Origin: Aridibacter sp.
Lineage (GTDB): Bacteria > Acidobacteriota > Blastocatellia > Pyrinomonadales > Pyrinomonadaceae
DNA: 64,000 nucleotides
Assembly (NCBI GenBank): GCA_035513035.1
Contig: DATKCW010000011.1
Coordinates: 28,893 to 92,892 of the forward strand
Direction of reading: 5' to 3'
Below are positions 1 through 64,000 of the stretch, piece by piece; position 1 is the first letter of the stretch, and the number at the start of each line of letters is the position of its first letter. The position numbers and the translations under genes are program-made. The notes beneath the pieces were generated by a model. That model was not told the origin of the DNA, made no database searches, and saw nothing but the letters and a program-made list of their open reading frames with translations.

Positions 1-1026
1 CAAGAGAAGCTACGCGAGACGGCGAAGACCGAGTTCGAGAACATCGCATCGAAGCTGCTCGAAACGAAATCGGAGAAGTTCACCGAACTGAACAAGAAGA
101 ACATCGCGGACATACTCGGGCCTTTGGGGAAGGAGATCGAAGGTTTCAAGAAGAGGGTCGAAGAGACCTACGACAAGGAGTCGAAAGAGCGTTTCAGCCT
201 TCAGAAAGAGGTCCAGAGGCTGATCGAGCAGACCGGAAAGGTCAGCCAGGAAGCGAACAATCTTGCCGTCGCGCTCAAGGGACAGGCGAAGGCTCAGGGC
301 GACTGGGGCGAGATGATCCTCGAGCGTGTACTCGAGGTCTCAGGACTCCGGCGCGGTCACGAGTACGACGTACAGGTGAACCTAAAGGCTGAGGACGGCT
401 CAAACCAGAGGCCCGACTTCGTCGTCAACCTGCCCGAAGACAGAAAGCTCGTGATCGATTCAAAGGTCTCGCTTACTGCCTACGAGCGCTTCACCTCCGC
501 CGAGACCGACGAAGAACGCGCGCAGGCGCTAAAAGACCATTTGGCTTCCGTTTCTAACCACATCGACCAGTTGAGCGAGAAAAAATACGATGAGCTGCAG
601 GGCTCGCTCGACTTCGTGTTGCTGTTCGTCGCCATCGAGCCCGCGTATCTTCTCGCGATGCACGAGAGCCCCGAGCTTTGGGCAAAGGCGTATTCGAAGA
701 AGGTGATCCTGACCAGCCCCACGAACCTGATCACCGCCGTGAAGCTGATTGCGGACCTTTGGAAGCGCGAGCTCCAGAGCCGGAACGCGCTCGAGATAGC
801 GAGGCAGGGCCAGGGACTGTACGAGAAGTTCGTAGGATTCCTGACTACGATGGACGAGATCGGGAAACATTTGAACAACTCCCAGCTCGCGTACTCAAAG
901 GCTGTCGGCCAGCTGAAGGAAGGCCGCGGCAACCTGGTCAAACGCGCGGAGGACCTGAAGAAACTGGGGCTGAACACGAAGAAATCACTGCCGGCCTCGA
1001 TGGGGAATTACGACGAGGAGGAATGA
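1..1026 (+). CDS. rmuC: DNA recombination protein RmuC (5-prime end outside window)
   Basis: Frame 1 is open from base 1 into listed ORF 124..1026. Coiled-coil N part, then RmuC nuclease core (QGDWGEMILERVLE, RPDFVVNLPEDRKLVIDSKVSLTAYERF). Confidence 0.85.
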   Translation, partial: QEKLRETAKTEFENIASKLLETKSEKFTELNKKNIADILGPLGKEIEGFKKRVEETYDKESKERFSLQKEVQRLIEQTGKVSQEANNLAVALKGQAKAQGDWGEMILERVLEVSGLRRGHEYDVQVNLKAEDGSNQRPDFVVNLPEDRKLVIDSKVSLTAYERFTSAETDEERAQALKDHLASVSNHIDQLSEKKYDELQGSLDFVLLFVAIEPAYLLAMHESPELWAKAYSKKVILTSPTNLITAVKLIADLWKRELQSRNALEIARQGQGLYEKFVGFLTTMDEIGKHLNNSQLAYSKAVGQLKEGRGNLVKRAEDLKKLGLNTKKSLPASMGNYDEEE

Positions 1027-1028
1027 GA

Positions 1029-1241
1029 AACAAGGATGAAGGGGGGTCGGGGACGAGAAAAAACAGGATGGACAGGATGAGCAGGATTGCGGGGCCTGAC
1101 ACGCAACGTTTCGTGTCTCACTTTGCGGGGAGTCGCATATCCACGATCAAATGCCGACCAAACCTGTGCTGAGGCGAACAGGGATGAAGGGGTTAAGGGG
1201 ATCGGGGAAGAGAAAAACCGGATGGACAGGATAGACAAGAT
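1029..1241 (+). repeat. two ~60 bp direct repeats (GGATGAAGGGG...AACMGGATGGACAGGATRA)
   Basis: 1029-1087 and 1177-1241. The same word occurs at 4945-4990 and, inverted, at 5043-5080. Confidence 0.7.
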
Positions 1242-1288
1242 CACAAGTCCGGGTAGCTAGCGGTCATAGTTCAGATTCGCGAGGAAGA

Positions 1289-2278
1289 TCAGCGTGAAAA
1301 CGCTCCCTCCTCTTTCAGGTCCTTCAGACGCTCCAGGATCGCCTTGATCGTTCCCGATTTGATAAGAGATTCCCAGTGGCCGTCGCCGAAGCGCTCTCCG
1401 CGTACCGCCCCGGTCAGGAGCGTGCGAATGTCGTCGACTCCCGCCGACGCGATGAAGCGCTTGTCTTCCGCCATCCACGGAGCGGACGAACTTGTGTACA
1501 CATAATCCCGCCAGCAATCCTTTGCGGCCTTCCCGAAAAACTCTAAGACCAGCGGATCGTATTCCGGATACGGTACGGTCATCGAGCCGTCCGGGCGCGT
1601 CTCGCCGCCGAACCAACGGGGCGTGTGGACAAAACCTTCCGCATAAAGCCTTGGGAGGTAACCCGTCAGTTCGTCCGCATCGCGCGCTGTCGGATACGGC
1701 CGCGCAAATTCCTCGTATTTCTTACCTTCTTCGTAAGACCGTATGAAGGATTCCTGCTCGGCCGTCTCTACCATTCCTTTCCTCGCCTGCCTCACGATCC
1801 GGATCGCCTCATCGCCTTTGATCGATCCGCCGGCGGCGGCGACAACAATGCACGCGGCGGTCATCCCTGTGCGGCCCAGTCCGCCTTTGCAGTGCACCGC
1901 GATGCGTTTCTTTTCCCTCAGACGGTCGGCGAGCTTGTCGGTCAGCCTGTAGAATTGCTCGGGGCTCGAAGGCAGCGAAACGTCCTTTATGGGGAACCGG
2001 ATCAGGACGATACCTTCATTCAGGCACATCTCAAAGAGGCCGCCGATCTGAAGTTCCCGCAGTTCGTGTTCTTCTATCAACGAAACAAGCGTCGTTGTTT
2101 GGTATCGCCCGCGAAGCCGCTTCAGGTCGGTTCTAAGGTCCCTGTGCCAGGGGCCGGACATCGCATCGCGCTGTTTCTTCCCGGGCGCGAAGGTCATTCC
2201 GAGGTTGTTCAGCATTGGAAACCGGGGCACTTCCAGAAAATCGACCCGGATGGGATGTGTTTCGGAAGTTCTCGGCAT
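1289..2278 (-). CDS. Cys-based protein phosphatase (dual-specificity/CDKN3-like) fused to an uncharacterised ~150 aa C-terminal domain
   Basis: 329 aa ORF with P-loop VHCKGGLGRTG (HCx5R, Cys130). Its start shares one base with the upstream stop (TGATG at 2276-2280). Confidence 0.7.
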   Translation of the reverse strand: MPRTSETHPIRVDFLEVPRFPMLNNLGMTFAPGKKQRDAMSGPWHRDLRTDLKRLRGRYQTTTLVSLIEEHELRELQIGGLFEMCLNEGIVLIRFPIKDVSLPSSPEQFYRLTDKLADRLREKKRIAVHCKGGLGRTGMTAACIVVAAAGGSIKGDEAIRIVRQARKGMVETAEQESFIRSYEEGKKYEEFARPYPTARDADELTGYLPRLYAEGFVHTPRWFGGETRPDGSMTVPYPEYDPLVLEFFGKAAKDCWRDYVYTSSSAPWMAEDKRFIASAGVDDIRTLLTGAVRGERFGDGHWESLIKSGTIKAILERLKDLKEEGAFSR

Positions 2279-2892
2279 CAGTCATACCTTTCAAGCTCTT
2301 CCGGATCCAGGTCAAGCCAGCTTGCTTCCATCTCGACCGGCCCGCCAAAATCGTTCATTCTGATACCCATGCTGACGAAGCTCGCGAGCCTTGCCGCCTT
2401 CCTGCTTATCTCCGGGTTCGTGAGCCGCTCAGTTTCCGGCGCTGTGGCAAGGAGAAGGCTTTTCGTAATGTAGACCTTGTTCTCCGGACCTACGTCGAAG
2501 ATCCCCGTCCCTATGTATCCCTTGTCGTCAGCACTGTAGAAGACCTTTTCGTAGTTTCCTGTCCCGACCAACTCGCGGATGTCGGCGATCGCGCGATCGA
2601 TCAACTCCGTAAAGTGCTCGTCGATCCCCTGGAATCCGCGGCCGGCGGAGCCGGTCGGGATGCCCGCCGCCCTTGGCGGGTCTTCGCACTGGCACGGACG
2701 GATGACGGCGTTGCCGCCTCCTTCCGTGCACGCCCAGGGCGGTCGCGGATCGGACCGGAACGCTAGGAACTGTTCCTTATTGTCGTTGAAAATGAACAGC
2801 GCGTCGGAGTGCTCCGGCCGTTCGATCATCCATCGAAAGTCGCCGAATTCGCCCGGACGGCGAAACGTCACGCCGGTCAGCTCAACGCTCAT
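2278..2892 (-). CDS. conserved hypothetical protein, first gene of a two-gene cassette with the phosphatase
   Basis: 204 aa ORF. Motifs FIFNDN, EGGGNAVIR and AAGIPTG are reminiscent of macro/SLOG-type nucleotide-binding loops but are not diagnostic. Its stop overlaps the next start. Confidence 0.6.
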   Translation of the reverse strand: MSVELTGVTFRRPGEFGDFRWMIERPEHSDALFIFNDNKEQFLAFRSDPRPPWACTEGGGNAVIRPCQCEDPPRAAGIPTGSAGRGFQGIDEHFTELIDRAIADIRELVGTGNYEKVFYSADDKGYIGTGIFDVGPENKVYITKSLLLATAPETERLTNPEISRKAARLASFVSMGIRMNDFGGPVEMEASWLDLDPEELERYD

Positions 2893-3169
2893 TGGTCTCC
2901 TGAATTGAAGTTAGTGGTTCGGGATAGCCATAAACATATCCTCAAAGAACTTGTAGAAGCAAGAAAATTGTTACAAGCAAAAGCGTTATGGCCGGAAGGA
3001 CAAAACAGCCGGCGCATCCGGAATGCGCCTCGTCGTGCTCATACGCGGCATAGAAGACCTCCGTGTCGTCTTCGGGATCGGGTTCTTCGAACATGTTCTG
3101 ATAATGGCTCTGTGAGGAGCAAAACGGAAGTGCGGGAAACGGACCGGGGGAATCCTCTTTGTACGACAA

Positions 3170-3410
3170 GCTTCAGCTTGTCGCCCGCACCGTGAGGACT
3201 GAGAGAAAAGGACTGAGGACTGAGACCGAGTGCGAGCGGCTCTGACCGTGTTGACTGGAGCGCAGGCAGCCTTGCCTGCACTGAGCGCGAAGCGCGAACT
3301 GTACGATAAGCTTCAGCTTGTCGCCCGCTGAAAGGCGGGAAAGAACGGGAAACAGATTATCACAGATGGATTTTGGGATTCGTGTTTTCTGTGTCCTTTC
3401 TTGATTCCGT
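3170..3410 (+). repeat. ~240 bp composite repeat (copy with 55 bp internal insertion)
   Basis: Collinear with 12308-12520: TGTACGAYAAGCTTCAGCTTGTCGCCCGC, GAGGACTGAGAGAAAAGGACTGAGGACTGA, CGAACTGTACGATAAGCTTCAGCTTGTCGCCCGC, GATGGATTTTGGGAT, CTGTGTCCTTT. Confidence 0.8.
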
Positions 3411-3436
3411 GCGATTCGGAGATATGATTAGCGGGT

Positions 3437-3531
3437 GCCGCCGCTACGCGGCTCAGGATCCCGGGGGCGCCGCTTCCCGTGGGTTCCGCTTCGCTCCACC
3501 CACGGCTAAAAGCAGGTCGCCCCTGCGGGGC
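3437..3531 (+). repeat. three-hairpin ~95 nt interspersed element (copy 1)
   Basis: GCCGC-TAC-GCGGC ... CCGTGGGT-N-ACCCACGG-CTAAAAGCA-GCCCC-TGC-GGGGC. Confidence 0.7.
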
Positions 3532-3667
3532 TCTTCCGGACTCCTGTCTCCTGACTTCTGAGTTCTTTAGGTTATGTCGCCTGCTTCGCAGGCTCGATCG
3601 TTTGCCCGGCATCCTCCACGTTCCGCTTCGCTCCACGTTGAGCTGGATGATGGCGCCTGCTTCGCAG

Positions 3668-3826
3668 ACTCGATAGACGCGACAGACCCGATAGACTCGA
3701 TAGACCCGACAGACCCGATAGACTCATTCCGTCGGCGCTTTTCGCTTCGCTCAATGCGGGCAGGCTGCCCGCGCTCCAGTCACCAGACCCGATAGTCTCG
3801 ATAGACTCCCGACTCAACGGACTCAC
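3668..3826 (-). repeat. nonamer minisatellite (inverted orientation) split by a 45 bp word
   Basis: GACTCGATAGACGCGACAGACCCGATAGAC... The interrupting word CGCTTCGCTCAATGCGGGCAGGCTGCCCGCGCTCCAGTC (3738-3782) recurs at 24558-24600 and, inverted, at 29948-29992 and 3246-3295. Confidence 0.75.
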
Positions 3827-3827
3827 C

Positions 3828-3852
3828 GGGCGGGCACAGGTTCCGCCCCTAC
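3828..3852 (-). repeat. GTAG-REP hairpin
   Basis: Reverse complement GTAGGGGCGGAACCTGTGCCCGCCC. Confidence 0.7.
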
Positions 3853-3857
3853 ATGAA

Positions 3858-4721
3858 CTAGTAAAGCACCGAAGGAGTGTACGCTCCCTTCGGTTTCGAA
3901 TACTCGCCCATCACCATCAGCGAGAGCGGCATCACGACCTTGAGTCCGGCATTCAGGCACCAACGGAAGAGGTCCGAACGGCGGGTCGGAAGGAGGAATC
4001 GCACGGGCTCGCCTGTTAGTTCGCCTGCTCCCGCGATTAGGTCTTCAAGATCAGAATCGGTTTCCGCGACCGAGTGGTTCAGGTGCCACGATCCCGGAGC
4101 CGACATATATCCGACGATGCGGGCGTCGCGCTCGGCGACCACCGACGGAAATGCTCCAAGGAAACTCGCGAGTTCCCTCTTGCGGGTGAATCCGGTAACC
4201 GAGCGGCCGATCTCCCCGCACGCTTCAAGATCACCTTCTTCCATTTGCCGGACGACCGTTTCCCGCCTGCGGACGTTGGCCGGTTTGCCTTCCACGATCA
4301 CGAGCGGATCGACGATGTCGAATCCAAGCCTTGTGTAAAGCGACATCGAAGCCGAATTGTAGGCCGCCTGAACCAGGCGGATCCCCGGCGCGTCCTTGCC
4401 TCTTTCGATTACGGCTTCCATAAGCTTGCGGCCCGCGCCTTTCGCCTGGACCGACGGGTCCACGGTGATCGGGCCGACGCCTTTGATATCGTCGTGCTCC
4501 CAAAGAAAGTTCGAGCCGACGAATTTGCCGTCGATCTCTGCCGCAACACCGTAGATGTCGGGGCTGCCGATCGCCATCTCGGCGAAGCCTTCCGCCGATC
4601 CAACATCGGGAAAGTCGTACGGGAAGTTATGCCTGCCGGCGATCCCCGCGAATGCTTCGTACAGGATCCGCCCGCACTCGGGGGCGTCTTCTTGTGTGAT
4701 CTCTCTTATTTGCATCTTCAT
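3858..4721 (-). CDS. GNAT family N-acetyltransferase (two GNAT-like halves)
   Basis: Listed ORF 3858..4949 trimmed to MKMQIREITQED (ATG 4719-4721; alternative ATG 4713-4715 has better spacing to GGAG). The upstream 76 codons are translated repeat DNA. Acetyl-CoA loop-like QAKGAGRKLMEAV. Confidence 0.8.
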   Translation of the reverse strand: MKMQIREITQEDAPECGRILYEAFAGIAGRHNFPYDFPDVGSAEGFAEMAIGSPDIYGVAAEIDGKFVGSNFLWEHDDIKGVGPITVDPSVQAKGAGRKLMEAVIERGKDAPGIRLVQAAYNSASMSLYTRLGFDIVDPLVIVEGKPANVRRRETVVRQMEEGDLEACGEIGRSVTGFTRKRELASFLGAFPSVVAERDARIVGYMSAPGSWHLNHSVAETDSDLEDLIAGAGELTGEPVRFLLPTRRSDLFRWCLNAGLKVVMPLSLMVMGEYSKPKGAYTPSVLY

Positions 4722-5307
4722 TTCTCCACTTCTGGCGGTTGTCGAATTTGAACGCGCGGTGATAACGGGAAAGATGTCAACGGAGCAGGGAGCAGAGGCG
4801 TATGATACCGACATCCGCCGCGGGTGCCAAGGAAAAAAGAAGGACAAGGAACAACACGGATGGATCTTGGGATCCGTGTCGCGGCGAGAGTCGTGTTTTC
4901 CGGTTGTCCGATAAGCTTCAGCTTGTCGCCCGCCGTCAGGCGGGAACACGGGAAGAGACAGGATGGACAGGATAATCAGGATGATATCGCCGATGTTCAG
5001 AATGTCTCCGGGTAACCGGCAGCGTCAAAATTCAGAAGCGGTGATCCTGCCTAATCTGTCCATCTTGTTTCCTCTTCATTCTGTCATTAAAGAAGTCCCT
5101 GCGGTGTTATGCAGAAAAGACCGCCCGACGGGAGAACAGAGTCCGGCTTCGGCATCGCCGTAGGCAGACCGCGGACCCGGATTCCCGTCGGCGGAAGAAA
5201 CCAAGGACAAAGCAAATCACTGGTGTAACGGTCCCTAAAACATTTGAAGGGATTGGGATCCCGACCGGCTCACACGCGCCGGGCACAGGAAACGAACAGG
5301 AGAAACT

Positions 5308-5991
5308 ATGAAGTATATGAAACAGGCGATCTTCGCCCTTGCGCTCGCCGCTTTCGCGATCGCGGCTTCGGCTGCGACAGCCGCGGCGCAGGACAATTAC
5401 AGATCCGAAGCACGTAACGTCTCCGGATTCACGGGCGTAGACATCGGCGGAGCGATGGAAGCCGAGATTACCGTCGGCGGAAGCTACGAGGTGATCATCG
5501 AGGCGAAGGAGGACGTGCTTCCGAGGATCATCACCGAGGTTCGCAACGGAAGCCTCGTCGTCAAACACGACAAAGCGTGGAAAGAGAAGACGGACTGGAA
5601 GCAAAGGGGCAAGGTCAAGGTAACGGTTTCGCTTCCGACGCTCGACAATCTCGATATCTCCGGCGCTTCGGCCGCGAAGGTGACCGGCGTCAACAGCGAC
5701 AAGATCGACATCGACGTCAGCGGAGCGTCTTCGGTCTCGATCGACGGGAGCGCGCGGAGCGCGACGATCGACATCAGCGGCGCCTCGAATATAAAGGCGA
5801 TCGGATTCACGACCGACACGGCGGACATCGACGCGAGCGGCGCGAGCAGTATCAAGCTGAACGTCGTCAGCGATCTTCGGGCGGACGCTTCGGGAGCCAG
5901 CAGTGTGTGTTACGGAGGGAGCCCGAGGGTCCAGAAGGACACGTCAGGATCGGCTTCGGTAAGCGGCGGCTGCGGGGCAGTTGCTCAATAA
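5308..5991 (+). CDS. secreted DUF2807 / head-GIN (putative adhesin-like beta-helix) protein
   Basis: Signal peptide MKYMKQAIFALALAAFAIAASA, repeated ISGAS/VSGAS/ASGAS beta-helix rungs, AGGAGA RBS upstream. Confidence 0.75.
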   Translation: MKYMKQAIFALALAAFAIAASAATAAAQDNYRSEARNVSGFTGVDIGGAMEAEITVGGSYEVIIEAKEDVLPRIITEVRNGSLVVKHDKAWKEKTDWKQRGKVKVTVSLPTLDNLDISGASAAKVTGVNSDKIDIDVSGASSVSIDGSARSATIDISGASNIKAIGFTTDTADIDASGASSIKLNVVSDLRADASGASSVCYGGSPRVQKDTSGSASVSGGCGAVAQ

Positions 5992-6276
5992 TCATCGAAG
6001 AGTATCAACCGCAGAGGGCGCAGAGGGTTGAACCGCAGAGCACGCAGAGAGCGCAGAGATTTTTTGGGCACGCGAGCCCGCGCATTAAGAATCCCGATTC
6101 GACCTAAAGGACCGTAAAAGGATATTCGCTGGTCGGAGACTACCGCTAATAGAATTCCCCGTCGAAAGTCATTTCGACCGACTAACACAATCCCAAAAAC
6201 CCTCTGCGTTCTCTGCGCCCTCTGCGGTTTAAATCTCTTTACGCTCTTGCGTGTTCAAACGGATTCATCGAAATCA

Positions 6277-6870
6277 CTAACACCCGTTGTGTTTCTTCCA
6301 CATTTCCGGGTCGTGGCCCTCGGGGATGTTCTTGCACGGATCGCCCGAACCGTAGCCCCGCAGCTCGTTGTACTTATTAATCTGTTCGGCAGTGAGGATG
6401 CTGGGCGTCTTCAGATGCGCGGACAGATGGACGAACCGCAGGCGGCTTCGAACCTCGCCGATCTTCAAAAGCTTCTCTTCCAGATTCTTCGCGTTGACCA
6501 ACTTCTTTGTGTATAGCTCGTCCAGTTCCTTTTCAAGCTCGATCAGCTCCACGCCGAGCGGTATCGCAGCGGACCTCATCTCTTCAAAGAGGTTCTTGAT
6601 CTCGGTTTGCTGGGCCGCGGTGAGACCGATCTTGTCCTTCATCTCAAGAAGGTGGCTCGGGCCGGGGTAGCCGTTCAGTTCGGCAGCTTTCGCGAGACCC
6701 CAGCCTTTCCCGTTCTTCAACTCCTCAATGTCCTCTGCCGAGAGGCTCTTGATATCGCGCGATTCCTGGCCGGCATATTTTGAAACATCCTGCGGCAGCG
6801 CCCACGATAAAAATAGCGAGACGCAAAAAGCTACCAGAAGGGCATTGAACCCGAAATTTGTTCTTCTCAT
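6277..6870 (-). CDS. periplasmic Spy/CpxP-like helical protein
   Basis: 197 aa with signal peptide. Helical LTAAQQ/LTAEQ motifs as in Spy/CpxP/ZraP-type periplasmic proteins. Confidence 0.55.
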   Translation of the reverse strand: MRRTNFGFNALLVAFCVSLFLSWALPQDVSKYAGQESRDIKSLSAEDIEELKNGKGWGLAKAAELNGYPGPSHLLEMKDKIGLTAAQQTEIKNLFEEMRSAAIPLGVELIELEKELDELYTKKLVNAKNLEEKLLKIGEVRSRLRFVHLSAHLKTPSILTAEQINKYNELRGYGSGDPCKNIPEGHDPEMWKKHNGC

Positions 6871-6986
6871 GTTTTGCCTCTGGATTATTATAGTGATGCC
6901 GTCGCGTTCATTCCCTTGTAATCTAATTTCTCTTGGAGACCGAGTGTTGACGCCTCTTGTTGGAGACTTTCAATAGCGATCAAATT

Positions 6987-8411
6987 ATGCAAAAGATAAC
7001 AAAAACCAATTTTATTCAGTACCTTAGTTGTCCGCGCGAGTTCTGGATGAAGTTCAACCATCCTGCCAAGCTCCCTTCGCCCACCCTTGATGAGCAGTTC
7101 CGTATGAAACAGGGTTACGAGGTAGAGAACGCGGTGCGGCGGCTTCTCACTCAGAGGGGAGACAGACCGTACGATTTTCAAAGGTTTGTCTTCGACGGTG
7201 ACCTTGCGGCAAGGATCGATGCCCTCGCTGAGAAACCGGACGGATCGCACGAAATTATCGAGGTGAAATCGATAAAGTCCATCCCCGAAGACGCTCCGGG
7301 CAGGACAAAGAAGCTGGAAGAATATATGTACGATCTGGCTTTCCAGCTTTACGTCGCGCGCAATTCGGGCCTGAACATCACCTCGGTTGCACTCGCAACC
7401 CTTAACCGTGACTTCGTGCTCGGCGACGAACTTGATCTTGAGCAGCTCATAGCGTTTGAAGACCACACGGAGGCCGTAGAAGTGCTGCAGCAGGATGTCG
7501 AATCGCTGATCAGCGCGGCGCGGGAGTATCTGATCACAGGTCCCGGCGATGACTTTGAGAACTTGTGCGGCGACAAACTGAAATGTGTTTACTTTGAAAA
7601 CTTTGTGCCCGGCCTGCCGCACCCGAACATCTTCAACCTGCCGAGGATAACCGAGAAGCGGCTTGATCCTCTTATTTCGCAAGGCATTCTGGCCATCAGC
7701 GACATCCCTCCGGACGCGTCGCTTACGGACAGTCAGTGGGATTGGGTCCGTTTCAAACTCTCTGAAGAAAAACAGATCGACAAGGAAGCTATCGACGAAG
7801 CGCTCGACTTGGAGTATCCTCTGTATTTCCTGGACTATGAGGCCGCAAATCCGGCGATCCCCGTGATCAAGGGCATGTCGCCATACCAGCAGATCACCTT
7901 CCAGTATTCGGTGCACATCCGAAATGCGCCCGGCGAAGAACCGGTGCCTTTCGGCTTCCTTTCCGACGGCAGCGACGAACCGACCAGAAGCGTCGCAGAG
8001 GAACTTTCCCGGGTCATCGGCGACACGGGTAATGTGGTCGTTTGGTTTGAGAGATTTGAGAAAGAAAGGAATGCGGAGATGGCCGCACTGTATCCGGAGT
8101 TCGAGGCCTTTATGACCTCGGTCAACGAACGCGTGTTCGATCTATACGAAGTATTCAACAAAGGACTTTACAAGGATCCGGGTATGGCGAACAACAAACT
8201 GAAGACGGTTCTGCCGACGCTTGTTCCCGAACTAAGTTATTCGGAACTGGACATCAGGAACGGCGGCGTGGCTTCGGTCAGATGGTTCGAGGATGTCTTT
8301 CGCGGAGACGACCAGGAGCGAAAGCGGCTGACGCTCGAGAGCCTCAGGGAATACTGCGCCCTCGATACGCTGGCGATGGTGAGGATAATGGATTACCTGG
8401 CGGCATTGTAA
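6987..8411 (+). CDS. DUF2779 domain protein (PD-(D/E)xK-like N part plus RNase H-like exonuclease part)
   Basis: ORF 6957..8411 trimmed to the first ATG (MQKITKTNFIQYLSCPREFW). YFLDYEAANPAIP...FQYSVH is typical of DUF2779. Confidence 0.7.
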   Translation: MQKITKTNFIQYLSCPREFWMKFNHPAKLPSPTLDEQFRMKQGYEVENAVRRLLTQRGDRPYDFQRFVFDGDLAARIDALAEKPDGSHEIIEVKSIKSIPEDAPGRTKKLEEYMYDLAFQLYVARNSGLNITSVALATLNRDFVLGDELDLEQLIAFEDHTEAVEVLQQDVESLISAAREYLITGPGDDFENLCGDKLKCVYFENFVPGLPHPNIFNLPRITEKRLDPLISQGILAISDIPPDASLTDSQWDWVRFKLSEEKQIDKEAIDEALDLEYPLYFLDYEAANPAIPVIKGMSPYQQITFQYSVHIRNAPGEEPVPFGFLSDGSDEPTRSVAEELSRVIGDTGNVVVWFERFEKERNAEMAALYPEFEAFMTSVNERVFDLYEVFNKGLYKDPGMANNKLKTVLPTLVPELSYSELDIRNGGVASVRWFEDVFRGDDQERKRLTLESLREYCALDTLAMVRIMDYLAAL

Positions 8412-8456
8412 AACGTCCGTCTTTTTTCGGAGCGACTCCGCTCTTCGTATATCATT

Positions 8457-8548
8457 CCACCGCTACGCGGCTCCTAATCAGTTTGGTCACCTTCCCCGGG
8501 GTTCCGCTTCGCTCCACCCACGGCAAAGGCAGGTCGCCCCTGCGGGGC
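8457..8548 (+). repeat. three-hairpin element (copy 2, degenerate hairpin 2)
   Basis: Same order of motifs. The 5-prime arm of hairpin 2 is altered (CCCCGGGGTT). Confidence 0.6.
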
Positions 8549-8587
8549 CCGCGACCTCTGACATTTGAAATTTGCGATCTGGAATCG

Positions 8588-8876
8588 GTCTCCAGTGTCC
8601 GGTCTCCGGTCTCCCGTCTCAGGTTATCGGTCTCCAGTCTCCGGTTTTCTGTCTTCTGACCCCGTATTTCCGTCTTGCCCGTCGCTTGCGCTCCGGTTTC
8701 CGATCGTGCCGCCGCTAACGCGGCTCAGGAATGTGGGGATCGGTCCCCGTGGGTTTCGCTTCGCTCCACCCACGGCTAAAGGCAGGTCGCCCCTTCGGGG
8801 CTTTTCCTGTCTCCTGTTTTCTGTCTTCTGATTTCTGACTCCTGACTTCTGACTCCTGTCTTCTGACTCCTGACTT
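8588..8876 (+). repeat. two heptamer runs flanking element copy 3
   Basis: GGTCTCC-type run 8588-8659 and TGACTCC/TGTCTTC-type run 8806-8876. Confidence 0.7.
8707..8801 (+). repeat. three-hairpin element (copy 3)
   Basis: Near-identical to copy 4, including ~30 bp of upstream leader (8676-8706). Confidence 0.75.
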
Positions 8877-9030
8877 TACGCGCAGATATGGACCGACGCT
8901 CTCGACGCGCTCTTCTCAAAACTGAACAACCGCGGCGACAACATCGTCGAAGGTCCGGTCAGGCGAGAATACGGATCTGCGGAGATCATGATCGACGACT
9001 TGAACGGCTTCCGGATCGCACTCTGTGATC
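8874..9030 (+). pseudogene. C-terminal remnant of a VOC (glyoxalase/bleomycin-resistance) family gene
   Basis: The frame opens only after a TGA inside the repeat array. It encodes AQIWTDALDALFSKLNNRGDNIVEGPVRREYGSAEIMIDDLNGFRIALCD, the last beta-alpha-beta-beta-beta module of VOC proteins. No N-terminal half and no start codon. Confidence 0.45.
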
Positions 9031-9069
9031 GACCGCTGCAAGCGGCTACTATCCCGACTTCGATCCGGG

Positions 9070-10416
9070 TTATGATCCTTCGATCGTCATCGATATACGT
9101 CCTTCCTCGATCGAGACGATACCGGTTTTCGCTGTCACCTCTACATTCCCGCCTACAAGCCTGAACTCCCTGCTAAACCGCACACTACTATTCTTGTTCG
9201 GATCCAGCTTCACCCCGTCCGCGCGAATACTCAATCCACCTGAGATCACGGCCCGGTAGGTCCGTTCGTTCAGGTCCTCGACCACGGCCTTGTCGAATGC
9301 CGCGGAGAAAACTCCTTCCTTTCCGAATCTGACCATGCGTGTGTGGACCCGTATACCGGGTTCGATCATCGTCACGTTCATCGGGTCAAACCGCTGCACG
9401 TACACGATCCCACCGAGTTTCGAAAAATCGATCTTGAGGCTGACGCCTTCCTCCGAAAGGGTCTCGTGCAGGAGCTTCCTATTCTCAACTGTGCGCGCTT
9501 CCGCCGCTTCCGATTCCGTTTTGAAGACGTCCTCGTAATTCATCGATCGAAGGACCGGCCCGCTTGGATCAATCGCTTCTTCAAGCAGATCCTGGACCGA
9601 CGCACCTTCCATCTGGACCCGCCTCTTCCATTCGCCGGGCATAAGGCGGTCCAGAAGTACCGCCTGTGCCGAGCCGGTCAGATAGAACTTCCTTCGTACG
9701 TTGCTTCCGACGCGATTGATCGTCTCAAGCGTTTCGAACTTTTCGGACAGATAGCTGTCCCCGTCGGCCGCCGAAATTGCCAGACTCGCCCTTTTCGCGG
9801 CTCCCGTCCTCAGGGCCTCGAGCACGGCCCGCACACCGGCGTATTCCGCCAGCCCTTCGTTCAGTTCGGCTCCCCGTTCAAACTCCACGAATTTCGCCGG
9901 CAATTCTCTTTGGCGCGTCCGCCGCACTGCAAGGAAGTCCGATATGTGCTTGCGCCGACGCTCTTCGCCTTCTGCCCGGAGCGCGAGCAGCAAGAGCCTC
10001 GCCTCGATCGCGAAGAGCGCGTTGTTCCTCGGGGTTGAAGCCGCGTATTCGAATACCAGAAACGCGTTCTCGGCGCCCCACGGCCCTCCTTCCCTACCCG
10101 GGCTTCTCTGAAATCCGTGAAACGCCTCGTGAACTGTGATAACGATGTTGTCCTCGACCGTATGGTCAGCGAAGTACTCGTCGGAGAGGGTCATAAAGAT
10201 CTGCGATTCAGGCTTTCCGGGCTCGGGAGAGAATTGAAGGTAGCCTTCTTTCAGTTCGGTGAACTTCGCGGCATCAAATCCCGGCCAGATCCCGCCCGGC
10301 GAAGAGGCTGAAAGCTCACGAATCAGCGAGAAGAGACGCCCGGAATCAGACTGTGCGAGAGCGGCGGCTTGAAGCAGCGCGGCGAGGATCACCGCGATGG
10401 AGATCTTTTTCATCAT
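9070..10416 (-). CDS. secreted HExxH zinc-metallopeptidase-like protein
   Basis: 448 aa with signal peptide. HEAFH plus downstream NEGLAEY (gluzincin-like third ligand). 4 nt overlap with the upstream gene. Confidence 0.65.
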   Translation of the reverse strand: MMKKISIAVILAALLQAAALAQSDSGRLFSLIRELSASSPGGIWPGFDAAKFTELKEGYLQFSPEPGKPESQIFMTLSDEYFADHTVEDNIVITVHEAFHGFQRSPGREGGPWGAENAFLVFEYAASTPRNNALFAIEARLLLLALRAEGEERRRKHISDFLAVRRTRQRELPAKFVEFERGAELNEGLAEYAGVRAVLEALRTGAAKRASLAISAADGDSYLSEKFETLETINRVGSNVRRKFYLTGSAQAVLLDRLMPGEWKRRVQMEGASVQDLLEEAIDPSGPVLRSMNYEDVFKTESEAAEARTVENRKLLHETLSEEGVSLKIDFSKLGGIVYVQRFDPMNVTMIEPGIRVHTRMVRFGKEGVFSAAFDKAVVEDLNERTYRAVISGGLSIRADGVKLDPNKNSSVRFSREFRLVGGNVEVTAKTGIVSIEEGRISMTIEGS

Positions 10417-11291
10417 TTCTTCTCCTTGATCCGAAATACGAGCTCAAAACCCTCGCCAAGTGAATCATCAAGCGGATATCTCAGCTCGCTTCCGACTTCG
10501 CCTATTCCGCGTCCGCTCGTGATCAGCCTTTGTCCGCTGCTCTTAAGCTCGAAACTGACCGACACTTGATCGGATGGACGGCCGCGCAAAAGGTCTTCTA
10601 CTTCGATCCCAAGAGCAAGACCCTGAGTCGGCGACGCGCCTTCCACACGAGCCAGTTGAACGACAGCCGCCTGCCGGAATAGAGCTTTTGCATTTCCTGC
10701 GAGCAACCGCTCTCCGTTCTTCAGGACGGCAGCTTCGACCTCGTAATTGTGGGGTATCTTGCGGGCGTTGATCGCTATCTCGCCGCTTGAAAGGATCCGA
10801 TTGAACGAGATGGCCAGCTTTTTCGCATCCGCTTCAGTCGGGGCCGACTGACGTCTTGGATCGATCTCTATCCTGAGGGTTTTCCCGCCTCCGTTCAGGC
10901 CAAAAGGAAGCAAAACGACGGATTCGTCAAATGAGACAACGAGTTCCTTCTCCTGCCGGTCGATCTCGAATAGGGGGAGGCCGTTCGGAGACAGTCCGAA
11001 CGCCCGTTTGGTTTCGATCTTTGCGCGGACAAGAAGCTCGGAATCGCCTAGAGGATCGGTCAGAAATTCCGACCTCATCTCAAATCCGTCCGTTGTCAGA
11101 TCGATTCTGAAATCGGTGCCTTCAGGTCCCTCGATGACCGTTTCCGAAAGCGGCTCGCTGCTTCCGTCCTCAGCCGAAACTCTCACATCGAAAGAGATCC
11201 TGTTACGCTCGCCGAAAGCCTCAGCCATCCCGCTTCCGGCCTGTAGAACGCACAGGATCGCCGCGAGCATTGCCGCAAGAAATCTGTTCAT
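10413..11291 (-). CDS. secreted hypothetical protein
   Basis: 292 aa with signal peptide. ATGA-type overlaps at both ends place it in the ECF sigma operon. Confidence 0.6.
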   Translation of the reverse strand: MNRFLAAMLAAILCVLQAGSGMAEAFGERNRISFDVRVSAEDGSSEPLSETVIEGPEGTDFRIDLTTDGFEMRSEFLTDPLGDSELLVRAKIETKRAFGLSPNGLPLFEIDRQEKELVVSFDESVVLLPFGLNGGGKTLRIEIDPRRQSAPTEADAKKLAISFNRILSSGEIAINARKIPHNYEVEAAVLKNGERLLAGNAKALFRQAAVVQLARVEGASPTQGLALGIEVEDLLRGRPSDQVSVSFELKSSGQRLITSGRGIGEVGSELRYPLDDSLGEGFELVFRIKEKK

Positions 11292-11695
11292 CGCCTCGCC
11301 TCCTTGAACACCGCCGCCTTTCCGCCGCCGTCGAAACGCGCGAGCGATCCCCGAGTGGCCGGGGGAGTTTCAGCACGCGTGAACGGGGGATCAGGTTCGG
11401 GACTGCGCAGCAGACTGACCACAAGAACAGAGACCAGAACGACCACAACAAGCGCCGCCGCGGCGATCGCCGGCGCCGGCACCAGGACCCTGCGTCTGAC
11501 AAGCGACGGCTCCTGCAACAGTGTTCGTTCATCGATCGCAAGCCCTTGAATCTCCATCCTCAGGAGTTCGAAGTCCGCTTTCGCTGCTGCGCAATCGGCG
11601 CAATTCCTTATGTGCTCCAAAAGCGCGGCGGTCTCGCTCTCAGGCAGTTCGCCGTCGAGCATTGCCGATACTTTCTTCGTAAACTCACATTTCAT
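11288..11695 (-). CDS. anti-sigma factor (zf-HC2, single TM)
   Basis: MKCEFTKKVSAMLDGELPESE...HIRNCADCAAAK zinc-finger motif, central TM helix, overlaps the sigma gene by 11 nt. Confidence 0.75.
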   Translation of the reverse strand: MKCEFTKKVSAMLDGELPESETAALLEHIRNCADCAAAKADFELLRMEIQGLAIDERTLLQEPSLVRRRVLVPAPAIAAAALVVVVLVSVLVVSLLRSPEPDPPFTRAETPPATRGSLARFDGGGKAAVFKEARR

Positions 11696-12197
11696 TGTTT
11701 TCCTCGTTCCACAGCTCGCGGAGCTTCTCGCGCCCGCGGTAAATGTCGATCTTGACCTTCGCTTCCGAAACGGCGAGTACGAGCGCGATCTCCCTGTAGC
11801 TCATATCCTCGTTTTCGCGAAGCAGAAGAGCCGAACGCTGATGTTCGGGTAGCTTCGCGAGCAGGCGGCGGATCTGATTACGCTGTTCGCTTCGCTCGAG
11901 CTCCGCTTCCGGTGCGGGCCGCTTGAATGATAACGCCTCGCCGGCGCGCCTCCAGAGCCGTTTTCGCGTGTTCTCCCTGTTGACCTCATTCAGAGCGAGG
12001 TTCCTACCGACCCTGAACAGCCAGAACCTGATCTCGTCGTCTGAGATCTCTCCGAGTCGCGCGCCGCAAAGGCGCAGGAAGCTTTCCTGCGCCAGGTCGG
12101 GCGCTCCGGAAGCTCCGACGATGCCCGTCAGGAATCTGCACAGTCCCGGGTACTGTTCGTGGAACACCGTTCTAATCCTGTCTCGTTCCAGGTCCAT
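11685..12197 (-). CDS. ECF-type RNA polymerase sigma-70 factor
   Basis: 170 aa. Region 2 (QESFLRL, FWLFRVGRNLALN) and region 4 (LPEHQRSALLLRENEDMSYREIA). Confidence 0.85.
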   Translation of the reverse strand: MDLERDRIRTVFHEQYPGLCRFLTGIVGASGAPDLAQESFLRLCGARLGEISDDEIRFWLFRVGRNLALNEVNRENTRKRLWRRAGEALSFKRPAPEAELERSEQRNQIRRLLAKLPEHQRSALLLRENEDMSYREIALVLAVSEAKVKIDIYRGREKLRELWNEENNEM

Positions 12198-12307
12198 TTG
12201 CGTTACCAGTATTAAAACAGGTGGGAACCGTAAAAGTTACAGAACAAGGGTAGAACAGGGGAGAGGAGTCGGGAGACTCTTCAGTCCGCGAAGCAAGCTG
12301 TCGGGGA

Positions 12308-12520
12308 ATGTACGATAAGTTTCAGCTTTTCGCCCGCGCCGCGAGGACTGAGAGAAAAGGACTGAGGACTGACTCCGAGTGCGAAGCGCGAACTGTACGA
12401 TAAGCTTCAGCTTGTCGCCCGCCGCAAGGCGGGAACAGGGGCTGGTTAAACGGGAAGAAGGAAGGACACAGATAAACACGGATGGATTTTGGGATCGGTG
12501 TTAACCTGTGTCCTTTTTCT
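12308..12520 (+). repeat. ~210 bp composite repeat (copy without insertion)
   Basis: See 3170-3410. Confidence 0.8.
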
Positions 12521-12558
12521 TGCGGCCGATTCAAAGAGGTTCATCGAGGGTTGACGAG

Positions 12559-12700
12559 TATCAGTTGCCCCCCGCTTCAGCGGGGGGATGAAAGGGTCCA
12601 ACAATCCCCGGCCGACTTTAGCCGGCGATTTCGGGGCTAAAGCCCCGCAGTCCCTTGAATCAGCGAATGTCCCCCGGCTGAAGCCGGGGGCAACTGATAT
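12559..12700. repeat. ~140 bp multi-hairpin palindromic module
   Basis: Outer arms TATCAGTTGCCCCC / GGGGGCAACTGATA. Internal hairpins CCCCCCGC-TTCA-GCGGGGGG, CGGGGC-TAAA-GCCCCG and CCCCCGGC-TGAA-GCCGGGGG. Confidence 0.7.
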
Positions 12701-12774
12701 GGTCCACGAACCGAAAAGGCTGTTAAAGCGCCTCTTGTGAAAGAAAGCGAGGGTCTTTTCAGCCGGCCCCTTTT

Positions 12775-12909
12775 CCTGACTTCTGACTTCTGACTTCTTG
12801 AAGTAGCCCGCGCTCACGCTTGGGCTTCGGACACGGCCTGACTTCTGACTCCTGTTTTCTGTCTCCTGTCTCCTGACTTCTGTCTCCTGTCTCCTGTCTC
12901 CTGACTTCC
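12775..12909 (+). repeat. heptamer runs (TGACTTC/TGTCTCC) interrupted by a GTAGCCCGCGCTCACGCTTGGGCTTCGGACACG word
   Basis: Read directly. The same interrupting word recurs at 28636-28670, 28692-28725 and 30060-30130. Confidence 0.7.
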
Positions 12910-12943
12910 GTGATGCCCGTCGCTCGCGCTCCGGGTTCCGATC

Positions 12944-13039
12944 GTGCCGCCGCTACGCGGCTCAGGAATGTGGGGATCGGTCCCCGTGGGTTTCGCTTCG
13001 CTCCACCCACGGCTAAAAGCAGGTCGCCCTTGCGGGGCT
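12944..13039 (+). repeat. three-hairpin element (copy 4)
   Basis: TGCCGCCGCTACGCGGCTCAGGAATGTGGGGATCGGTCCCCGTGGGTTTCGCTTCGCTCCACCCACGGCTAAAAGCAGGTCGCCCTTGCGGGGC. Confidence 0.75.
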
Positions 13040-13043
13040 CTTC

Positions 13044-13160
13044 CGGTCTCCCGTCTCCCGTCTCCTGACTCCGGTCCCCGGTCTCCCGTCTCCGGTTTCC
13101 GGTCTCCGGACTCCGGTCCCCCGTCTCCGGTCCCCGGTCTCCCGTCTCCGGACTCCGATC
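13044..13160 (+). repeat. degenerate heptamer array (GTCTCCC/GTCTCCG/GTCCCCG)
   Basis: About 16 units directly after element copy 4. Confidence 0.75.
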
Positions 13161-13176
13161 CCTCAGTCTTTCCTTT

Positions 13177-14271
13177 CTACTTTTTACTTTCCTTAGCCAC
13201 GATCTCTTCCATCTCTTCCAGACGCTCGCCTATCAGGTCCGCCAGACGGAACTGGGATCGGGCGCGGACAAGGTTGTGGGTTTCGTACGCGGTATCGAAA
13301 TAGACGTCGTTGTTCAGAAAGTCAGTCAGCATACGGAGGCCGACGATGAAGGTCATCACCTGCGAGCTGAACGCGAGCCCTTCGATCTCGGAAGGCGTAA
13401 GTACGATTCCGCTGTCACCGAGGAAGCCCTCCACGAAGGCCTCGAAAAATCCAAGATCGAAACCGACGTTCGCGATGTCCTTTTCGTCCTCATCGCCCTT
13501 GTTGCAGATCGTCCGTACTGCGTCGCCGAAATCGAAATGTACGACGCCCGGCATCACGGTATCGAGATCGATCATGCATAGTGCCTCATCATTTTCCGAG
13601 AAAAGCACGTTCGAGATCTTTGTGTCGTTGTGGGTGACCCGGGTTGGGATACGGTCCTCGTTGACCCGCCTTTCGAGCGACTGCATTTCGGAACGCAGCG
13701 CGAACGCGCCTTCGATCAATTCCTCGGCTTCCCGTTTCCGTTCGTCCGAACCGGAAGCGACCGCCTCGTCAAACTGCGCGTACCGGAGCGCCATGCTGTG
13801 GAACCTGGGGATGGTCACGTTCAGCGAATCGGGATCGAGGTCTTCGGTATCACGAAGGAATATTCCGATCGCCTTGCCGGCCTCGCGAGCGACCTTTGCG
13901 TTCGGCGTCTTCAGGTAAACCCTCGAGTCTTCTATGTAATTCAAAAGGTTCCACCAGTCGCCTGCATCGTCCCTGTGCAGATAGCCCCCGGAGCGTTTGT
14001 CGAAGAACCGAAGCACTCTTCGCCCGAACTCTTCCGGCGGAAGATGACCCCGTTTGCCGGCGATGTGGGCGGCGACCCTGACCTTGTTCTCGATCACGGC
14101 TTCGGGATCGAGAAACACACGACTGTTGATCTGCTGAAGGATGTATAAGCCGCCCAGGTCCGTGCGGATCAGATAGGTCTGGTTGATGTGGCCCGTCTTG
14201 ATCGGGTCCGCCTGAATCGGAGCGCCTTCGATCTCGAATGACTCGAAGGCGCGTTTGATGTGCTCTTCCAT
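13177..14271 (-). CDS. phosphotransferase family kinase (APH/N-acetylhexosamine kinase-like)
   Basis: 364 aa. Catalytic HNDTKISNVLF and IDLDTV motifs of the APH/choline-kinase fold. Confidence 0.75.
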   Translation of the reverse strand: MEEHIKRAFESFEIEGAPIQADPIKTGHINQTYLIRTDLGGLYILQQINSRVFLDPEAVIENKVRVAAHIAGKRGHLPPEEFGRRVLRFFDKRSGGYLHRDDAGDWWNLLNYIEDSRVYLKTPNAKVAREAGKAIGIFLRDTEDLDPDSLNVTIPRFHSMALRYAQFDEAVASGSDERKREAEELIEGAFALRSEMQSLERRVNEDRIPTRVTHNDTKISNVLFSENDEALCMIDLDTVMPGVVHFDFGDAVRTICNKGDEDEKDIANVGFDLGFFEAFVEGFLGDSGIVLTPSEIEGLAFSSQVMTFIVGLRMLTDFLNNDVYFDTAYETHNLVRARSQFRLADLIGERLEEMEEIVAKESKK

Positions 14272-14715
14272 TTACAAATGCCGCGTAGTTGGATTCGCCC
14301 GAGCCGGACCGCAGCAGGCAAGTATTCTCACCCAAAATGCGATTTCGTTCCACTTTGGCCGGGTTGTGAACCTCGGAAGCGCCGAGGGCAATCCTGGTGC
14401 CCTTGTTCCGGTCCAGTGGTCAATGGTCGATGGTCAACTGCCAATGGTCAATTCGCATTGGTAAATGATCCGAGTCCTTTGCGGCCTTTGCGAACACCTT
14501 CGCGACCTTTGCGGTTAAACATCCTCTTAACAAACTCGGTTCTGACGAAGATCTTGACCGCGAAGGACACGGAGGTTTTCGCAAAGGAACGCGGAAGGGA
14601 TCAACGTATTACGAATATGACGTCCGCTTCGCTAATACCCGCAGCTAAAGCAGCGGGCTATTCCCGGGAAACCCCCGATCTTGAATTTCCCCAATAGACT
14701 CCCGACTCGACAGAC

Positions 14716-15308
14716 TCAAAAGACCCTGTCTCCTGTCTCCTGTCTCCTGCCTCCTGTCTCCTCTGCCGCCGCTAACGCGGCTAAAGAATTATTTGCCGCC
14801 TTGACCGTGGGCTGCGCCTTCGGCTTGCCCACGGCTAAACTCACGTGTGCGCTACGCGGACGCCTGTCTCCTGTCTTCGGTCTTCTGTCTTCGGTCTTCT
14901 GTCTTCGGTCTCCTGTCTCCCGTCTCCTGCCTTCTGTCTCCTGTCTCCTGCCTTCTGTCTCCTCTGCCGCCGCTAACGCGGCTAAAGAATTATTTGCCGC
15001 CTCGACCGTGGGCTGCGCCTTCGGCTTGCCCACGCCTAAACTCACGTGTCCGCTACGCGGACGCCTGTCTCCTGTCTTCGGTCTTCGGTCTTCGGTCTTC
15101 TGTCTCCTGCCTTCTGTCTCCTGTCTCCTGTCTCCTCTGCCGCCGCTAACGCGGCTAAAGAATTATTTGCCGCCTTGACCGTGTGCGCCTTCGGCTTGCC
15201 CACGGCTAAACTCACGTGTGCGCTACGCGGACGCCTGTCTCCTGTCTTCTGTCTTCGGTCTTCGGTCTTCTGTCTTCGGTCTCCTGTCTCCCGTCTCCTG
15301 CCTTCTGA
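14716..15308 (+). repeat. higher-order tandem: (heptamer run + variant three-hairpin element) x3
   Basis: Element copies 5-7 start at 14764, 14965 and 15138 (periods ~201 and ~173 bp), separated by TGTCTCC/GGTCTTC heptamer runs. Lies in the divergent gap between the kinase and M50 protease genes. Confidence 0.8.
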
Positions 15309-15364
15309 CTTCCAATTCACAATTCACGATTTACGATTTACCCGCAAGATATTACTCTAGAGCA

Positions 15365-16456
15365 ATGAGATCGTGGTCAATAAGGCTCGGCAAGCTTTTC
15401 GGCATCGACGTATTCATCCACTGGTCGTTCTGGCTTCTGATCATCTGGATCGTCTATCTGCAGTTCAGCGCAGGAGGCGGACTGCCCGAGGCGCTATGGG
15501 CGTCCGGATTCGTCTTTGCCCTTTTCGCGTGCGTCGTCTTCCACGAACTAGGCCACGCCTTGACGGCGCGGCGGTTCGGGATCGGTACCAAGAACATCAC
15601 GCTCTACCCGATCGGAGGGGTCGCCTCTCTCGAGAAGATGCCGGACGAACCCGGCCGCGAACTCCTCGTGGCGATATCCGGCCCGATGGTGAACCTCGTA
15701 ATCGCGGCACTTCTTTGGGCTTACTTTGCAGTTTCCGGCAGTTTTCCCGATCCGGCAATGCTAGAGTCCGCCGAACGCCTCTCGGACGTCCCGTTCCTTT
15801 TCACGCTATTTACCGCCAATCTGATCGTCGCCGCGTTCAACCTGATCCCGGCATTCCCTATGGACGGCGGACGGGCGCTCAGGGCACTGCTCAGCACATT
15901 CCTCGACCGCGGTCTCGCGACCCGAGTCGCCGCTTCGGTCGGGCAGATCATCGCGATATTTTTCATCTTTCTGGGTTTCTACTACAACCCCTGGCTTATC
16001 CTGATCGGGCTTTTCGTTTTCCTGGGCGCCGGTGTGGAATCGGCGGGCGAAAGGACCAAGTCGGAACTTGCGGGCCTGACGGTCAAGGACGCGCTGATGA
16101 AACGGTTCACCGGCCTAAGCCCTTTCGACACTCTGGGCACGGCCGTCGAAGCGCTCTTGAACAGCCAGGAGACGGACTTCGTCGTGCTCGACGCCGACGA
16201 ACCGATAGGGCTACTCACCCGGAACGAAATAATCAAGGGGCTTTCGGAACAAGGTCCGGAAGCGAGGGTCTCGGCGTATATGAACCGGGAGTTCTTTGTC
16301 GTGGGACCGGACCTGAAGCTTGCGGACTTTCTTCAGGAGGTCGTCGCGCACGAAAGAGACGTCGCGCTGGTGATGCAGGACGGGGAGCTTGTGGGGCTGA
16401 TCAACCGGGAGAACGTGGAAGAAAAGCTGATGGTCCAACGGGCGCTGAGACAGTAG
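15365..16456 (+). CDS. site-2 protease (peptidase M50) with C-terminal CBS pair
   Basis: ORF 15218..16456 trimmed to MRSWSIRLGKLFGIDV (ATG 15365); upstream codons are repeat DNA. HELGH motif, FNLIPAFPMDGG, CBS-like C terminus. Confidence 0.85.
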   Translation: MRSWSIRLGKLFGIDVFIHWSFWLLIIWIVYLQFSAGGGLPEALWASGFVFALFACVVFHELGHALTARRFGIGTKNITLYPIGGVASLEKMPDEPGRELLVAISGPMVNLVIAALLWAYFAVSGSFPDPAMLESAERLSDVPFLFTLFTANLIVAAFNLIPAFPMDGGRALRALLSTFLDRGLATRVAASVGQIIAIFFIFLGFYYNPWLILIGLFVFLGAGVESAGERTKSELAGLTVKDALMKRFTGLSPFDTLGTAVEALLNSQETDFVVLDADEPIGLLTRNEIIKGLSEQGPEARVSAYMNREFFVVGPDLKLADFLQEVVAHERDVALVMQDGELVGLINRENVEEKLMVQRALRQ

Positions 16457-17119
16457 GGGCAGGACCTGTGCCTGCCCCCGCTATATCAACCGGACGCCCG
16501 GCCTCATCCGTAAGGCTCAATTATCAGCGAAAGATCCGGCTCGCCGTAGTGCTCCCATTTATCCCACCGGTCCACAAGATCCGACTTGACGGGATTGTCA
16601 CGGATGTACGAAACCGTTTCCCAAAGATCATCGATTGACCTGATTACGTGATCATAATATTGCCGCTGCCACAGTTTCCCCTTTTCCTTCTTCCACCATT
16701 CACGTGTAGTCATGCTCTTGAATTCCCCGCATATTTTCCCGAGGTTAGAGTCTGAATCCCCGATACCGATCAGGCCATGAAAATGATCGGGCCTAAAGGT
16801 GTATGAATAAAGGTTGAATTGACGCTTTTCTCGGAGCTGAAGCAGGAGCGATTTGCAGGCACGTGCAAAACTCTCATCGGCGAAGCACGGTTTTCGTTCT
16901 TTGGCGGCAATAGTTACGAAGTGTATTCCTGAGTCATAAGCGTCGGGAGAAAGTCGAATGCTGTTCTTTCGAAAGACACAGCCATCTATGTCGGGCATGG
17001 TGAGGATGCCTCCTTATTATTGGCTTGGTTTTTTTTTCAAAAAGGGGGCAGGCACAGGTCCTGCCCCTAAATAAACACTTATAAAATCAACGGAGGGCAG
17101 GCACGGGTCCTGCCCCTAC
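16453..17119 (-). mobile_element. RAYT locus: RAYT gene bracketed by inverted GTAG-REP hairpins
   Basis: GTAGGGGCAGGACCTGTGCCTGCCCC at 16453-16479 (+). Two copies in opposite orientation at 17044-17070 and 17092-17119. Confidence 0.75.
16504..16998 (-). CDS. REP-associated tyrosine transposase (RAYT, IS200/IS605-like Y1 HUH enzyme)
   Basis: 164 aa. HUH motif PDHFHGLI, catalytic-Tyr region QRQYYDHVIR, C-terminal YIRDNPVKSDLV. Visibly AT-richer than its neighbours and flanked by inverted REPs. Confidence 0.8.
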   Translation of the reverse strand: MPDIDGCVFRKNSIRLSPDAYDSGIHFVTIAAKERKPCFADESFARACKSLLLQLREKRQFNLYSYTFRPDHFHGLIGIGDSDSNLGKICGEFKSMTTREWWKKEKGKLWQRQYYDHVIRSIDDLWETVSYIRDNPVKSDLVDRWDKWEHYGEPDLSLIIEPYG

Positions 17120-20088
17120 TTATTATCAAGGGCTCGGCCGGCGTTCAGATTGTCCCAGTTCAGGATCGCGTTGAACACAAGGAAATAGCTGCCCTGCGTT
17201 TCCGCCCTCCAGAAAGGATTGTTCGAGAAAAGGATCACGTGACCCCTTCCGTGCGGCACATCGATCACCGCCGGCGTCTGAGCGATCTCGCCTCCGCCGT
17301 CCAGCAATCCTGACACGAGCAGTCCCTTCGCGTCGCCGTACCGGAGCACGACACGCGGCCTCATCGCCGGAGGTATCACACGGACGCCGTTCCTGAGGTC
17401 GGCTTCGGTGACCGCCTGCGCCTGCCATTTCTCCACCGGAGCCGGAGGTTCGGGGATCTCGTCCGGAGGCCTGTTCTGGACCGTGTCCGGATCTTCCGCC
17501 GAACCGCGTCCCGTCATCCTCGGCCTGTCGCTTGGCGCCCCAAACCCGCGGCCGCCCACGAAATTGCTTACGCCGAAGAAAGGCCCGTTCGCGGCGAAGA
17601 TCGAGAATCCGTCTTGATATCCGTACAGAAGCGGACTTTTTTCATCAACCGTCTTTGAGGCGAGCACGGACCCGGGAAGCCTCAGCTTCGAAGGACTTCG
17701 TTCGGAGACTCCCGGAGCGAAACCGTATTCGACTGCGAAAGACGAAGTATCGCGCGCCGTGATGAACAATCCGCCGTTCGCGACGAAGTCCCGCAGATGC
17801 TTCAGCCCGTTGAATCCAAGCCCCGGACGCATATCGTCCGTCGAATCTATCCGGCCCAGGTTCGGTGTCAGCTCGGTCTGTTTCCAGGGGATAGGATTGC
17901 CGTACATAGGTATTCCCTCGATTATCATCGACGACGCGCCTCTGCCTACCGGCGCGAAGATGATCACGTCGTATTTCGCGCGCAGGTTCGGATCGGCCGC
18001 GGCGTCCTGCGTACTTATGTAGTCGTAGGGAACTTTGAACCGGTCGAACTCGATCCTCCACCAGCCCTCGTCCTGAGTGTTCAGCCACGTATGCATTATC
18101 GCGATCCGAGGGGCGCGGACCGGATGCGTCTTGACCGAAGGCTTCGCGGCGGCGGCCTGAATCCTCAGATCGAGCGCCTGCGCCGTGCGGCTAAGCTCGC
18201 CGCCGTCGACGCCCGTGATGATGAACGAACCGCGGGAGTAATCGCGGCCGCCGGCCTTGAACGGCTCTTCCGCAGCCTCGAACGAGGCTTCGGGGAAACG
18301 GTACCGGAGAGTGACGAGCGTGTTGTCGGCGTTGTGGTTGACGAGGTAAACCGGACCGTTTCCTTCGACGACGCCGGGGACCGTGACGGCTTCGTCGACC
18401 AGATCCATCGACGCATCAAGCACCTTCTGATCGGTGACGCGGACGACCTCGACGTTATTCAGCGCTCCGAACGTCCAGCCGGTGTCGTCGTACACATTCT
18501 CCTGCGGATCGATCGGGGACCAGAACTGCTTGTCGAGCATCATGTCGGCGATGCGGCTGTACGGCTGGTCCATACGGACTAAATAGCTCCCCGCCGGAAA
18601 CTCCCTGGTTTTCTTCTCGCCCTTCTTCTCGCCGGGCACTTCGACAGTGAACGCAGACATCGCACGATGGACCTCGTTTCCCTGAGCCTTGAGAAGATTC
18701 AGCAGCTCCGCCTGGCCGGCGGGTCTTCGTTCGTCGCCCGGGAAAACGTATGCCGCGGGCCCGGCCTGCCGGGGCTTGAGGATAGAGTTCTTCGATTTTT
18801 TATAGAAATTGCCCAGGAAGAACTTGCCGTTCGCGGCGAAATGCGCCAGCGAGACCAGGATCCCTGTCTGCTGGTAGTTGTTGTTGTTCCTCTGCGACCA
18901 GAGTGTCTTCGGATACGGCGGGTTCTGACGATACCAGCGTCGCTCGTATTGCGAAGGCGAGAGTTCGCGCTCGATCGTGTCGGCGCCTCCGTTTCCGAAC
19001 GTCTCATACAAACGGCTGATCCCGTTGTGCGACGCCGCGATGAACATAAGGTAGCTCGGCGACCAGGTATCGAACGTGCCGTGCGCGAACACGCCGGGCA
19101 TTCCGAACTTGGTCATCTCGGCCACATTGTTCCAGCCGATCAGCTGCCATTCGTCGGCGAGGATCGGGTCGATCCAGGCGTTGTAAGGTTCGGTACCGAT
19201 CGTGTTGTCGTAAAGATACGGGACCGATTCGTGCAGGTCGTGGAGGACCTGCACCTTCCAGTCGATGTATGTATTGAGGACGTTACGCGTCAGGTTCAGC
19301 GACAGGGCCATCGAGTCGCGATTGTTGTCGTGTGCGACGTAGTGGCCCCAATAGACCAGGTTCGGCCAGTTTTTGCCGGGGTTTGCGAGATGCCAGTTGT
19401 AGACGTCGACCTGGCGGTCGCGCCCGTCGGTCTCGACGACCGGCGTGATCAGGGTGATCAGGTTGTTGCGTATGTCCTGTATGTACTTGCTCTCGTCAAC
19501 GGCAAGCCTGTACACGAGTTCCATAAGGGCGGTCGGCGATCCGGTCTCCGGCGAATGGATCGCGCCTGTCAGGTAATAGACCGGGACCGTGTCGGCGATT
19601 ATCTTCTCCGCTTCTTCGTCGTTGAGATCGATCTTCCTGGGGTCGGCAAGCTTCGAAAGGCGCTCGCGGTTCGCTTCAAGCTTCGCGAGGTTCGCTTCCG
19701 AAGAAACGGCGACGGCGATCATCTCTCGGCCCTCTTCCGAGGTGCCGATCGAATAGACCTTCACGCGCGGGCTCGCCCTTTCGACCATACGCATATAGTC
19801 GTGGACCTGCTTCGAGTATGGCAGGATTCCCGGCGCGCCCGCGACGTCGCCGAGCAGGGCTTTCGGCGTCGGGACCGAGCTCGATTCCGGAAGGTAATTC
19901 GTCAACGGTGAGTTGAACTCCTTACGGGTCGTGTACTCGTTGATCTTGTCCGTGTATTCGCGGTCGACGGCGACGTTCGGACTGCGTTCGAGGCTCGCCT
20001 GTTTGATAGTCTGCGCGACGAGCGCGGGCGCAACGATCGAAATGACAAGAATAAAGAGAGCGGTGCGTAAAAAGGGATTCGTGTTCAT
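17116..20088 (-). CDS. secreted M14 family zinc carboxypeptidase-like protein (990 aa)
   Basis: Signal peptide. YLTGAIHSPETGSPTALMEL (HxxE) and HDNNRD motifs of large M14-type proteins. Confidence 0.8.
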   Translation of the reverse strand: MNTNPFLRTALFILVISIVAPALVAQTIKQASLERSPNVAVDREYTDKINEYTTRKEFNSPLTNYLPESSSVPTPKALLGDVAGAPGILPYSKQVHDYMRMVERASPRVKVYSIGTSEEGREMIAVAVSSEANLAKLEANRERLSKLADPRKIDLNDEEAEKIIADTVPVYYLTGAIHSPETGSPTALMELVYRLAVDESKYIQDIRNNLITLITPVVETDGRDRQVDVYNWHLANPGKNWPNLVYWGHYVAHDNNRDSMALSLNLTRNVLNTYIDWKVQVLHDLHESVPYLYDNTIGTEPYNAWIDPILADEWQLIGWNNVAEMTKFGMPGVFAHGTFDTWSPSYLMFIAASHNGISRLYETFGNGGADTIERELSPSQYERRWYRQNPPYPKTLWSQRNNNNYQQTGILVSLAHFAANGKFFLGNFYKKSKNSILKPRQAGPAAYVFPGDERRPAGQAELLNLLKAQGNEVHRAMSAFTVEVPGEKKGEKKTREFPAGSYLVRMDQPYSRIADMMLDKQFWSPIDPQENVYDDTGWTFGALNNVEVVRVTDQKVLDASMDLVDEAVTVPGVVEGNGPVYLVNHNADNTLVTLRYRFPEASFEAAEEPFKAGGRDYSRGSFIITGVDGGELSRTAQALDLRIQAAAAKPSVKTHPVRAPRIAIMHTWLNTQDEGWWRIEFDRFKVPYDYISTQDAAADPNLRAKYDVIIFAPVGRGASSMIIEGIPMYGNPIPWKQTELTPNLGRIDSTDDMRPGLGFNGLKHLRDFVANGGLFITARDTSSFAVEYGFAPGVSERSPSKLRLPGSVLASKTVDEKSPLLYGYQDGFSIFAANGPFFGVSNFVGGRGFGAPSDRPRMTGRGSAEDPDTVQNRPPDEIPEPPAPVEKWQAQAVTEADLRNGVRVIPPAMRPRVVLRYGDAKGLLVSGLLDGGGEIAQTPAVIDVPHGRGHVILFSNNPFWRAETQGSYFLVFNAILNWDNLNAGRALDNK

Positions 20089-20267
20089 CGGAAACCTCTC
20101 GGGACGGATTTCGGGCAGAGCCTTTTGAAAGAATCTGCGACCGGCAGCCTGGGGGCGGCTGTAACCCGGTGCGGGAAAGTAGCTTGCGTGTTCGGGGGAA
20201 GGTTAAACCGAGGGGAGGACGTTAGTCAATCGTGAATCGTAAATCGTGAATCGTGAATAGAGTTGGC

Positions 20268-20382
20268 GGAGTCTGTCGGGTCTGTCGAGTCTATCGAGTC
20301 TGTCGGGTCTGTCGAGTCCGTCAAGTCTATCGAATCTGTCGGGTCTGTCGTATCTGGCGGGACTGTAGTGTCTGTCGAGTCG
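20268..20382 (+). repeat. nonamer minisatellite (same family)
   Basis: GTCTGTCGGGTCTGTCGAGTCTATCGAGTCTGTCGGG... Confidence 0.8.
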
Positions 20383-20385
20383 CGA

Positions 20386-20481
20386 GTCCCGTAGGGACGA
20401 CCTGCTTTTAGCCGTGGGTGGAGCGAAGCGAAACCCACGGATCGAGTCGTCCAATCTCCGCGAGCCGCGTAGCGGCGGCAG
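20386..20481 (-). repeat. three-hairpin element (copy 8, only inverted copy)
   Basis: Reverse complement carries GCCGC-TAC-GCGGC, CCGTGGGT..ACCCACGG-CTAAAAGCA, GTCCC-TAC-GGGAC. Confidence 0.7.
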
Positions 20482-20740
20482 GCCGAATTCGCCGTGCTTA
20501 AGGATTGAACCGCAGAGAAGACAAGAAAAAAACAGGACACGGATCTTCACAGATTCTGAAAATAACTCTGGCGCTTGCCGAAAGAGTTATCCTGAAACAT
20601 CCGTGTTGATCCGTGTCCTGTCTCTTCTCTGCGCGCTCTCTGCGGTTGATCTTCTTATTCCCGTCGCTACCGCTCCGGGTACCGATTCCCTCTATTCACG
20701 ATTCACGATTTTCTATTCACGATTCACTATTTACGATCGA

Positions 20741-21637
20741 CTAGTACGTCTGCCCGTCTTCCTTCATCTTCAAAAGGTTCGTGGGCTGGCTCGGGACCCG
20801 GCCGTCGTTCTTGCGCTTCACTGAGAGAGTTCCGCTGACGCTCGACATCCTGATCTGGACGTCGCCGCTGCCCAGCATTCCGTGCATGTCGCGGCCTATG
20901 TACTCGCCCTTCCTTACCGGGAGCCCGAATTCGTTCTCGATCGAACCGCTCAGGCTGTTCGCCTTGATCGTCGCGTTGGCGTCCGAAGGCAGCGTCAGGA
21001 TGACCTGGCCGTTGACGGTCGTCATCTTGATGTCGCTTCCCTGAAGCAGCTGGTCGAAGTCGGCCTCGACGGTCCCGTTCACGGTCGTCAGCTTCACCGG
21101 GCCGCCCAGGTTCATCGCGCGGACCGTTCCGTTCACGGTGGAAGCCTTGGTAGGACCGTCGGCGCCGTCGATCGAAATATCTCCGTTAACGGTGGAAATG
21201 CCGGCCAGATTTGCCGTCCGTGGAACCGTCAGTTCGAATTCGACTTTCAGGTCGTCCGCGCGTTTCCATTCCCTGTCGCCCATACTATCTCTATCCTTGT
21301 AGTCGGCTTTTACATAGAAACTATCTGCGCTCGATTCGACCTTGATATCGACATACTTGAGGTGTTCGGGATTAGACGCGGACTTCACCGCGATCAGACG
21401 CACCTGCGGGCTGTCCCACGTCGTGACCTTGATCGAGCCGTTGATGTTCGCCGCCTTCACGTCGCCGTTGAGGCTGAGCGGATAGGTCTGGTCGAACCGC
21501 TCGTCCTGGATGTTCCGGTTCTGTCGCACGGGGTCGGGCGCGATGTCGCTCGCCGTCACGCTTTTCTCGAGAAGCGCTCCTGTCCCGCAGGCCGCTGTGA
21601 CCACCGCGCAGAAAACTACTGAAAGTAAGTAAGCCAT
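20741..21637 (-). CDS. DUF4097-type putative adhesin lipoprotein
   Basis: Lipobox VVTAAC, repeated TVNG.V / NGSI beta-helix rungs, AGGAGA RBS. Confidence 0.7.
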   Translation of the reverse strand: MAYLLSVVFCAVVTAACGTGALLEKSVTASDIAPDPVRQNRNIQDERFDQTYPLSLNGDVKAANINGSIKVTTWDSPQVRLIAVKSASNPEHLKYVDIKVESSADSFYVKADYKDRDSMGDREWKRADDLKVEFELTVPRTANLAGISTVNGDISIDGADGPTKASTVNGTVRAMNLGGPVKLTTVNGTVEADFDQLLQGSDIKMTTVNGQVILTLPSDANATIKANSLSGSIENEFGLPVRKGEYIGRDMHGMLGSGDVQIRMSSVSGTLSVKRKNDGRVPSQPTNLLKMKEDGQTY

Positions 21638-21719
21638 ATGTTCTCTCCTGAATTATGTTCGGAAAATTGGATGTTCTGCCTGTAGAACACTGCGGAGCGG
21701 GGAATTGTGACAGGGCAAT

Positions 21720-21744
21720 GTAGGGGCGGGACCTGTGCCCGCCC
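21720..21744 (+). repeat. GTAG-REP hairpin
   Basis: GTAGGGGCGGGACCTGTGCCCGCCC. Confidence 0.75.
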
Positions 21745-21745
21745 G

Positions 21746-21910
21746 GTGAGTCCGGCGAGTCGGGAGTCTATCGAGTCTGTTCAGTCTGTTCGGTCTGTCG
21801 AGTCTGTCGGGTCTATAGGGTCCGACGGGTCTGTCGGGTCTAACGGGTCCGTCGGGTCTATCGGGTCTATAGGATCTGACGGGTCTGTCGAGTCTGTCGG
21901 GTCTGTCGGG
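21746..21910 (+). repeat. nonamer minisatellite (same family)
   Basis: GAGTCTATCGAGTCTGTTCAGTCTGTTCGGTCTGTCGAGTCTGTCGGGTC..., immediately after the REP at 21720. Confidence 0.8.
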
Positions 21911-22007
21911 TGAAATGCCCCGAAGGGGCTAAGGATGGTAGCCCTGGTCAATGAAAAAAGCCGGAAGACTCGCGTCTCCCGGCTCGGATTGACTCGCTTT
22001 CCGTCTG

Positions 22008-23018
22008 CTACGCAGACGGCATCGCAGGCGTGTTCGCGTGGAAGACAGGCTTCCACGTGTCGCCGTCCTTCATAAAGATCGTCGAAGTGTAAATGACCTT
22101 GTCGAGCGCCTCGTCTCCGCAGGTGCCGTCCTGGTTTCCCTTGTAGGTCAGGATCACAAAGTTGTCGTTGACCTTCGTTGCCTTTTCTTCGCTGAGAGAC
22201 CAGCTCTTGACTTCGCATTTGTGCTCGCCGATCGACTTGAGTTCCGCTGCTCTGTCAGCTTCGCCGGTTGGGCGCAGCGAAACAAATTCAGCCGCGAGCC
22301 TCTCTTCGAACGGCTTCGTGTCATTCTTGGCAAACGCCTCCCAAAGGGTCTTCTCTATATCGAGAAGCGTCTTCGCAAGTTCTGCGTCGTTTGGAGCGTT
22401 TTCCTTGGGCATAGGTGCCGCTTCGTCGGCAGCCCCTTCAGCCGCGGTCTTGTCTTCCTTCTTGGCCTCGGCGTCGGCTGCGGGCTTCTCTTCATCCTTC
22501 TCGGCATCGTCAGCCTTGGCTTCTTCATTCGCCGGCAACGGAATACCGTGGTAGAAAGCGGCCTTCCACTTATCTCCGTCCTTCACCCAAAGCACCGCGT
22601 ATCGCCCGGCCATCTTCTCCGTCTTGCCGTCGCAGGTTCGCTCGCCCGAACTTTTTCCCGTAAGCAGTGCGACGTCGTCTGACAGTTCATGAACCTTGCG
22701 CTCGGTAGCGGGATCGCTCTTGCTTTCGCATTTGTTGGTCTTTATGAAATGGACGCCCATCGGCTTGTCCATTCGGCCCTGCGGTCCCTGACCCACAAGG
22801 TTGTCGGCGACATTCTCTTCAAAGAACGCGACATTCTTCTTCGACATTTCAACGCCGAACTGGTCGTCGATCTCTTCGATAGCCGCCTGAAGGCTCTTTT
22901 CAGCCTCTTCGCCGTTGGTGTTCGAGCCATTTGTATTGCCGGTTTCCGTTCCCGGCGGACAGGCCGCAAACATCGCGGCGCCGATCGCTATCAGGAGGGT
23001 CAAGAGTAACTGTTTCAT
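22008..23018 (-). CDS. lipoprotein with two NTF2-like (DUF4440/SnoaL-like) domains joined by an E/K/A-rich linker
   Basis: ORF trimmed to MKQLLLTLLIAIGAAMFAAC (AAGGAG RBS). Paralog of 23266..24261. Confidence 0.7.
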   Translation of the reverse strand: MKQLLLTLLIAIGAAMFAACPPGTETGNTNGSNTNGEEAEKSLQAAIEEIDDQFGVEMSKKNVAFFEENVADNLVGQGPQGRMDKPMGVHFIKTNKCESKSDPATERKVHELSDDVALLTGKSSGERTCDGKTEKMAGRYAVLWVKDGDKWKAAFYHGIPLPANEEAKADDAEKDEEKPAADAEAKKEDKTAAEGAADEAAPMPKENAPNDAELAKTLLDIEKTLWEAFAKNDTKPFEERLAAEFVSLRPTGEADRAAELKSIGEHKCEVKSWSLSEEKATKVNDNFVILTYKGNQDGTCGDEALDKVIYTSTIFMKDGDTWKPVFHANTPAMPSA

Positions 23019-23195
23019 TTGTTTTCTCCTTTGTTTAATCACTTCCGATTGGGAACGATATTCGGCCGTAAGGCCAGTGCTGCTTGATCCGGCTGGTTGG
23101 ATCTGTCGATCTGACGCGTGTTGTTGACTGTTGAGCGGAATGATACACGGCGATTCATGATCCGCAAAGCCAAGAGGTTACCGAAAATACAGCAC

Positions 23196-23257
23196 GGGGC
23201 GAGCACAGGTCCCGCCCCTACAAGAGAAGAACTGGCGGGCACAGGTCCCGCCCCTAC
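23196..23257 (-). repeat. GTAG-REP doublet between the NTF2 paralogs
   Basis: Two same-orientation copies, each ending ..GGTCCCGCCCCTAC (23196-23221 and 23234-23257). Confidence 0.75.
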
Positions 23258-23265
23258 TAGCACTT

Positions 23266-24261
23266 CTACATCTTCATCTCTTCCGAGGTGAAGTGCAGGA
23301 CCGGCTTCCAGGAGTCGCCGTCCTTCTGCATTACCGTGCTGACGTACATATTCGGAAAGGGTTGACCGTCGCAAGTGACCTTCGCAGACGCGCTGTAAGT
23401 CAGGATCACAAAATCGTCGTTGACCTTGGTCGCCTTTTCATCCGAAAGCGTGACGCCGCCGCCCTCGCACTTATGTTCGCCGATGAAATCGAGCTCGGTC
23501 GCTCGGTCCCTGATGCCCGCGGAATTGATCGCGTGAAAGTTCGGGCCAAGCTTTTCCTCGAACAGCTTCTTGTCGTGCTTCAGCCACGCATCCCAGAGGC
23601 TCTTCTCCGTTTCCATCAGAGTCTTGGCGAGCTCGGGATCGTTCGGAATGTTCGGCTTCGCGGGAGCTTCTTCTTCCTTTGCCTCTTCTTTCTCCTCGGG
23701 AACAGGCCTCTTTGCGGCCCCGGTGTCAGATCCTTCTGGCTTCGCAGGCTCTTCCTTGGCGTCCTCGCTCGGAGGGATCGCGGCGCTCTGGTAATATGCC
23801 GCCTTCCAGGTGTCGCCTTCTTTTATATAAAGCGTGGCGAAATACTCCTCGGGTATCTTGTTGCCGTCGCAGGTCCCGTCGATCGAGTTCTTGCCGGCAA
23901 GGATAGCCGCGGTGTCTGAGAGTTCGACGGTTTTGTAGCCGGAAGTGGCGGTCGACTTAACTTCGCACGGATTCTTAGCTATCCCGTTAAGCGACATGGC
24001 CTTGTCGGCAAAGCCGAAGTTTCCTCCTCCCACAAAATTGTCGGTCATAAAACCCTCAAAATACTTGGAGTCCTTGTTCTTCCAGGCCTCGCCGGCTTTC
24101 TGGTCAAGCTCGGTGAGCGTGGCTTCGAGGGTCTTTTCGGTCGTTGCGTCATTGGCGCCGCTGTTGTCGCCGGTGTTCGCGCCTGTTTCTCCCGCCGGAG
24201 GGCAGGCGGTGAATGAAAGAACGGCAAAACAGATTACGAGTATTCCGATCATCTTCGACAT
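23266..24261 (-). CDS. lipoprotein with two NTF2-like domains (tandem paralog)
   Basis: MSKMIGILVICFAVLSFTAC lipobox. Same architecture and many conserved blocks (TCDG, GDxWKAAxYH, LAKTLxxxEKxLWxA) as 22008..23018. Confidence 0.7.
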   Translation of the reverse strand: MSKMIGILVICFAVLSFTACPPAGETGANTGDNSGANDATTEKTLEATLTELDQKAGEAWKNKDSKYFEGFMTDNFVGGGNFGFADKAMSLNGIAKNPCEVKSTATSGYKTVELSDTAAILAGKNSIDGTCDGNKIPEEYFATLYIKEGDTWKAAYYQSAAIPPSEDAKEEPAKPEGSDTGAAKRPVPEEKEEAKEEEAPAKPNIPNDPELAKTLMETEKSLWDAWLKHDKKLFEEKLGPNFHAINSAGIRDRATELDFIGEHKCEGGGVTLSDEKATKVNDDFVILTYSASAKVTCDGQPFPNMYVSTVMQKDGDSWKPVLHFTSEEMKM

Positions 24262-24424
24262 AGATGTTCTCCTTATGCTCCGCAGGAAGCATCCTGGTTT
24301 TCGATAGGACGCATAGACGGATGGCTCCGGGGATCGGAGCTGAATCCCGTAAAGCGTCCTGTTTCGTTTTCCCCTTGGATGTTGAGAAATGATACACGAA
24401 TCCTGTCCAAGGGCAAGAGGATTT

Positions 24425-24705
24425 CGAGTCGGGAGCCTATCGAGTCTATCGAGTCGGGAGTCTTTAGGATCAGTTAGTCCGCGTAGCGGACCTTATAGAC
24501 TCTATGGACTCGATAGACTCGCCAGACTCTCCAGACCCGACACGTGACCTGGAATTTTTCGCTTCGCTCAATGCGGGCAGGCTGCCCGCGCTCCAGTCAG
24601 AAACTCGCGAACCGACGGACTCGACCATCTTTGCCAACACACCAAACTCAGCAAACTCACTGAACTCGGCAAACTCAGTACAACTCGCCAGACCCGACAG
24701 ACCCC
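24425..24705 (-). repeat. degenerate nonamer runs plus the same 45 bp word
   Basis: Read directly. Fills the gap between the NTF2 paralog and ggt. Confidence 0.65.
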
Positions 24706-24709
24706 AAAC

Positions 24710-26557
24710 TCACCAGGCGATCCCGTAGTCGTCCCCGTGATGGCTCGAGCCGCCCCACATCGTACCGTGCTCGCGGTCGAAGTAGATCGCGTTGATCGGT
24801 CCCGAGGTCCGCTCTTGAAACCGCAGATCATAGCCCGCAAGGACCAGCTCCCTTCGGATCCAGTCAGGGACCGAATCCGCAAGCAACAGTCGGCCCGGGA
24901 TCGACTCGTGGTCACCGAACGAGCTCTTCATCTGGTAACTGTTTATGTTCGCCGCCTCCGCCGCCTGCTGAACGTTCATTCCGAATTCGACGACGTTGAG
25001 GAAGAACTGAAGAAGGTTCTGGTCCTGGCCGTCTCCGCCCTGGACCGAGAACGAAAGGAACGGTTTGCCGTCCTTCAGAGCGAGCGAAGGCGTTAAGGTG
25101 ACGCGGGGCTGTTTGCCGGGAGCGATCACGTTGAAGGGATTGTTGCGCGCGTCGAGGTCAAAGCTCTGCGCCCTCTGGCTTAGGCCGACGCCCGTTCTTC
25201 CGGCGATAACTGCGGGGACCCAGCCGCCGCTCGGGGTCACCGACACGACCCATCCTTCCTTGTCGGCCGCCTGGATGGTCGTGGTCCCGGCGTAGAACGA
25301 CTCTAGGAATTTCGCTTCCGCGACCTCTCCTTCGGCAGGCTTCTTAACTCCCCAGTCTTTCAAGAGATTCGTGTAAGGATTCGTTTCTCCCTGAAAGGGA
25401 TACGGGTCGCCGGGCTTCACATTCGGATCGTTCTTGTCCGGGTGCATCTGCTTCAAACGCGCCTTCGCGTATTCCTTAGAGAGAAGGCCCTCGATAGGCT
25501 CGGCAGGCGGGAAGGCAGGATCGCCGTAATAGAAATCGCGGTCGGCGTAGGCGAGGTTCATCGTCTGGTAAAGCGTGTGGATGTAGCGGGAGCTGTTATA
25601 TCCCATCGACTTCAGATCGAGATTCTCAAGGATGTTCAGCGCCTGGAGCATCACGGGACCCTGTGTCCAGTGCGTCAGCTTGTAAACGTCGATCCGCCTG
25701 TAGCTGGTCTGGACGGGCTCTTCGAACTTCACCTTCCAACCGGCGAGATCCTCCATCGTGATCAAAGCGCCCTCTTCCCTTGCCCCCCGGACGAACTCAC
25801 GTCCGATGTCCCCCTTGTAAAATCGTTCGTGAGCAGCGTAGATCGCTTCCTTTCGCGACTTGCCCTGCTTAAGAGCCTCGGCCTCAGCCTCAACCAACTT
25901 CTTCAACGTTGCGGCGAGGTCCGGCTGGCGGAAGATCTCGCCGGGCTGCGGCGCTTCCTGCTCTTTGCCGGCGTTCGGGAGCATCACCTCGCGCGAGTAC
26001 TTCCACTGTTTGAGCTTGTCTTTCTCGCGTTCGATCCGCATCGAGGTGTCCTCTTCCATCGGATAGCCTTCGGCCATCTGGATCGACGGCTCGAGGACGT
26101 CTTTCAGGCTTAGGGTGCCGTGCTCGGCGAGCATCGCGAATATGCCGCCGGGCGTTCCCGGCGTGACGGCGGCAAGAGGCCCGTACTCGGGCGGAAAGCT
26201 CTTGAACCCCTTCGAGGCGTAGTGCTCGACGGTGGCCCCCGTCGGCGCGACGCCGAGCGCGTTGACCCCGATCACCTTCTTCGTGTTCGGGTTGTAGATC
26301 AGCGCCTGCGTCTCGCCTCCCCAGCTCAAAACGTCCCACATCGTCGAAGTGGCCCCGATCATCGCGCAGGCGGCATCGACGGCGTTGCCGCCTTTCTGGA
26401 ACATCATCGCTCCGGCGGTCGCCGCGAGCGGCTTGCCTGTGATGGCGACCCAGTGGCGGCCGTGAAGGACGGGTTTGGCAGTTCGTTGGGCAGAAAGGGG
26501 TTCGTTAAAGGTCATGGCGAGAAGTACGATCGCAGCGATCGGTTTGAGAAGTTTCAT
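24710..26557 (-). CDS. ggt: gamma-glutamyltransferase family protein
   Basis: 615 aa with signal peptide. GGNAVDAA block and autoprocessing-site region YAGTTTIQAADKEGW. Confidence 0.85.
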   Translation of the reverse strand: MKLLKPIAAIVLLAMTFNEPLSAQRTAKPVLHGRHWVAITGKPLAATAGAMMFQKGGNAVDAACAMIGATSTMWDVLSWGGETQALIYNPNTKKVIGVNALGVAPTGATVEHYASKGFKSFPPEYGPLAAVTPGTPGGIFAMLAEHGTLSLKDVLEPSIQMAEGYPMEEDTSMRIEREKDKLKQWKYSREVMLPNAGKEQEAPQPGEIFRQPDLAATLKKLVEAEAEALKQGKSRKEAIYAAHERFYKGDIGREFVRGAREEGALITMEDLAGWKVKFEEPVQTSYRRIDVYKLTHWTQGPVMLQALNILENLDLKSMGYNSSRYIHTLYQTMNLAYADRDFYYGDPAFPPAEPIEGLLSKEYAKARLKQMHPDKNDPNVKPGDPYPFQGETNPYTNLLKDWGVKKPAEGEVAEAKFLESFYAGTTTIQAADKEGWVVSVTPSGGWVPAVIAGRTGVGLSQRAQSFDLDARNNPFNVIAPGKQPRVTLTPSLALKDGKPFLSFSVQGGDGQDQNLLQFFLNVVEFGMNVQQAAEAANINSYQMKSSFGDHESIPGRLLLADSVPDWIRRELVLAGYDLRFQERTSGPINAIYFDREHGTMWGGSSHHGDDYGIAW

Positions 26558-26713
26558 AATGAGTTCCTAGACTTGGTTAGAAGGCGCCTTGGACCGCGGG
26601 CGACCCGCCCGCAAGTCCGAGTCATGAGTAATGAGTGATGAGTGACGAGGAAAGCCATTCGATTCGATCGTCCGAAGGAAATTCAATGCCGCGGGCGACC
26701 CGCCCGCATCTGC

Positions 26714-26808
26714 GTCGCCGCTACGCGGCTCGGAATAATATTTTTCGCCTAACCTGGGGCTGCGCCTTCGGCTTGCCCCGGGTTACCATCCGTAGCCGCT
26801 CCGCGGCA
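26714..26808 (+). repeat. three-hairpin element (copy 9)
   Basis: Hairpin 2 is CCTGGGGC..GCCCCGGG; hairpin 3 is GCCGC-TCC-GCGGC. Confidence 0.65.
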
Positions 26809-26936
26809 TTTCTTTGGCTAGTGGTCAATGGTCATTGGTCAATGTTTTTGCCCGTCGCTACCGCTCCGGGTACCGATTTATGCCGTCCGCTTCGCGGACT
26901 GAAGAACTCACCGAACCCCCTGACATTTTTTTTCAT

Positions 26937-27034
26937 GCCGCCGCTAAAGCGGCTCCGTATCCGTGTCTCCCTATCCCCGTGGGTTGCGCCCTTCGGGCTT
27001 ACCCACGGCTAAAAGCAGGTCGTCGCTTCGCGAC
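26937..27034 (+). repeat. three-hairpin element (copy 10)
   Basis: GCCGC-TAAA-GCGGC, CCGTGGGT..ACCCACGG-CTAAAAGCA, GTCGC-TTC-GCGAC. Confidence 0.7.
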
Positions 27035-27088
27035 TCAACAGACCGAACAGACTGAATAGACTCAATCGACTGAATAGACTGACCAGAC

Positions 27089-28270
27089 TTATATTCCCAG
27101 CTCTTCCTTCGCTTCCCCAAATTTCCCGATCGCGAATTCGAGGTCCTTTTTCGAATGCGCCGCCGAGACCTGCGTCCTGATCCTGGCCTGGCCCATCGGG
27201 ACGACCGGGTACGAGAATCCGATCACGTAAACGCCCTTTTCCAGCAGCAGATCGGCCATCTTCGTAGCGAGCGCCGCGTCGCCGAGCATCACCGGCACGA
27301 TCGGGTGTTTGCCCGGAAGCACCTCCAGTCCGATCTTCGCGATCTCTTCGCGGAAGTACGCCGTGTTCGACGCGAGTTTGTCCCTGAGTTCGGTCGATCC
27401 CGAAAGCATTTCGATCGCCCGGATCGAGCCCGCGACGATCGCCGGCGCCACCGTGTTCGAAAAAAGGTACGGGCGCGAACGCTGGCGGAGCATCTCGACG
27501 ATCTCATTTCTCGCGCTTGTGTATCCGCCGCTCGCTCCGCCGAGCGCTTTGCCGAGCGTTCCCGTGATGATGTCGATCCGGTCCACCACTCCGTGGTGCT
27601 CGTGGGTTCCGCGGCCTTGTTCGCCGACGAATCCGACGGCGTGCGAGTCGTCGACCATCACCATCGCGTCGTACTTCTCGGCCAGGTCGCAGATCTCCGG
27701 GAGTTTCGCGAAATAGCCGTCCATCGAGAATACGCCGTCAGTCGCGATCATCCTGCGCCGCGCGCCCGAAGCCTCTTTCAGCTTTTCTTCGAGGTCGTTC
27801 ATATCGCCGTTGGCGTATCGAAAACGCTGAGCCTTGCACAGGCGGATCCCATCGATGATCGACGCGTGGTTGAGCGCGTCGGAGATGACCGCGTCCTTTT
27901 CGCCGAGGATCGTTTCGAACAGGCCTCCGTTGGCGTCGAAGCACGACGTGTAAAGGATCGTGTCCTCCATTCCCAGGAACTCGCTGATCTTTTTCTCAAG
28001 CCGTTTGTGGATCGTCTGCGTGCCGCATATGAACCGGACGGACGCGAGCCCGTAGCCCCATTCGTCAAGCGCTTTCTTTGCCGCCTCGATGATCGAAGGA
28101 TCGTCGGCGAGCCCCAGGTAGTTGTTGGCGCACATATTGAGGACTTCGCCTCCGGCGACATCGATGTGCGCGTCCTGAGGCGTCTCGATGACGCGCTCGG
28201 ATTTGTAGAGGCCCGCTTCGCGGATCTCGTCGATCTGGTCGATCAATTGTTGTTTGGCTGAAGAGTACAT
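27089..28270 (-). CDS. kbl: glycine C-acetyltransferase (2-amino-3-ketobutyrate CoA ligase)
   Basis: ORF 27089..28405 trimmed to [33 protein letters not shown] and a PLP-lysine region typical of Kbl. Confidence 0.9.
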
Positions 28271-28497
28271 ATTCGTTAGTGCTGAGTACTGAGAGATGAG
28301 TACTGAGCGTCGAGAAGACACGTTCGGAGTGCAAGCTTCAGCTTGAATCACGTCGCGTTGCGCGGGCAAAAGTCGCGAATGCGGCCTTCCAGGGTGTCGA
28401 CTCAAGCGCCCGTTTAGAGCCGCGCTTCGCGCTGCCCTGGCCGCGCGAAGCGCGGCTTAATCGATGTCCCGTCGCTTTTACTCCGGGTATCGTTGTG

Positions 28498-28595
28498 TCG
28501 CCGCAAACGCGGCTCCGGTCGACGGGGGCGCCCCCCGGTGGGTTCCGCCTTCGGCTTCACCCACGGCTAAAGGCATCTGTCCGCTTCGCGGACGC
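28498..28595 (+). repeat. three-hairpin element (copy 11, inside the tdh-kbl spacer)
   Basis: GCCGC-AAAC-GCGGC, GGTGGGTT..CACCCACGG-CTAAAGGCA, GTCCGC-TTC-GCGGAC. Confidence 0.7.
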
Positions 28596-28765
28596 GAACC
28601 CTAGCTCCTGACTTCTGACTTCTCCAAGTAGCCTCCCTGACGGTCGGGCTTCGGACACGTGCTGACTTCTGTTTTCTGACTTCTCTAAGTAGCCCTCCCA
28701 AGGGTCGGGCCGCGGTCACGTGCTGACTCCTGACTTCCGACTCCTGACTTCTGACTTCTCATGGA
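28596..28765 (+). repeat. heptamer runs plus GTAGCC..GGACACG words in the tdh-kbl spacer
   Basis: CTGACTTCTGACTTCTCCAAGTAGCCTCCCTGACGGTCGGGCTTCGGACACGTGCTGACTTCTG..., duplicated in tandem. Confidence 0.7.
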
Positions 28766-28801
28766 ACCTGGAACTTGGAACCTTGAACAGCAGCGAAGCT
28801 G

Positions 28802-29833
28802 CTACTCCGTCCAATCGAGAATAACCTTCCCGCTGTCGCCCGTCTTCATCGCCTCGAAGCCTTGCTCGAAGTCCTTGTAGCCGTAGCGGTGCGTGATCAC
28901 CGGGCTTATGTCCAGGCCGGTCTCGATCAGCACGCTCATCTGGTACCAGGTCTCGTACATCTGCCGGCCGTAGATCCCCTTGATGTCCAGCATGTTGAAG
29001 ATCACCGTCTTCCAGTCGATAGAGAACTCGTCTGACGGAATGCCCAGGAATGCGATGTTGCCGCCGTGGGCCATATTCGCGAGCATGTCCCTCAGCGCCG
29101 AAGGACTGCCCGACATCTCGAAGCCGACGTCGAAACCCTCCACCATCCCGAGTTCTTTCTGCGTGTCGGCGATCGACACCTCTTTTGTATTGATCGCCTT
29201 CGTAACGGTGCCCATCTTCTCGGCAAGCTCGAGACGCTTCGGGTTGATGTCCGTGATGACGATGAACCGCGCGCCCGCTTTCCTGGCGACCGCCGACGAC
29301 ATTATCCCGATCGGGCCTGCACCGGTGATCAGCACGTCCTCGCCGAAGACCTCGAACGCCAGCGCCGTGTGCACCGCGTTGCCGAACGGATCGAAGATCG
29401 CCGCTACATCGAGATCGATCCCCGGCTCGTGCTTCCATATGTTCGTGTAGGGGACGACCATATATTCTGCGAATCCGCCGTCGGTGTTCACGCCGAAGCC
29501 GAGCGTGTTTGCGCATTTGTAGCGGCGCCCGGCGAGGCAGTTCCGGCATCGGCCGCAGACAAGGTGCCCTTCGACGCTGACGATGTCGCCTTCGTAGAAG
29601 TCGTTGACGTTCAAGCCGACCTCGATGATCTCTCCGACTATCTCGTGGCCGAGGATGGTTGGGACCTTGATCGTGCTCTGTGACCACGCGTCCCAGTTAT
29701 AAATGTGGACATCCGTGCCGCAGATCCCGGTTTTCAGCACACGGATCTTGACGTCGTTTATCCCGTTCCCGGGTTCCGGAACGTCCTCAAGCCAAAGCCC
29801 CGGTTCGGCTTTGCTCTTTACGATTGCTTTCAT
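28802..29833 (-). CDS. tdh: L-threonine 3-dehydrogenase
   Basis: Trimmed to [21 protein letters not shown]. Zn-ADH motifs GHEIVGEI and CGRCRNC, and GAGPIG NAD loop. Confidence 0.9.
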
Positions 29834-29880
29834 AGATTTAACGAGATGTCTTCGGTAGAGCAATGATATGAGAGGGCGGG

Positions 29881-30036
29881 AAGTCTGTCGAGTCGATTCA
29901 GTCCGTCGAGTCTATCGGGTCTGTCGAGTCTGTCGGGTCGAGCGTTGTCGACTGGAGCGCGGGAAGCCTGCCCGCATTGAGCGAAGCGAACCGCGAACAT
30001 GGACCGTGATTTATTCGGGTCTGTCGGGTCTGTCGT
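29881..30036 (+). repeat. nonamer runs flanking the 45 bp word
   Basis: 29881-29940 and 30016-30036 are nonamers. 29948-29992 is GACTGGAGCGCGGGAAGCCTGCCCGCATTGAGCGAAGCG. Confidence 0.7.
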
Positions 30037-30634
30037 GCCGACTTTGAACTTTGATCCTGAAACGGGCCCGCGCTGACGCTGGGGGTTCTGCGCGTACAGC
30101 CCCCTCGCTCACGCTCGGGGTTCCGCCCCGCAGGTTTCGCGCTACCTCAGAACTTTGAACCCCAAACTCTACGGGCCCTGCACAGGTACGCCAGCCAAAC
30201 CACTCGTGAGCTCTCGCCGGTTTAACCCGTGCGCTCGTGCGTGGACGTGCCCGTCAGACGTGGCGATGTGATAGTATACAGGCGTTCGCTCACTCTGAAG
30301 TGTTGCACAGCACGGTCGGCGTCTTGAAAATCGGAAAGGATCGGCGGGATCAGTTCCACCTTTTTGCCCCAACTTACTTGACTTTTAACCCGCGAATTAC
30401 CATATTCGCCGTAGGCCCGCCCGACGCTTTCGTATTCTTGACCTTCAGCCGTAAATTGCCCTGCGGGCCTTAGTGAGCCGGTTCACGCCCGTGAGGGGTG
30501 CGTACCTGCTAACGTCCAAAAGGAACCCACGGTCCCGAATCGACGTTAGAAGGGGCGTACGGGATTGTCCGTGGGCGGGCGTTCAAATTTCGATCCGGGA
30601 TTACGGCACTCGGATCAGTTTCGGAATCAATCAG

Positions 30635-32227
30635 ATGAAGATCCTGCTTTACAACCCCGACAACGGCGTGACCCGAAATTTCATGCCCCACCTGTGGATG
30701 TTCCTTCTGCAATCCATTACACCCGAGGGCCACGACGTAGTACTCATCGACGGCAATGCGAAAGCAATGACCCGGGACGAACTTGTCCGGTTCTGCCTCG
30801 ATGAGGAGATCGGCCTTGTCGGGATCGGTTCGATGACCCGAATGGTCGCCCGCGCGTATCGGGTCGCCGACGCTTTAAGGGACGCCGGGATCCGCGTCGT
30901 GATGGGCGGTCCGCACGTAACCGAATGCCCCGACGAGGCGCTCGGCCGCGACGGCGGTCCACGTCACGCGGATGCGGTCGCGCTCGGTGAAGCCGATGAT
31001 TACTGGTCGGACATTGTAGAGGACGCTGCAAAAGGCGAACTAAAGGAAATCTACAAACCGAAGTTCGACGAGAAGGGCAACGACGTGAAACCGCCGCTGC
31101 AGCCATATCCGCACATCCCCTGGGAAAGCCTGGACCTTGAGCAGTTCAGCCTTGTGCCGAAACCATTCAGAAAACTGATGTCGAAGATGGGAGCGGGCTG
31201 GGGAAAGTTCTTCGTCGTCCCGATCGAGACCGGCCGGGGGTGTCCCTACGGGTGCGAGTTCTGCACGGTGACCGGCTTCTTCGGAGATTCGATCCGGTTC
31301 CGGACAAACGAAAGCGTCGTCGAGGAACTTCTCCGTTTGAAGGAACGGGCAAAAAACGAGAGAGGCCAGATCGCGGTCTTCTTCATCGACGACAACCTGG
31401 CTATAAACAAGAAAAGACTCAAGTCGTTGCTTCGCGACATCATCGCGGCGAAGGCTCAACTGCCCTGGGTGGCGCAGATCAGCGCCAACCTTCTGAGCGA
31501 CGAAGAGCTGGTCGACCTGATAGCTGAGGCTGGAGGGAAGTGGATCTTCATCGGGATGGAATCGATCGACCCCGAGAACATGGCCTCGGTCAATAAGAAC
31601 TTTTCTAAGCCGGCGGATTACAAGCAGGTCCTCGACAGGCTGGCCGCCCGGAACTTGTACGCGATCACTTCCTTTATCTTTGGAATGGATAACGACACCA
31701 AAGGTGTCGCTGCAAGGACCGTCGACCAGATCGAATCCTGGTCGCCGGGACTCCCTGTGTTCGGCCAGCTTACCCCGTTCCCCGCTACGCCGCTTTACGA
31801 ACGGCTTGAAAAAGAAGGCCGGCTTAAACGGCCGAAACACTGGCTGGAATTCGCGCCGTTCGTGATGGCCCACACTCCGGGGAAGATGACGGTCAAAGAA
31901 GCGAGGGAGGAGACCGACTACGCGTGGCAGAGATCGTACAGCCCTGAGCGCAACGCCGAAGCTCTTGAAGCGATAGCCGACGCGCCTATCCAGTACCGCA
32001 TCAGCCATCTTGTCGCGAGGCTGTTCTTTCGGGGCATTTACTTCCCGCAGATGAGCAAGTTCGCATGGCTGAAACTCATCTTTAGCAACAGGAAGCCGGT
32101 AGTCGGACTCGCGCGCGAGGGGTTCTCAACGTGGAGAGAGGCGCGCAGGCGCGTCAACGACCGTGATGAGACCGTGGTTGAAACTCTTCAGGGGGAACTG
32201 CGAGAAGCGGCCAACCACGATTCCTGA
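30635..32227 (+). CDS. B12-binding domain radical SAM protein (with DUF4070-like C terminus)
   Basis: Trimmed to MKILLYNPDNG. B12-binding N domain, radical SAM cluster motif GCPYGCEFCTV. Confidence 0.8.
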   Translation: MKILLYNPDNGVTRNFMPHLWMFLLQSITPEGHDVVLIDGNAKAMTRDELVRFCLDEEIGLVGIGSMTRMVARAYRVADALRDAGIRVVMGGPHVTECPDEALGRDGGPRHADAVALGEADDYWSDIVEDAAKGELKEIYKPKFDEKGNDVKPPLQPYPHIPWESLDLEQFSLVPKPFRKLMSKMGAGWGKFFVVPIETGRGCPYGCEFCTVTGFFGDSIRFRTNESVVEELLRLKERAKNERGQIAVFFIDDNLAINKKRLKSLLRDIIAAKAQLPWVAQISANLLSDEELVDLIAEAGGKWIFIGMESIDPENMASVNKNFSKPADYKQVLDRLAARNLYAITSFIFGMDNDTKGVAARTVDQIESWSPGLPVFGQLTPFPATPLYERLEKEGRLKRPKHWLEFAPFVMAHTPGKMTVKEAREETDYAWQRSYSPERNAEALEAIADAPIQYRISHLVARLFFRGIYFPQMSKFAWLKLIFSNRKPVVGLAREGFSTWREARRRVNDRDETVVETLQGELREAANHDS

Positions 32228-32488
32228 CTTGCAATTGGCGGCATATACCCCCACAATAATGCTCAGTTAACCTTCTCTCGCGCATTAACGGTAATGCGCC
32301 CCGTCCTGCAAGATAGTGACTGACGGCGTTTGAGATAGTTCGAGAGTCGGAAAGTTGATAGCACAGAAGCCGCTTTAGTGATAGAGCAATCCGAAACACG
32401 ACCCTTCCCGAGCACACCGTTTCTCCGAAGACAACTCGATTCGACGCTTCTTTAGACTTGTTCCGAAACCGGGACAAAGGAGATTACT

Positions 32489-32806
32489 ATGTCTACCAAA
32501 CTTTATGTCGGAAACCTTTCGTTTGATACATCCGATCACGATCTTGAAGAGCTTTTCAGCAGCGCAGGAACGGTTGAATCCGCGAATGTGATCACAGACC
32601 GCGACACGGGCCGCTCGCGCGGATTCGGATTCGTCGAGATGTCGAGCACGGAAGAAGCCAACAACGCGATCGCGGAGTTCAACGGAAAGGAAGTTGGCGG
32701 CCGCGACATCGTCGTCAATGAAGCCAAGCCCCGCGTCGATCGCGGAGGCGGAGGCGGAGGCGGCGGATACGGAGGCGGAGGCGGCGGACGTCGCAACCGC
32801 TGGTAA
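32489..32806 (+). CDS. RRM-type RNA-binding protein with Gly-rich tail
   Basis: KLYVGNLSF (RNP2), RGFGFVEM (RNP1), GGGGGGGGYGGGGGGRRNRW tail, AAAGGAG RBS. Confidence 0.9.
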   Translation: MSTKLYVGNLSFDTSDHDLEELFSSAGTVESANVITDRDTGRSRGFGFVEMSSTEEANNAIAEFNGKEVGGRDIVVNEAKPRVDRGGGGGGGGYGGGGGGRRNRW

Positions 32807-32837
32807 GGCGATCCGCCGAACCAGATTTATTAACAAT

Positions 32838-32871
32838 GAGTGCCCGGCTTTTTGTTATCAGCCGGGCACTC
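32838..32871 (+). terminator. stem-loop between the rbp and helicase genes (terminator/attenuator)
   Basis: GAGTGCCCGGC-N12-GCCGGGCACTC followed by TCTCTTT. The helicase ATG lies 21 nt downstream. Confidence 0.5.
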
Positions 32872-32891
32872 TCTCTTTGAAAAGGAAATTT

Positions 32892-34049
32892 ATGAACTTC
32901 AGTGAATTGGGACTGAATGACGCGCTTCTGCGCCGATGTGAATCCCAAAACTTTACAACGCCGACGCCGATCCAGGCTAAGGCGATCCCTTTGGTAAAAG
33001 AGGGAATTGACCTAATAGCCTGTGCCGAGACCGGCACCGGCAAGACGGCGGCATTCCTGCTGCCAGTCCTTGACGCGATGATCCGCGAGCGTCGGCCAGG
33101 AGTAAACCTCCTTGTTGTAGCACCTACTCGCGAACTCGCGATGCAGATAGAGAAGGACTACCTTCTTTTTGCACCCAAGAACTTCAAGAGCGTCTGCCTG
33201 ATCGGCGGCACGAATATAAATAAACAAACGAATAAGCTTCGAAGCGGCGTGAGCACAGTAATTGCGACGCCCGGAAGGTTAATCGACCACGTTGAACGCG
33301 GAAACGTTGACCTTCGGACGACACGAACGCTTGTTCTCGACGAAGCGGACCGGATGCTCGACATGGGCTTCCTTCCGCAAATACGTAAGATCCTGGGGTT
33401 CCTGCCGGCTGAACGGCAGAATCTCCTATTTTCGGCTACGATGCCGGATTCCGTGAAGGGCCTGGCCTACTCGATGATGGAAGATCCGGAATTCGTTGAG
33501 GCAAGCCCGAGGAACAAACCCCCGCGGACGATCGAAGAGATCGCCTACACGGTGCCGGGAAATTCCAAGATCGCATTGCTCCTGGACCTCCTGGAGAACG
33601 GGGAGCTCGAGAAGGTCATTATCTTCACCGCGACCAAGCGGGGAGCTGACAGGCTCGCTCATATCCTCAACGCAAGGGAGCTAAACGCCGGGATAATCCA
33701 TTCCGACAGGACCCAGTCCCAGAGGGAAAGGGAGCTGCAGGATTTCAAGGCCGGAAAGAAACAGGTGCTGGTCGCGACGGACATTGCAAGCCGCGGTATC
33801 GATATCGATTCCGTGACCCACGTGGTGAATTACGACGTTCCCTCGCCACCTGAAGATTATGTTCACAGGGTCGGCAGGACCGGACGGGCGGGCCGGCTCG
33901 GGCAGGCGATCACTCTCGTGACCCCGATCGAGGAGCTCGCGATGCGCAGCATCGAGATGCTCACGGAAAAGAAGATCGAACGGATCGAGCATCCCGAATT
34001 TGGCCCGAAAGCGATTCGGGAAAGAAAGCTGATCGCTCTTGCGGCGTAG
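32892..34049 (+). CDS. DEAD-box ATP-dependent RNA helicase
   Basis: Trimmed to MNFSELGLNDAL. Q motif TPIQ, AETGTGKT, DEAD, SAT, HRVGRTGRAG. Confidence 0.9.
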   Translation: MNFSELGLNDALLRRCESQNFTTPTPIQAKAIPLVKEGIDLIACAETGTGKTAAFLLPVLDAMIRERRPGVNLLVVAPTRELAMQIEKDYLLFAPKNFKSVCLIGGTNINKQTNKLRSGVSTVIATPGRLIDHVERGNVDLRTTRTLVLDEADRMLDMGFLPQIRKILGFLPAERQNLLFSATMPDSVKGLAYSMMEDPEFVEASPRNKPPRTIEEIAYTVPGNSKIALLLDLLENGELEKVIIFTATKRGADRLAHILNARELNAGIIHSDRTQSQRERELQDFKAGKKQVLVATDIASRGIDIDSVTHVVNYDVPSPPEDYVHRVGRTGRAGRLGQAITLVTPIEELAMRSIEMLTEKKIERIEHPEFGPKAIRERKLIALAA

Positions 34050-34071
34050 AAGGCGGTCTTTTCAGTCTTTC

Positions 34072-34303
34072 GGGTCTGTCGGGTCTGTCGGGTCTGTCGG
34101 GTCTGTTGAGTCTGTCGGGTCTGTTGAGTCTGTCGGGTCTGTCGGGTCTGTTGAGTCTATCGGGTCTGTCGGGTCTGTTGAGTCTATCGGGTCTGTTGGG
34201 TCTGTTGAGTCTGTCGGGTCTGTTGAGTCTGTCGGGTCTGTTGAGTCTATCGGGTCTGTTGAGTCTGTTGAGTCTGTCGGGTCTGTTGAGTCTATCGGGT
34301 CTG
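34072..34303 (+). repeat. nonamer minisatellite, ~26 units (GGGTCTGTC/GAGTCTGTT/GAGTCTATC)
   Basis: Starts 23 bp after the helicase stop. Open in all frames, which generates spurious ORFs on both strands. Confidence 0.85.
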
Positions 34304-34593
34304 ACAGCCCGCGAAGCGGGCGACATATAACAGCTCCACGTGAAGCGAAGCGGAACGTGGAGAATGTCGTGAGACGAGTCTCAGCCTGCGAAGCAGGCGG
34401 CATAGGCCTGCTCCACGTGAAGCAAAGCGGAACGTGGAGTCTCGGTACGCAGGGTTTGTTCACCTGCGAGCCTACGCATTTGTTTGTGGGTCTTCGCGCA
34501 TATTTATTTTTCTACAGGTTTCCTCCACGTACTTGTGCGTGGTTCCTGCATCCCCGGCCAAAATGCGTTTTTGTGTTAAGGTATTAGCAGCTT

Positions 34594-34959
34594 ATGGCTA
34601 CTTCAACCGCAAAAGATAACGGTTACAGCGTTGGCGACAGGGTCGAAAAGGTGTGTCCGGAATGCGATGAACAGCTTGGGCACATCGTCAAATCGGTCAC
34701 GAAGCTCGGCCGGGTATCGAGGGTCATTTGTTCGGAATGCGGGACGGTCGGCACATTCAAAGCCAGTTCCGCAAAGCTCAAGCCCGATAAGAGCAAGCAG
34801 AAATCCGGAGATCCGTACGACTCTTCAAAAACGTACAAGTCGGGACAGATAATGGAGCACGAAGCGTTCGGGCGCGGAAAGGTGGTCGAGGTCCTTGAGA
34901 ACAGGATGATCGACGTACTTTTTCCGGACCGGCTTCGACGGTTGATCCATTCCCGGTAA
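34594..34959 (+). CDS. zinc-ribbon hypothetical protein
   Basis: 121 aa. CPEC...CSEC ribbon, C-terminal HEAFGRGKVVEV tudor/DUF3553-like segment. Confidence 0.5.
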   Translation: MATSTAKDNGYSVGDRVEKVCPECDEQLGHIVKSVTKLGRVSRVICSECGTVGTFKASSAKLKPDKSKQKSGDPYDSSKTYKSGQIMEHEAFGRGKVVEVLENRMIDVLFPDRLRRLIHSR

Positions 34960-35239
34960 ATTATTCCGGTCAAAGAATTTATGCCGGATCCTTTGACGCA
35001 GCAAGTCGCTGTGCAAGGGTCCGGCATTACTTTTTTTCGGGTGGTTTTCAGCTTAGCAGGGCAGTTTCGGCCCGCTGAAATAGCGGCTTTTGTAATCCCG
35101 AAGCGAAGACGGAATCCGAACCCTCTCTTGTGACGAAGCTATATTGCCTAAAACAATGATATATAGAAAGTGAAAGGTTTCTTGAATCGATACGCGCGGG
35201 TAGGGTCCAATTCAGACGGCGCCTGGAGACAATATAACA

Positions 35240-35413
35240 ATGAGAAGATCAGACTACTTGACAATAGGAGCGGCGTTCATTTCGTTACTTTTTTCCGTTT
35301 CGCTCTGGTTCGGAGTGCTTGGCGACGACACGGCATACAACAAACAGGCGGCGATCTTTGTCGGGATCTGGGTGCCCTCGATCCTGACGGCCGGCCGTTA
35401 TTTCAGAAAGTAG
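35240..35413 (+). CDS. small membrane protein (57 aa, two predicted TM helices)
   Basis: Below the 60 aa cut-off of the ORF track. MRRSDYLTIGAAFISLLFSVSLWFGVLGDDTAYNKQAAIFVGIWVPSILTAGRYFRK, with GGAGA 10 nt upstream. Confidence 0.4.
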   Translation: MRRSDYLTIGAAFISLLFSVSLWFGVLGDDTAYNKQAAIFVGIWVPSILTAGRYFRK

Positions 35414-35424
35414 GGAGGTGAAAC

Positions 35425-35547
35425 ATGACTACTGACCTTTTGATCTTCTTCATAGGCTTCGTGGTACTTATGTCGGTCGTCTACGCGATCTTCGCGGAGG
35501 TGACGCTCTTAATGGTCGATAAGGAAGACTCGCCGACCGAGCGTTAG
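35425..35547 (+). CDS. small membrane protein (40 aa, one TM helix)
   Basis: MTTDLLIFFIGFVVLMSVVYAIFAEVTLLMVDKEDSPTER. Strong GGGAGGTG RBS 5 nt upstream; a hairpin plus T-run follows at 35548-35578. Confidence 0.4.
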   Translation: MTTDLLIFFIGFVVLMSVVYAIFAEVTLLMVDKEDSPTER

Positions 35548-35628
35548 AGGCCGATCGGGTTCCCCCGGCCTTTTCTGAACCGTCGTTAGCGTTTATGCTT
35601 TTGGCGTCCCGGTTCGGAAGAGGTTCGG

Positions 35629-36756
35629 ATGGATCTTCAACCCGCGCTTGCCACGGCGCTAGACATCTTTTGTTATGCGCTTTCTGCGATCGTGATCGCA
35701 CTGACCGCGGTGCCCGTTTTCCCGGTCAGCTTCTGGTTGGTACGGATCGGCGACTTCCCACGGATCCAGATCGGCCTTGCGGGAGTTCTCGCGGTCGCAC
35801 TCCTCCTGATCTTCTCTAGACCGCTTACGTTTCTCGACCTGACCGCCGTGGCGTTTGCCTCTGTCGCGGTCATCTATCAGATCCACGCGATACTCCCCTA
35901 CACGCCTTTCTACCCGAAAGAGGTCGAATCGGCGAAATCAGATTCTTCTTCGCAGATAATACGCATCCTTATCTCAAACGTGCTTCTCGAGAACGACGAG
36001 ACCGACAGACTTTTGGCGGCCGTCAAAAACGCCGAACCTGACGTCATTCTTCTCGCCGAAACGAACGAAAAATGGATCGGCCGGATCCAGGCGCTGAAGG
36101 AAAGCCATCCGCACAAGGTCGAAGTACCGCAGGACAACCCGTACGGAATGGCGATGTACTCCAGGCTGGAACTGGTCGGGACGGAGGTGAAACACCTCGT
36201 CGAAGAGGACGTGCCGTCGATCCACACCGGCATCCGCATGCCCTCCGGCGAGGTGGTCAGGTTCTACGGAGTCCATCCGAGGCCGCCCGTGCCTTCCGAA
36301 ACGGGAGAATCGACCGAACGCGACGCGGAGCTTGTCCTCGTCGGAAAACTCGTCCGGGAGAAAGGCGTGCCGGCGATCATCGCGGGCGATATGAACGACG
36401 TCGCGTGGTCGCGCACGACGAAGCTGTTCCAGAAGATCAGCGGGATGCTCGACCCGAGGAAGGGCCGCGGAATGTACAATTCCTTCCACACGGCGTATCC
36501 TTTCCTGCGTTTTCCTCTTGACCACATTTTTCACACCCCGCATTTTCGGCTGGTTGAATTGAAAAGGCTCGACAGCATAGGCTCCGACCATTTCCCGATC
36601 CTCGCTGTGCTTTGCCTTGAGAACGGGGCCGAGAAAGAGCAGGAGGCCCCCGAACCCGACGGCAAAGACATCAAGGAAGCGAATCACAAGGTACGTGAGG
36701 CAGAGCGCAAGAAGGATACAAAGCTCGACGGAGATTCGAACGTAAACGATGCCTGA
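35629..36756 (+). CDS. membrane-anchored endonuclease/exonuclease/phosphatase (EEP) family protein
   Basis: N-terminal TM helices, then EEP motifs (LLAETN, GDMNDVAWS, GSDHFP). Confidence 0.8.
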   Translation: MDLQPALATALDIFCYALSAIVIALTAVPVFPVSFWLVRIGDFPRIQIGLAGVLAVALLLIFSRPLTFLDLTAVAFASVAVIYQIHAILPYTPFYPKEVESAKSDSSSQIIRILISNVLLENDETDRLLAAVKNAEPDVILLAETNEKWIGRIQALKESHPHKVEVPQDNPYGMAMYSRLELVGTEVKHLVEEDVPSIHTGIRMPSGEVVRFYGVHPRPPVPSETGESTERDAELVLVGKLVREKGVPAIIAGDMNDVAWSRTTKLFQKISGMLDPRKGRGMYNSFHTAYPFLRFPLDHIFHTPHFRLVELKRLDSIGSDHFPILAVLCLENGAEKEQEAPEPDGKDIKEANHKVREAERKKDTKLDGDSNVNDA

Positions 36757-38143
36757 GGCCACAGGGAACAGATTCGTCGACGCATTCAAGCGCTACATGC
36801 CGGATTCTTTCGTGTTCGCGATCCTGCTGACGCTGATCTGCGCCGTGCTCGCGGCAGCTGCCGTGGGCGCCGGACCGATGTCGATAATCTCCGGCTGGTA
36901 CAAGGGATTCTGGAGCCTGCTCGAGTTCGGGATGCAAATGGTGCTGATCCTCGTCACGGGATACGCCATCGCGCTTACACCTTCGGCGGGAAGGCTTATC
37001 GACCGCCTGGCAAAGTTCGTCGGGACGCCTACGAAGGTCTATCTGCTGGTCGTCATCGCAGGGACGATCTTCGGCTTTGTAAGCTGGGGCTGGATCGTGA
37101 TCACGGCAGTCCTCGCGCGAAAGCTCGCCGAGCGGGTCGAAGGCGTCGATTACAGGTATCTTGTGGCGTGCGTTTACCTTTCCGGCAACGGATGGGTGAC
37201 GGGTCTTTCGAGCTCGATCCCTCTTGTGCTCAATACGGAGGGTAACTTTCTGATCGATGCTGGGGTCCTGTCCGATAGGATCGCAACCTCTTTGACCCTC
37301 GCCTCGCCTCTGAATCTCGCGATGATCGGCTTTTACCTGCTCGTGCCGCCTTTGATCGTGTACTTCCTTCGGCCGAAGGGCGAGCCGGTCGGGATCGACG
37401 AGCTCAGGACCGACGTTTCGCACGGCGAAGAGCGCTCGATCGAGGATGAAGCGGAGGCCGACAAGCTTCCGTTCCGTGCGCTTTCCGATTCGCTCAACAA
37501 CAGCAGCATCCTGTCGTTCGTGATCGCCGCGATGGGACTGGTCTATGTGGTCAGCTACTTCCGGACCGAGGGGTTCGAGCTGAATCTCTCGATAATGATC
37601 TTCACCTTCCTGATGCTTGGGCTCGCACTGCACAGGACGCCGATGCGGTACGTGATCGCGATGAAGCGCGCGTGCAGCAACATCTCGGGGATCGTCTTTC
37701 AGTACCCTTTTTATGCAGGGATCATGGGAATAATGATCCACACGGGGCTCGGGGACGCGATCGGATCCGCGATGGCTTCGAACGCCTCTATCTACACGTA
37801 CCCGGTCTATTCGTATGCCGCGGGCGCGGTGGTGAACTTCGCGATCCCTTCGGCGGGCGGCGAGTACGCCGTGCTGGCGCCGAGCGTAATATCGGCTGTC
37901 AAGGAACTGGGCGCGGGGCTTCCCGCCGAAGCTCAGTCCGCGATGATCGCAAAAGCGTCGATGTCCATAGCCTACGGCGAGACGGTGACGAACCTGCTCC
38001 AGCCTTTCTTTTTCCTTACGATCGTTCCGGTAATGTGCGCGGGTGTGAAGGTCGCGGTCCGCGACGTGATGGGCTTCCTGTTCATCCCGCTTATTGTGTA
38101 CGTCGTCGTCCAGTGCGTGATGATCACGGTAATCCCGGTCTGA
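36749..38143 (+). CDS. short-chain fatty acid transporter (AtoE/TIGR00366 family)
   Basis: 464 aa polytopic protein with an AtoE-like N terminus (FVDAFKRYMPDSFVFAILLT). 8 nt overlap with the EEP gene. Confidence 0.8.
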   Translation: MPEATGNRFVDAFKRYMPDSFVFAILLTLICAVLAAAAVGAGPMSIISGWYKGFWSLLEFGMQMVLILVTGYAIALTPSAGRLIDRLAKFVGTPTKVYLLVVIAGTIFGFVSWGWIVITAVLARKLAERVEGVDYRYLVACVYLSGNGWVTGLSSSIPLVLNTEGNFLIDAGVLSDRIATSLTLASPLNLAMIGFYLLVPPLIVYFLRPKGEPVGIDELRTDVSHGEERSIEDEAEADKLPFRALSDSLNNSSILSFVIAAMGLVYVVSYFRTEGFELNLSIMIFTFLMLGLALHRTPMRYVIAMKRACSNISGIVFQYPFYAGIMGIMIHTGLGDAIGSAMASNASIYTYPVYSYAAGAVVNFAIPSAGGEYAVLAPSVISAVKELGAGLPAEAQSAMIAKASMSIAYGETVTNLLQPFFFLTIVPVMCAGVKVAVRDVMGFLFIPLIVYVVVQCVMITVIPV

Positions 38144-38273
38144 CGCTCTCGCGGCTTCGCCGCCATGGACCGCGGGCACCCTGCCCGCAAGGCCCCCTCT
38201 GTTCATCAAGTCGCCTTTGACTGCGGACATCCTGCCCACACGGCTTCCTTGGTTTACCAAACCACAATGGATT

Positions 38274-38369
38274 CTCGGACGTTCCCGCGGCTTCGCCGCC
38301 TGTGTGTGCGGAATGGCTCTGCCTTTCCGGCGGGGTCCCAAAAAGATGCCTCGGGGCTCAGCCCCGGGG
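38274..38369 (+). repeat. ~100 bp composite word (GCGGC-TTC-GCCGC ... GTGCGGAATGGCTCTGCCTTTCCGG ... CCCCGGGG palindrome)
   Basis: Recurs at 40309-40409 (same orientation) and partially at 43553-43600. Confidence 0.75.
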
Positions 38370-38472
38370 AAGAAGAAGAAGGAAGCATGCGCTCCGGTAA
38401 GGTCCTCCTGAACGGTGACACGTGGTGTAGAATGGCGGAAACCAATCCGAACCATCCTGGAAAGAATTCAAA

Positions 38473-40260
38473 ATGATCCGAAACACCTTCATCGTCCTGA
38501 TCTCCGTAGCATTCCTTCTGCTTCTAACAGCGGGGCTGAACGCCACACAGCTCACGGCCGACCTGATCCTCCACAACGGATCCGTCTGGACTGTCGATGA
38601 CCAAAACCCTCGTGCCGAGGCGGTCGCCGTTCGTGGCGAGAAGATCATACGCGTCGGCTCGGACGAAGACGTCCTGAAGCTGCGCGGTCCGATGACGCGC
38701 ATCATCGATCTCAAAGGTGCGTTCGTCCTGCCGGGCTTCAATGACAACCATGTGCACTTTGCGTCCGCGGCGAGCTTTTTCTGGAACATTAATTTGATGG
38801 ACGTTCACTCGGATAAGGCGTTCGTTGAGCGGGTTCGCGAGTACGTCGAACTTCGTCCCGGCGAACCGGTGCGCGGCGGCGGATGGGGAGCGTATGAGCA
38901 ATGGGAACTCGGAGCCGCCGCTTCAGGGGACGGCGAACGGAAGGAATGGCTTCCGGACCGGAAACTGATCGATGCCGTGACCGGCGACACGCCATTGTTC
39001 ATCAGCCGATTCGACCGCGCCTTCTACTTCGCGAACACGGCGGCGCTGAAGAACGCGGGGCTTGCAGGCACTGCGGCCGATGACGGGAACATCGAGCACG
39101 TGCGTGACTCTGAAGGGCGGATAACCGGGGCGATGCGGATCAGGAACGCGCGAGGGCTTGAGGCGAAGTTCCTGGGAGGCGACCAGACGCCCGATCGCGC
39201 AAAGCGCAAACTGATGACAGAGAACGCGCTTCGGCTTGTGAGGGAAGCCGGCGTCACGTCCTTCCAGGACATATCCGACCACGAACAGCTCCGCATCTTC
39301 TACGAGTTCCTAGACGAGGGAAGGCTGACTGCCCGTGTGAACTTCCGGTACGGCATCGAGCACTGGAATGAGATGAAGGCTCTCGGGATCAAGCGAGGAT
39401 TCGGGAGCTCGATGATCCGGCTCGGCGCCGTCAAGGGCCATATTGACGGGATAATGGGAACCAGCGGCGCGAGATTCTACGAACCGTACGACAGTGATCC
39501 CGAGAGAAAGAACCGAGGTCATTGGAGGCCCCTCACGTGGGTCTCGCCCGACCGCCCGACCGAGCTCAACCGAGGCCCGTTCACGCAGATGATGATCGAT
39601 GCGGACGCGGCCGACATACAGGTCACGGTGCACGCGATCGGAGACGAGGCGATCGGCGTGATGCTCGACATGATCGAGGCAATGACACGTGCCAACGGCG
39701 AACGAGACCGCAGAATGAGGCTCGTCCACGCGCAGGTCTTCGCGCCCAGGGATTTCGAACGGCTTCGCGGCCTGGGCGTTGTGGCGGAAGTACAGCCGTA
39801 TCACCTGAGCGACGATATGCGGTGGATGGAAGAGCGGATCGGCAAAGAGCGTTCGAAAGGCGCTTACGCTTTCAAGACCATCCGCGATAAGGGCGCTGTC
39901 CTGAGCTTCGGCAGCGACTGGCCCGGAACTTCGGCGTCGTATTATCCGATCGATCCGATCTACGCGCTCTTCGCCGCGGTCACGCGTCAGACGGTCCGCC
40001 GCTCTCCGGCCGGCGGATGGTTCCCCGACGAGCGGATCTCGACCGAAGAGGCGATCAAAGCCCACACCTGGGGATCGAGCTATGCGAGCTTTGAGGACGG
40101 TATCAAGGGCACGATCACTCCGGGCAAGCTGGCGGACATAACGGTGCTGGATATGAACTTGCTACAGACTGAACCTGCCGGCTGGATCGACGAGCGCGGA
40201 GAGATCAAGGTCCGGACGCTGTTCACGATCGTCGGCGGAAGAGTTGTGTACGAGCGGTAA
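38473..40260 (+). CDS. secreted amidohydrolase (Amidohydro_3/YtcJ-like)
   Basis: Signal peptide, PGFNDNHVHF metal-binding motif, VHAIGD, SFGSDWP. Confidence 0.85.
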   Translation: MIRNTFIVLISVAFLLLLTAGLNATQLTADLILHNGSVWTVDDQNPRAEAVAVRGEKIIRVGSDEDVLKLRGPMTRIIDLKGAFVLPGFNDNHVHFASAASFFWNINLMDVHSDKAFVERVREYVELRPGEPVRGGGWGAYEQWELGAAASGDGERKEWLPDRKLIDAVTGDTPLFISRFDRAFYFANTAALKNAGLAGTAADDGNIEHVRDSEGRITGAMRIRNARGLEAKFLGGDQTPDRAKRKLMTENALRLVREAGVTSFQDISDHEQLRIFYEFLDEGRLTARVNFRYGIEHWNEMKALGIKRGFGSSMIRLGAVKGHIDGIMGTSGARFYEPYDSDPERKNRGHWRPLTWVSPDRPTELNRGPFTQMMIDADAADIQVTVHAIGDEAIGVMLDMIEAMTRANGERDRRMRLVHAQVFAPRDFERLRGLGVVAEVQPYHLSDDMRWMEERIGKERSKGAYAFKTIRDKGAVLSFGSDWPGTSASYYPIDPIYALFAAVTRQTVRRSPAGGWFPDERISTEEAIKAHTWGSSYASFEDGIKGTITPGKLADITVLDMNLLQTEPAGWIDERGEIKVRTLFTIVGGRVVYER

Positions 40261-40518
40261 TCGCCGGCGGGGCGAGGTGCGATAGGCTTCAGCCTTTCGG
40301 CAAGGACTCTCTGACGTTCCCGCGGCTTCGCCGCGTTGATGTGCGGAAAGGCTCTGCCTTTCCGGCGGAGTCCCCCAAAAAGAGATTCCCCGGGGCTAAG
40401 CCCCGGGGAAGGAAATTGAAATACGCGCCTCGGTAAGCCGGAGGCTTACCGCACAGCCCGGCGGCATAGCCGCAAAGCATTACCGGGTTCAGTTCAGCCT
40501 ACCGGTTTATTCACTGCT

Positions 40519-40629
40519 GAGGCGCGAAGTAAGATCGGTACGTTTGCTGATTCGGATCAGCGCCATCGGCGCTGCTGGTCTGTAGAATCGCGGAACCTGA
40601 AGGGACCTTTGGCCGCTTCAGCGGCGACA
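40519..40629 (+). repeat. 111 bp direct repeat, left copy
   Basis: GAGGCGCGAAGTAAGATCGGTACGTTTGCTGATTCGGATCAGCGCC...GCCGCTTCAGCGGCGACA, with 4 mismatches to 43788-43898. Confidence 0.85.
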
Positions 40630-40656
40630 GGATCCTCGCGAGAGCGCCCAAGCTGA

Positions 40657-41601
40657 TTAATCGAGCCTGGCAGGTATTGACCCCAGGAACTGCCTGAATT
40701 CTCCGGCTGCCCGGTTTATCTCCGCAGATGATCCCTTTTCGATCTCTCGATCTGTCACGGTTGTCGCCTGCGAACCGAGTTCCGCCATCCTTCTATAGTG
40801 TTCACCGTATTCAGCAGCCAAGGCACTCTCGGAAGAAGTGAATGTGATCGAAGGCAGTTCATCCAGGGTTGTGGAAGGATCGTTCCTTGAAGCAGCATCG
40901 ACAAAAGCTGTCCACCATTTGGATATTTCCTCTGCTTCCGCATTGCGACCCTCAACCTTTAGGATCTCAGAAAGTTTCCTAAACGAGTTTTCAAAACTGG
41001 AAGCATCGGGTCCGGTTGAGGAGACACGTCCGGAAACGCCTCCATTTGAAAGCAGACTGGCAGTGAGCTTTCCAAAGAAGACTGCTGTCTTGGGATCGCC
41101 AAACGCGTTCCGGGCCCACATTAGATAAGCCGTTGACTGGGCCATCCCTGACTCGCCGGTTCGGAGCGCTTCAAGCGGAACAGCTTCTTCAAAACTTCCG
41201 ACGGCTCGTCGGTCTTTTGCGGCGAGATAGATTAGACCGATCTCTTTGAGTATCGCGGAAATGTTCAGCGGTTCACTCTTTTCCCGGTAAAAAGTCAATG
41301 CCGAGTTCAGGTTTTCGATCGCCTTGTTGCCTGCGCCGCTCTCGAAATGAAGATTGCCGAGCAGCCTTGATACTTCCGCAGACCGGCGACCGTTGCCGAT
41401 CTTTTGGTAAAGCGAGAGAGATCGGTCAAACGACTCGGCCGCCAGCGCTCGGTCTCCGAGGGCCATCTGGATCGAACCTATGTTCTGACGGATCATCGCT
41501 TCTTCTTCTTTCGCCGAAACGATGATCAGATTGGGCAATGCTCGCCTGAAATGTTCAAGCGCCTTTTCGCGGTTTCCCAGGTTGAAGTACAGGTTCGCCA
41601 A
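40657..41601 (-). CDS. TPR protein, C-terminal part of the same frameshifted gene
   Basis: This frame stays open upstream of the listed Met (..SRLSDQAIALDRLANLYFNLGNREKALEHF) to at least ~41690 and continues the TPR register of 41526..43307. Confidence 0.6.
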   Translation of the reverse strand: MANLYFNLGNREKALEHFRRALPNLIIVSAKEEEAMIRQNIGSIQMALGDRALAAESFDRSLSLYQKIGNGRRSAEVSRLLGNLHFESGAGNKAIENLNSALTFYREKSEPLNISAILKEIGLIYLAAKDRRAVGSFEEAVPLEALRTGESGMAQSTAYLMWARNAFGDPKTAVFFGKLTASLLSNGGVSGRVSSTGPDASSFENSFRKLSEILKVEGRNAEAEEISKWWTAFVDAASRNDPSTTLDELPSITFTSSESALAAEYGEHYRRMAELGSQATTVTDREIEKGSSAEINRAAGEFRQFLGSIPARLD

Positions 41602-43307
41602 ACGGTCCAGTGCGATCGCCTGGTCCGAAAGGCGTGAGGTTGAGGTATGGAATGGATGGCCCCCGTTCCCAGCTCGAAAAGCACGACGGATTTTTCCAAG
41701 GCTTTCAAAGCCAGTTCGTCCTTGCCGTTTTCGGAGTGGATCGCCGCGAAGTCAGAAAGGATTCGCGCCTTTGACGTGTGATCATCGAACTCACTGTACG
41801 CTTCTATCGACTTGGTGAACCAGGACAAGGCTTCGCCATTCCTGCCCATTGCGGCATAGACCTGACCGAGTAATTGGTTCAACCGGGCGACCTCGTAGGC
41901 CGCATTGTTCGCTTGGTAGATGTCCAGGGAATTCTTCAGGTGCTCGATCGCCTTGTCGTATTCTTTGTTTCGAAGAATGTAAAGACCTGTCTCCTTGGCA
42001 ATGAATGCCGCTCCAAAGTTGTCGCCCAACTCCTGATAAAGCCTCGACGCATTCTCGAACACTTCTGCGGGCGCACGTTTCTTGTCATTCTTCGAAAGTT
42101 CACCAAGGGCCTCGACCAGTTCTTCCCCCGCCTTTTCCCTCTTCTTCCCGATCTTACTCAGACTTTTAGGTCTATCGAACCTGAAGCTCCTGATTTGAAC
42201 AACGACCTCCTCTCCGTCGCACAATAGCGGCGGTTCAAACCGAGCATCTTTAACGGCAGCTTCCGCGATCGAACGCAGTTCGGGGCGGCCTCCGAATGCT
42301 CTTGCCTTCAAAATATTTCCTTGCGCGTCGATGGTAATAACGACGGGAACGTCGCCGTAGATGCCGTGCCTCCCAAGCTCTTTCGGAGCATCGACATCGT
42401 TCCATTCTTTTACGTCGACAAAGGACGGCCGGCGCGCAAACTTCCAGATATCGCCGAAGACGCATCCGGACTCTCCTGAAACCGAAGTGAAATTGCGCGA
42501 CCACTTCGCATACATTTCAGGATCGGACTTGAGTTCCTGCTGTATCTCTTTCAGGAGGCCTGCGACATTGGCCGCGGCGTCAAGGAGGCCGTTCTCGGAG
42601 AACTCCGGTTCGAAGATCCGTCCGCCGGAGACCGAGGAAATCATTTCCAGAAAGCTCCTGCCCTGGGCGTATTCGGACTTTGAAGTCCCCCGTGCCTGCG
42701 GGATCGAAATACCGCGCTGCCTGATGATCTGGCCAACGATGTCCGCAAAGACGCTGTTCCCGGGCGCGCTGCGTATGAAAACCGGACCTGCGTACTGTTC
42801 GTAGGAATCCAAATAGATCGGAAAAATGGCGATCCCGGACTCGCTTGCCAGCTTCATTAGCTTTGAATGATTTGTTCTCCGGCTGGTGGTGTCGACGGCG
42901 TCGGAGATCAGAATGATCGCCCTCGGGCCGGAGATCGTCTGGAAGTGATCTGCCAGGGCGTAGTCAAGCACATCATAAACGGAGGTTCCGCCTCCAACAT
43001 CGATACGCCTGATCTTCTCTATAATCCGAAGCTTGGCCTCGCCGAAGTTGCCGATAGTCTTCCTATCCTCCGAAAACGCAATGACCGAAACGTTTGCCCC
43101 ATCAAGCCGTTCTACAAGGCTCGCAGTAGCCTTCTTGATCGCATCTAGCCCGTATTCTGCGGAAGGGCTCACATCAACGAGGATAAGCACGGAAAGGTCG
43201 GTTCGGTTCGGAAGGCTGGCGTCGGTGTCCTGAGGCACAGACACGGCCGATAGCAGGAATACCGCCAGGATCGTCGCTGTGATTCGGCTTATGGCAGCTT
43301 TCCGCAT
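41526..43307 (-). CDS. VWA domain - TonB_C-like domain - TPR protein, N-terminal part of a frameshifted gene
   Basis: Signal peptide, VWA (LILVDVSPS), TonB C-terminal-like segment, TPRs. The last ~35 codons look out of frame. Confidence 0.7.
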   Translation of the reverse strand: MRKAAISRITATILAVFLLSAVSVPQDTDASLPNRTDLSVLILVDVSPSAEYGLDAIKKATASLVERLDGANVSVIAFSEDRKTIGNFGEAKLRIIEKIRRIDVGGGTSVYDVLDYALADHFQTISGPRAIILISDAVDTTSRRTNHSKLMKLASESGIAIFPIYLDSYEQYAGPVFIRSAPGNSVFADIVGQIIRQRGISIPQARGTSKSEYAQGRSFLEMISSVSGGRIFEPEFSENGLLDAAANVAGLLKEIQQELKSDPEMYAKWSRNFTSVSGESGCVFGDIWKFARRPSFVDVKEWNDVDAPKELGRHGIYGDVPVVITIDAQGNILKARAFGGRPELRSIAEAAVKDARFEPPLLCDGEEVVVQIRSFRFDRPKSLSKIGKKREKAGEELVEALGELSKNDKKRAPAEVFENASRLYQELGDNFGAAFIAKETGLYILRNKEYDKAIEHLKNSLDIYQANNAAYEVARLNQLLGQVYAAMGRNGEALSWFTKSIEAYSEFDDHTSKARILSDFAAIHSENGKDELALKALEKSVVLFELGTGAIHSIPQPHAFRTRRSHWTVWRTCTSTWETAKRRLNISGEHCPI

Positions 43308-43787
43308 CTCGTCGTTTTCGGACCCATCGTCCGATCTTAAAATTTAGACTTCTTGATTGGAACCAGACGTCACGATTATAGACACAACGAGAACGGAGAC
43401 AAAACTTTTTGCCCGCAGCCGCCGCATACTTCCGGCTTACAGATCAACGTTCAAAGAGGCCGATCGAAAACCAGAGCGTGAGAAAAGGCGCCTACGGTTC
43501 ACGGCCGAGGCACGGTACGAATCAGCTTGGGTGTGAGGATACTATGCCGATCCGGCGGCTTCGCCGGCCGGATGTGCGGAATGGCTTTGCCTTTCTGGCC
43601 GAGCTTTCAGAAGAAACCCGGATGCCGATTTGAAGATCTTGCGGCTTCGCCGTCTTGGACCGCGGGCAACCTGCCCGCAAGGTCTTCAAAAGTTGAGCCC
43701 TCCGCAAGTCTCTTCCTCTGTCCTCGCGGCATAGCCGCAAGGCATTGCCGGGCTCAGTCTGTCGAGTTTTTTCACCGCAGAGGCGCT

Positions 43788-43898
43788 GAGGCGCGAAGTA
43801 AGATCGGTACGTTTGCTGATTCGGATCAGCGCCGTCGGCGCGGCAGGTCTGTAGAATCGCGGAACCTGAAGGAACCTTTGGCCGCTTCAGCGGCGACA
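43788..43898 (+). repeat. 111 bp direct repeat, right copy
   Basis: See the left copy. Together they bracket the VWA-TPR gene. Confidence 0.85.
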
Positions 43899-43969
43899 CG
43901 TTGCGGGCGGGTCGCCCGCGGTCCATAGTCGGCGCAAACTGATGTTCGCGGTACCTCGACAGGACAGCC

Positions 43970-45091
43970 CTATTCCGGGAACGCCGATTTGTCGAGCCCC
44001 GGAAGCAGCTTCAGAGCATTCTTGTAGTAGAACTTCTTCAGCACCTCGTCCGGGAGGCCGAGCCCGTACATTTTCCAGAACGCATGGCGGCGGCGGAAGT
44101 AATCAAAGTACTCGTCGTTCGACTCGAAGATCCTGAAGTACGTGTGGTATTCCTCCGGTGCGTATGTGTCCTTCCCGAACATCACGCGGTCCTGATACCT
44201 GATGAACCACTCCCTCGCGAACTTGGGCTGTCTTCCCAGCTCCGCGACGATCGCCGCAACCTCCGTGTAAACATTCGGATTCTCGTCAAGAAGTCTCCCG
44301 AGGCTCGCCAGGTCGTTCGCCATCCAGCCAAAGTGCGCGGAGATGAACTTCGTCTTCGGGTGTTTCGCGAACAAGTTGTGCTGCTCGCGCATAACCTGCT
44401 CCCAGGGCGGGAACTTGTCGGCCGGCCGCGCTCGATTCGGGAACTGCTTCAGTTCGAGCCAGCGTTCGTTGAACCTGTCGTGCGGGTCAAAGAACGAACT
44501 TGGTTCTCCGGTATGGATCAGGACCGGAATGCCCAGCTCGCCTGCCTTCGCGAATATCGGATCGAGCCGCGGATCGTCTGTCGGGACCCGGTTACCCTTG
44601 CTGTCTGTGACTGTCAATCCAAGATTCTTAAAGATCTTAAGCCCTTGGGCACCGTTCCTGACGTCCTGTTCAAGCTGCTGTGCCGCCTTCTCTCCAAAGC
44701 CCGGCTCGTCGATCCCTTCGAAGCTGACGTTCGCGAATACTACGAACCGGTCGGGATATCTGCCTTTGTAATTGGCTACTATCTCTTTCAAGGCGTCGCC
44801 GCTTCTGCCACTCAGGTTGACCAGAACGCGCATATTCATCGCGTCCATTTCTGCGATCATCTTCTCGACGTCGCCGGGCTGAGGCTCGCCGCGCCGATGG
44901 TTATGGATGTCAATGAAAGGGAACTTCGCTTTCGTGATGGTCGTGCCGGGTACGACAAGGGTCGACTTAGGCTCGTACTCCTCGAACGACAATTCCTGGG
45001 CGAAAACGAACGGGCCCTGAAAAACAAAAAAAGCGGCGGACAGCGCCACGGTCACAAGGCTTCTACAAACTATCGATTCTGTGAATTTCAT
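43970..45091 (-). CDS. secreted amidohydrolase (Amidohydro_2 TIM-barrel family)
   Basis: Signal peptide, FIDIHNH metal motif, 373 aa. Confidence 0.8.
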   Translation of the reverse strand: MKFTESIVCRSLVTVALSAAFFVFQGPFVFAQELSFEEYEPKSTLVVPGTTITKAKFPFIDIHNHRRGEPQPGDVEKMIAEMDAMNMRVLVNLSGRSGDALKEIVANYKGRYPDRFVVFANVSFEGIDEPGFGEKAAQQLEQDVRNGAQGLKIFKNLGLTVTDSKGNRVPTDDPRLDPIFAKAGELGIPVLIHTGEPSSFFDPHDRFNERWLELKQFPNRARPADKFPPWEQVMREQHNLFAKHPKTKFISAHFGWMANDLASLGRLLDENPNVYTEVAAIVAELGRQPKFAREWFIRYQDRVMFGKDTYAPEEYHTYFRIFESNDEYFDYFRRRHAFWKMYGLGLPDEVLKKFYYKNALKLLPGLDKSAFPE

Positions 45092-45142
45092 ATCTTCCTG
45101 ATCTCACTTGTCCCAAAGAAGCAAAGAGTTACGCCTGGCGAC

Positions 45143-46807
45143 CTAAGCCAACCTGGCCCGAATCCGGGTTACCGAGGCGGGCGGAAAGGTGAAAACTGCG
45201 TAGCCGCCATTCACGTGGGCGATGGCTGTTTTCAGCCGGACGGCGTTCGGCTCCTCGAACGTGTTGTGGTCGCGGACGTTGTCCGATGCAAGGACAGCCG
45301 CTTCCGCCGACGAAATATTCGCTCCACGGACCTTGATCTCCGCCTCGCGGCTTTCCTTGAGGTGCGGATTCGAAACTGTCAGCGTCAGTGTCTTATTCTT
45401 CACGGAGGCCGATCCCGAAAGACCGTTGAATGTCGCCGGCTTGCCGTTCCTTTCATAACTCCCTGTCGGGGAGCGGAACTCGGTACGCAATGCAGACGCC
45501 CCCTGGTGGGGTGCGAACATGTCGAACACGTGGTAGGTCGGGGTCGTGACGAATTTCTCCCCGTCGGCAAGGAAGAGCGCCTGGAGGCAGTTTACAAGCT
45601 GGGCGATGTTCGCCATAAACACCTTGTCGGCGTGGCGGTTAAAGATGTCGAGCGATATTGAGGCGACGAGCGCATCGCGCATCGTGTTCTGCTGGCCAAG
45701 CAGGTGCTCCGGCTTCAGCTCGGTGCCGGGCCTGTGCCATGAGCCCCATTCGTCGACGGCGATCTTGACGCGGTGTTCCTTGTCAAACTCCCCCATTATT
45801 CCCCAGTGCGTATTGAGCAGGTCTTCGAGGCCCGCCGCGGCCGCGATCAGTTCGTAGTACTGTTCCGTGTTGAAGTCGACCGCGTCTCCTTTCCCGTCGC
45901 TCCAGTCTGAAGTCCGGCCGCCCGACACGTTCCACGAGTAATGGTGGACTCCCCATCCGTGGATCGTGTCCCAGTTGCCATAGCGCTTCTCCGCCATCCT
46001 GGAGAAGAAGCCGCGGGTCCATTCGAGATCGTCGCTCGACGCCCCCGCGCCGATGAACTTCAGCGGAACGTTGTAACCCGGGACCGCGGCTGTAAATCGC
46101 CTGTATTCCTGCGAATACTCGTCCGGAAGCAGATTGCCGCCGCAGCCCCACGACTCGTTGCCGATGCCCCAGTACTCGACGCCGAACGGTTCGCGGCTGC
46201 CTGCCGAACCCTGCGCGCGCAGTTTGGCGAGCGTCGTTGTTTCCGCCGGGGAGTTGCAGTATTCGACCCATTCCCAGAAGTCGTGCGCAGGAAGTCCGCG
46301 AAGGTTCGCCGCCAGGTACGGCTTGGCACCTACCAGGGAACAGAGGCCTATGAACTCGTTGGTCCCGAACCAGTTGGGCTCGATGCGGGAAGTGGAATCG
46401 AGCGGTACCTCTTTCGGAGCCACTCCGTACCAGAAGTTAGTGCGCTTTGGCCGCTTCGCACGGTCTCCGACTCCGTCGCGCCAGTTGTAGCTGTCCGCGA
46501 AGCAGCCTCCCGGATAGCGGATAACTCCCGGCTTCACCTTCTTCAACGCGTCGACAAGGCTTCTGCGGATGCCGTTGATGTTAGGAATCTTCGAGTCCTG
46601 CCCGACCCATATGCCGTCATAGACGACCGCACCCAGGTGCTCGACGAAGTGGCCGTAGATCTCAGGAGCGATCGTCCCGACAGGCTCGTTGACGAGGATC
46701 TCGATCGAAGAGTCCGCGGCACGGGCGGATTGCGGGAGGCCGAACGCGAGGGCAGATGAAGCAAGCAGAGAAGTTCCGAGGAATTCGCGTCTGTTCAAGG
46801 ATTTCAT
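45143..46807 (-). CDS. alpha-L-arabinofuranosidase (GH51), Tat-exported
   Basis: Tat motif NRREFLGTS. IRYPGGCFADSYNW and GIGNESWGCGG catalytic-region motifs. Confidence 0.85.
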   Translation of the reverse strand: MKSLNRREFLGTSLLASSALAFGLPQSARAADSSIEILVNEPVGTIAPEIYGHFVEHLGAVVYDGIWVGQDSKIPNINGIRRSLVDALKKVKPGVIRYPGGCFADSYNWRDGVGDRAKRPKRTNFWYGVAPKEVPLDSTSRIEPNWFGTNEFIGLCSLVGAKPYLAANLRGLPAHDFWEWVEYCNSPAETTTLAKLRAQGSAGSREPFGVEYWGIGNESWGCGGNLLPDEYSQEYRRFTAAVPGYNVPLKFIGAGASSDDLEWTRGFFSRMAEKRYGNWDTIHGWGVHHYSWNVSGGRTSDWSDGKGDAVDFNTEQYYELIAAAAGLEDLLNTHWGIMGEFDKEHRVKIAVDEWGSWHRPGTELKPEHLLGQQNTMRDALVASISLDIFNRHADKVFMANIAQLVNCLQALFLADGEKFVTTPTYHVFDMFAPHQGASALRTEFRSPTGSYERNGKPATFNGLSGSASVKNKTLTLTVSNPHLKESREAEIKVRGANISSAEAAVLASDNVRDHNTFEEPNAVRLKTAIAHVNGGYAVFTFPPASVTRIRARLA

Positions 46808-46960
46808 AGGAGGCTTCTTTATATCAGAAAAGGCGGCTGCGGCACACAGGTGCGCCGGCTAATCGGGTTCTTGTTCAGCCCTCCCGATCTTGATTAGAAT
46901 GCCTGAGTTCGTTTGGCCGGCTCGAATTCGCTTTGACCGCCCGCTTGCGGGCAGATCGCA

Positions 46961-46987
46961 AAAAAAGCCCGCGGAAAAACGCGGGCC
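46961..46987 (-). terminator. rho-independent terminator of the LVIVD/DUF305 operon
   Basis: On the minus strand: GCCCGCG-TTTTTC-CGCGGGC followed by TTTTTT, 26 nt after the stop at 47013. Confidence 0.7.
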
Positions 46988-47012
46988 TTTGAGAATGAGC
47001 TTCGGAACGCGA

Positions 47013-48938
47013 TCAAATCACCGGATCGTTCAGAACAGCCGCGAGGGATTTCATCCGCTCCGCATCCGCGCCGGTTCCGCCAGTCAGCGACGAGGCGAGA
47101 GATTTCAGCTTCGCGCGGTCGCCCGCGCCAAGTTTCGAGCTCTCGGCGCTTTGAACCGCATCGCGCAATGCCTTGATCCGGTCTGCGTCGAGCGCCTTTG
47201 ACCGCTCCATCTGATCTATGTAAGCCTTCGCGACGACCAGCTTGTTCGGCCAGACGATCTTCTCCTGATTCTGCACGTTGAACTCATCGACCCGGACCGC
47301 CTTTGCGGCGTCGATCTCGTTCTGCGTCAGGTGCCTCGTGGGCGTAAGTTCCAGGATGTCCAGACCGCGTGCGATCTCCGAAGCGTAGATCCGGCCGTTG
47401 TACCAATAAGCCGACCAGTGGCCGCCCATTATCAGCATGTTCTCGTCGATCGGGCCTCGGTCGAAGTATGCGATCTCGGCGGGCTTCGCCGGATCGGTGA
47501 AGTCCATCACGGAAATGCCGCCCTGGTACCACGCCTGCACCTTGATATCGCGCCCGGGAACCGGGACCAGCGAACCGTTGTGCGCTACGCAGTTCTCGCT
47601 GTTGCCTTGCGCCGCGGGCATCTTGTAGTAGTTCGCGAATTCGAGCTTGTTTCCGTTCAGACGGAACAGAGCGTTCGCGCCCCACGTGTTCGGATCGTTC
47701 GCGCGGCAGCGCGCTCCGAGTCCGCCGCCCCATTCGTCGGTGAACACGACCTTCTTGCCATCGTTCGAGAAGGAGGCCGAATGCCAGTAGGCGTAGTTCG
47801 GATCATTCACCGCGTCGACGCGTTTCGGATTCGCGGGGTCTCTTATGTCCAGAAGGATGCCATTCCCGGAACACGCGCCTGCGGCGAGACCGATCTCCGA
47901 ATACACAGTGATGTCGTGGCACTGGTTGGTGAGCGAAGGAGCGATGGTCCCTTTGGCGGGATCGTCAGAATGCGTGCCGCCGCTGTCGAGGCCCGCTATC
48001 TTGCCTGTTTCCTCATCCTTGAAGATCCTCGGGCTCGAAACGACCGCCGCATCCTGCGGGGCCTTCACGGGCACCTTGATCACGTCGATGCGGAACAGGG
48101 CCGTATTCGGATCTTCTTCCGGACGGCCGGCCGAACAGCCCTCGAGTTCTTCGCCAGGCCGCACAAAGGACGTTCCCGACACATATATGTAGACGTTTTC
48201 CCCGTCGTTCGGATCGGTCACCAGCGTGTGTGTGTGCGAGCCTCGGCATGTCTGGACCGCGCCGACCTGCCTTGGATTCCTTATGTCGCTGATGTCGAAG
48301 ATACGGACACCTCGGAAGCGGTCCCCGCTTGCCGCCGGAGTTCCGCCGGGACCGACCGCGTCAGCCGGAAATCCGTCGGTTCCGCAATCAAGGCGACCGT
48401 TAGGCATCTCGACCGACATGAACATAAGGTTCTTGTAAACGGAAACATCGCCCTGACCGCCCGGGCAAATCATCGACGTGAGGAGTTTCGCGTTCGAAGC
48501 GTCGGAGATGTCGTATATGTTGACACCGTAAAAATTGCCCATGAACACGCGGTTTCCCTGAAACGCGAGGTCCGAGTTGGCGAAGGCAAGCTGCGCCAGC
48601 ACGAGCCGGAGCGAGGGCGGCATCTGCGAACCGTCGCCGGCGCCTATCCGGCCGAGGATCGCTTTCACCCTCGGGTCGTCCGGATCGACGGTGCCGAGTT
48701 CGAAGGCGGACGGTTTCTTCAGGAGATCAACGTGTTTCATCCCGAGCGAAGCCTGTCCCGCGTCGTACATTCCCGGCGGAAGCTTGGCTCGCGGATCGTT
48801 CGAATCGGACCCGGTCATCCCTTCGGGAAGGGGCGGCGCCGATTCCAGATCCTGCGCCATCGCTCCGGCAGCGAGAACGGCGGTAAGAAGAAGGAAGATT
48901 GTAATTAAACGAAAGGTTCTTATTTTCGAGGGATTCAT
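47013..48938 (-). CDS. secreted beta-propeller protein (LVIVD-repeat-like)
   Basis: 641 aa with signal peptide. Repeated hydrophobic-DISD/propeller blades (VNIYDISD, VRIFDISDIRNP, ILLDIRDPANP). Confidence 0.65.
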   Translation of the reverse strand: MNPSKIRTFRLITIFLLLTAVLAAGAMAQDLESAPPLPEGMTGSDSNDPRAKLPPGMYDAGQASLGMKHVDLLKKPSAFELGTVDPDDPRVKAILGRIGAGDGSQMPPSLRLVLAQLAFANSDLAFQGNRVFMGNFYGVNIYDISDASNAKLLTSMICPGGQGDVSVYKNLMFMSVEMPNGRLDCGTDGFPADAVGPGGTPAASGDRFRGVRIFDISDIRNPRQVGAVQTCRGSHTHTLVTDPNDGENVYIYVSGTSFVRPGEELEGCSAGRPEEDPNTALFRIDVIKVPVKAPQDAAVVSSPRIFKDEETGKIAGLDSGGTHSDDPAKGTIAPSLTNQCHDITVYSEIGLAAGACSGNGILLDIRDPANPKRVDAVNDPNYAYWHSASFSNDGKKVVFTDEWGGGLGARCRANDPNTWGANALFRLNGNKLEFANYYKMPAAQGNSENCVAHNGSLVPVPGRDIKVQAWYQGGISVMDFTDPAKPAEIAYFDRGPIDENMLIMGGHWSAYWYNGRIYASEIARGLDILELTPTRHLTQNEIDAAKAVRVDEFNVQNQEKIVWPNKLVVAKAYIDQMERSKALDADRIKALRDAVQSAESSKLGAGDRAKLKSLASSLTGGTGADAERMKSLAAVLNDPVI

Positions 48939-48944
48939 ATTTTC

Positions 48945-49676
48945 TTAATTGTTCTCCTTGGGCAGTTCCCCAAGCATTTTCTGCATAAGTCTGATCTCCG
49001 CGCGCTGGCCGCTGTCGACATCCGTCGCGAAATTAAAAAGTTGGGCGTCCTGGCCCGCGCCGGCGGCGGCAAACAGGTCCGTCACCATCACAAGCGCACC
49101 TATGTGGTGCTGGATCATCCCGGAAAGGAACAGCCTGTCGAATTCCACGCCTTTCGCGATCGCTAGCTCCTCCATCTGCTTCGGAGTCAGCATCCCGGGC
49201 ATCTGGTGGTCCGACATATCCATTTTCCCGTCCGGCATATGATGGACCGCGTGTTCGCCGCCCTTCATATCCATCCCACCCATCGAGATCTTCTCGCCGC
49301 GGGATTCGAGCCAGCGTTTCATAAACTCGATCTCTTCCGCTTGAGTGTGGCTGATGCGCGCGCCAAGTAAAAGCAGATCCTTGTTGTCCGTGCGGTCGGC
49401 CATCAGCGCGACCATCTCGACCGCCTGCGCGTGATGGACGATCATTCCCTGCATGAACTCGACATCCTTTTTGGAGCCCGGAGGCAGTTTCGCTGTCGTC
49501 GATGCGGGAAGCTGCTTCGTCGGCTGTCCGGGAGCTCCTGGCTGGACAACGACCGGATCGTTCGGATCGACCTGCTGTGCACTTATAGACGCAGAAAGGA
49601 CCGCCAACAGGACGGCACTCGCCGCAAGCCCGAAGAAGATAGCGATCGGGCGACTTCTCTTTAACCGATTATTCAT
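48945..49676 (-). CDS. DUF305 domain protein (secreted, His/Met-rich)
   Basis: FMQGMIVHHAQAVEM and GMIQHHIGALVM duplicated DUF305 helices. His/Met-rich insert HHMPDGKMDMSDHQMPGM. Confidence 0.8.
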   Translation of the reverse strand: MNNRLKRSRPIAIFFGLAASAVLLAVLSASISAQQVDPNDPVVVQPGAPGQPTKQLPASTTAKLPPGSKKDVEFMQGMIVHHAQAVEMVALMADRTDNKDLLLLGARISHTQAEEIEFMKRWLESRGEKISMGGMDMKGGEHAVHHMPDGKMDMSDHQMPGMLTPKQMEELAIAKGVEFDRLFLSGMIQHHIGALVMVTDLFAAAGAGQDAQLFNFATDVDSGQRAEIRLMQKMLGELPKENN

Positions 49677-49938
49677 TGAGCGTTCAATTTACCACAAACG
49701 AGGGTTTCTTCGATGCGGACACGCGTACGATCCGTTGGAGCCCTTGCCGGGAACCACGTCTGTACGCTTCCGGGGCGGGATTGGTTCTCGGTCTTCCTGC
49801 CTGAGTCGTGGGAATTCGAGGGGACAGCAAAAAGCCCTGCCGTCGTGACCGGGTCTTTCAGATCTGGCCGCACTAAAGGGGTTGAGTCGTTAATGTATAT
49901 CCCCATGAAATCAAATTCGACCAGGCCAAGATCTTTTG

Positions 49939-50301
49939 TTACTTGGATATATAGAATCTAAGAATTCGGCCCGAGCATTTGTCCACATCTACATACCCGC
50001 TGCCACCGCCTTCGATCCCATCTCCAAGGCCTTCTTTGAGCTTGAATTTAACGAGAAACCGGTCCCCTTCGTCTTCAACAACTATGCGAAGCCTGTCCAA
50101 GTCTGTATCGTTCTTAACGAAATCTTTGGCAATATCAACGGCCTCTTTCTGAGAGACCTCCATATCCCCTCCCTGACGCCGGAGAACACATTCGGGGGGT
50201 TGATTCTCGCACCGCGAGAGCGCTGCCTCAGGCGGCACTTCGTGCGAATAAGGAGCACAGTTGGCCAACAGCAGGCACGTCATTAGAAATGTGTGTTTCA
50301 T
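49939..50301 (-). CDS. small lipoprotein, hypothetical
   Basis: Trimmed to MKHTFLMTCLLLANC (lipobox). 120 aa, lies in the AT-richer islet. Confidence 0.5.
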   Translation of the reverse strand: MKHTFLMTCLLLANCAPYSHEVPPEAALSRCENQPPECVLRRQGGDMEVSQKEAVDIAKDFVKNDTDLDRLRIVVEDEGDRFLVKFKLKEGLGDGIEGGGSGYVDVDKCSGRILRFYISK

Positions 50302-50475
50302 TGTTTTCCGCTTAGCGTTGTGTTCACGGGATCTCTGTCGTGAGACCCGTATAACCGGGATTTGATTCATCGAGATGGCGAACGCTCCATCATAGACCAT
50401 TCCATTCGTTCGCCAGATGACGTATAATGAACCGTCAGATGGCGAACAGTTGAGTTTCGCGGGATTTTGCTAAAA

Positions 50476-50961
50476 ATGGTACTGGAAAAGACGGAATCTT
50501 TGAAGAAGTCGAGCGTAACAAGTGCACAAGGTATGAGCGCGGTTTCTGACAGGGCTTTGATCGATAAGTATTTGGGTATCACCGCACCGAATACAAAGAC
50601 GTTGATGTCTCAAATCGAAAGGGGCTTTCCATTCGACGCCTTCAGGCACTTCCAGAGATCTACAGGTTTACAAGCTTCGAGCCTTAAGCTCGTGATCGGA
50701 ATAAGGCCCCGGACGTTCGACAGGCGAAAGAACGCCAATCGATTTACGACCGCAGAGTCTGACCGGCTTGTTTCCATCGCCCGTCTCTTTGTAAAGGCAA
50801 CGAGACTCTTTGAAGGTGATAAGGAGGCAGCCAGGAGATGGCTAACTTCAGATAGCAGGGCATTCGGAGGACTGACTCCTCTTGAAATGGCAAAGACAGA
50901 GACGGGAACCAGAGAGGTTGAAAAACTGATCGGACGTCTGGAGCAAGGAGTGTTTACCTAG
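50476..50961 (+). CDS. type II antitoxin, Xre/MbcA/ParS family (DUF2384 toxin-binding domain)
   Basis: C-terminal FGGLTPLEMAKTETGTREVEKLIGRLEQGVF is typical of DUF2384. Immediately precedes the RES gene. The listed TTG 50467 is an alternative start. Confidence 0.8.
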   Translation: MVLEKTESLKKSSVTSAQGMSAVSDRALIDKYLGITAPNTKTLMSQIERGFPFDAFRHFQRSTGLQASSLKLVIGIRPRTFDRRKNANRFTTAESDRLVSIARLFVKATRLFEGDKEAARRWLTSDSRAFGGLTPLEMAKTETGTREVEKLIGRLEQGVFT

Positions 50962-50975
50962 GTGTTTGTCGGATA

Positions 50976-51437
50976 ATGCTGTCTTGCTTCCGAATCGTTA
51001 AAGAACAGTTCGCAAATGACGCATTCAGCGGCGACGGAGCATATGAGTTCGGGGGGAGATGGAATTCGCCCGGATCTCGTGTCGTATACGCATCCGAATC
51101 GCTCGCTCTGGCTTGTCTGGAGATGCTGGTTCACCTGGACAAAGCATCGCTTCTCCGGAGCTATGTCTTCATAGAGGCCCGGTTCGACGAAGGCCTCGTC
51201 AGGGACATCGAAAGCCTGACAGCCCTTCCCGCCGACTGGCACCATTCTCAAGGGTCGATCGAACTCCAGTCGGTAGGTGATGAATGGATCGTGAGCGGAA
51301 CCAGCGCGGTCCTCAGGGTTCCTTCCGCGGTGATCCCGAAAAGCGTTAACTACCTGATCAATCCGGAGCACGAAGATTTCAAGAGTATTGCCTTCTCGGG
51401 CATTGCACCGATCGATTTTGATCCGAGATTGAAGTGA
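50976..51437 (+). CDS. RES domain toxin (NAD+-targeting RES family)
   Basis: 153 aa. GGRWNSPGSRVVYASESLALACLE, with R..E..S residues in the usual spacing. Confidence 0.85.
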   Translation: MLSCFRIVKEQFANDAFSGDGAYEFGGRWNSPGSRVVYASESLALACLEMLVHLDKASLLRSYVFIEARFDEGLVRDIESLTALPADWHHSQGSIELQSVGDEWIVSGTSAVLRVPSAVIPKSVNYLINPEHEDFKSIAFSGIAPIDFDPRLK

Positions 51438-51465
51438 TCAGATCTGCGAGGACGCGTTCGAAGTG

Positions 51466-51494
51466 AAAAGCCCGGACATCGTGACCGGGCTTTT
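51466..51494. terminator. bidirectional hairpin between the RES and HigA genes (copy 2 of the tRNA-Asn terminator family)
   Basis: AAAAGCCCGG-ACATCGTGA-CCGGGCTTTT between convergent genes. Confidence 0.6.
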
Positions 51495-51531
51495 CATCTG
51501 ACTGCGACAAATGGCCGCCGGGATAATCGCC

Positions 51532-51918
51532 TCAGATGAACAAAGCCGCAGAGACATTGAACCGCTCGGAAAGGCGCTTCGCCTGTTCCTTGCTGATCTC
51601 GCGCTTTCCGTTGACCACCTGTGAGACCCTTCCGCTGGATCCGAAGAGGTCGACCAGATCGGCCTGCTTCAGGTCGTTCGCCTCCATAAGGAACAGCAGC
51701 CTGGAGCGAGGCGTCGTCTTCGTCTTGATGGGAAATGCTTCCTTTTCGTAGTTCTCAACGAGCACCGCGAGGAGTTCCAAGAGCTTGAGTTCGTCAGGCG
51801 AGAGCCTCTCTTTGTCCATCAAACGGTTCACAATCTCCATCGTTCTTTCGTATTCTTCCTCCGATTTGATCACTCCCGGGACCGTCTCGCTCAAGAGAAC
51901 TGCATATTCGTTTTTCAT
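51532..51918 (-). CDS. higA: HigA-type antitoxin (HTH-XRE)
   Basis: 128 aa. C-terminal HTH (LKQADLVDLFGSSGRVSQVVNGKREISKEQAKRLSERF). GGTGAGGAG RBS, downstream of higB. Confidence 0.8.
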   Translation of the reverse strand: MKNEYAVLLSETVPGVIKSEEEYERTMEIVNRLMDKERLSPDELKLLELLAVLVENYEKEAFPIKTKTTPRSRLLFLMEANDLKQADLVDLFGSSGRVSQVVNGKREISKEQAKRLSERFNVSAALFI

Positions 51919-51978
51919 TACTCCTCACCTCTTCGAACTCCGACTTGGAAATGCGTGCGTCTAGACGCTTTGAAGTGA

Positions 51979-52275
51979 TTACTCACAGCCTTCTTTCCAT
52001 TTGTCCGAGTCGTATTCCGAATGTGTCAGCAGCATTCGAACCATCACGATCGACGCCTGAAAATTGATCTTCGCAATCAGCCTGAACTTGTTTCCGCCAA
52101 TGTTGAATACATAGCAAGAACCGACCCTGTCACAATTGCGGAACGTCTTGCGAATATCGATCAGACTCTCCCATTCAGCATCTATAACGTGTTCGATCCA
52201 ATGGTCCGCCGAGCTGCGAGCCCGGGAATGGGTTCGGCAGAAGGTGTCGATGTTCTTTAAGCCAAGTACCTTCAT
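51979..52275 (-). CDS. higB: HigB-type toxin (mRNA interferase)
   Basis: Trimmed to MKVLGLKNIDTFCRTH...NIGGNKFRLIAKINF...THSEYD. The listed ORF extends falsely through the tRNA gene. Confidence 0.8.
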   Translation of the reverse strand: MKVLGLKNIDTFCRTHSRARSSADHWIEHVIDAEWESLIDIRKTFRNCDRVGSCYVFNIGGNKFRLIAKINFQASIVMVRMLLTHSEYDSDKWKEGCE

Positions 52276-52400
52276 TCGGTCATCGCCGCTCCCGCCGACG
52301 CCAACTATCCTACCAAAACGGCAGGATAGATTCAAATGAAAACTGCCGTTTTCGTAGCAATTTTCTAACGGTTCTCGGTGGGGTTGGACAAATCCAAAGC

Positions 52401-52430
52401 AAAAAGCCCGGCCGTCGCGACCGGGCTCTT
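52401..52430 (-). terminator. rho-independent terminator of tRNA-Asn
   Basis: On the minus strand, 6 nt after CCA: AGAGCCCGG-TCGCGACG-GCCGGGCTTTTT. Confidence 0.7.
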
Positions 52431-52436
52431 CAGATG

Positions 52437-52511
<75 letters not shown>

Positions 52512-52818
52512 ATACGCCCCTCGCTCCCGAGGAGGCGAATAGATTTTATAACATCCGCCCCCACCAAATTGCAACCAACAGTCTCTTTCCAATATAAACT
52601 GATACCGAAGGCGCAGGCTGTTTCCAGCATAGAATGATACCGACGATGTCCCGCGTTCTGTTCGCGGTCGGCAGATAAAGAAGATCACCAAGGCTCCAAC
52701 CTCCGCGGAACGCCGGAGGTTCGCGAAGACCGTTCCAAATCACACCGTTTGCTGTTATCTTATACGCGGTCCCGGCTGTCCGGCCGGCTCCTGAGTCGCG
52801 AGTCATCGGTCTGCTTCA

Positions 52819-53508
52819 ATGGAAATTTCCGTCATAATCCCCACGTACAACGAGGAACAGACGATAGGGAAAACGCTCGACGCGCTGTCCAGGCTGGTCA
52901 ACGTGTCCGAGCTGGTGATAGTCGACGGAGGCAGCACCGACCGCACGATCGAGATCGCCGAAACTCACGACAAGATAAAGAACACCCAGATCGTAAGCCT
53001 AAGCCGGACGAGCCGGGGGTTTCAGCTTCACGCCGGCGCCGAACACGCGACAGGCGAGATACTCTGGTTCGTGTATGCCGACGCCAGGCCGGTCCAGGGG
53101 TCCGGCAGCCAGATAAAGAAATACCTGCGTGACGAAGATATCTCCGGCGGCCATTTCGAGGTTTATTTCAAAGGCGGCTCCTTTTGGGCGCGCCTTATGA
53201 CGCGGATCTGCGCACAGATCCGTTCGTCCGGGCTTGTTTACGGCGAGTCGGCGATCTTCACGCGGCGCGACACTTACGAAAGAGCCGGCGGCTTCCGCGA
53301 CCTTCCGAAGTTCGAGGACGTCGATCTCGCGTACAGGCTGCAGAAGCTGGGCCGGTTCGTTTATGTAAAGATGCCGGTCGAGATATCGGACCGACGGTTC
53401 AGAAACCGGTTTTGGTGGAGATTTTTGAAATGGAGCGTCCGGCAGACGCTCTACTGGATCGGCATTCCGCCGAGGTTCCTTTCGAGGGAGTACCTGCCCT
53501 CGCGGTGA
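52819..53508 (+). CDS. family 2 glycosyltransferase
   Basis: MEISVIIPTYNEEQTI...VIVDGGSTDRT is typical of the GT2 N terminus. 229 aa. Confidence 0.8.
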   Translation: MEISVIIPTYNEEQTIGKTLDALSRLVNVSELVIVDGGSTDRTIEIAETHDKIKNTQIVSLSRTSRGFQLHAGAEHATGEILWFVYADARPVQGSGSQIKKYLRDEDISGGHFEVYFKGGSFWARLMTRICAQIRSSGLVYGESAIFTRRDTYERAGGFRDLPKFEDVDLAYRLQKLGRFVYVKMPVEISDRRFRNRFWWRFLKWSVRQTLYWIGIPPRFLSREYLPSR

Positions 53509-53516
53509 ACGGAGAT

Positions 53517-54242
53517 ATGGGCGACACTACCAAAGAAAAACAGCTTGCGGCGCTGGAAGCCGCGAAATTGGTTGAGGACGGAATGGTCCTAGGGCTAGGT
53601 ACCGGCTCGACCGCCTTTTACGCGATCGAGGAGATCGGAACAATGGTCTTCAACGGCTTCTCCGTGACGGCGGTCGCGACTTCGGCGCGCACTGAAGAGC
53701 AGGCCGTGAAGCTCGGGATCGACCTGGTGTCGATAGACGAGGTAGATTCGATCGACCTGACGATCGACGGCACGGACGAGTTCGACGCCAATCTGAACCT
53801 GATCAAGGGCGGCGGCGGCGCGCTTCTGAAGGAGAAGATGGTCGCGAGAAAATCCGACCGGCAGGTGATAATCGCCGATTCGACGAAGAAGGTTGAGAAG
53901 CTCGGCGCGTTCCGGATCCCGGTCGAGGTACTTCCGTTCACGGTTAACTACGTGAGGGAATTGATCGACGATTCGGGCGGCAAGGGCCATATCCGTATGA
54001 ACGGCGAAGAGTACTATCTGACGGACGAAGAGAATTACATCATCGACGCGGACTACGGGCTTCTGGACGACCCGTACGGGATCTCGGACTACCTGAATGA
54101 CATCGAGGGAGTCGTCTGTAACGGGCTGTTTCTCGATCTCGCGGAAATCGTGATCGTCGGCGAGGACGACCGGGTCGTTACTTACACGAGGGAAGTGGAA
54201 CAGGATGGACGGGATGTGCAAGATGGGGGGCTGCTTGCGTGA
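53517..54242 (+). CDS. rpiA: ribose-5-phosphate isomerase A
   Basis: ORF 53184..54242 trimmed to MGDTTKEKQLAA. GLGTGST, DGTDE and KGGGGALLKEK motifs. Confidence 0.9.
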   Translation: MGDTTKEKQLAALEAAKLVEDGMVLGLGTGSTAFYAIEEIGTMVFNGFSVTAVATSARTEEQAVKLGIDLVSIDEVDSIDLTIDGTDEFDANLNLIKGGGGALLKEKMVARKSDRQVIIADSTKKVEKLGAFRIPVEVLPFTVNYVRELIDDSGGKGHIRMNGEEYYLTDEENYIIDADYGLLDDPYGISDYLNDIEGVVCNGLFLDLAEIVIVGEDDRVVTYTREVEQDGRDVQDGGLLA

Positions 54243-54536
54243 GCGGGAAGCAGTGAGCAGTGAGCGGTGAGCAGTAAGTAGGTAGGGGCGTAGATCAGGA
54301 CTGAGAGGGAAGGACTGAGGACTGAGCGTCGTGCATCAGGTATCATGTGTCGAGTACCTGCCAGCATTCGTGACCCGAAGAGTCAAAGCGAACCATCGCG
54401 TAGCGATGCCGTAACTTAGCCGCGGGCTTCAGCCCACGGAACTTCTGTAAAGGTTCTTCCGCCTGTTCCCGTGGCCTGAAGGCCACGGGTAAGGTAATTG
54501 TGTCGCTGACGCGACGCGTTGCAGACCGAATACTGA

Positions 54537-54603
54537 GGGCGGGGACAAGCCCCGCCGACCATTGAGTTCCGGAACCCCGGGCGGGGACGAGCCCCGCCCC
54601 TAC
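54537..54603 (-). repeat. variant REP doublet (GGCGGGG-N-CCCCGCC stem)
   Basis: GGGCGGGGACAAGCCCCGCC and GGGCGGGGACGAGCCCCGCCCCTAC, ending 7 nt before the crcB ATG. Confidence 0.6.
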
Positions 54604-54609
54604 GATCAA

Positions 54610-54993
54610 ATGGATACCGCCACAAAACTCATTTTCATCGCCGCCGGAGGGGCGTTCGGTGCGGTGGCTAGGTACCTCATCAACATCTCGCCGCTGAAGG
54701 ACCTGCCAGGCGCATTCCCATACCCGACGTTCGCGATCAACATCGTCGGATCGTTCCTTATCGGTTTCTGCTTCATCGCCCTGACCGACCGGTTCGAGGT
54801 CGGCGATAACCTGCGTTTCGCGATAATGGTCGGTTTCCTCGGCGCATTCACGACATTTTCTACATTCGAGCTCGAGATCTGGGGACTCTTCCGCGACGGA
54901 AGGAACCTCGCCGTCTTCCTCTACATCTTCCTGAGCCTCGCGCTCGGCTTTGTAGGATTAATCCTCGGAATTTTCGTGGCGAGGAAGCCCTGA
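54610..54993 (+). CDS. crcB: fluoride ion channel CrcB/FluC
   Basis: Trimmed to MDTATKLIFIAAGGAFGAVARY. GFLGAFTTFSTF motif, 127 aa, 4 TM. Confidence 0.9.
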   Translation: MDTATKLIFIAAGGAFGAVARYLINISPLKDLPGAFPYPTFAINIVGSFLIGFCFIALTDRFEVGDNLRFAIMVGFLGAFTTFSTFELEIWGLFRDGRNLAVFLYIFLSLALGFVGLILGIFVARKP

Positions 54994-55032
54994 GAACGGT
55001 CTCAATTACCCATCTGCCCGCACTGTGGAGAT

Positions 55033-55623
55033 ATGGATACAGCTTATCTGCACATCGTCACCAATCATATCCCGATCGTTGGCGTGCCGTTCGCGGCGGC
55101 GCTTCTGGTCCTTGGAATCTGGAAGAATAGCGACGACCTGAAGTCCGCCGCGTTCCTTTCTTTCTTCGCGCTCGGCCTTGTCGTCATCCTCGTTTATCTG
55201 ACCGGGGAGCCTGCGGAGGAGCTCGTCGAGAACATACCCGGCGTCGGCGAGAACGCGATCGACGACCACGAGGACTTCGCGTTCTACGCGCTGGGTTCGG
55301 TGCTGGCGACTGGAGCCGTTTCGGGCATCGCGTTCCTCCTGTTCAAGGGATGGCGGGTTCTTGTTCGCGGGAAGAAAGTGGATGGCGAAAGTTCGACCTA
55401 TCCGGTCTGGCTGGCGCCTTCGATCCTGGTTCTCGCCTTGATCAGCTCGGGAGTGCTGAGTTACACCGGGAAGCTCGGGGGAATGATCCGCCACACCGAG
55501 TTTTACGGCGCTGCACCCGCGGCTGAAGCTGACGAAGGCGACGAAGCGGAAGAACGCGAGGAAGAAGAGGACGACGACCGCAGTGGAAGGGGCCGAGGGC
55601 GAAACCGAGGCGGCGACCGCTAG
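55033..55623 (+). CDS. membrane protein, hypothetical (4 TM, acidic/Arg-rich tail)
   Basis: 196 aa, hydrophobic N part, tail EADEGDEAEEREEEEDDDRSGRGRGRNRGGDR. Confidence 0.6.
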   Translation: MDTAYLHIVTNHIPIVGVPFAAALLVLGIWKNSDDLKSAAFLSFFALGLVVILVYLTGEPAEELVENIPGVGENAIDDHEDFAFYALGSVLATGAVSGIAFLLFKGWRVLVRGKKVDGESSTYPVWLAPSILVLALISSGVLSYTGKLGGMIRHTEFYGAAPAAEADEGDEAEEREEEEDDDRSGRGRGRNRGGDR

Positions 55624-56747
55624 TTCAGAAGGCTGTTTCTCGCATCGATCACGATCCGGACTGCCTCGCGTGGCGAGTCCGCCATCGCCGTAATGTGCCC
55701 CATCTTTCGGCCGGGTCGCGCATCGGCCTTTCCGTAGAGGTGTAACTTCACATCAGGATCCCTCAGAATTCGGCTCCAGTCCGGCTCGCCGTTCGCCCAA
55801 AGGTCGCCTAGGAGGTTCGCCATCGCGGCGGGTTTCATCAATTCGGTCGATCCGAGCGGAAGTCCGCAGACCGCCCTTACCTGCTGTTCGAACTGGCAAG
55901 TAACCGACGCGTCGAATGTCAGGTGGCCCGAGTTGTGCGGCCTCGGCGCGATCTCATTGACAAGCAGATCTTCGTCTCCGGTTACGAAGAACTCGACGCA
56001 CAAGGTGCCCACGTAATCGAACTTCTCGGCGATGCCACGCGTGATCTGCACCGCGTCGTCGCGCATTTTGCTCGTGACCTCGGCGGGCGCGAACGAGATG
56101 TCAAGGATGTGATTACTGTGATCGTTCTCGATGACGCCGAAGTGGGCGAAATTGCCGTCGGCATCCCGTGCGGCGACAACCGAGACCTCCTTTTCAAAAT
56201 CGATAAATTTCTCGAGGATAGCCTCATTCCCGCCGATACTTCCGAAAGCGTCATCGCAGTCTTCAATGTTCTTCACCTTCCGCTGGCCCTTCCCGTCGTA
56301 TCCAAACCCTGCGGTCTTCAGCACCGACGGATGTCCGATCTCGTAGACGGAGGCCCTGAGCGTATCGAGGCTGGTCACGTGGCTGTACGGCGCTACCGGA
56401 AATCCGTTCGCCGACAAGAATGTTTTCTCACGCAGGCGGTTCTGCGTTGTGTGAAGGACGTCGCCCCTTGGATGCACAGGCGCAAATTCGGCGGCGGTTT
56501 CGATGGTCTTTGAAGGGACGTTCTCGAACTCGAAGGTGACGACATCGACGGCGCGAGCGAACTCTTGGACCCGGTCGAGGTCGTCGTAGTCGGCGGCGAT
56601 CTCGAAGTCGGCGATGTGCCCGGTGGGAGTGTCGCTGACGAGCGAGTATGTGTGGACGCGGTAACCGAGCTTGCGCGCCTCGATGGCGAACATCCGCCCG
56701 AGCTGGCCGGAGCCGAACACGCCGATTGTCGAACCTGGTGGGATCAT
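55620..56747 (-). CDS. purK: N5-carboxyaminoimidazole ribonucleotide synthase
   Basis: IGVFGSGQLGRM ATP-grasp N terminus, 375 aa, PurK-like throughout. Confidence 0.9.
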   Translation of the reverse strand: MIPPGSTIGVFGSGQLGRMFAIEARKLGYRVHTYSLVSDTPTGHIADFEIAADYDDLDRVQEFARAVDVVTFEFENVPSKTIETAAEFAPVHPRGDVLHTTQNRLREKTFLSANGFPVAPYSHVTSLDTLRASVYEIGHPSVLKTAGFGYDGKGQRKVKNIEDCDDAFGSIGGNEAILEKFIDFEKEVSVVAARDADGNFAHFGVIENDHSNHILDISFAPAEVTSKMRDDAVQITRGIAEKFDYVGTLCVEFFVTGDEDLLVNEIAPRPHNSGHLTFDASVTCQFEQQVRAVCGLPLGSTELMKPAAMANLLGDLWANGEPDWSRILRDPDVKLHLYGKADARPGRKMGHITAMADSPREAVRIVIDARNSLLN

Positions 56748-56871
56748 CGTTTGTCAGCCACGAAGGTAAACGAAGGAATCACAAAGAGCATAATTGTTAT
56801 TACAGTAACCGCGCGGGGTCAAATCCGGGTTAACGGCTTCCCCTTAGTGAATCTTTGTGTTCCTACGTGGT

Positions 56872-58020
56872 TCACGCCCGGTTAAGCCTGAACCTCGAAA
56901 CGTCCGCGAACGGCTGCTCCCCCGTCACCATCTGCTTCGAGAGCAGGCCAACGCCCGCGGAGTGCTTGAATCCGTGGCCGGAGCACGGCGAGACGACAAG
57001 TACGTTGTCGCTTTCAGGTAGAAAGTCGATCACGAAGCCGAAATCGGTGGTCACGGTGTAAAGGCAGGTTTTCGATCTCGCGCCTTCGCGTCCTATCCGA
57101 AAGCTCTTTGACACCAGCTCGTACGCGTCGTCGTACTCTTCATCGGCCACTTCCTTTTCAACCGAGTCCGGGTCCGATTCGGAATCGAACTGCTCAACGC
57201 CTATCTTTATCGTTCGCGAACCGCCTATCGAGGGAAAACCATAGTACGACGAATGCTCGTCGTCGCCCGCCTTTATGTAAGCGGGAAAATGTTCTTCGGA
57301 ATAGTCTGCTTCGGTTTCGAACCAGAACATCGTCTGCCGGTAAATACGGAACGCCTCGTAACCGGGTCTCGGACCGAGAAGTTTACTGATCCAGGCGCCC
57401 GCCGAAAGCACGAGCTTTCCGCATTCGTAATTGTCACGGTCCGTCGTCACTTTCACAGAACCTGGCGCGGATTCGATCGCGATCACGGTCTCGCCCTTTG
57501 AAACCGAGGCGCCGTACGACGCCGCCTGCGAGAGGTTCGCCTCTATACAGAGCTCGGGGCGCAGATAACCGGCACCGGGCTCGAAGTATGCGCGGGCGCC
57601 CGGGCCGAACGCCACGAAGGGGAATCTAGAAGCGAGTTCGCTTTCGGCGAGCACCTCGTGTTCGATCCTGTATTTTGCGGCGATCCGGATCGTTTCGTTG
57701 AGGATGTCCTTGCCGTGCATCATTGAGTCTTCGTCTTCTGAAGAGAAGATCAGGAGGCCTGTCTGCTTCAGCAGTTCGGTTCCGGTCGACTCCTCGAACT
57801 CGCGCCATATCTCGTTCGATCGGAGCACGATCGGGACATACTCCTCTCCCTCGCCGATCGCGGCTCGGGTAATGCGCGACTCTCCGTGCGACGAGCCTCG
57901 ATCGTGCGGGGGATCGAACCTGTCGATGCCGAGCGCATTCACACCGGACTTCGAAAGCTGGAAAAGCGCCGCGCTTCCCATCGCTCCGAGCCCGACTACG
58001 ATCACGTCGTAGGTTTTCAT
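56872..58020 (-). CDS. FAD-dependent N-methyl-L-amino-acid (sarcosine/N-methyltryptophan) oxidase
   Basis: DVIVVGLGAMGSA dinucleotide fold. C-terminal SPCSGHGFKH (covalent-FAD Cys context of the MSOX/SolA family). Confidence 0.85.
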   Translation of the reverse strand: MKTYDVIVVGLGAMGSAALFQLSKSGVNALGIDRFDPPHDRGSSHGESRITRAAIGEGEEYVPIVLRSNEIWREFEESTGTELLKQTGLLIFSSEDEDSMMHGKDILNETIRIAAKYRIEHEVLAESELASRFPFVAFGPGARAYFEPGAGYLRPELCIEANLSQAASYGASVSKGETVIAIESAPGSVKVTTDRDNYECGKLVLSAGAWISKLLGPRPGYEAFRIYRQTMFWFETEADYSEEHFPAYIKAGDDEHSSYYGFPSIGGSRTIKIGVEQFDSESDPDSVEKEVADEEYDDAYELVSKSFRIGREGARSKTCLYTVTTDFGFVIDFLPESDNVLVVSPCSGHGFKHSAGVGLLSKQMVTGEQPFADVSRFRLNRA

Positions 58021-58233
58021 AGTTAATCAAGATTACCTTATTCGAGTCTCTTGGAGGCCTTCGGACCGCGCACCCCGCCCGCATAGTGAGTACTGAGACG
58101 AAAGTACTGAGTACTGAGCCGGATCGCAAACTACTCGAACCGCAATGTACGATAAGCTTCAGCTTGTCGCCCGCCGCCAGGCGGGAACGGAAGTCGGACA
58201 CCTGGACCGCGGGCGGCCCGCCTGTATTTTCTT

Positions 58234-58257
58234 GTAGGGGCGGGACCGGTGCCCGCC
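58234..58257 (+). repeat. GTAG-REP hairpin
   Basis: GTAGGGGCGGGACCGGTGCCCGCC. Confidence 0.7.
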
Positions 58258-58334
58258 CTTCCGTTTGACCTTCTTGACGTCCGCTGCCGCTATGCGGCTG
58301 ATCGGACTGCGGCCACAACCTTGTCACATCCCTG

Positions 58335-58693
58335 TTAGATTAGTCCGCCCATATCCTTTCCGCGCCGGTACCGGAAATGGCCGTCCGCCGACTTTCCAGC
58401 CTTCCCCCCGGACTCGGAATCCATCGCGATGACCCGATATCGCTTCAAGAACGCTTCAATCTAATGTTTGGAAAAGTCGGTCCGCAAAAATACACCCGGG
58501 GCAAGAAGACAGGCGCCTTTATCTTTCTCTCTTCCTGGTAGCGGATCGCAACTCGGTCGCTTGTCGTGAGGCGATACATTTCCAGAGGGCCACCCGCGGA
58601 AGCAACAGCATTCGTGATTATGAGGGATGCGATGGCAAAAAGTAGGCGAAGTGAGATCTTCTTCACCTTTACTAATGTTAGTCGCTTCTGCAC
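58335..58693 (-). pseudogene. decayed tandem paralog of the adjacent alpha/beta hydrolase
   Basis: N part in one frame (ORF 58445..58693). After a frameshift and an in-frame TAG, a second frame reads KRYRVIAMDSESGGKAGKSADGHFRYRRGKDMGGL, against KDYRVIAMDPRSQGRSEKVTEGHFNARRGKDIGEL in 58694..59593. Then truncated by repeats. Confidence 0.6.
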
Positions 58694-59593
58694 CTAGCCC
58701 TTGGGAAGGTCTGCAATGAAACGGCGCAGGATTTCATTGAATTCATCGGGCTTCTCCATAAACAAAGCGTGCCGGGTATCGGGAATCGTCTCTATGCGAA
58801 GATCGGGCCACCTCGCTCTTGATTCCTTCGTAATCGCGATAGCCATATCAGAAGTGGACATTATCATCATTAGCGGGACGGCTATCTTGTTGAGCACAGG
58901 CCGGTAATCGCGATCATCGATCAAGAGCGAGTTTGCGTACAGCGTGACAGCGCTGTTAGTGGGGATCATCATCACCCGATTAGCAAGATCATCAACGAGA
59001 CTCTCAGGCGGCGGCGTTTGGAAGAAGCTCTTGATCCAACTTCTGGTCCAACTTTTTCGGTCCACCTGTAGCCCTTCAACAAATAAAGCCACCCCGGAGG
59101 TAACCGGATGAGGCTCAGGTTTCTTTGAGTCAAATCCAATCCACATGTCGACGAGTACAACACCGCGGAACCTGTCGGAGCCGTGCTCCTTTATGTATTT
59201 GAGCGTTTCCCAGACCGCTAACGACCAGGAAACGACCACCACTGGCTCTTTGCTTACGTGTGCAGCAAGTTCGCCGATGTCCTTACCGCGCCGGGCATTG
59301 AAATGCCCCTCTGTAACTTTTTCAGAGCGTCCCTGGGACCGGGGATCCATTGCAATCACTCGGTAGTCCTTCGAAAAGTAATCGATCTGATTCGCCCAGA
59401 CCTCGGCAGGTACAAGGATGCCCGGAACGAAGAGGATCACCGGACCGGTGCCAGCCTCAAGATAGTGGATCGTTGCGCCGTCACTTGTTTCGAAGAATCT
59501 GCTCACTGGCTCCGAGTCGGCAGACGCCTGTGCTCCAAAGAGCAACGAAAGGATTACTACCGTCAAAACGCGTGCGCTGGCGCTGAATCTCAT
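58694..59593 (-). CDS. secreted alpha/beta hydrolase
   Basis: Trimmed to MRFSASARVLTVVILSLLFGAQASA. HYLEAGTGPVILFVPG and a SWSLA nucleophile-elbow-like motif. Confidence 0.8.
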   Translation of the reverse strand: MRFSASARVLTVVILSLLFGAQASADSEPVSRFFETSDGATIHYLEAGTGPVILFVPGILVPAEVWANQIDYFSKDYRVIAMDPRSQGRSEKVTEGHFNARRGKDIGELAAHVSKEPVVVVSWSLAVWETLKYIKEHGSDRFRGVVLVDMWIGFDSKKPEPHPVTSGVALFVEGLQVDRKSWTRSWIKSFFQTPPPESLVDDLANRVMMIPTNSAVTLYANSLLIDDRDYRPVLNKIAVPLMMIMSTSDMAIAITKESRARWPDLRIETIPDTRHALFMEKPDEFNEILRRFIADLPKG

Positions 59594-59797
59594 AGGACTT
59601 TGTTCCTCAATTCCAAGTTTATGCCGTTCAGTTTGTTTCGCACGGTGCTCGCTTGTCAATGCTCGTCAACGCTACCGGAGTGCAAAAGAAGGTGAGCGAG
59701 GAAGATAAACCTGGGTGTTCAGAGTTCGGGAGTCAGTTAGCTGCTTCAAAGAATCAGACGCGGCAGAAGCTTGTACTCTTAACGCGTTTCACACATC

Positions 59798-59937
<140 letters not shown>

Positions 59938-59956
59938 GTGTTATAAATTATCGATT

Positions 59957-61804
59957 ATGAAACCCCTAAGGACTATCGTGCTCATCGCCGCGATTCTGAT
60001 TGCGGCGGTTCCGGCTCAATCTCAGCAGGCGGCCTCGAAGGCCGCGCCCGTCTTCGTCGACGGCGAGGCGCAGGTCGTCGAATCATTCTCCGACCCGAAG
60101 GACTGGATCATTCACGATCTGTGGGTGGAGACGGAATTCGATTCGGACGGGGACGGCAGGCTCGACCGAATGCACGTCAGCGTAACGCGTCCGAAACAGA
60201 CCGAAACGGATGGTCTGAAGCTACCAGTGGTCTATGAAAGCAGCCCTTATTACTCAGGTACGGCCGGATTCGTTCCGGGCCTGTTCTGGAACATACGGCA
60301 CAATCTTGGCGAGCCGGCACCTGAGCCAAGGGTGCATCCCGAGATCCTTAGGCGCGGCGAGCGTCCGGTGATCTCGAGGTCGCAGACCAGCGACTGGATC
60401 CCGCGCGGCTACATCGTCGTTCATTCGTCCTCGCCCGGCACCGGACTATCCGACGGGGCTCCGACGGTCGGCGGAGACAACGAATCGCTCGCCCCGAAGG
60501 CTGTCATCGAATGGCTTGCCGGCAAGGATAACGGTTATGCGACGCGAACCGGGTCCGAGAAGGTAATGGCCGCCTGGTCGACCGGAAAGATAGGAATGAC
60601 CGGAACTTCGTACAACGGCACGCTTCCCGTCGCGGCGGCCACGACGGGAGTGAAGGGTCTCGAGGCGATCATCCCGATAGCTCCGAACACTTCGTATTAC
60701 CACTATTACCGTTCGTACGGGCTTGTGCGAAATCCCGGCGGCTATCCGGGCGAGGATGTGGACGTTCTCTACGATTTCATACACAGCGGTGAAGAATCGA
60801 AGCGCGCCCGCAACAACGAGGTCGTGCGTGACAAGGAACTGGTCGCGAAAATGGACCGCATCACGGGGGACTACAACGAGTTCTGGGCAGGGCGTGATTA
60901 CCTGAACGATATGAAGCCTATGAAGGCGGCATTGCTTATGTCGCACGGCTTCAACGATTGGAACGTGATGCCCGAGCACAGCTACCGGATCTACAAGAAG
61001 GCGAAGGAGATGGGCCTGTCCGTGCAGATCTTCTATCACCAGGGCGGCCACGGCGGTCCACCGCCGATGACGTTGATGAACCGCTGGTTCACGCGTTATC
61101 TTCACGGAGTTCAGAACGGAGTAGAGAACGATCCGAAGGCGTGGATCGTTCGCGAGGACAAGGAGCCTTCGGAGCCGACCGCGTACCCCGATTACCCGCA
61201 TCCGGAGGCTTCGGACGTAGAGCTTCATCTTTCGAAGGGTTCTCCTTCCAGAGGCGGCCTGACGACGGGAACTGTTTCGCAACAGGGGACAGAAACGCTT
61301 GTGGACAATTTCTCGTTCGACGGCGAAGCGCTGGCGAAGGCAGAGTTTACGAACCACAGGCTGATCTATACCACTCCCGTGCTCAGGGAGCCGGTTCATA
61401 TCTCCGGAGTCGCGAAAATCAGGATCAGACTCGCTAGCAACAGGCCCGCGGCCAATCTCTCGGTCTGGCTGGTATCGCTCCCGTGGAACGAAGGCAGGCG
61501 CGCGAAGATCACCGACAACATCATCACGCGCGGTTGGGCTGACCCGCAGAACTACCGCTCACTTACGGAGAGCGAGCCGCTGGTGCCCGGACGTTTCTAC
61601 GAGATGACGTTCGAGCTTCAGCCCGACGACCAGGTGATCGCGGCCGGACAGCAGATCGGGCTGATGATCTTCTCGAGCGACAAGGACTTCACGCTTCATC
61701 CCGATCCCGGGACAGAGCTGACGGTCGATCTCGATGGGACGACGCTGACGCTTCCGGTGGTCGGAGGAACCACCGTGTTTGCGAGGGCCGCCTTGGGAAA
61801 TTGA
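59957..61804 (+). CDS. Xaa-Pro dipeptidyl-peptidase / CocE-NonD family hydrolase (S15)
   Basis: Signal peptide, GMTGTSYNGTL nucleophile motif, HGFNDWNV, 615 aa. Confidence 0.85.
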   Translation: MKPLRTIVLIAAILIAAVPAQSQQAASKAAPVFVDGEAQVVESFSDPKDWIIHDLWVETEFDSDGDGRLDRMHVSVTRPKQTETDGLKLPVVYESSPYYSGTAGFVPGLFWNIRHNLGEPAPEPRVHPEILRRGERPVISRSQTSDWIPRGYIVVHSSSPGTGLSDGAPTVGGDNESLAPKAVIEWLAGKDNGYATRTGSEKVMAAWSTGKIGMTGTSYNGTLPVAAATTGVKGLEAIIPIAPNTSYYHYYRSYGLVRNPGGYPGEDVDVLYDFIHSGEESKRARNNEVVRDKELVAKMDRITGDYNEFWAGRDYLNDMKPMKAALLMSHGFNDWNVMPEHSYRIYKKAKEMGLSVQIFYHQGGHGGPPPMTLMNRWFTRYLHGVQNGVENDPKAWIVREDKEPSEPTAYPDYPHPEASDVELHLSKGSPSRGGLTTGTVSQQGTETLVDNFSFDGEALAKAEFTNHRLIYTTPVLREPVHISGVAKIRIRLASNRPAANLSVWLVSLPWNEGRRAKITDNIITRGWADPQNYRSLTESEPLVPGRFYEMTFELQPDDQVIAAGQQIGLMIFSSDKDFTLHPDPGTELTVDLDGTTLTLPVVGGTTVFARAALGN

Positions 61805-61871
61805 AACGCAGAAGACGCGGAAGGTGCAGAGATCCGAGGATGGATGCGAGACGAACCGAGGCCTTGAATTG

Positions 61872-62270
61872 ATGAAACGGACGATTCTCATCTTCGGATT
61901 GCTTGCCGGCACAGTGCTGATCCTGTTTGAGCTCAGCAGGCTCTCGCTGTGGCGGCGAGAAAGCACGTCCGAGGTCTTTATCATTATCTCCGGTCTTTCG
62001 TTCATCGCGGTCGGCTTCCTTTTGAGCAGATTCCTCGCTCGCGAGGAAAAGCGGACGAAATCCGGGAATCTGAACGATTCTGACCTTACGAAGCAGGAGC
62101 ACAGGGTCCTGACACTGGTTGCCGAGGGGATGTCGAATTCGGAAATTGCCGAAGAACTGTTCATCACCGAGAGCACGGTCAAAACACACGTGTCCAACGT
62201 ACTCTTAAAACTCAACGCAAGGCGTAGGACCGAGGCCGTGAAGATCGGGCGCGACCTGGAGATAATCTAG
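61872..62270 (+). CDS. membrane-anchored LuxR/GerE-type HTH regulator
   Basis: Trimmed to MKRTILIFGLLAG. Two TM helices, then LTKQEHRVLTLVAEGMSNSEIAEELFITESTVKTHVSNVLLKL. Confidence 0.75.
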   Translation: MKRTILIFGLLAGTVLILFELSRLSLWRRESTSEVFIIISGLSFIAVGFLLSRFLAREEKRTKSGNLNDSDLTKQEHRVLTLVAEGMSNSEIAEELFITESTVKTHVSNVLLKLNARRRTEAVKIGRDLEII

Positions 62271-62275
62271 ATCTT

Positions 62276-62530
62276 CTTTGCGTTTCTTGGCGACTTGGCG
62301 GGAGGGCATCTGGTTTCTCGAAGCACTAGTCGATAAAGACTTAAGACTTCTCGCAAAGGCGCAAAGGCGCAAAGCCGCTAAGTTCCGCAAAGAAATTAGC
62401 GTCAGTAGAACTTTATGTTCTTCCTTTGCGTTCCCTTGCGACTTGGCGACTTTGCGGGAAGGCATCTGGTTTCTTGAAGCACCAATTGATTAGGACTTAA
62501 GACTTATCGCAAAGACGCCAAGACGCAAAG
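62276..62530 (+). repeat. tandem pair of ~100 bp hairpin-type elements (CTTTGCG ... CGCAAAG arms)
   Basis: Units 62276-62375 and 62422-62530 share GGCATCTGGTTTCTYGAAGCAC and GACTTAAGACTT cores. Confidence 0.75.
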
Positions 62531-62727
62531 GACAACAAAGGGTTCCAAGTAACTCGACAAGTCGCTCCCTAAAATTCTCTGCGCTCTCTGCGTGCTCTGC
62601 GGTTCAATCCTCTCCTGTTCTCCGCGGTTACATCCTCATTCTTTAGTACCAATTCCCCCCGCATCCCCCAATATCCTACTTTTGGCCGATGTGGTTTTGC
62701 TGCCGTTAGACTAGACTCGGCGGCATT

Positions 62728-63237
62728 ATGAACAACTACATACTCAGATACGGGATAGGCGGCGCGATCGTATCGATCGCGCTCGGGCTGTTCAACTGGT
62801 TCACGGTCGCTCAATGGCACGGAGTGACGGCATCGCAGACAGTCGGCTGGCTTTCGATCATCCTTTCGCTGATGTGCATTCCGCTAGGCATAAGGTACTT
62901 CCGCGACAAGCTGAACAAAGGGCGTGTCTCGTTCGGCGAGGGCTTCAGGACCGGACTCGGCATCACTTTCGTCGTTTCGGTCCTGATGTACTTCTACAGC
63001 GCGCTCTTCTTCATCTTCCAGGGCGACGAGTTCATCGAGTGGACGAAGCGCGGCCTTTCGCCTTCGGAGATCGCCGCGTACGAACAGCAGATCGCACAGT
63101 CGCCGGCGTGGGTTTACACGCCCTGGTTCCAGGCGTTCCTCCTGTTCGTTTCAATACTCTTGATCGGGGTGGTCATCACGGCGATCAGTTCGCTGATATT
63201 GAAGCGGGCAGGGGAGCCGCCGGGAGATCGGCATTGA
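62728..63237 (+). CDS. DUF4199-like membrane protein
   Basis: 169 aa, 4 TM, N terminus MNNYILRYGIGGAIVSI typical of DUF4199. Confidence 0.6.
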   Translation: MNNYILRYGIGGAIVSIALGLFNWFTVAQWHGVTASQTVGWLSIILSLMCIPLGIRYFRDKLNKGRVSFGEGFRTGLGITFVVSVLMYFYSALFFIFQGDEFIEWTKRGLSPSEIAAYEQQIAQSPAWVYTPWFQAFLLFVSILLIGVVITAISSLILKRAGEPPGDRH

Positions 63238-63583
63238 CCTGGTGCCCTGAATCAGGGATCAGGGATCAGGTATCAGGTATCATGTGTCGGTAGTCTGACC
63301 GTCAGGGAGGGCGAGACTCAGGCGTCGGGGGTCTGCGACCAATGATCATGTATCAGGGATCAAAAGTCTCCCTTTTGCGCTCCTTTGCGAAGTCCTTTGA
63401 GTCCTTTGCGGTTAAGTATCTGCTTCTGTCCGGATTGTCCGTTGAAGATCTAAACACAAAGGACACAAAGCGCCGCAAAGCGAAGTCCGGTACGCCGCGA
63501 GATGTTTGTGAGAAGGACTCATTTACGCCCTCCCTCACGGTCGGGCTACCGACACCGCTCACAATTCACCGCTCACCGGACGT

Positions 63584-63602
63584 GGACAAGCCCCGCCCCT
63601 AC
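63584..63602 (-). repeat. half REP (variant type)
   Basis: GGACAAGCCCCGCCCCTAC; only the 3-prime arm plus GTAG (reverse complement) is present. Confidence 0.5.
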
Positions 63603-63612
63603 AATTGATCGC

Positions 63613-64000
63613 TCACAGCTCGCGCTTCACACACTCGATCTTCCACGTTTCGAACACGAACGAGCCGTCCTTGCTAACCCAGCTGCCGAGCCACTTGAAT
63701 CCCGTTTCGGAGATATCGTAGAAGCGGATCTTGTAGAATCCGTCCGCTCCGTTCGGCGCTTTCTGTTCCGTCGAGAGGTTGATCTCATTCCCTTTTCGTC
63801 CGCCTTTCCACGCCGGAAGTGTAGCCGGCGGGGTTCCTCTGGTGCTGTAGTAGTGGACGTACCACGCGCCTTCGTCCGGATTGAACTGCCTGATCGATCC
63901 CGCGTAGAATCCGTCGGCGCGCCTCGTCTCGTCGCGGACCGCGGTCCCTCCCAGCTCATATCGGAACGTCCAGACCATATCGACCCGCTCGCCCCACTTG
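63613..64000 (-). CDS. hypothetical protein (5-prime end probably outside window)
   Basis: ORF 63613..63978. The frame remains open to base 64000 (KWGERVD upstream of the listed Met). Confidence 0.5.
   Translation of the reverse strand, partial: KWGERVDMVWTFRYELGGTAVRDETRRADGFYAGSIRQFNPDEGAWYVHYYSTRGTPPATLPAWKGGRKGNEINLSTEQKAPNGADGFYKIRFYDISETGFKWLGSWVSKDGSFVFETWKIECVKREL

What the first reader, a model, noticed from the sequence alone, without database searches (positions are those of the whole stretch)
49829..52437. TA-rich islet downstream of tRNA-Asn delimited by three copies of the tRNA terminator region
The tRNA-Asn terminator hairpin (minus strand CCA-CATCTGAAGAGCCCGGTCGCGACGGCCGGGCTTTTT, 52401-52436) recurs at 51466-51505 and 49829-49885. 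By eye, about 75-85 percent of positions match over ~35-45 nt.

The distal copy is preceded by AGTGCGGCCA, which resembles the tRNA acceptor end TGTGGAGCCA. This is the signature expected of an att-type duplication from integration at a tRNA 3-prime end.

The copies separate two modules, both visibly AT-richer than the flanks: HigBA (51532-52275), and Xre-RES plus a small lipoprotein (49939-51437). No integrase is present. This suggests either serial integration followed by integrase loss, or modular accretion of TA cassettes by terminator-to-terminator recombination.
Basis: partly seen in the sequence, partly recalled or inferred. Interest (0 to 1): 0.6.

Follow-up and report, generated by a model that had tools for sequence, protein, structure and literature searches.

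The report
Toxin-antitoxin islet bounded by tRNA-terminator copies
Downstream of a tRNA-Asn gene in an Acidobacteriota genome lies a 2.5-kb AT-richer accessory islet with two toxin-antitoxin pairs and a rare small lipoprotein gene, and its three boundaries are related copies of the tRNA's own terminator; this is a real but fairly ordinary scar pattern of gene insertion and exchange at a tRNA hot spot.

Summary
Three direct copies of one 48-nt unit lie at 52398-52445 (A), 51462-51509 (B) and 49826-49873 (C). The unit is the tRNA CCA end, an 8-nt spacer, a hairpin and a T run. These are its only copies in the 3.79-Mb assembly and are far more alike than unrelated terminators.

- **A** is the working tRNA-Asn terminator and has orthologues in relatives.
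- **B** is a strong two-way terminator between the convergent HigBA and Xre-RES operons.
- **C** is a decaying relic next to a rare lipoprotein gene seen at this locus only here.

The islet is AT-richer (50.9% GC, 1.6th percentile) and has no integrase.

Near relatives carry the same TA pairs in the same order, and no exact empty site was found. B and C lack the tRNA 3' half that true integrase events leave at this tRNA in the genus. However:

- The islet's history disagrees with its flanks (dS 1.2 to over 2, against 0.6).
- tRNA-Asn is a proven integration hot spot in the genus.
- One relative has a cassette flanked by a terminator-only duplication.
- tRNA-Lys and tRNA-Gly islets in this genome show the same layout, tRNA-Lys with an empty site in a relative.

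Verdict: a new member of a known kind, of modest interest.

The parts
52437..52511 (-). tRNA-Asn (GTT), the anchor of the variable slot
   Evidence: ARAGORN; Rfam tRNA, 70.3 bits
52398..52445 (-). Copy A: the working tRNA-Asn terminator unit. It comprises the CCA end, spacer CATCTGAA and hairpin 52401-52432 with a T run.
   Evidence: Repeat family D1. Folds at -25.2 kcal/mol, z -4.3. It is the only one of the three copies flagged by the terminator scan. Orthologous to the unit directly after the tRNA in G011 and after the displaced tRNA fragment in G006, at 80-87% identity.
52316..52352 (.). Inverted repeat AAAACGGCAG / CTGCCGTTTT upstream of higB; a candidate HigA operator in the HigBA promoter region
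   Evidence: Read from the sequence. The same stretch matches G006 in inverted orientation, 23 nt at 91%. The operator function is inferred.
51979..52275 (-). HigB toxin (RelE-like), 98 aa
   Evidence: Pfam PF09907, E 1.3e-25
51532..51918 (-). HigA-type antitoxin with a C-terminal HTH, 128 aa
   Evidence: Pfam HTH_3, E 1.6e-5. It lies downstream of the toxin, which is the HigBA gene order.
51462..51509 (-). Copy B: two-way terminator (hairpin 51466-51494) between the convergent HigBA and Xre-RES operons
   Evidence: Repeat family D1. Folds at -23.4 (minus strand) and -23.0 (plus strand) kcal/mol, z about -4. The terminator-unit profile hits it at E 4.9e-8 in tRNA orientation. A hairpin of the same kind follows RES in all other alleles.
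50976..51437 (+). RES-domain toxin, 153 aa
   Evidence: Pfam PF08808, E 6.2e-29. Closest database relatives are named RES family NAD+ phosphorylase.
50467..50961 (+). Xre/MbcA/ParS-type antitoxin. The start is uncertain, between 50467 and 50533.
   Evidence: Pfam PF09722, E 6.2e-17, and PF20432, E 8.3e-11. Relatives align from 50533.
50410..50447 (.). Conserved promoter/operator of Xre-RES: imperfect palindrome TTCGCCAGATGACG ... CGTCAGATGGCGAA around TATAAT
   Evidence: 87-89% identical in G006, G011 and G003, while the coding sequence is 70-75%. The operator function is inferred.
49939..50301 (-). Rare small lipoprotein, 120 aa, with signal peptide and Cys (LLANC). Seen at this locus only in this genome.
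   Evidence: No Pfam hit. One weak hit in 251 genomes of the class. Only itself in the 5.8-billion-protein word-index search. Three remote homologues, all small lipoproteins, in the exhaustive search.
49826..49873 (-). Copy C: decaying relic of the terminator unit. It reads GCGGCCA, then spacer GATCTGAA, then a hairpin with two uncompensated stem changes.
   Evidence: 83% identical to A. Profile hit at E 1.2e-8. Its 12-nt CCA-spacer junction CCAGATCTGAAA is identical to the tRNA-terminator junction of G011 and G006. Fold is not better than shuffles, z -0.3.
49677..49800 (.). Spacer upstream of DUF305, where the discordant history begins about 22 nt from the DUF305 start codon
   Evidence: G000 is 48% identical to G006, G011 and L110, which are 86-95% alike among themselves. 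It is 72% identical to L111. In the DUF305 gene G000 is 83% identical to G006, G011 and L110, and 74% to L111.

Best explanation
Window 49826-52445 is a small accessory islet in the variable slot between tRNA-Asn and the DUF305 operon of an Acidobacteriota genome. It holds two type II toxin-antitoxin operons (HigBA and Xre-RES) and a rare lipoprotein gene.

Its three boundary repeats are paralogous copies of the tRNA-Asn terminator unit: CCA end, 8-nt spacer, GC hairpin and T run.
- A terminates the tRNA and shields the HigBA promoter.
- B terminates both convergent TA operons. A hairpin of this kind holds that position in every allele of the locus.
- C is a non-functional relic.

The copies arose when DNA was inserted at the junction between the tRNA 3' end and its terminator. 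The recombination duplicated the terminator, not the tRNA body, so older copies were pushed away from the tRNA. It was either single-crossover homologous recombination of a circular piece carrying a terminator copy, or site-specific recombination supplied in trans. The islet, or the matching islet of its nearest relatives, was later swapped for a divergent allele by recombination in the flanks.

Shown:
- the relatedness and uniqueness of the copies;
- their folding;
- the synteny;
- the discordant divergence;
- hot-spot behaviour in relatives;
- terminator-only and terminator-plus-tRNA duplications that flank integrase-less cassettes elsewhere.

Inferred:
- the recombination mechanism;
- the order of events;
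- the role of the TA pairs, which is probably stabilising the slot or phage defence.
For: - **The copies are related and unique.** Three copies, A-C 40 of 48, found nowhere else in the genome and far above the terminator background. The terminator-unit profile hits C and B at E 1e-8 and 5e-8 in tRNA orientation.
- **C is tRNA-derived.** It carries the exact 12-nt tRNA-terminator junction of G011 and G006.
- **A is orthologous to the relatives' tRNA terminator**.
- **Function of the copies.** A and B fold strongly and C does not. A hairpin of this kind follows RES in all alleles.
- **Discordant history.** dS between G000 and G006/G011 is 0.59-0.67 for DUF305 and GT2. It is 1.2 to over 2 for Xre, RES, HigA and HigB. 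The identity matrices and the breakpoint about 22 nt upstream of DUF305 agree.
- **Composition.** Islet GC is in the 1.6th percentile.
- **Hot spot.** ICE-like and smaller elements with tyrosine integrases sit at tRNA-Asn in G001, G008 and G024. G003 has an ICE-like element there with a coupling protein and a recombinase-domain protein. Each brings its own terminator. The host terminator is displaced in G006 and G018.
- **Terminator-only duplication elsewhere.** In G011 a three-gene cassette lies between the intact terminator and a degraded terminator relic next to LigB.
- **Same layout in this genome.** At tRNA-Lys there are 4 terminator copies; the site is empty in G011 and holds one cassette in G006. 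At tRNA-Gly(gcc) a 3.5-kb islet is flanked by such repeats.
Against: - No exact empty site for this islet was found. The nearest relatives carry the same TA modules in the same order.
- The cassettes that differ between G000 and G006 (LigB, the 134-aa protein) are not flanked by two hairpins in G006.
- C is the most distal copy yet looks younger: it diverges from A by about 0.19 per site, against 0.6 for flank dS. It is unique to G000. Simple 'oldest lies farthest' serial insertion does not predict this.
- The acceptor-end similarity is only 7 of 10, and no tRNA body is detectable.
- No recombinase can be assigned.
- Which lineage had its islet replaced is unresolved. The spacer suggests the G006 group.
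Confidence: 0.55

Rival explanations
1. Classical serial integration. Each module arrived as an element with a tyrosine integrase that recombined inside the tRNA-Asn 3' half. B and C are old attR sites. The integrases and the tRNA fragments were later deleted.
For: This process is directly seen at the same tRNA in relatives. Elements with a tyrosine integrase lie beside a 46-54-nt tRNA fragment in G001, G008 and G024, and small integrase-less remnants lie in G006 and G018. tRNA-Lys and tRNA-Gly islets in this genome keep such fragments at 93% identity.
Against: No tRNA 3' half is detectable upstream of B or C (P 0.57 and 0.98). Identity falls abruptly from about 85% to background within 10 nt of the CCA end. 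The integrase elements of the genus carry a different terminator type (TTAGCCCGACC...), whereas B and C are of the host type. Two separate clean deletions of the fragment, each sparing the adjacent spacer, would be needed.
Confidence: 0.15
2. Local copying without insertion. The terminator was copied within the locus, by gene conversion or short duplication, onto existing terminators of the TA operons and the lipoprotein gene. The copies then mark transcription-unit ends, not insertion scars.
For: A hairpin with the same stem follows RES in every allele, so B's position is old and functional. Within a genome the loops of the tRNA terminator and of the post-RES hairpin resemble each other: CG(T/C)GA-type in G000, and GAAAT or its complement in G006 and G011. 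This hints at homogenisation. A and C are more alike than neutral divergence since the G006 split would allow.
Against: C carries the tRNA CCA-spacer junction, which a terminator conversion tract need not include. C is decaying and is not maintained as a terminator. C is tied to a 0.5-kb segment present only in G000. The loop evidence rests on very few sites.
Confidence: 0.2
3. Chance or convergence. These are three independent intrinsic terminators that look alike because AAAAGCCCGG...CCGGGCTTTT is a common terminator design in this genus.
For: The genome holds 26 GCCCGG...CCGGGC hairpins, about a dozen of them with A and T runs. The same stem follows tRNA-Lys.
Against: Loop and flanks also match: 8 of 9 loop bases and 13 of 16 flank bases between A and C. 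Pair scores lie 4-6 SD above the terminator background. There are three copies within 2.6 kb, against about 12 such hairpins in 3.8 Mb.
Confidence: 0.03

Closest known systems
tRNA-linked genomic islands built by repeated integration, with leftover att repeats. Examples are the tycheposon islands of Prochlorococcus (bioRxiv 10.1101/2020.12.28.424599) and tandem accretion with integrase-less cis-mobilizable elements in streptococcal ICE systems (reviewed in PMC5704250).
   Same: It lies directly downstream of a tRNA gene that is a proven hot spot in the genus. It has direct repeats derived from the tRNA end region, deviant composition, variable content among relatives and no integrase of its own. 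The tycheposon preprint describes new elements pushing older ones further into the island and leaving partial tRNAs behind.
   Different: The repeated unit here is the terminator plus at most about 10 tRNA bases, not the 46-54-nt tRNA 3' half. No exact empty site was found. The TA modules are shared with near relatives.
Chromosomal integron cassette arrays that carry toxin-antitoxin cassettes
   Same: The layout works alike. A row of small gene modules is each closed by an imperfect hairpin next to a fixed anchor, and TA pairs sit among the modules.
   Different: There is no IntI-type integrase in the window or beside the islet. The modules carry their own promoters and face both ways. The hairpins are plain intrinsic terminators. 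Comparison with the attC consensus was by eye only.
HigBA and Xre-RES (ParST / MbcTA type) type II toxin-antitoxin systems
   Same: Pfam domain matches, gene order and small gene sizes all fit. Upstream palindromes fit autoregulation.
   Different: Activity is untested. The alleles are 70-78% identical to the nearest known relatives.

Membership tests
tRNA-integrated genomic island (tyrosine-integrase type) | Lies directly at the 3' end of a tRNA gene | tested here: met
   The islet starts at the terminator of tRNA-Asn, 52437-52511.
tRNA-integrated genomic island (tyrosine-integrase type) | Flanking direct repeats that contain the tRNA 3' part (att core) | tested here: not met
   The repeats cover the terminator and at most about 10 tRNA bases. 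No tRNA 3' half lies upstream of B or C. True events in relatives duplicate 46-54 nt.
tRNA-integrated genomic island (tyrosine-integrase type) | Integrase gene at one end | tested here: not met
   None of the 9 ORFs scanned in and beside the islet matches an integrase family in Pfam. PF00589 hits lie only on contigs C23, C52, C30 and C36.
tRNA-integrated genomic island (tyrosine-integrase type) | Deviant composition | tested here: met
   GC is 50.9% against 57.25 +/- 2.2%, the 1.6th percentile. GC3 of the lipoprotein and Xre genes is 0.54 against a genome mean of 0.73.
tRNA-integrated genomic island (tyrosine-integrase type) | Empty site in related genomes | tested here: inconclusive
   G018 lacks both TA pairs and G003 lacks HigBA, but neither is an exact empty site. 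G006 and G011 carry both pairs. Closer relatives were not found.
Intrinsic (rho-independent) terminator | Stable GC-rich hairpin followed by a T run | tested here: met
   A folds at -25.2 and B at -23.4 / -23.0 kcal/mol, z about -4, with T runs. Copy C fails: z -0.3 and two stem mismatches.
HigBA type II toxin-antitoxin | RelE-like HigB toxin gene upstream of an HTH antitoxin gene | tested here: met
   PF09907 at E 1.3e-25 and HTH_3 at E 1.6e-5. The toxin gene comes first, with a 60-nt gap.
Xre-RES (ParST/MbcTA type) toxin-antitoxin | Xre-like HTH plus C-terminal toxin-binding domain antitoxin, followed by a RES toxin | tested here: met
   PF20432, PF09722 and PF08808, with the genes 14 nt apart.
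HigBA and Xre-RES toxin-antitoxin systems | Toxicity that is neutralised by the partner | not testable with these tools
   Needs expression tests in a laboratory strain.
Integron cassette array | IntI integrase with attI next to the array, and attC sites with the conserved core | tested here: not met
   No tyrosine recombinase lies on this contig. By eye only, the hairpins show no attC-type core.

The most novel reading that the evidence does not exclude
In this Acidobacteriota genus the terminator hairpin behind a tRNA gene is itself a recombination site, rather than the tRNA body. Small integrase-less gene modules, each carrying a terminator copy, are inserted, excised and swapped at these hairpins. 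This would build integron-like arrays anchored on tRNA terminators, either by an unrecognised recombinase acting in trans or by short-homology recombination.

The evidence consistent with this is:
- the copies B and C here;
- the terminator-only relic in G011;
- the differing extents of the duplications at tRNA-Lys.
Probability: 0.12. Interest if true: 0.7.

Novelty: new member of a known kind. Interest (0 to 1): 0.33.

Why it matters
The locus shows how a tRNA hot spot in a little-studied phylum gains and exchanges small defence or addiction modules without any resident integrase. It also shows that in this genome the duplicated boundary sequence routinely includes the tRNA's terminator.

If terminator hairpins really act as exchange points, that would be a simple and overlooked route for modular gene flow. 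As it stands, the finding is a well-documented example of known island dynamics and is useful mainly for annotation.

Tried and rejected
- **Relic of copy C in relatives.** Local alignments against shuffles of the DUF305-Xre spacer gave P 0.68-0.98 for G006, G011 and G003. L110 gave only P 0.02-0.08, resting on one 9-10-mer. The terminator-unit profile found nothing there.
- **tRNA 3' half upstream of B or C.** Not significant.
- **Closer relatives in metagenome contigs.** A search with the GT2 protein gave a best hit of 76% amino-acid identity, a locus like G003. No empty site was gained.
- **Junction pattern across the genus.** Only G011 and G000 matched exactly, so it told little.
- **Second hairpins flanking the LigB and 134-aa cassettes in G006.** None of this family.
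- **Near-identical donor of the RES toxin.** Among 5.8 billion proteins the best hit is 78% identical, so no donor was found.
- **Rfam.** Only the tRNA. A weak isrN hit at B lies far below threshold.
- **A 10-mer (GGTTCTCGGT) near both A and C.** Suggestive, but it did not extend in formal alignment.
- **Apparent terminator copies of tRNA-Gln and tRNA-Met on other contigs.** These proved to be unrelated low-complexity or tRNA-like matches.
Full report
**What is in the sequence.** tRNA-Asn(GTT) lies at 52437-52511 on the minus strand. Its 3' end runs into a 48-nt unit made of the CCA end, an 8-nt spacer, a GC-rich hairpin and a T run.

The repeat finder reports this unit three times in direct orientation:
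- A at 52398-52445;
- B at 51462-51509;
- C at 49826-49873.

A and C match at 40 of 48 positions. B is 65% identical without gaps and about 70% with a 2-nt gap.

I collected 81 other terminator-like hairpins from the genome as a background. Their pair scores average 21.1 +/- 3.0 of 48. A-C scores 40, and A-B and B-C score 33.5. Only 2 and 7 of 3240 background pairs reach these values.

A pattern that includes the loop finds only these three copies in the 3.79-Mb, 54-contig assembly. The unit is therefore neither a chance match nor a dispersed repeat.

**The genes between the copies.**
- Between A and B lies HigBA: HigB (PF09907, 51979-52275) and an HTH antitoxin (51532-51918), both on the minus strand.
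- Between B and C lies an Xre/ParS-type antitoxin (50467 or 50533 to 50961) and a RES toxin (50976-51437), both on the plus strand.
- Also between B and C is a 120-aa ORF on the minus strand (49939-50301).

This ORF has no Pfam match. It gave one weak hit in 251 genomes of the class and only itself in the word-index search. The exhaustive search found three remote homologues. All are small proteins with a lipoprotein signal and the same C-terminal domain.

The flanks are core-looking genes: a DUF305 protein with a propeller protein on one side and a family 2 glycosyltransferase on the other.

Islet GC is 50.9% against 57.25 +/- 2.2% for windows of the same length, the 1.6th percentile. No integrase lies in or next to the islet. 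The four PF00589 hits of the genome are on other contigs.

**What the three copies are.**
- **A** is the tRNA's own terminator. The same unit follows the tRNA directly in relative G011, and in G006 it follows a displaced tRNA fragment, at 80-87% identity. It folds at -25.2 kcal/mol.
- **B** sits in the 94-nt gap between the convergent HigA and RES genes. It folds equally well on both strands, at -23.4 and -23.0 kcal/mol. A hairpin of the same kind follows RES in every other allele of the locus. The position is therefore old and the hairpin is in use.
- **C** has two uncompensated stem changes and folds no better than shuffled sequence, z -0.3. It is a relic. Yet it keeps the exact 12-nt junction CCAGATCTGAAA found between the tRNA and its terminator in G011 and G006.

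A profile built from the orthologous terminator units hits C at E 1.2e-8 and B at E 4.9e-8 in tRNA orientation. It aligns only the last 5 or so tRNA bases. No tRNA 3' half can be detected upstream of either copy.

**Relatives.** The genome is an Acidobacteriota MAG (names). Its class also holds genomes of 3.7 Mb in two contigs. The slot between tRNA-Asn and DUF305 reads as follows, in order from the tRNA.

| Genome or contig | Content of the slot |
|---|---|
| G006 (complete genome) | 2.9-kb integrase-less insert, tRNA fragment plus host terminator, LigB dioxygenase, HigBA, 134-aa secreted protein, hairpin, RES, Xre |
| G011 | Terminator, three unknown genes, degraded terminator relic, LigB, then as in G006 |
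| G003 | About 65-kb conjugative-type element, tRNA fragment, about 10 kb of other genes, RES-Xre |
| G018 | 4.4-kb insert, tRNA fragment plus terminator, 134-aa gene, DsbB, a thioredoxin-fold (DsbA-like) protein |
| L110, L111, L112 (Logan contigs) | Xre-RES next to DUF305 (L110, L111); RES followed by the 134-aa gene (L110, L112) |

The TA pairs are thus shared with near relatives and are not a recent arrival. No exact empty site exists among the genomes at hand. Compared with the G006/G011 layout, G000 lacks LigB and the 134-aa gene, which are also absent from the rest of its assembly. It alone carries the lipoprotein gene with copy C.

**A history of its own.** Between G000 and G006/G011, synonymous divergence is 0.59-0.67 in DUF305 and the glycosyltransferase. 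It is 1.2 to over 2 (saturated) in Xre, RES, HigA and HigB.

In DUF305, G000 groups with G006, G011 and L110 at 83% identity, and those three are 83-90% alike among themselves. In Xre and RES, G000 is as far from them (70-75%) as from the outgroups G003 and L111. Meanwhile G006, G011, L110 and L112 stay 83-96% alike.

The switch lies about 22 nt upstream of the DUF305 start codon. In the next 100 nt G000 is 48% identical to the G006 group and 72% to L111. So the islet of G000 and that of its nearest relatives are not vertical counterparts. One lineage had its islet replaced by a divergent allele. The spacer suggests the G006 group, but this is not settled.

**The hot spot.** Partial tRNA-Asn copies of 46-54 nt, starting in the anticodon loop, lie 4 to 86 kb from the tRNA in many genomes of the genus and family. 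Beside them are tyrosine integrases in G001, G008 and G024. Type IV coupling proteins and recombinase-domain proteins lie next to the tRNA in G003, with look-alike ORFs in G001 and G008.

Each such element supplies the tRNA 3' half and a terminator of its own type, TTAGCCCGACC... The host-type terminator ends up behind the displaced fragment. This proves that insertions at this tRNA push terminators away from it. It also shows that B and C, which are host-type and lack the tRNA half, were not made by these elements as we see them.

**Terminator-bounded cassettes elsewhere.**
- **G011, tRNA-Asn.** The three-gene cassette lies between the intact terminator and a degraded terminator relic joined to the LigB flank. 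The duplication is about 33 nt of hairpin with no tRNA fragment.
- **This genome, tRNA-Lys (contig C31).** Four copies of its terminator follow over 7.2 kb.
  - One copy carries a 48-nt tRNA fragment and is 93% identical over 86 nt.
  - One carries a decayed fragment.
  - One carries about 100 nt of the far flank instead.
  - No integrase matched among the ten ORFs scanned.
  - In G011 this site is empty: enolase-family gene, flank, hairpin, tRNA-Lys, purA. In G006 it holds one cassette between two hairpins.
- **This genome, tRNA-Gly(gcc) (contig C40).** A 3.5-kb islet is flanked by the tRNA 3' half plus terminator at about 93% identity.

So 3 of 47 tRNA loci show the layout.

**How it most likely works.** I read the copies as scars of insertions at the junction between the tRNA end and its terminator, where the terminator itself was duplicated.

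The differing extents of the duplicated piece fit single-crossover homologous recombination of circular DNA better than one fixed integrase core. Across loci that piece is the hairpin alone, the hairpin plus tRNA half, or the hairpin plus far flank. A recombinase acting in trans cannot be excluded.

A and B now serve as terminators, and C decays. The TA pairs probably hold the slot against loss or act in phage defence. That is inferred from what such pairs do elsewhere, not shown here.

Points that do not fit neatly:
- C is farthest from the tRNA yet looks young (about 0.19 changes per site from A).
- C is unique to G000.
- The cassettes that differ from G006 are not bracketed by two hairpins there.

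Gene conversion among neighbouring terminators is a live rival. Classical integration with later loss of integrase and tRNA fragments is less likely. Convergence is very unlikely.

**Comparison with what is known.** The closest known kind is the tRNA-linked island built by repeated integration, with partial tRNAs left behind and older elements pushed inward. This is described for tycheposon islands (10.1101/2020.12.28.424599). Integrase-less cis-mobilizable elements are reviewed in PMC5704250 (listed, not read).

The locus meets the criteria of position, composition and variable content. It fails those of integrase and tRNA-containing repeats. It works somewhat like an integron array with TA cassettes but is not one. 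I file it as a new member of a known kind. The terminator-only duplication is the one feature worth following.

**Limits.**
- The relatives are species representatives, and many are fragmented.
- No genome closer than about 85% nucleotide identity was available.

Noticed in passing
L021 (G000 contig C31:54000-68000), 3353-10789: tRNA-Lys(TTT) is followed by a 7.2-kb integrase-less islet cut into three cassettes by four copies of its terminator. One copy carries a 93%-identical 48-nt tRNA fragment, and one carries a duplicate of the far flank. The site is empty in G011 and holds one cassette in G006. Cargo includes a 721-aa protein with a weak caspase-domain hit.
   Followed up: partly
L115 (G000 contig C40:10500-17300), about 2850-6540: tRNA-Gly(gcc) is followed by a 3.5-kb islet with ORFs of 559, 186 and 133 aa and no evident integrase. 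It is flanked by a roughly 85-nt repeat of the tRNA 3' half from the anticodon loop plus the terminator, about 93% identical. The distal copy sits next to tRNA-Cys.
   Followed up: partly
L024-L029 (G003, G001, G008, G024): Large elements of 65-86 kb are integrated in tRNA-Asn. A TrwB/TraD-like coupling protein and a recombinase-domain protein lie next to the tRNA (Pfam-confirmed in G003, look-alike ORFs in G001 and G008). A tyrosine integrase lies next to the distal partial tRNA in G001 and G008. G024 has a 12.7-kb island with a tyrosine integrase.
   Followed up: partly
L017 (G011) 5559-8222: Three genes without any Pfam match (263, 252 and 210 aa) lie between the tRNA-Asn terminator and a degraded terminator relic. 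They may be an unknown accessory or defence cassette.
   Followed up: no
window 50410-50447: The Xre-RES promoter/operator palindrome around TATAAT is 87-89% conserved in relatives whose coding sequence is only 70-75% identical. Part of it (GATGGCGAAC) recurs at 50374-50383.
   Followed up: no
L021 12994-13139, and G000 contig C17 38506-38634: Tandem arrays with a 14-nt period (ACTGCTCACCGCTT-like) lie upstream of purA. Closely similar arrays with a 28-nt register occur at many places in G000, G006, G011 and G013.
   Followed up: no
window about 20228-20258 and 20701-20736 (G000 C11:49120-49150 and 49593-49628): Two members of a dispersed hairpin-like repeat family of about 35 nt. The family gave about 30 matches across the genome when the sequence downstream of tRNA-Thr(cgt) was used as query.
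   Followed up: no
L016 (G006) 6820-7010: Three short C-run/G-run hairpins (CCCCCCGTTTTAACGGGGGG and variants) lie in the spacer between HigA and the 134-aa gene. They belong to a different small repeat family.
   Followed up: no
L111 2306-2400: In this allele the spacer between the divergent DUF305 and Xre genes holds a very stable GC-rich hairpin (-37 to -41 kcal/mol) with A and T runs. It sits at the position where G000 has copy C. Homology to C is not significant (P 0.08 against A).
   Followed up: partly
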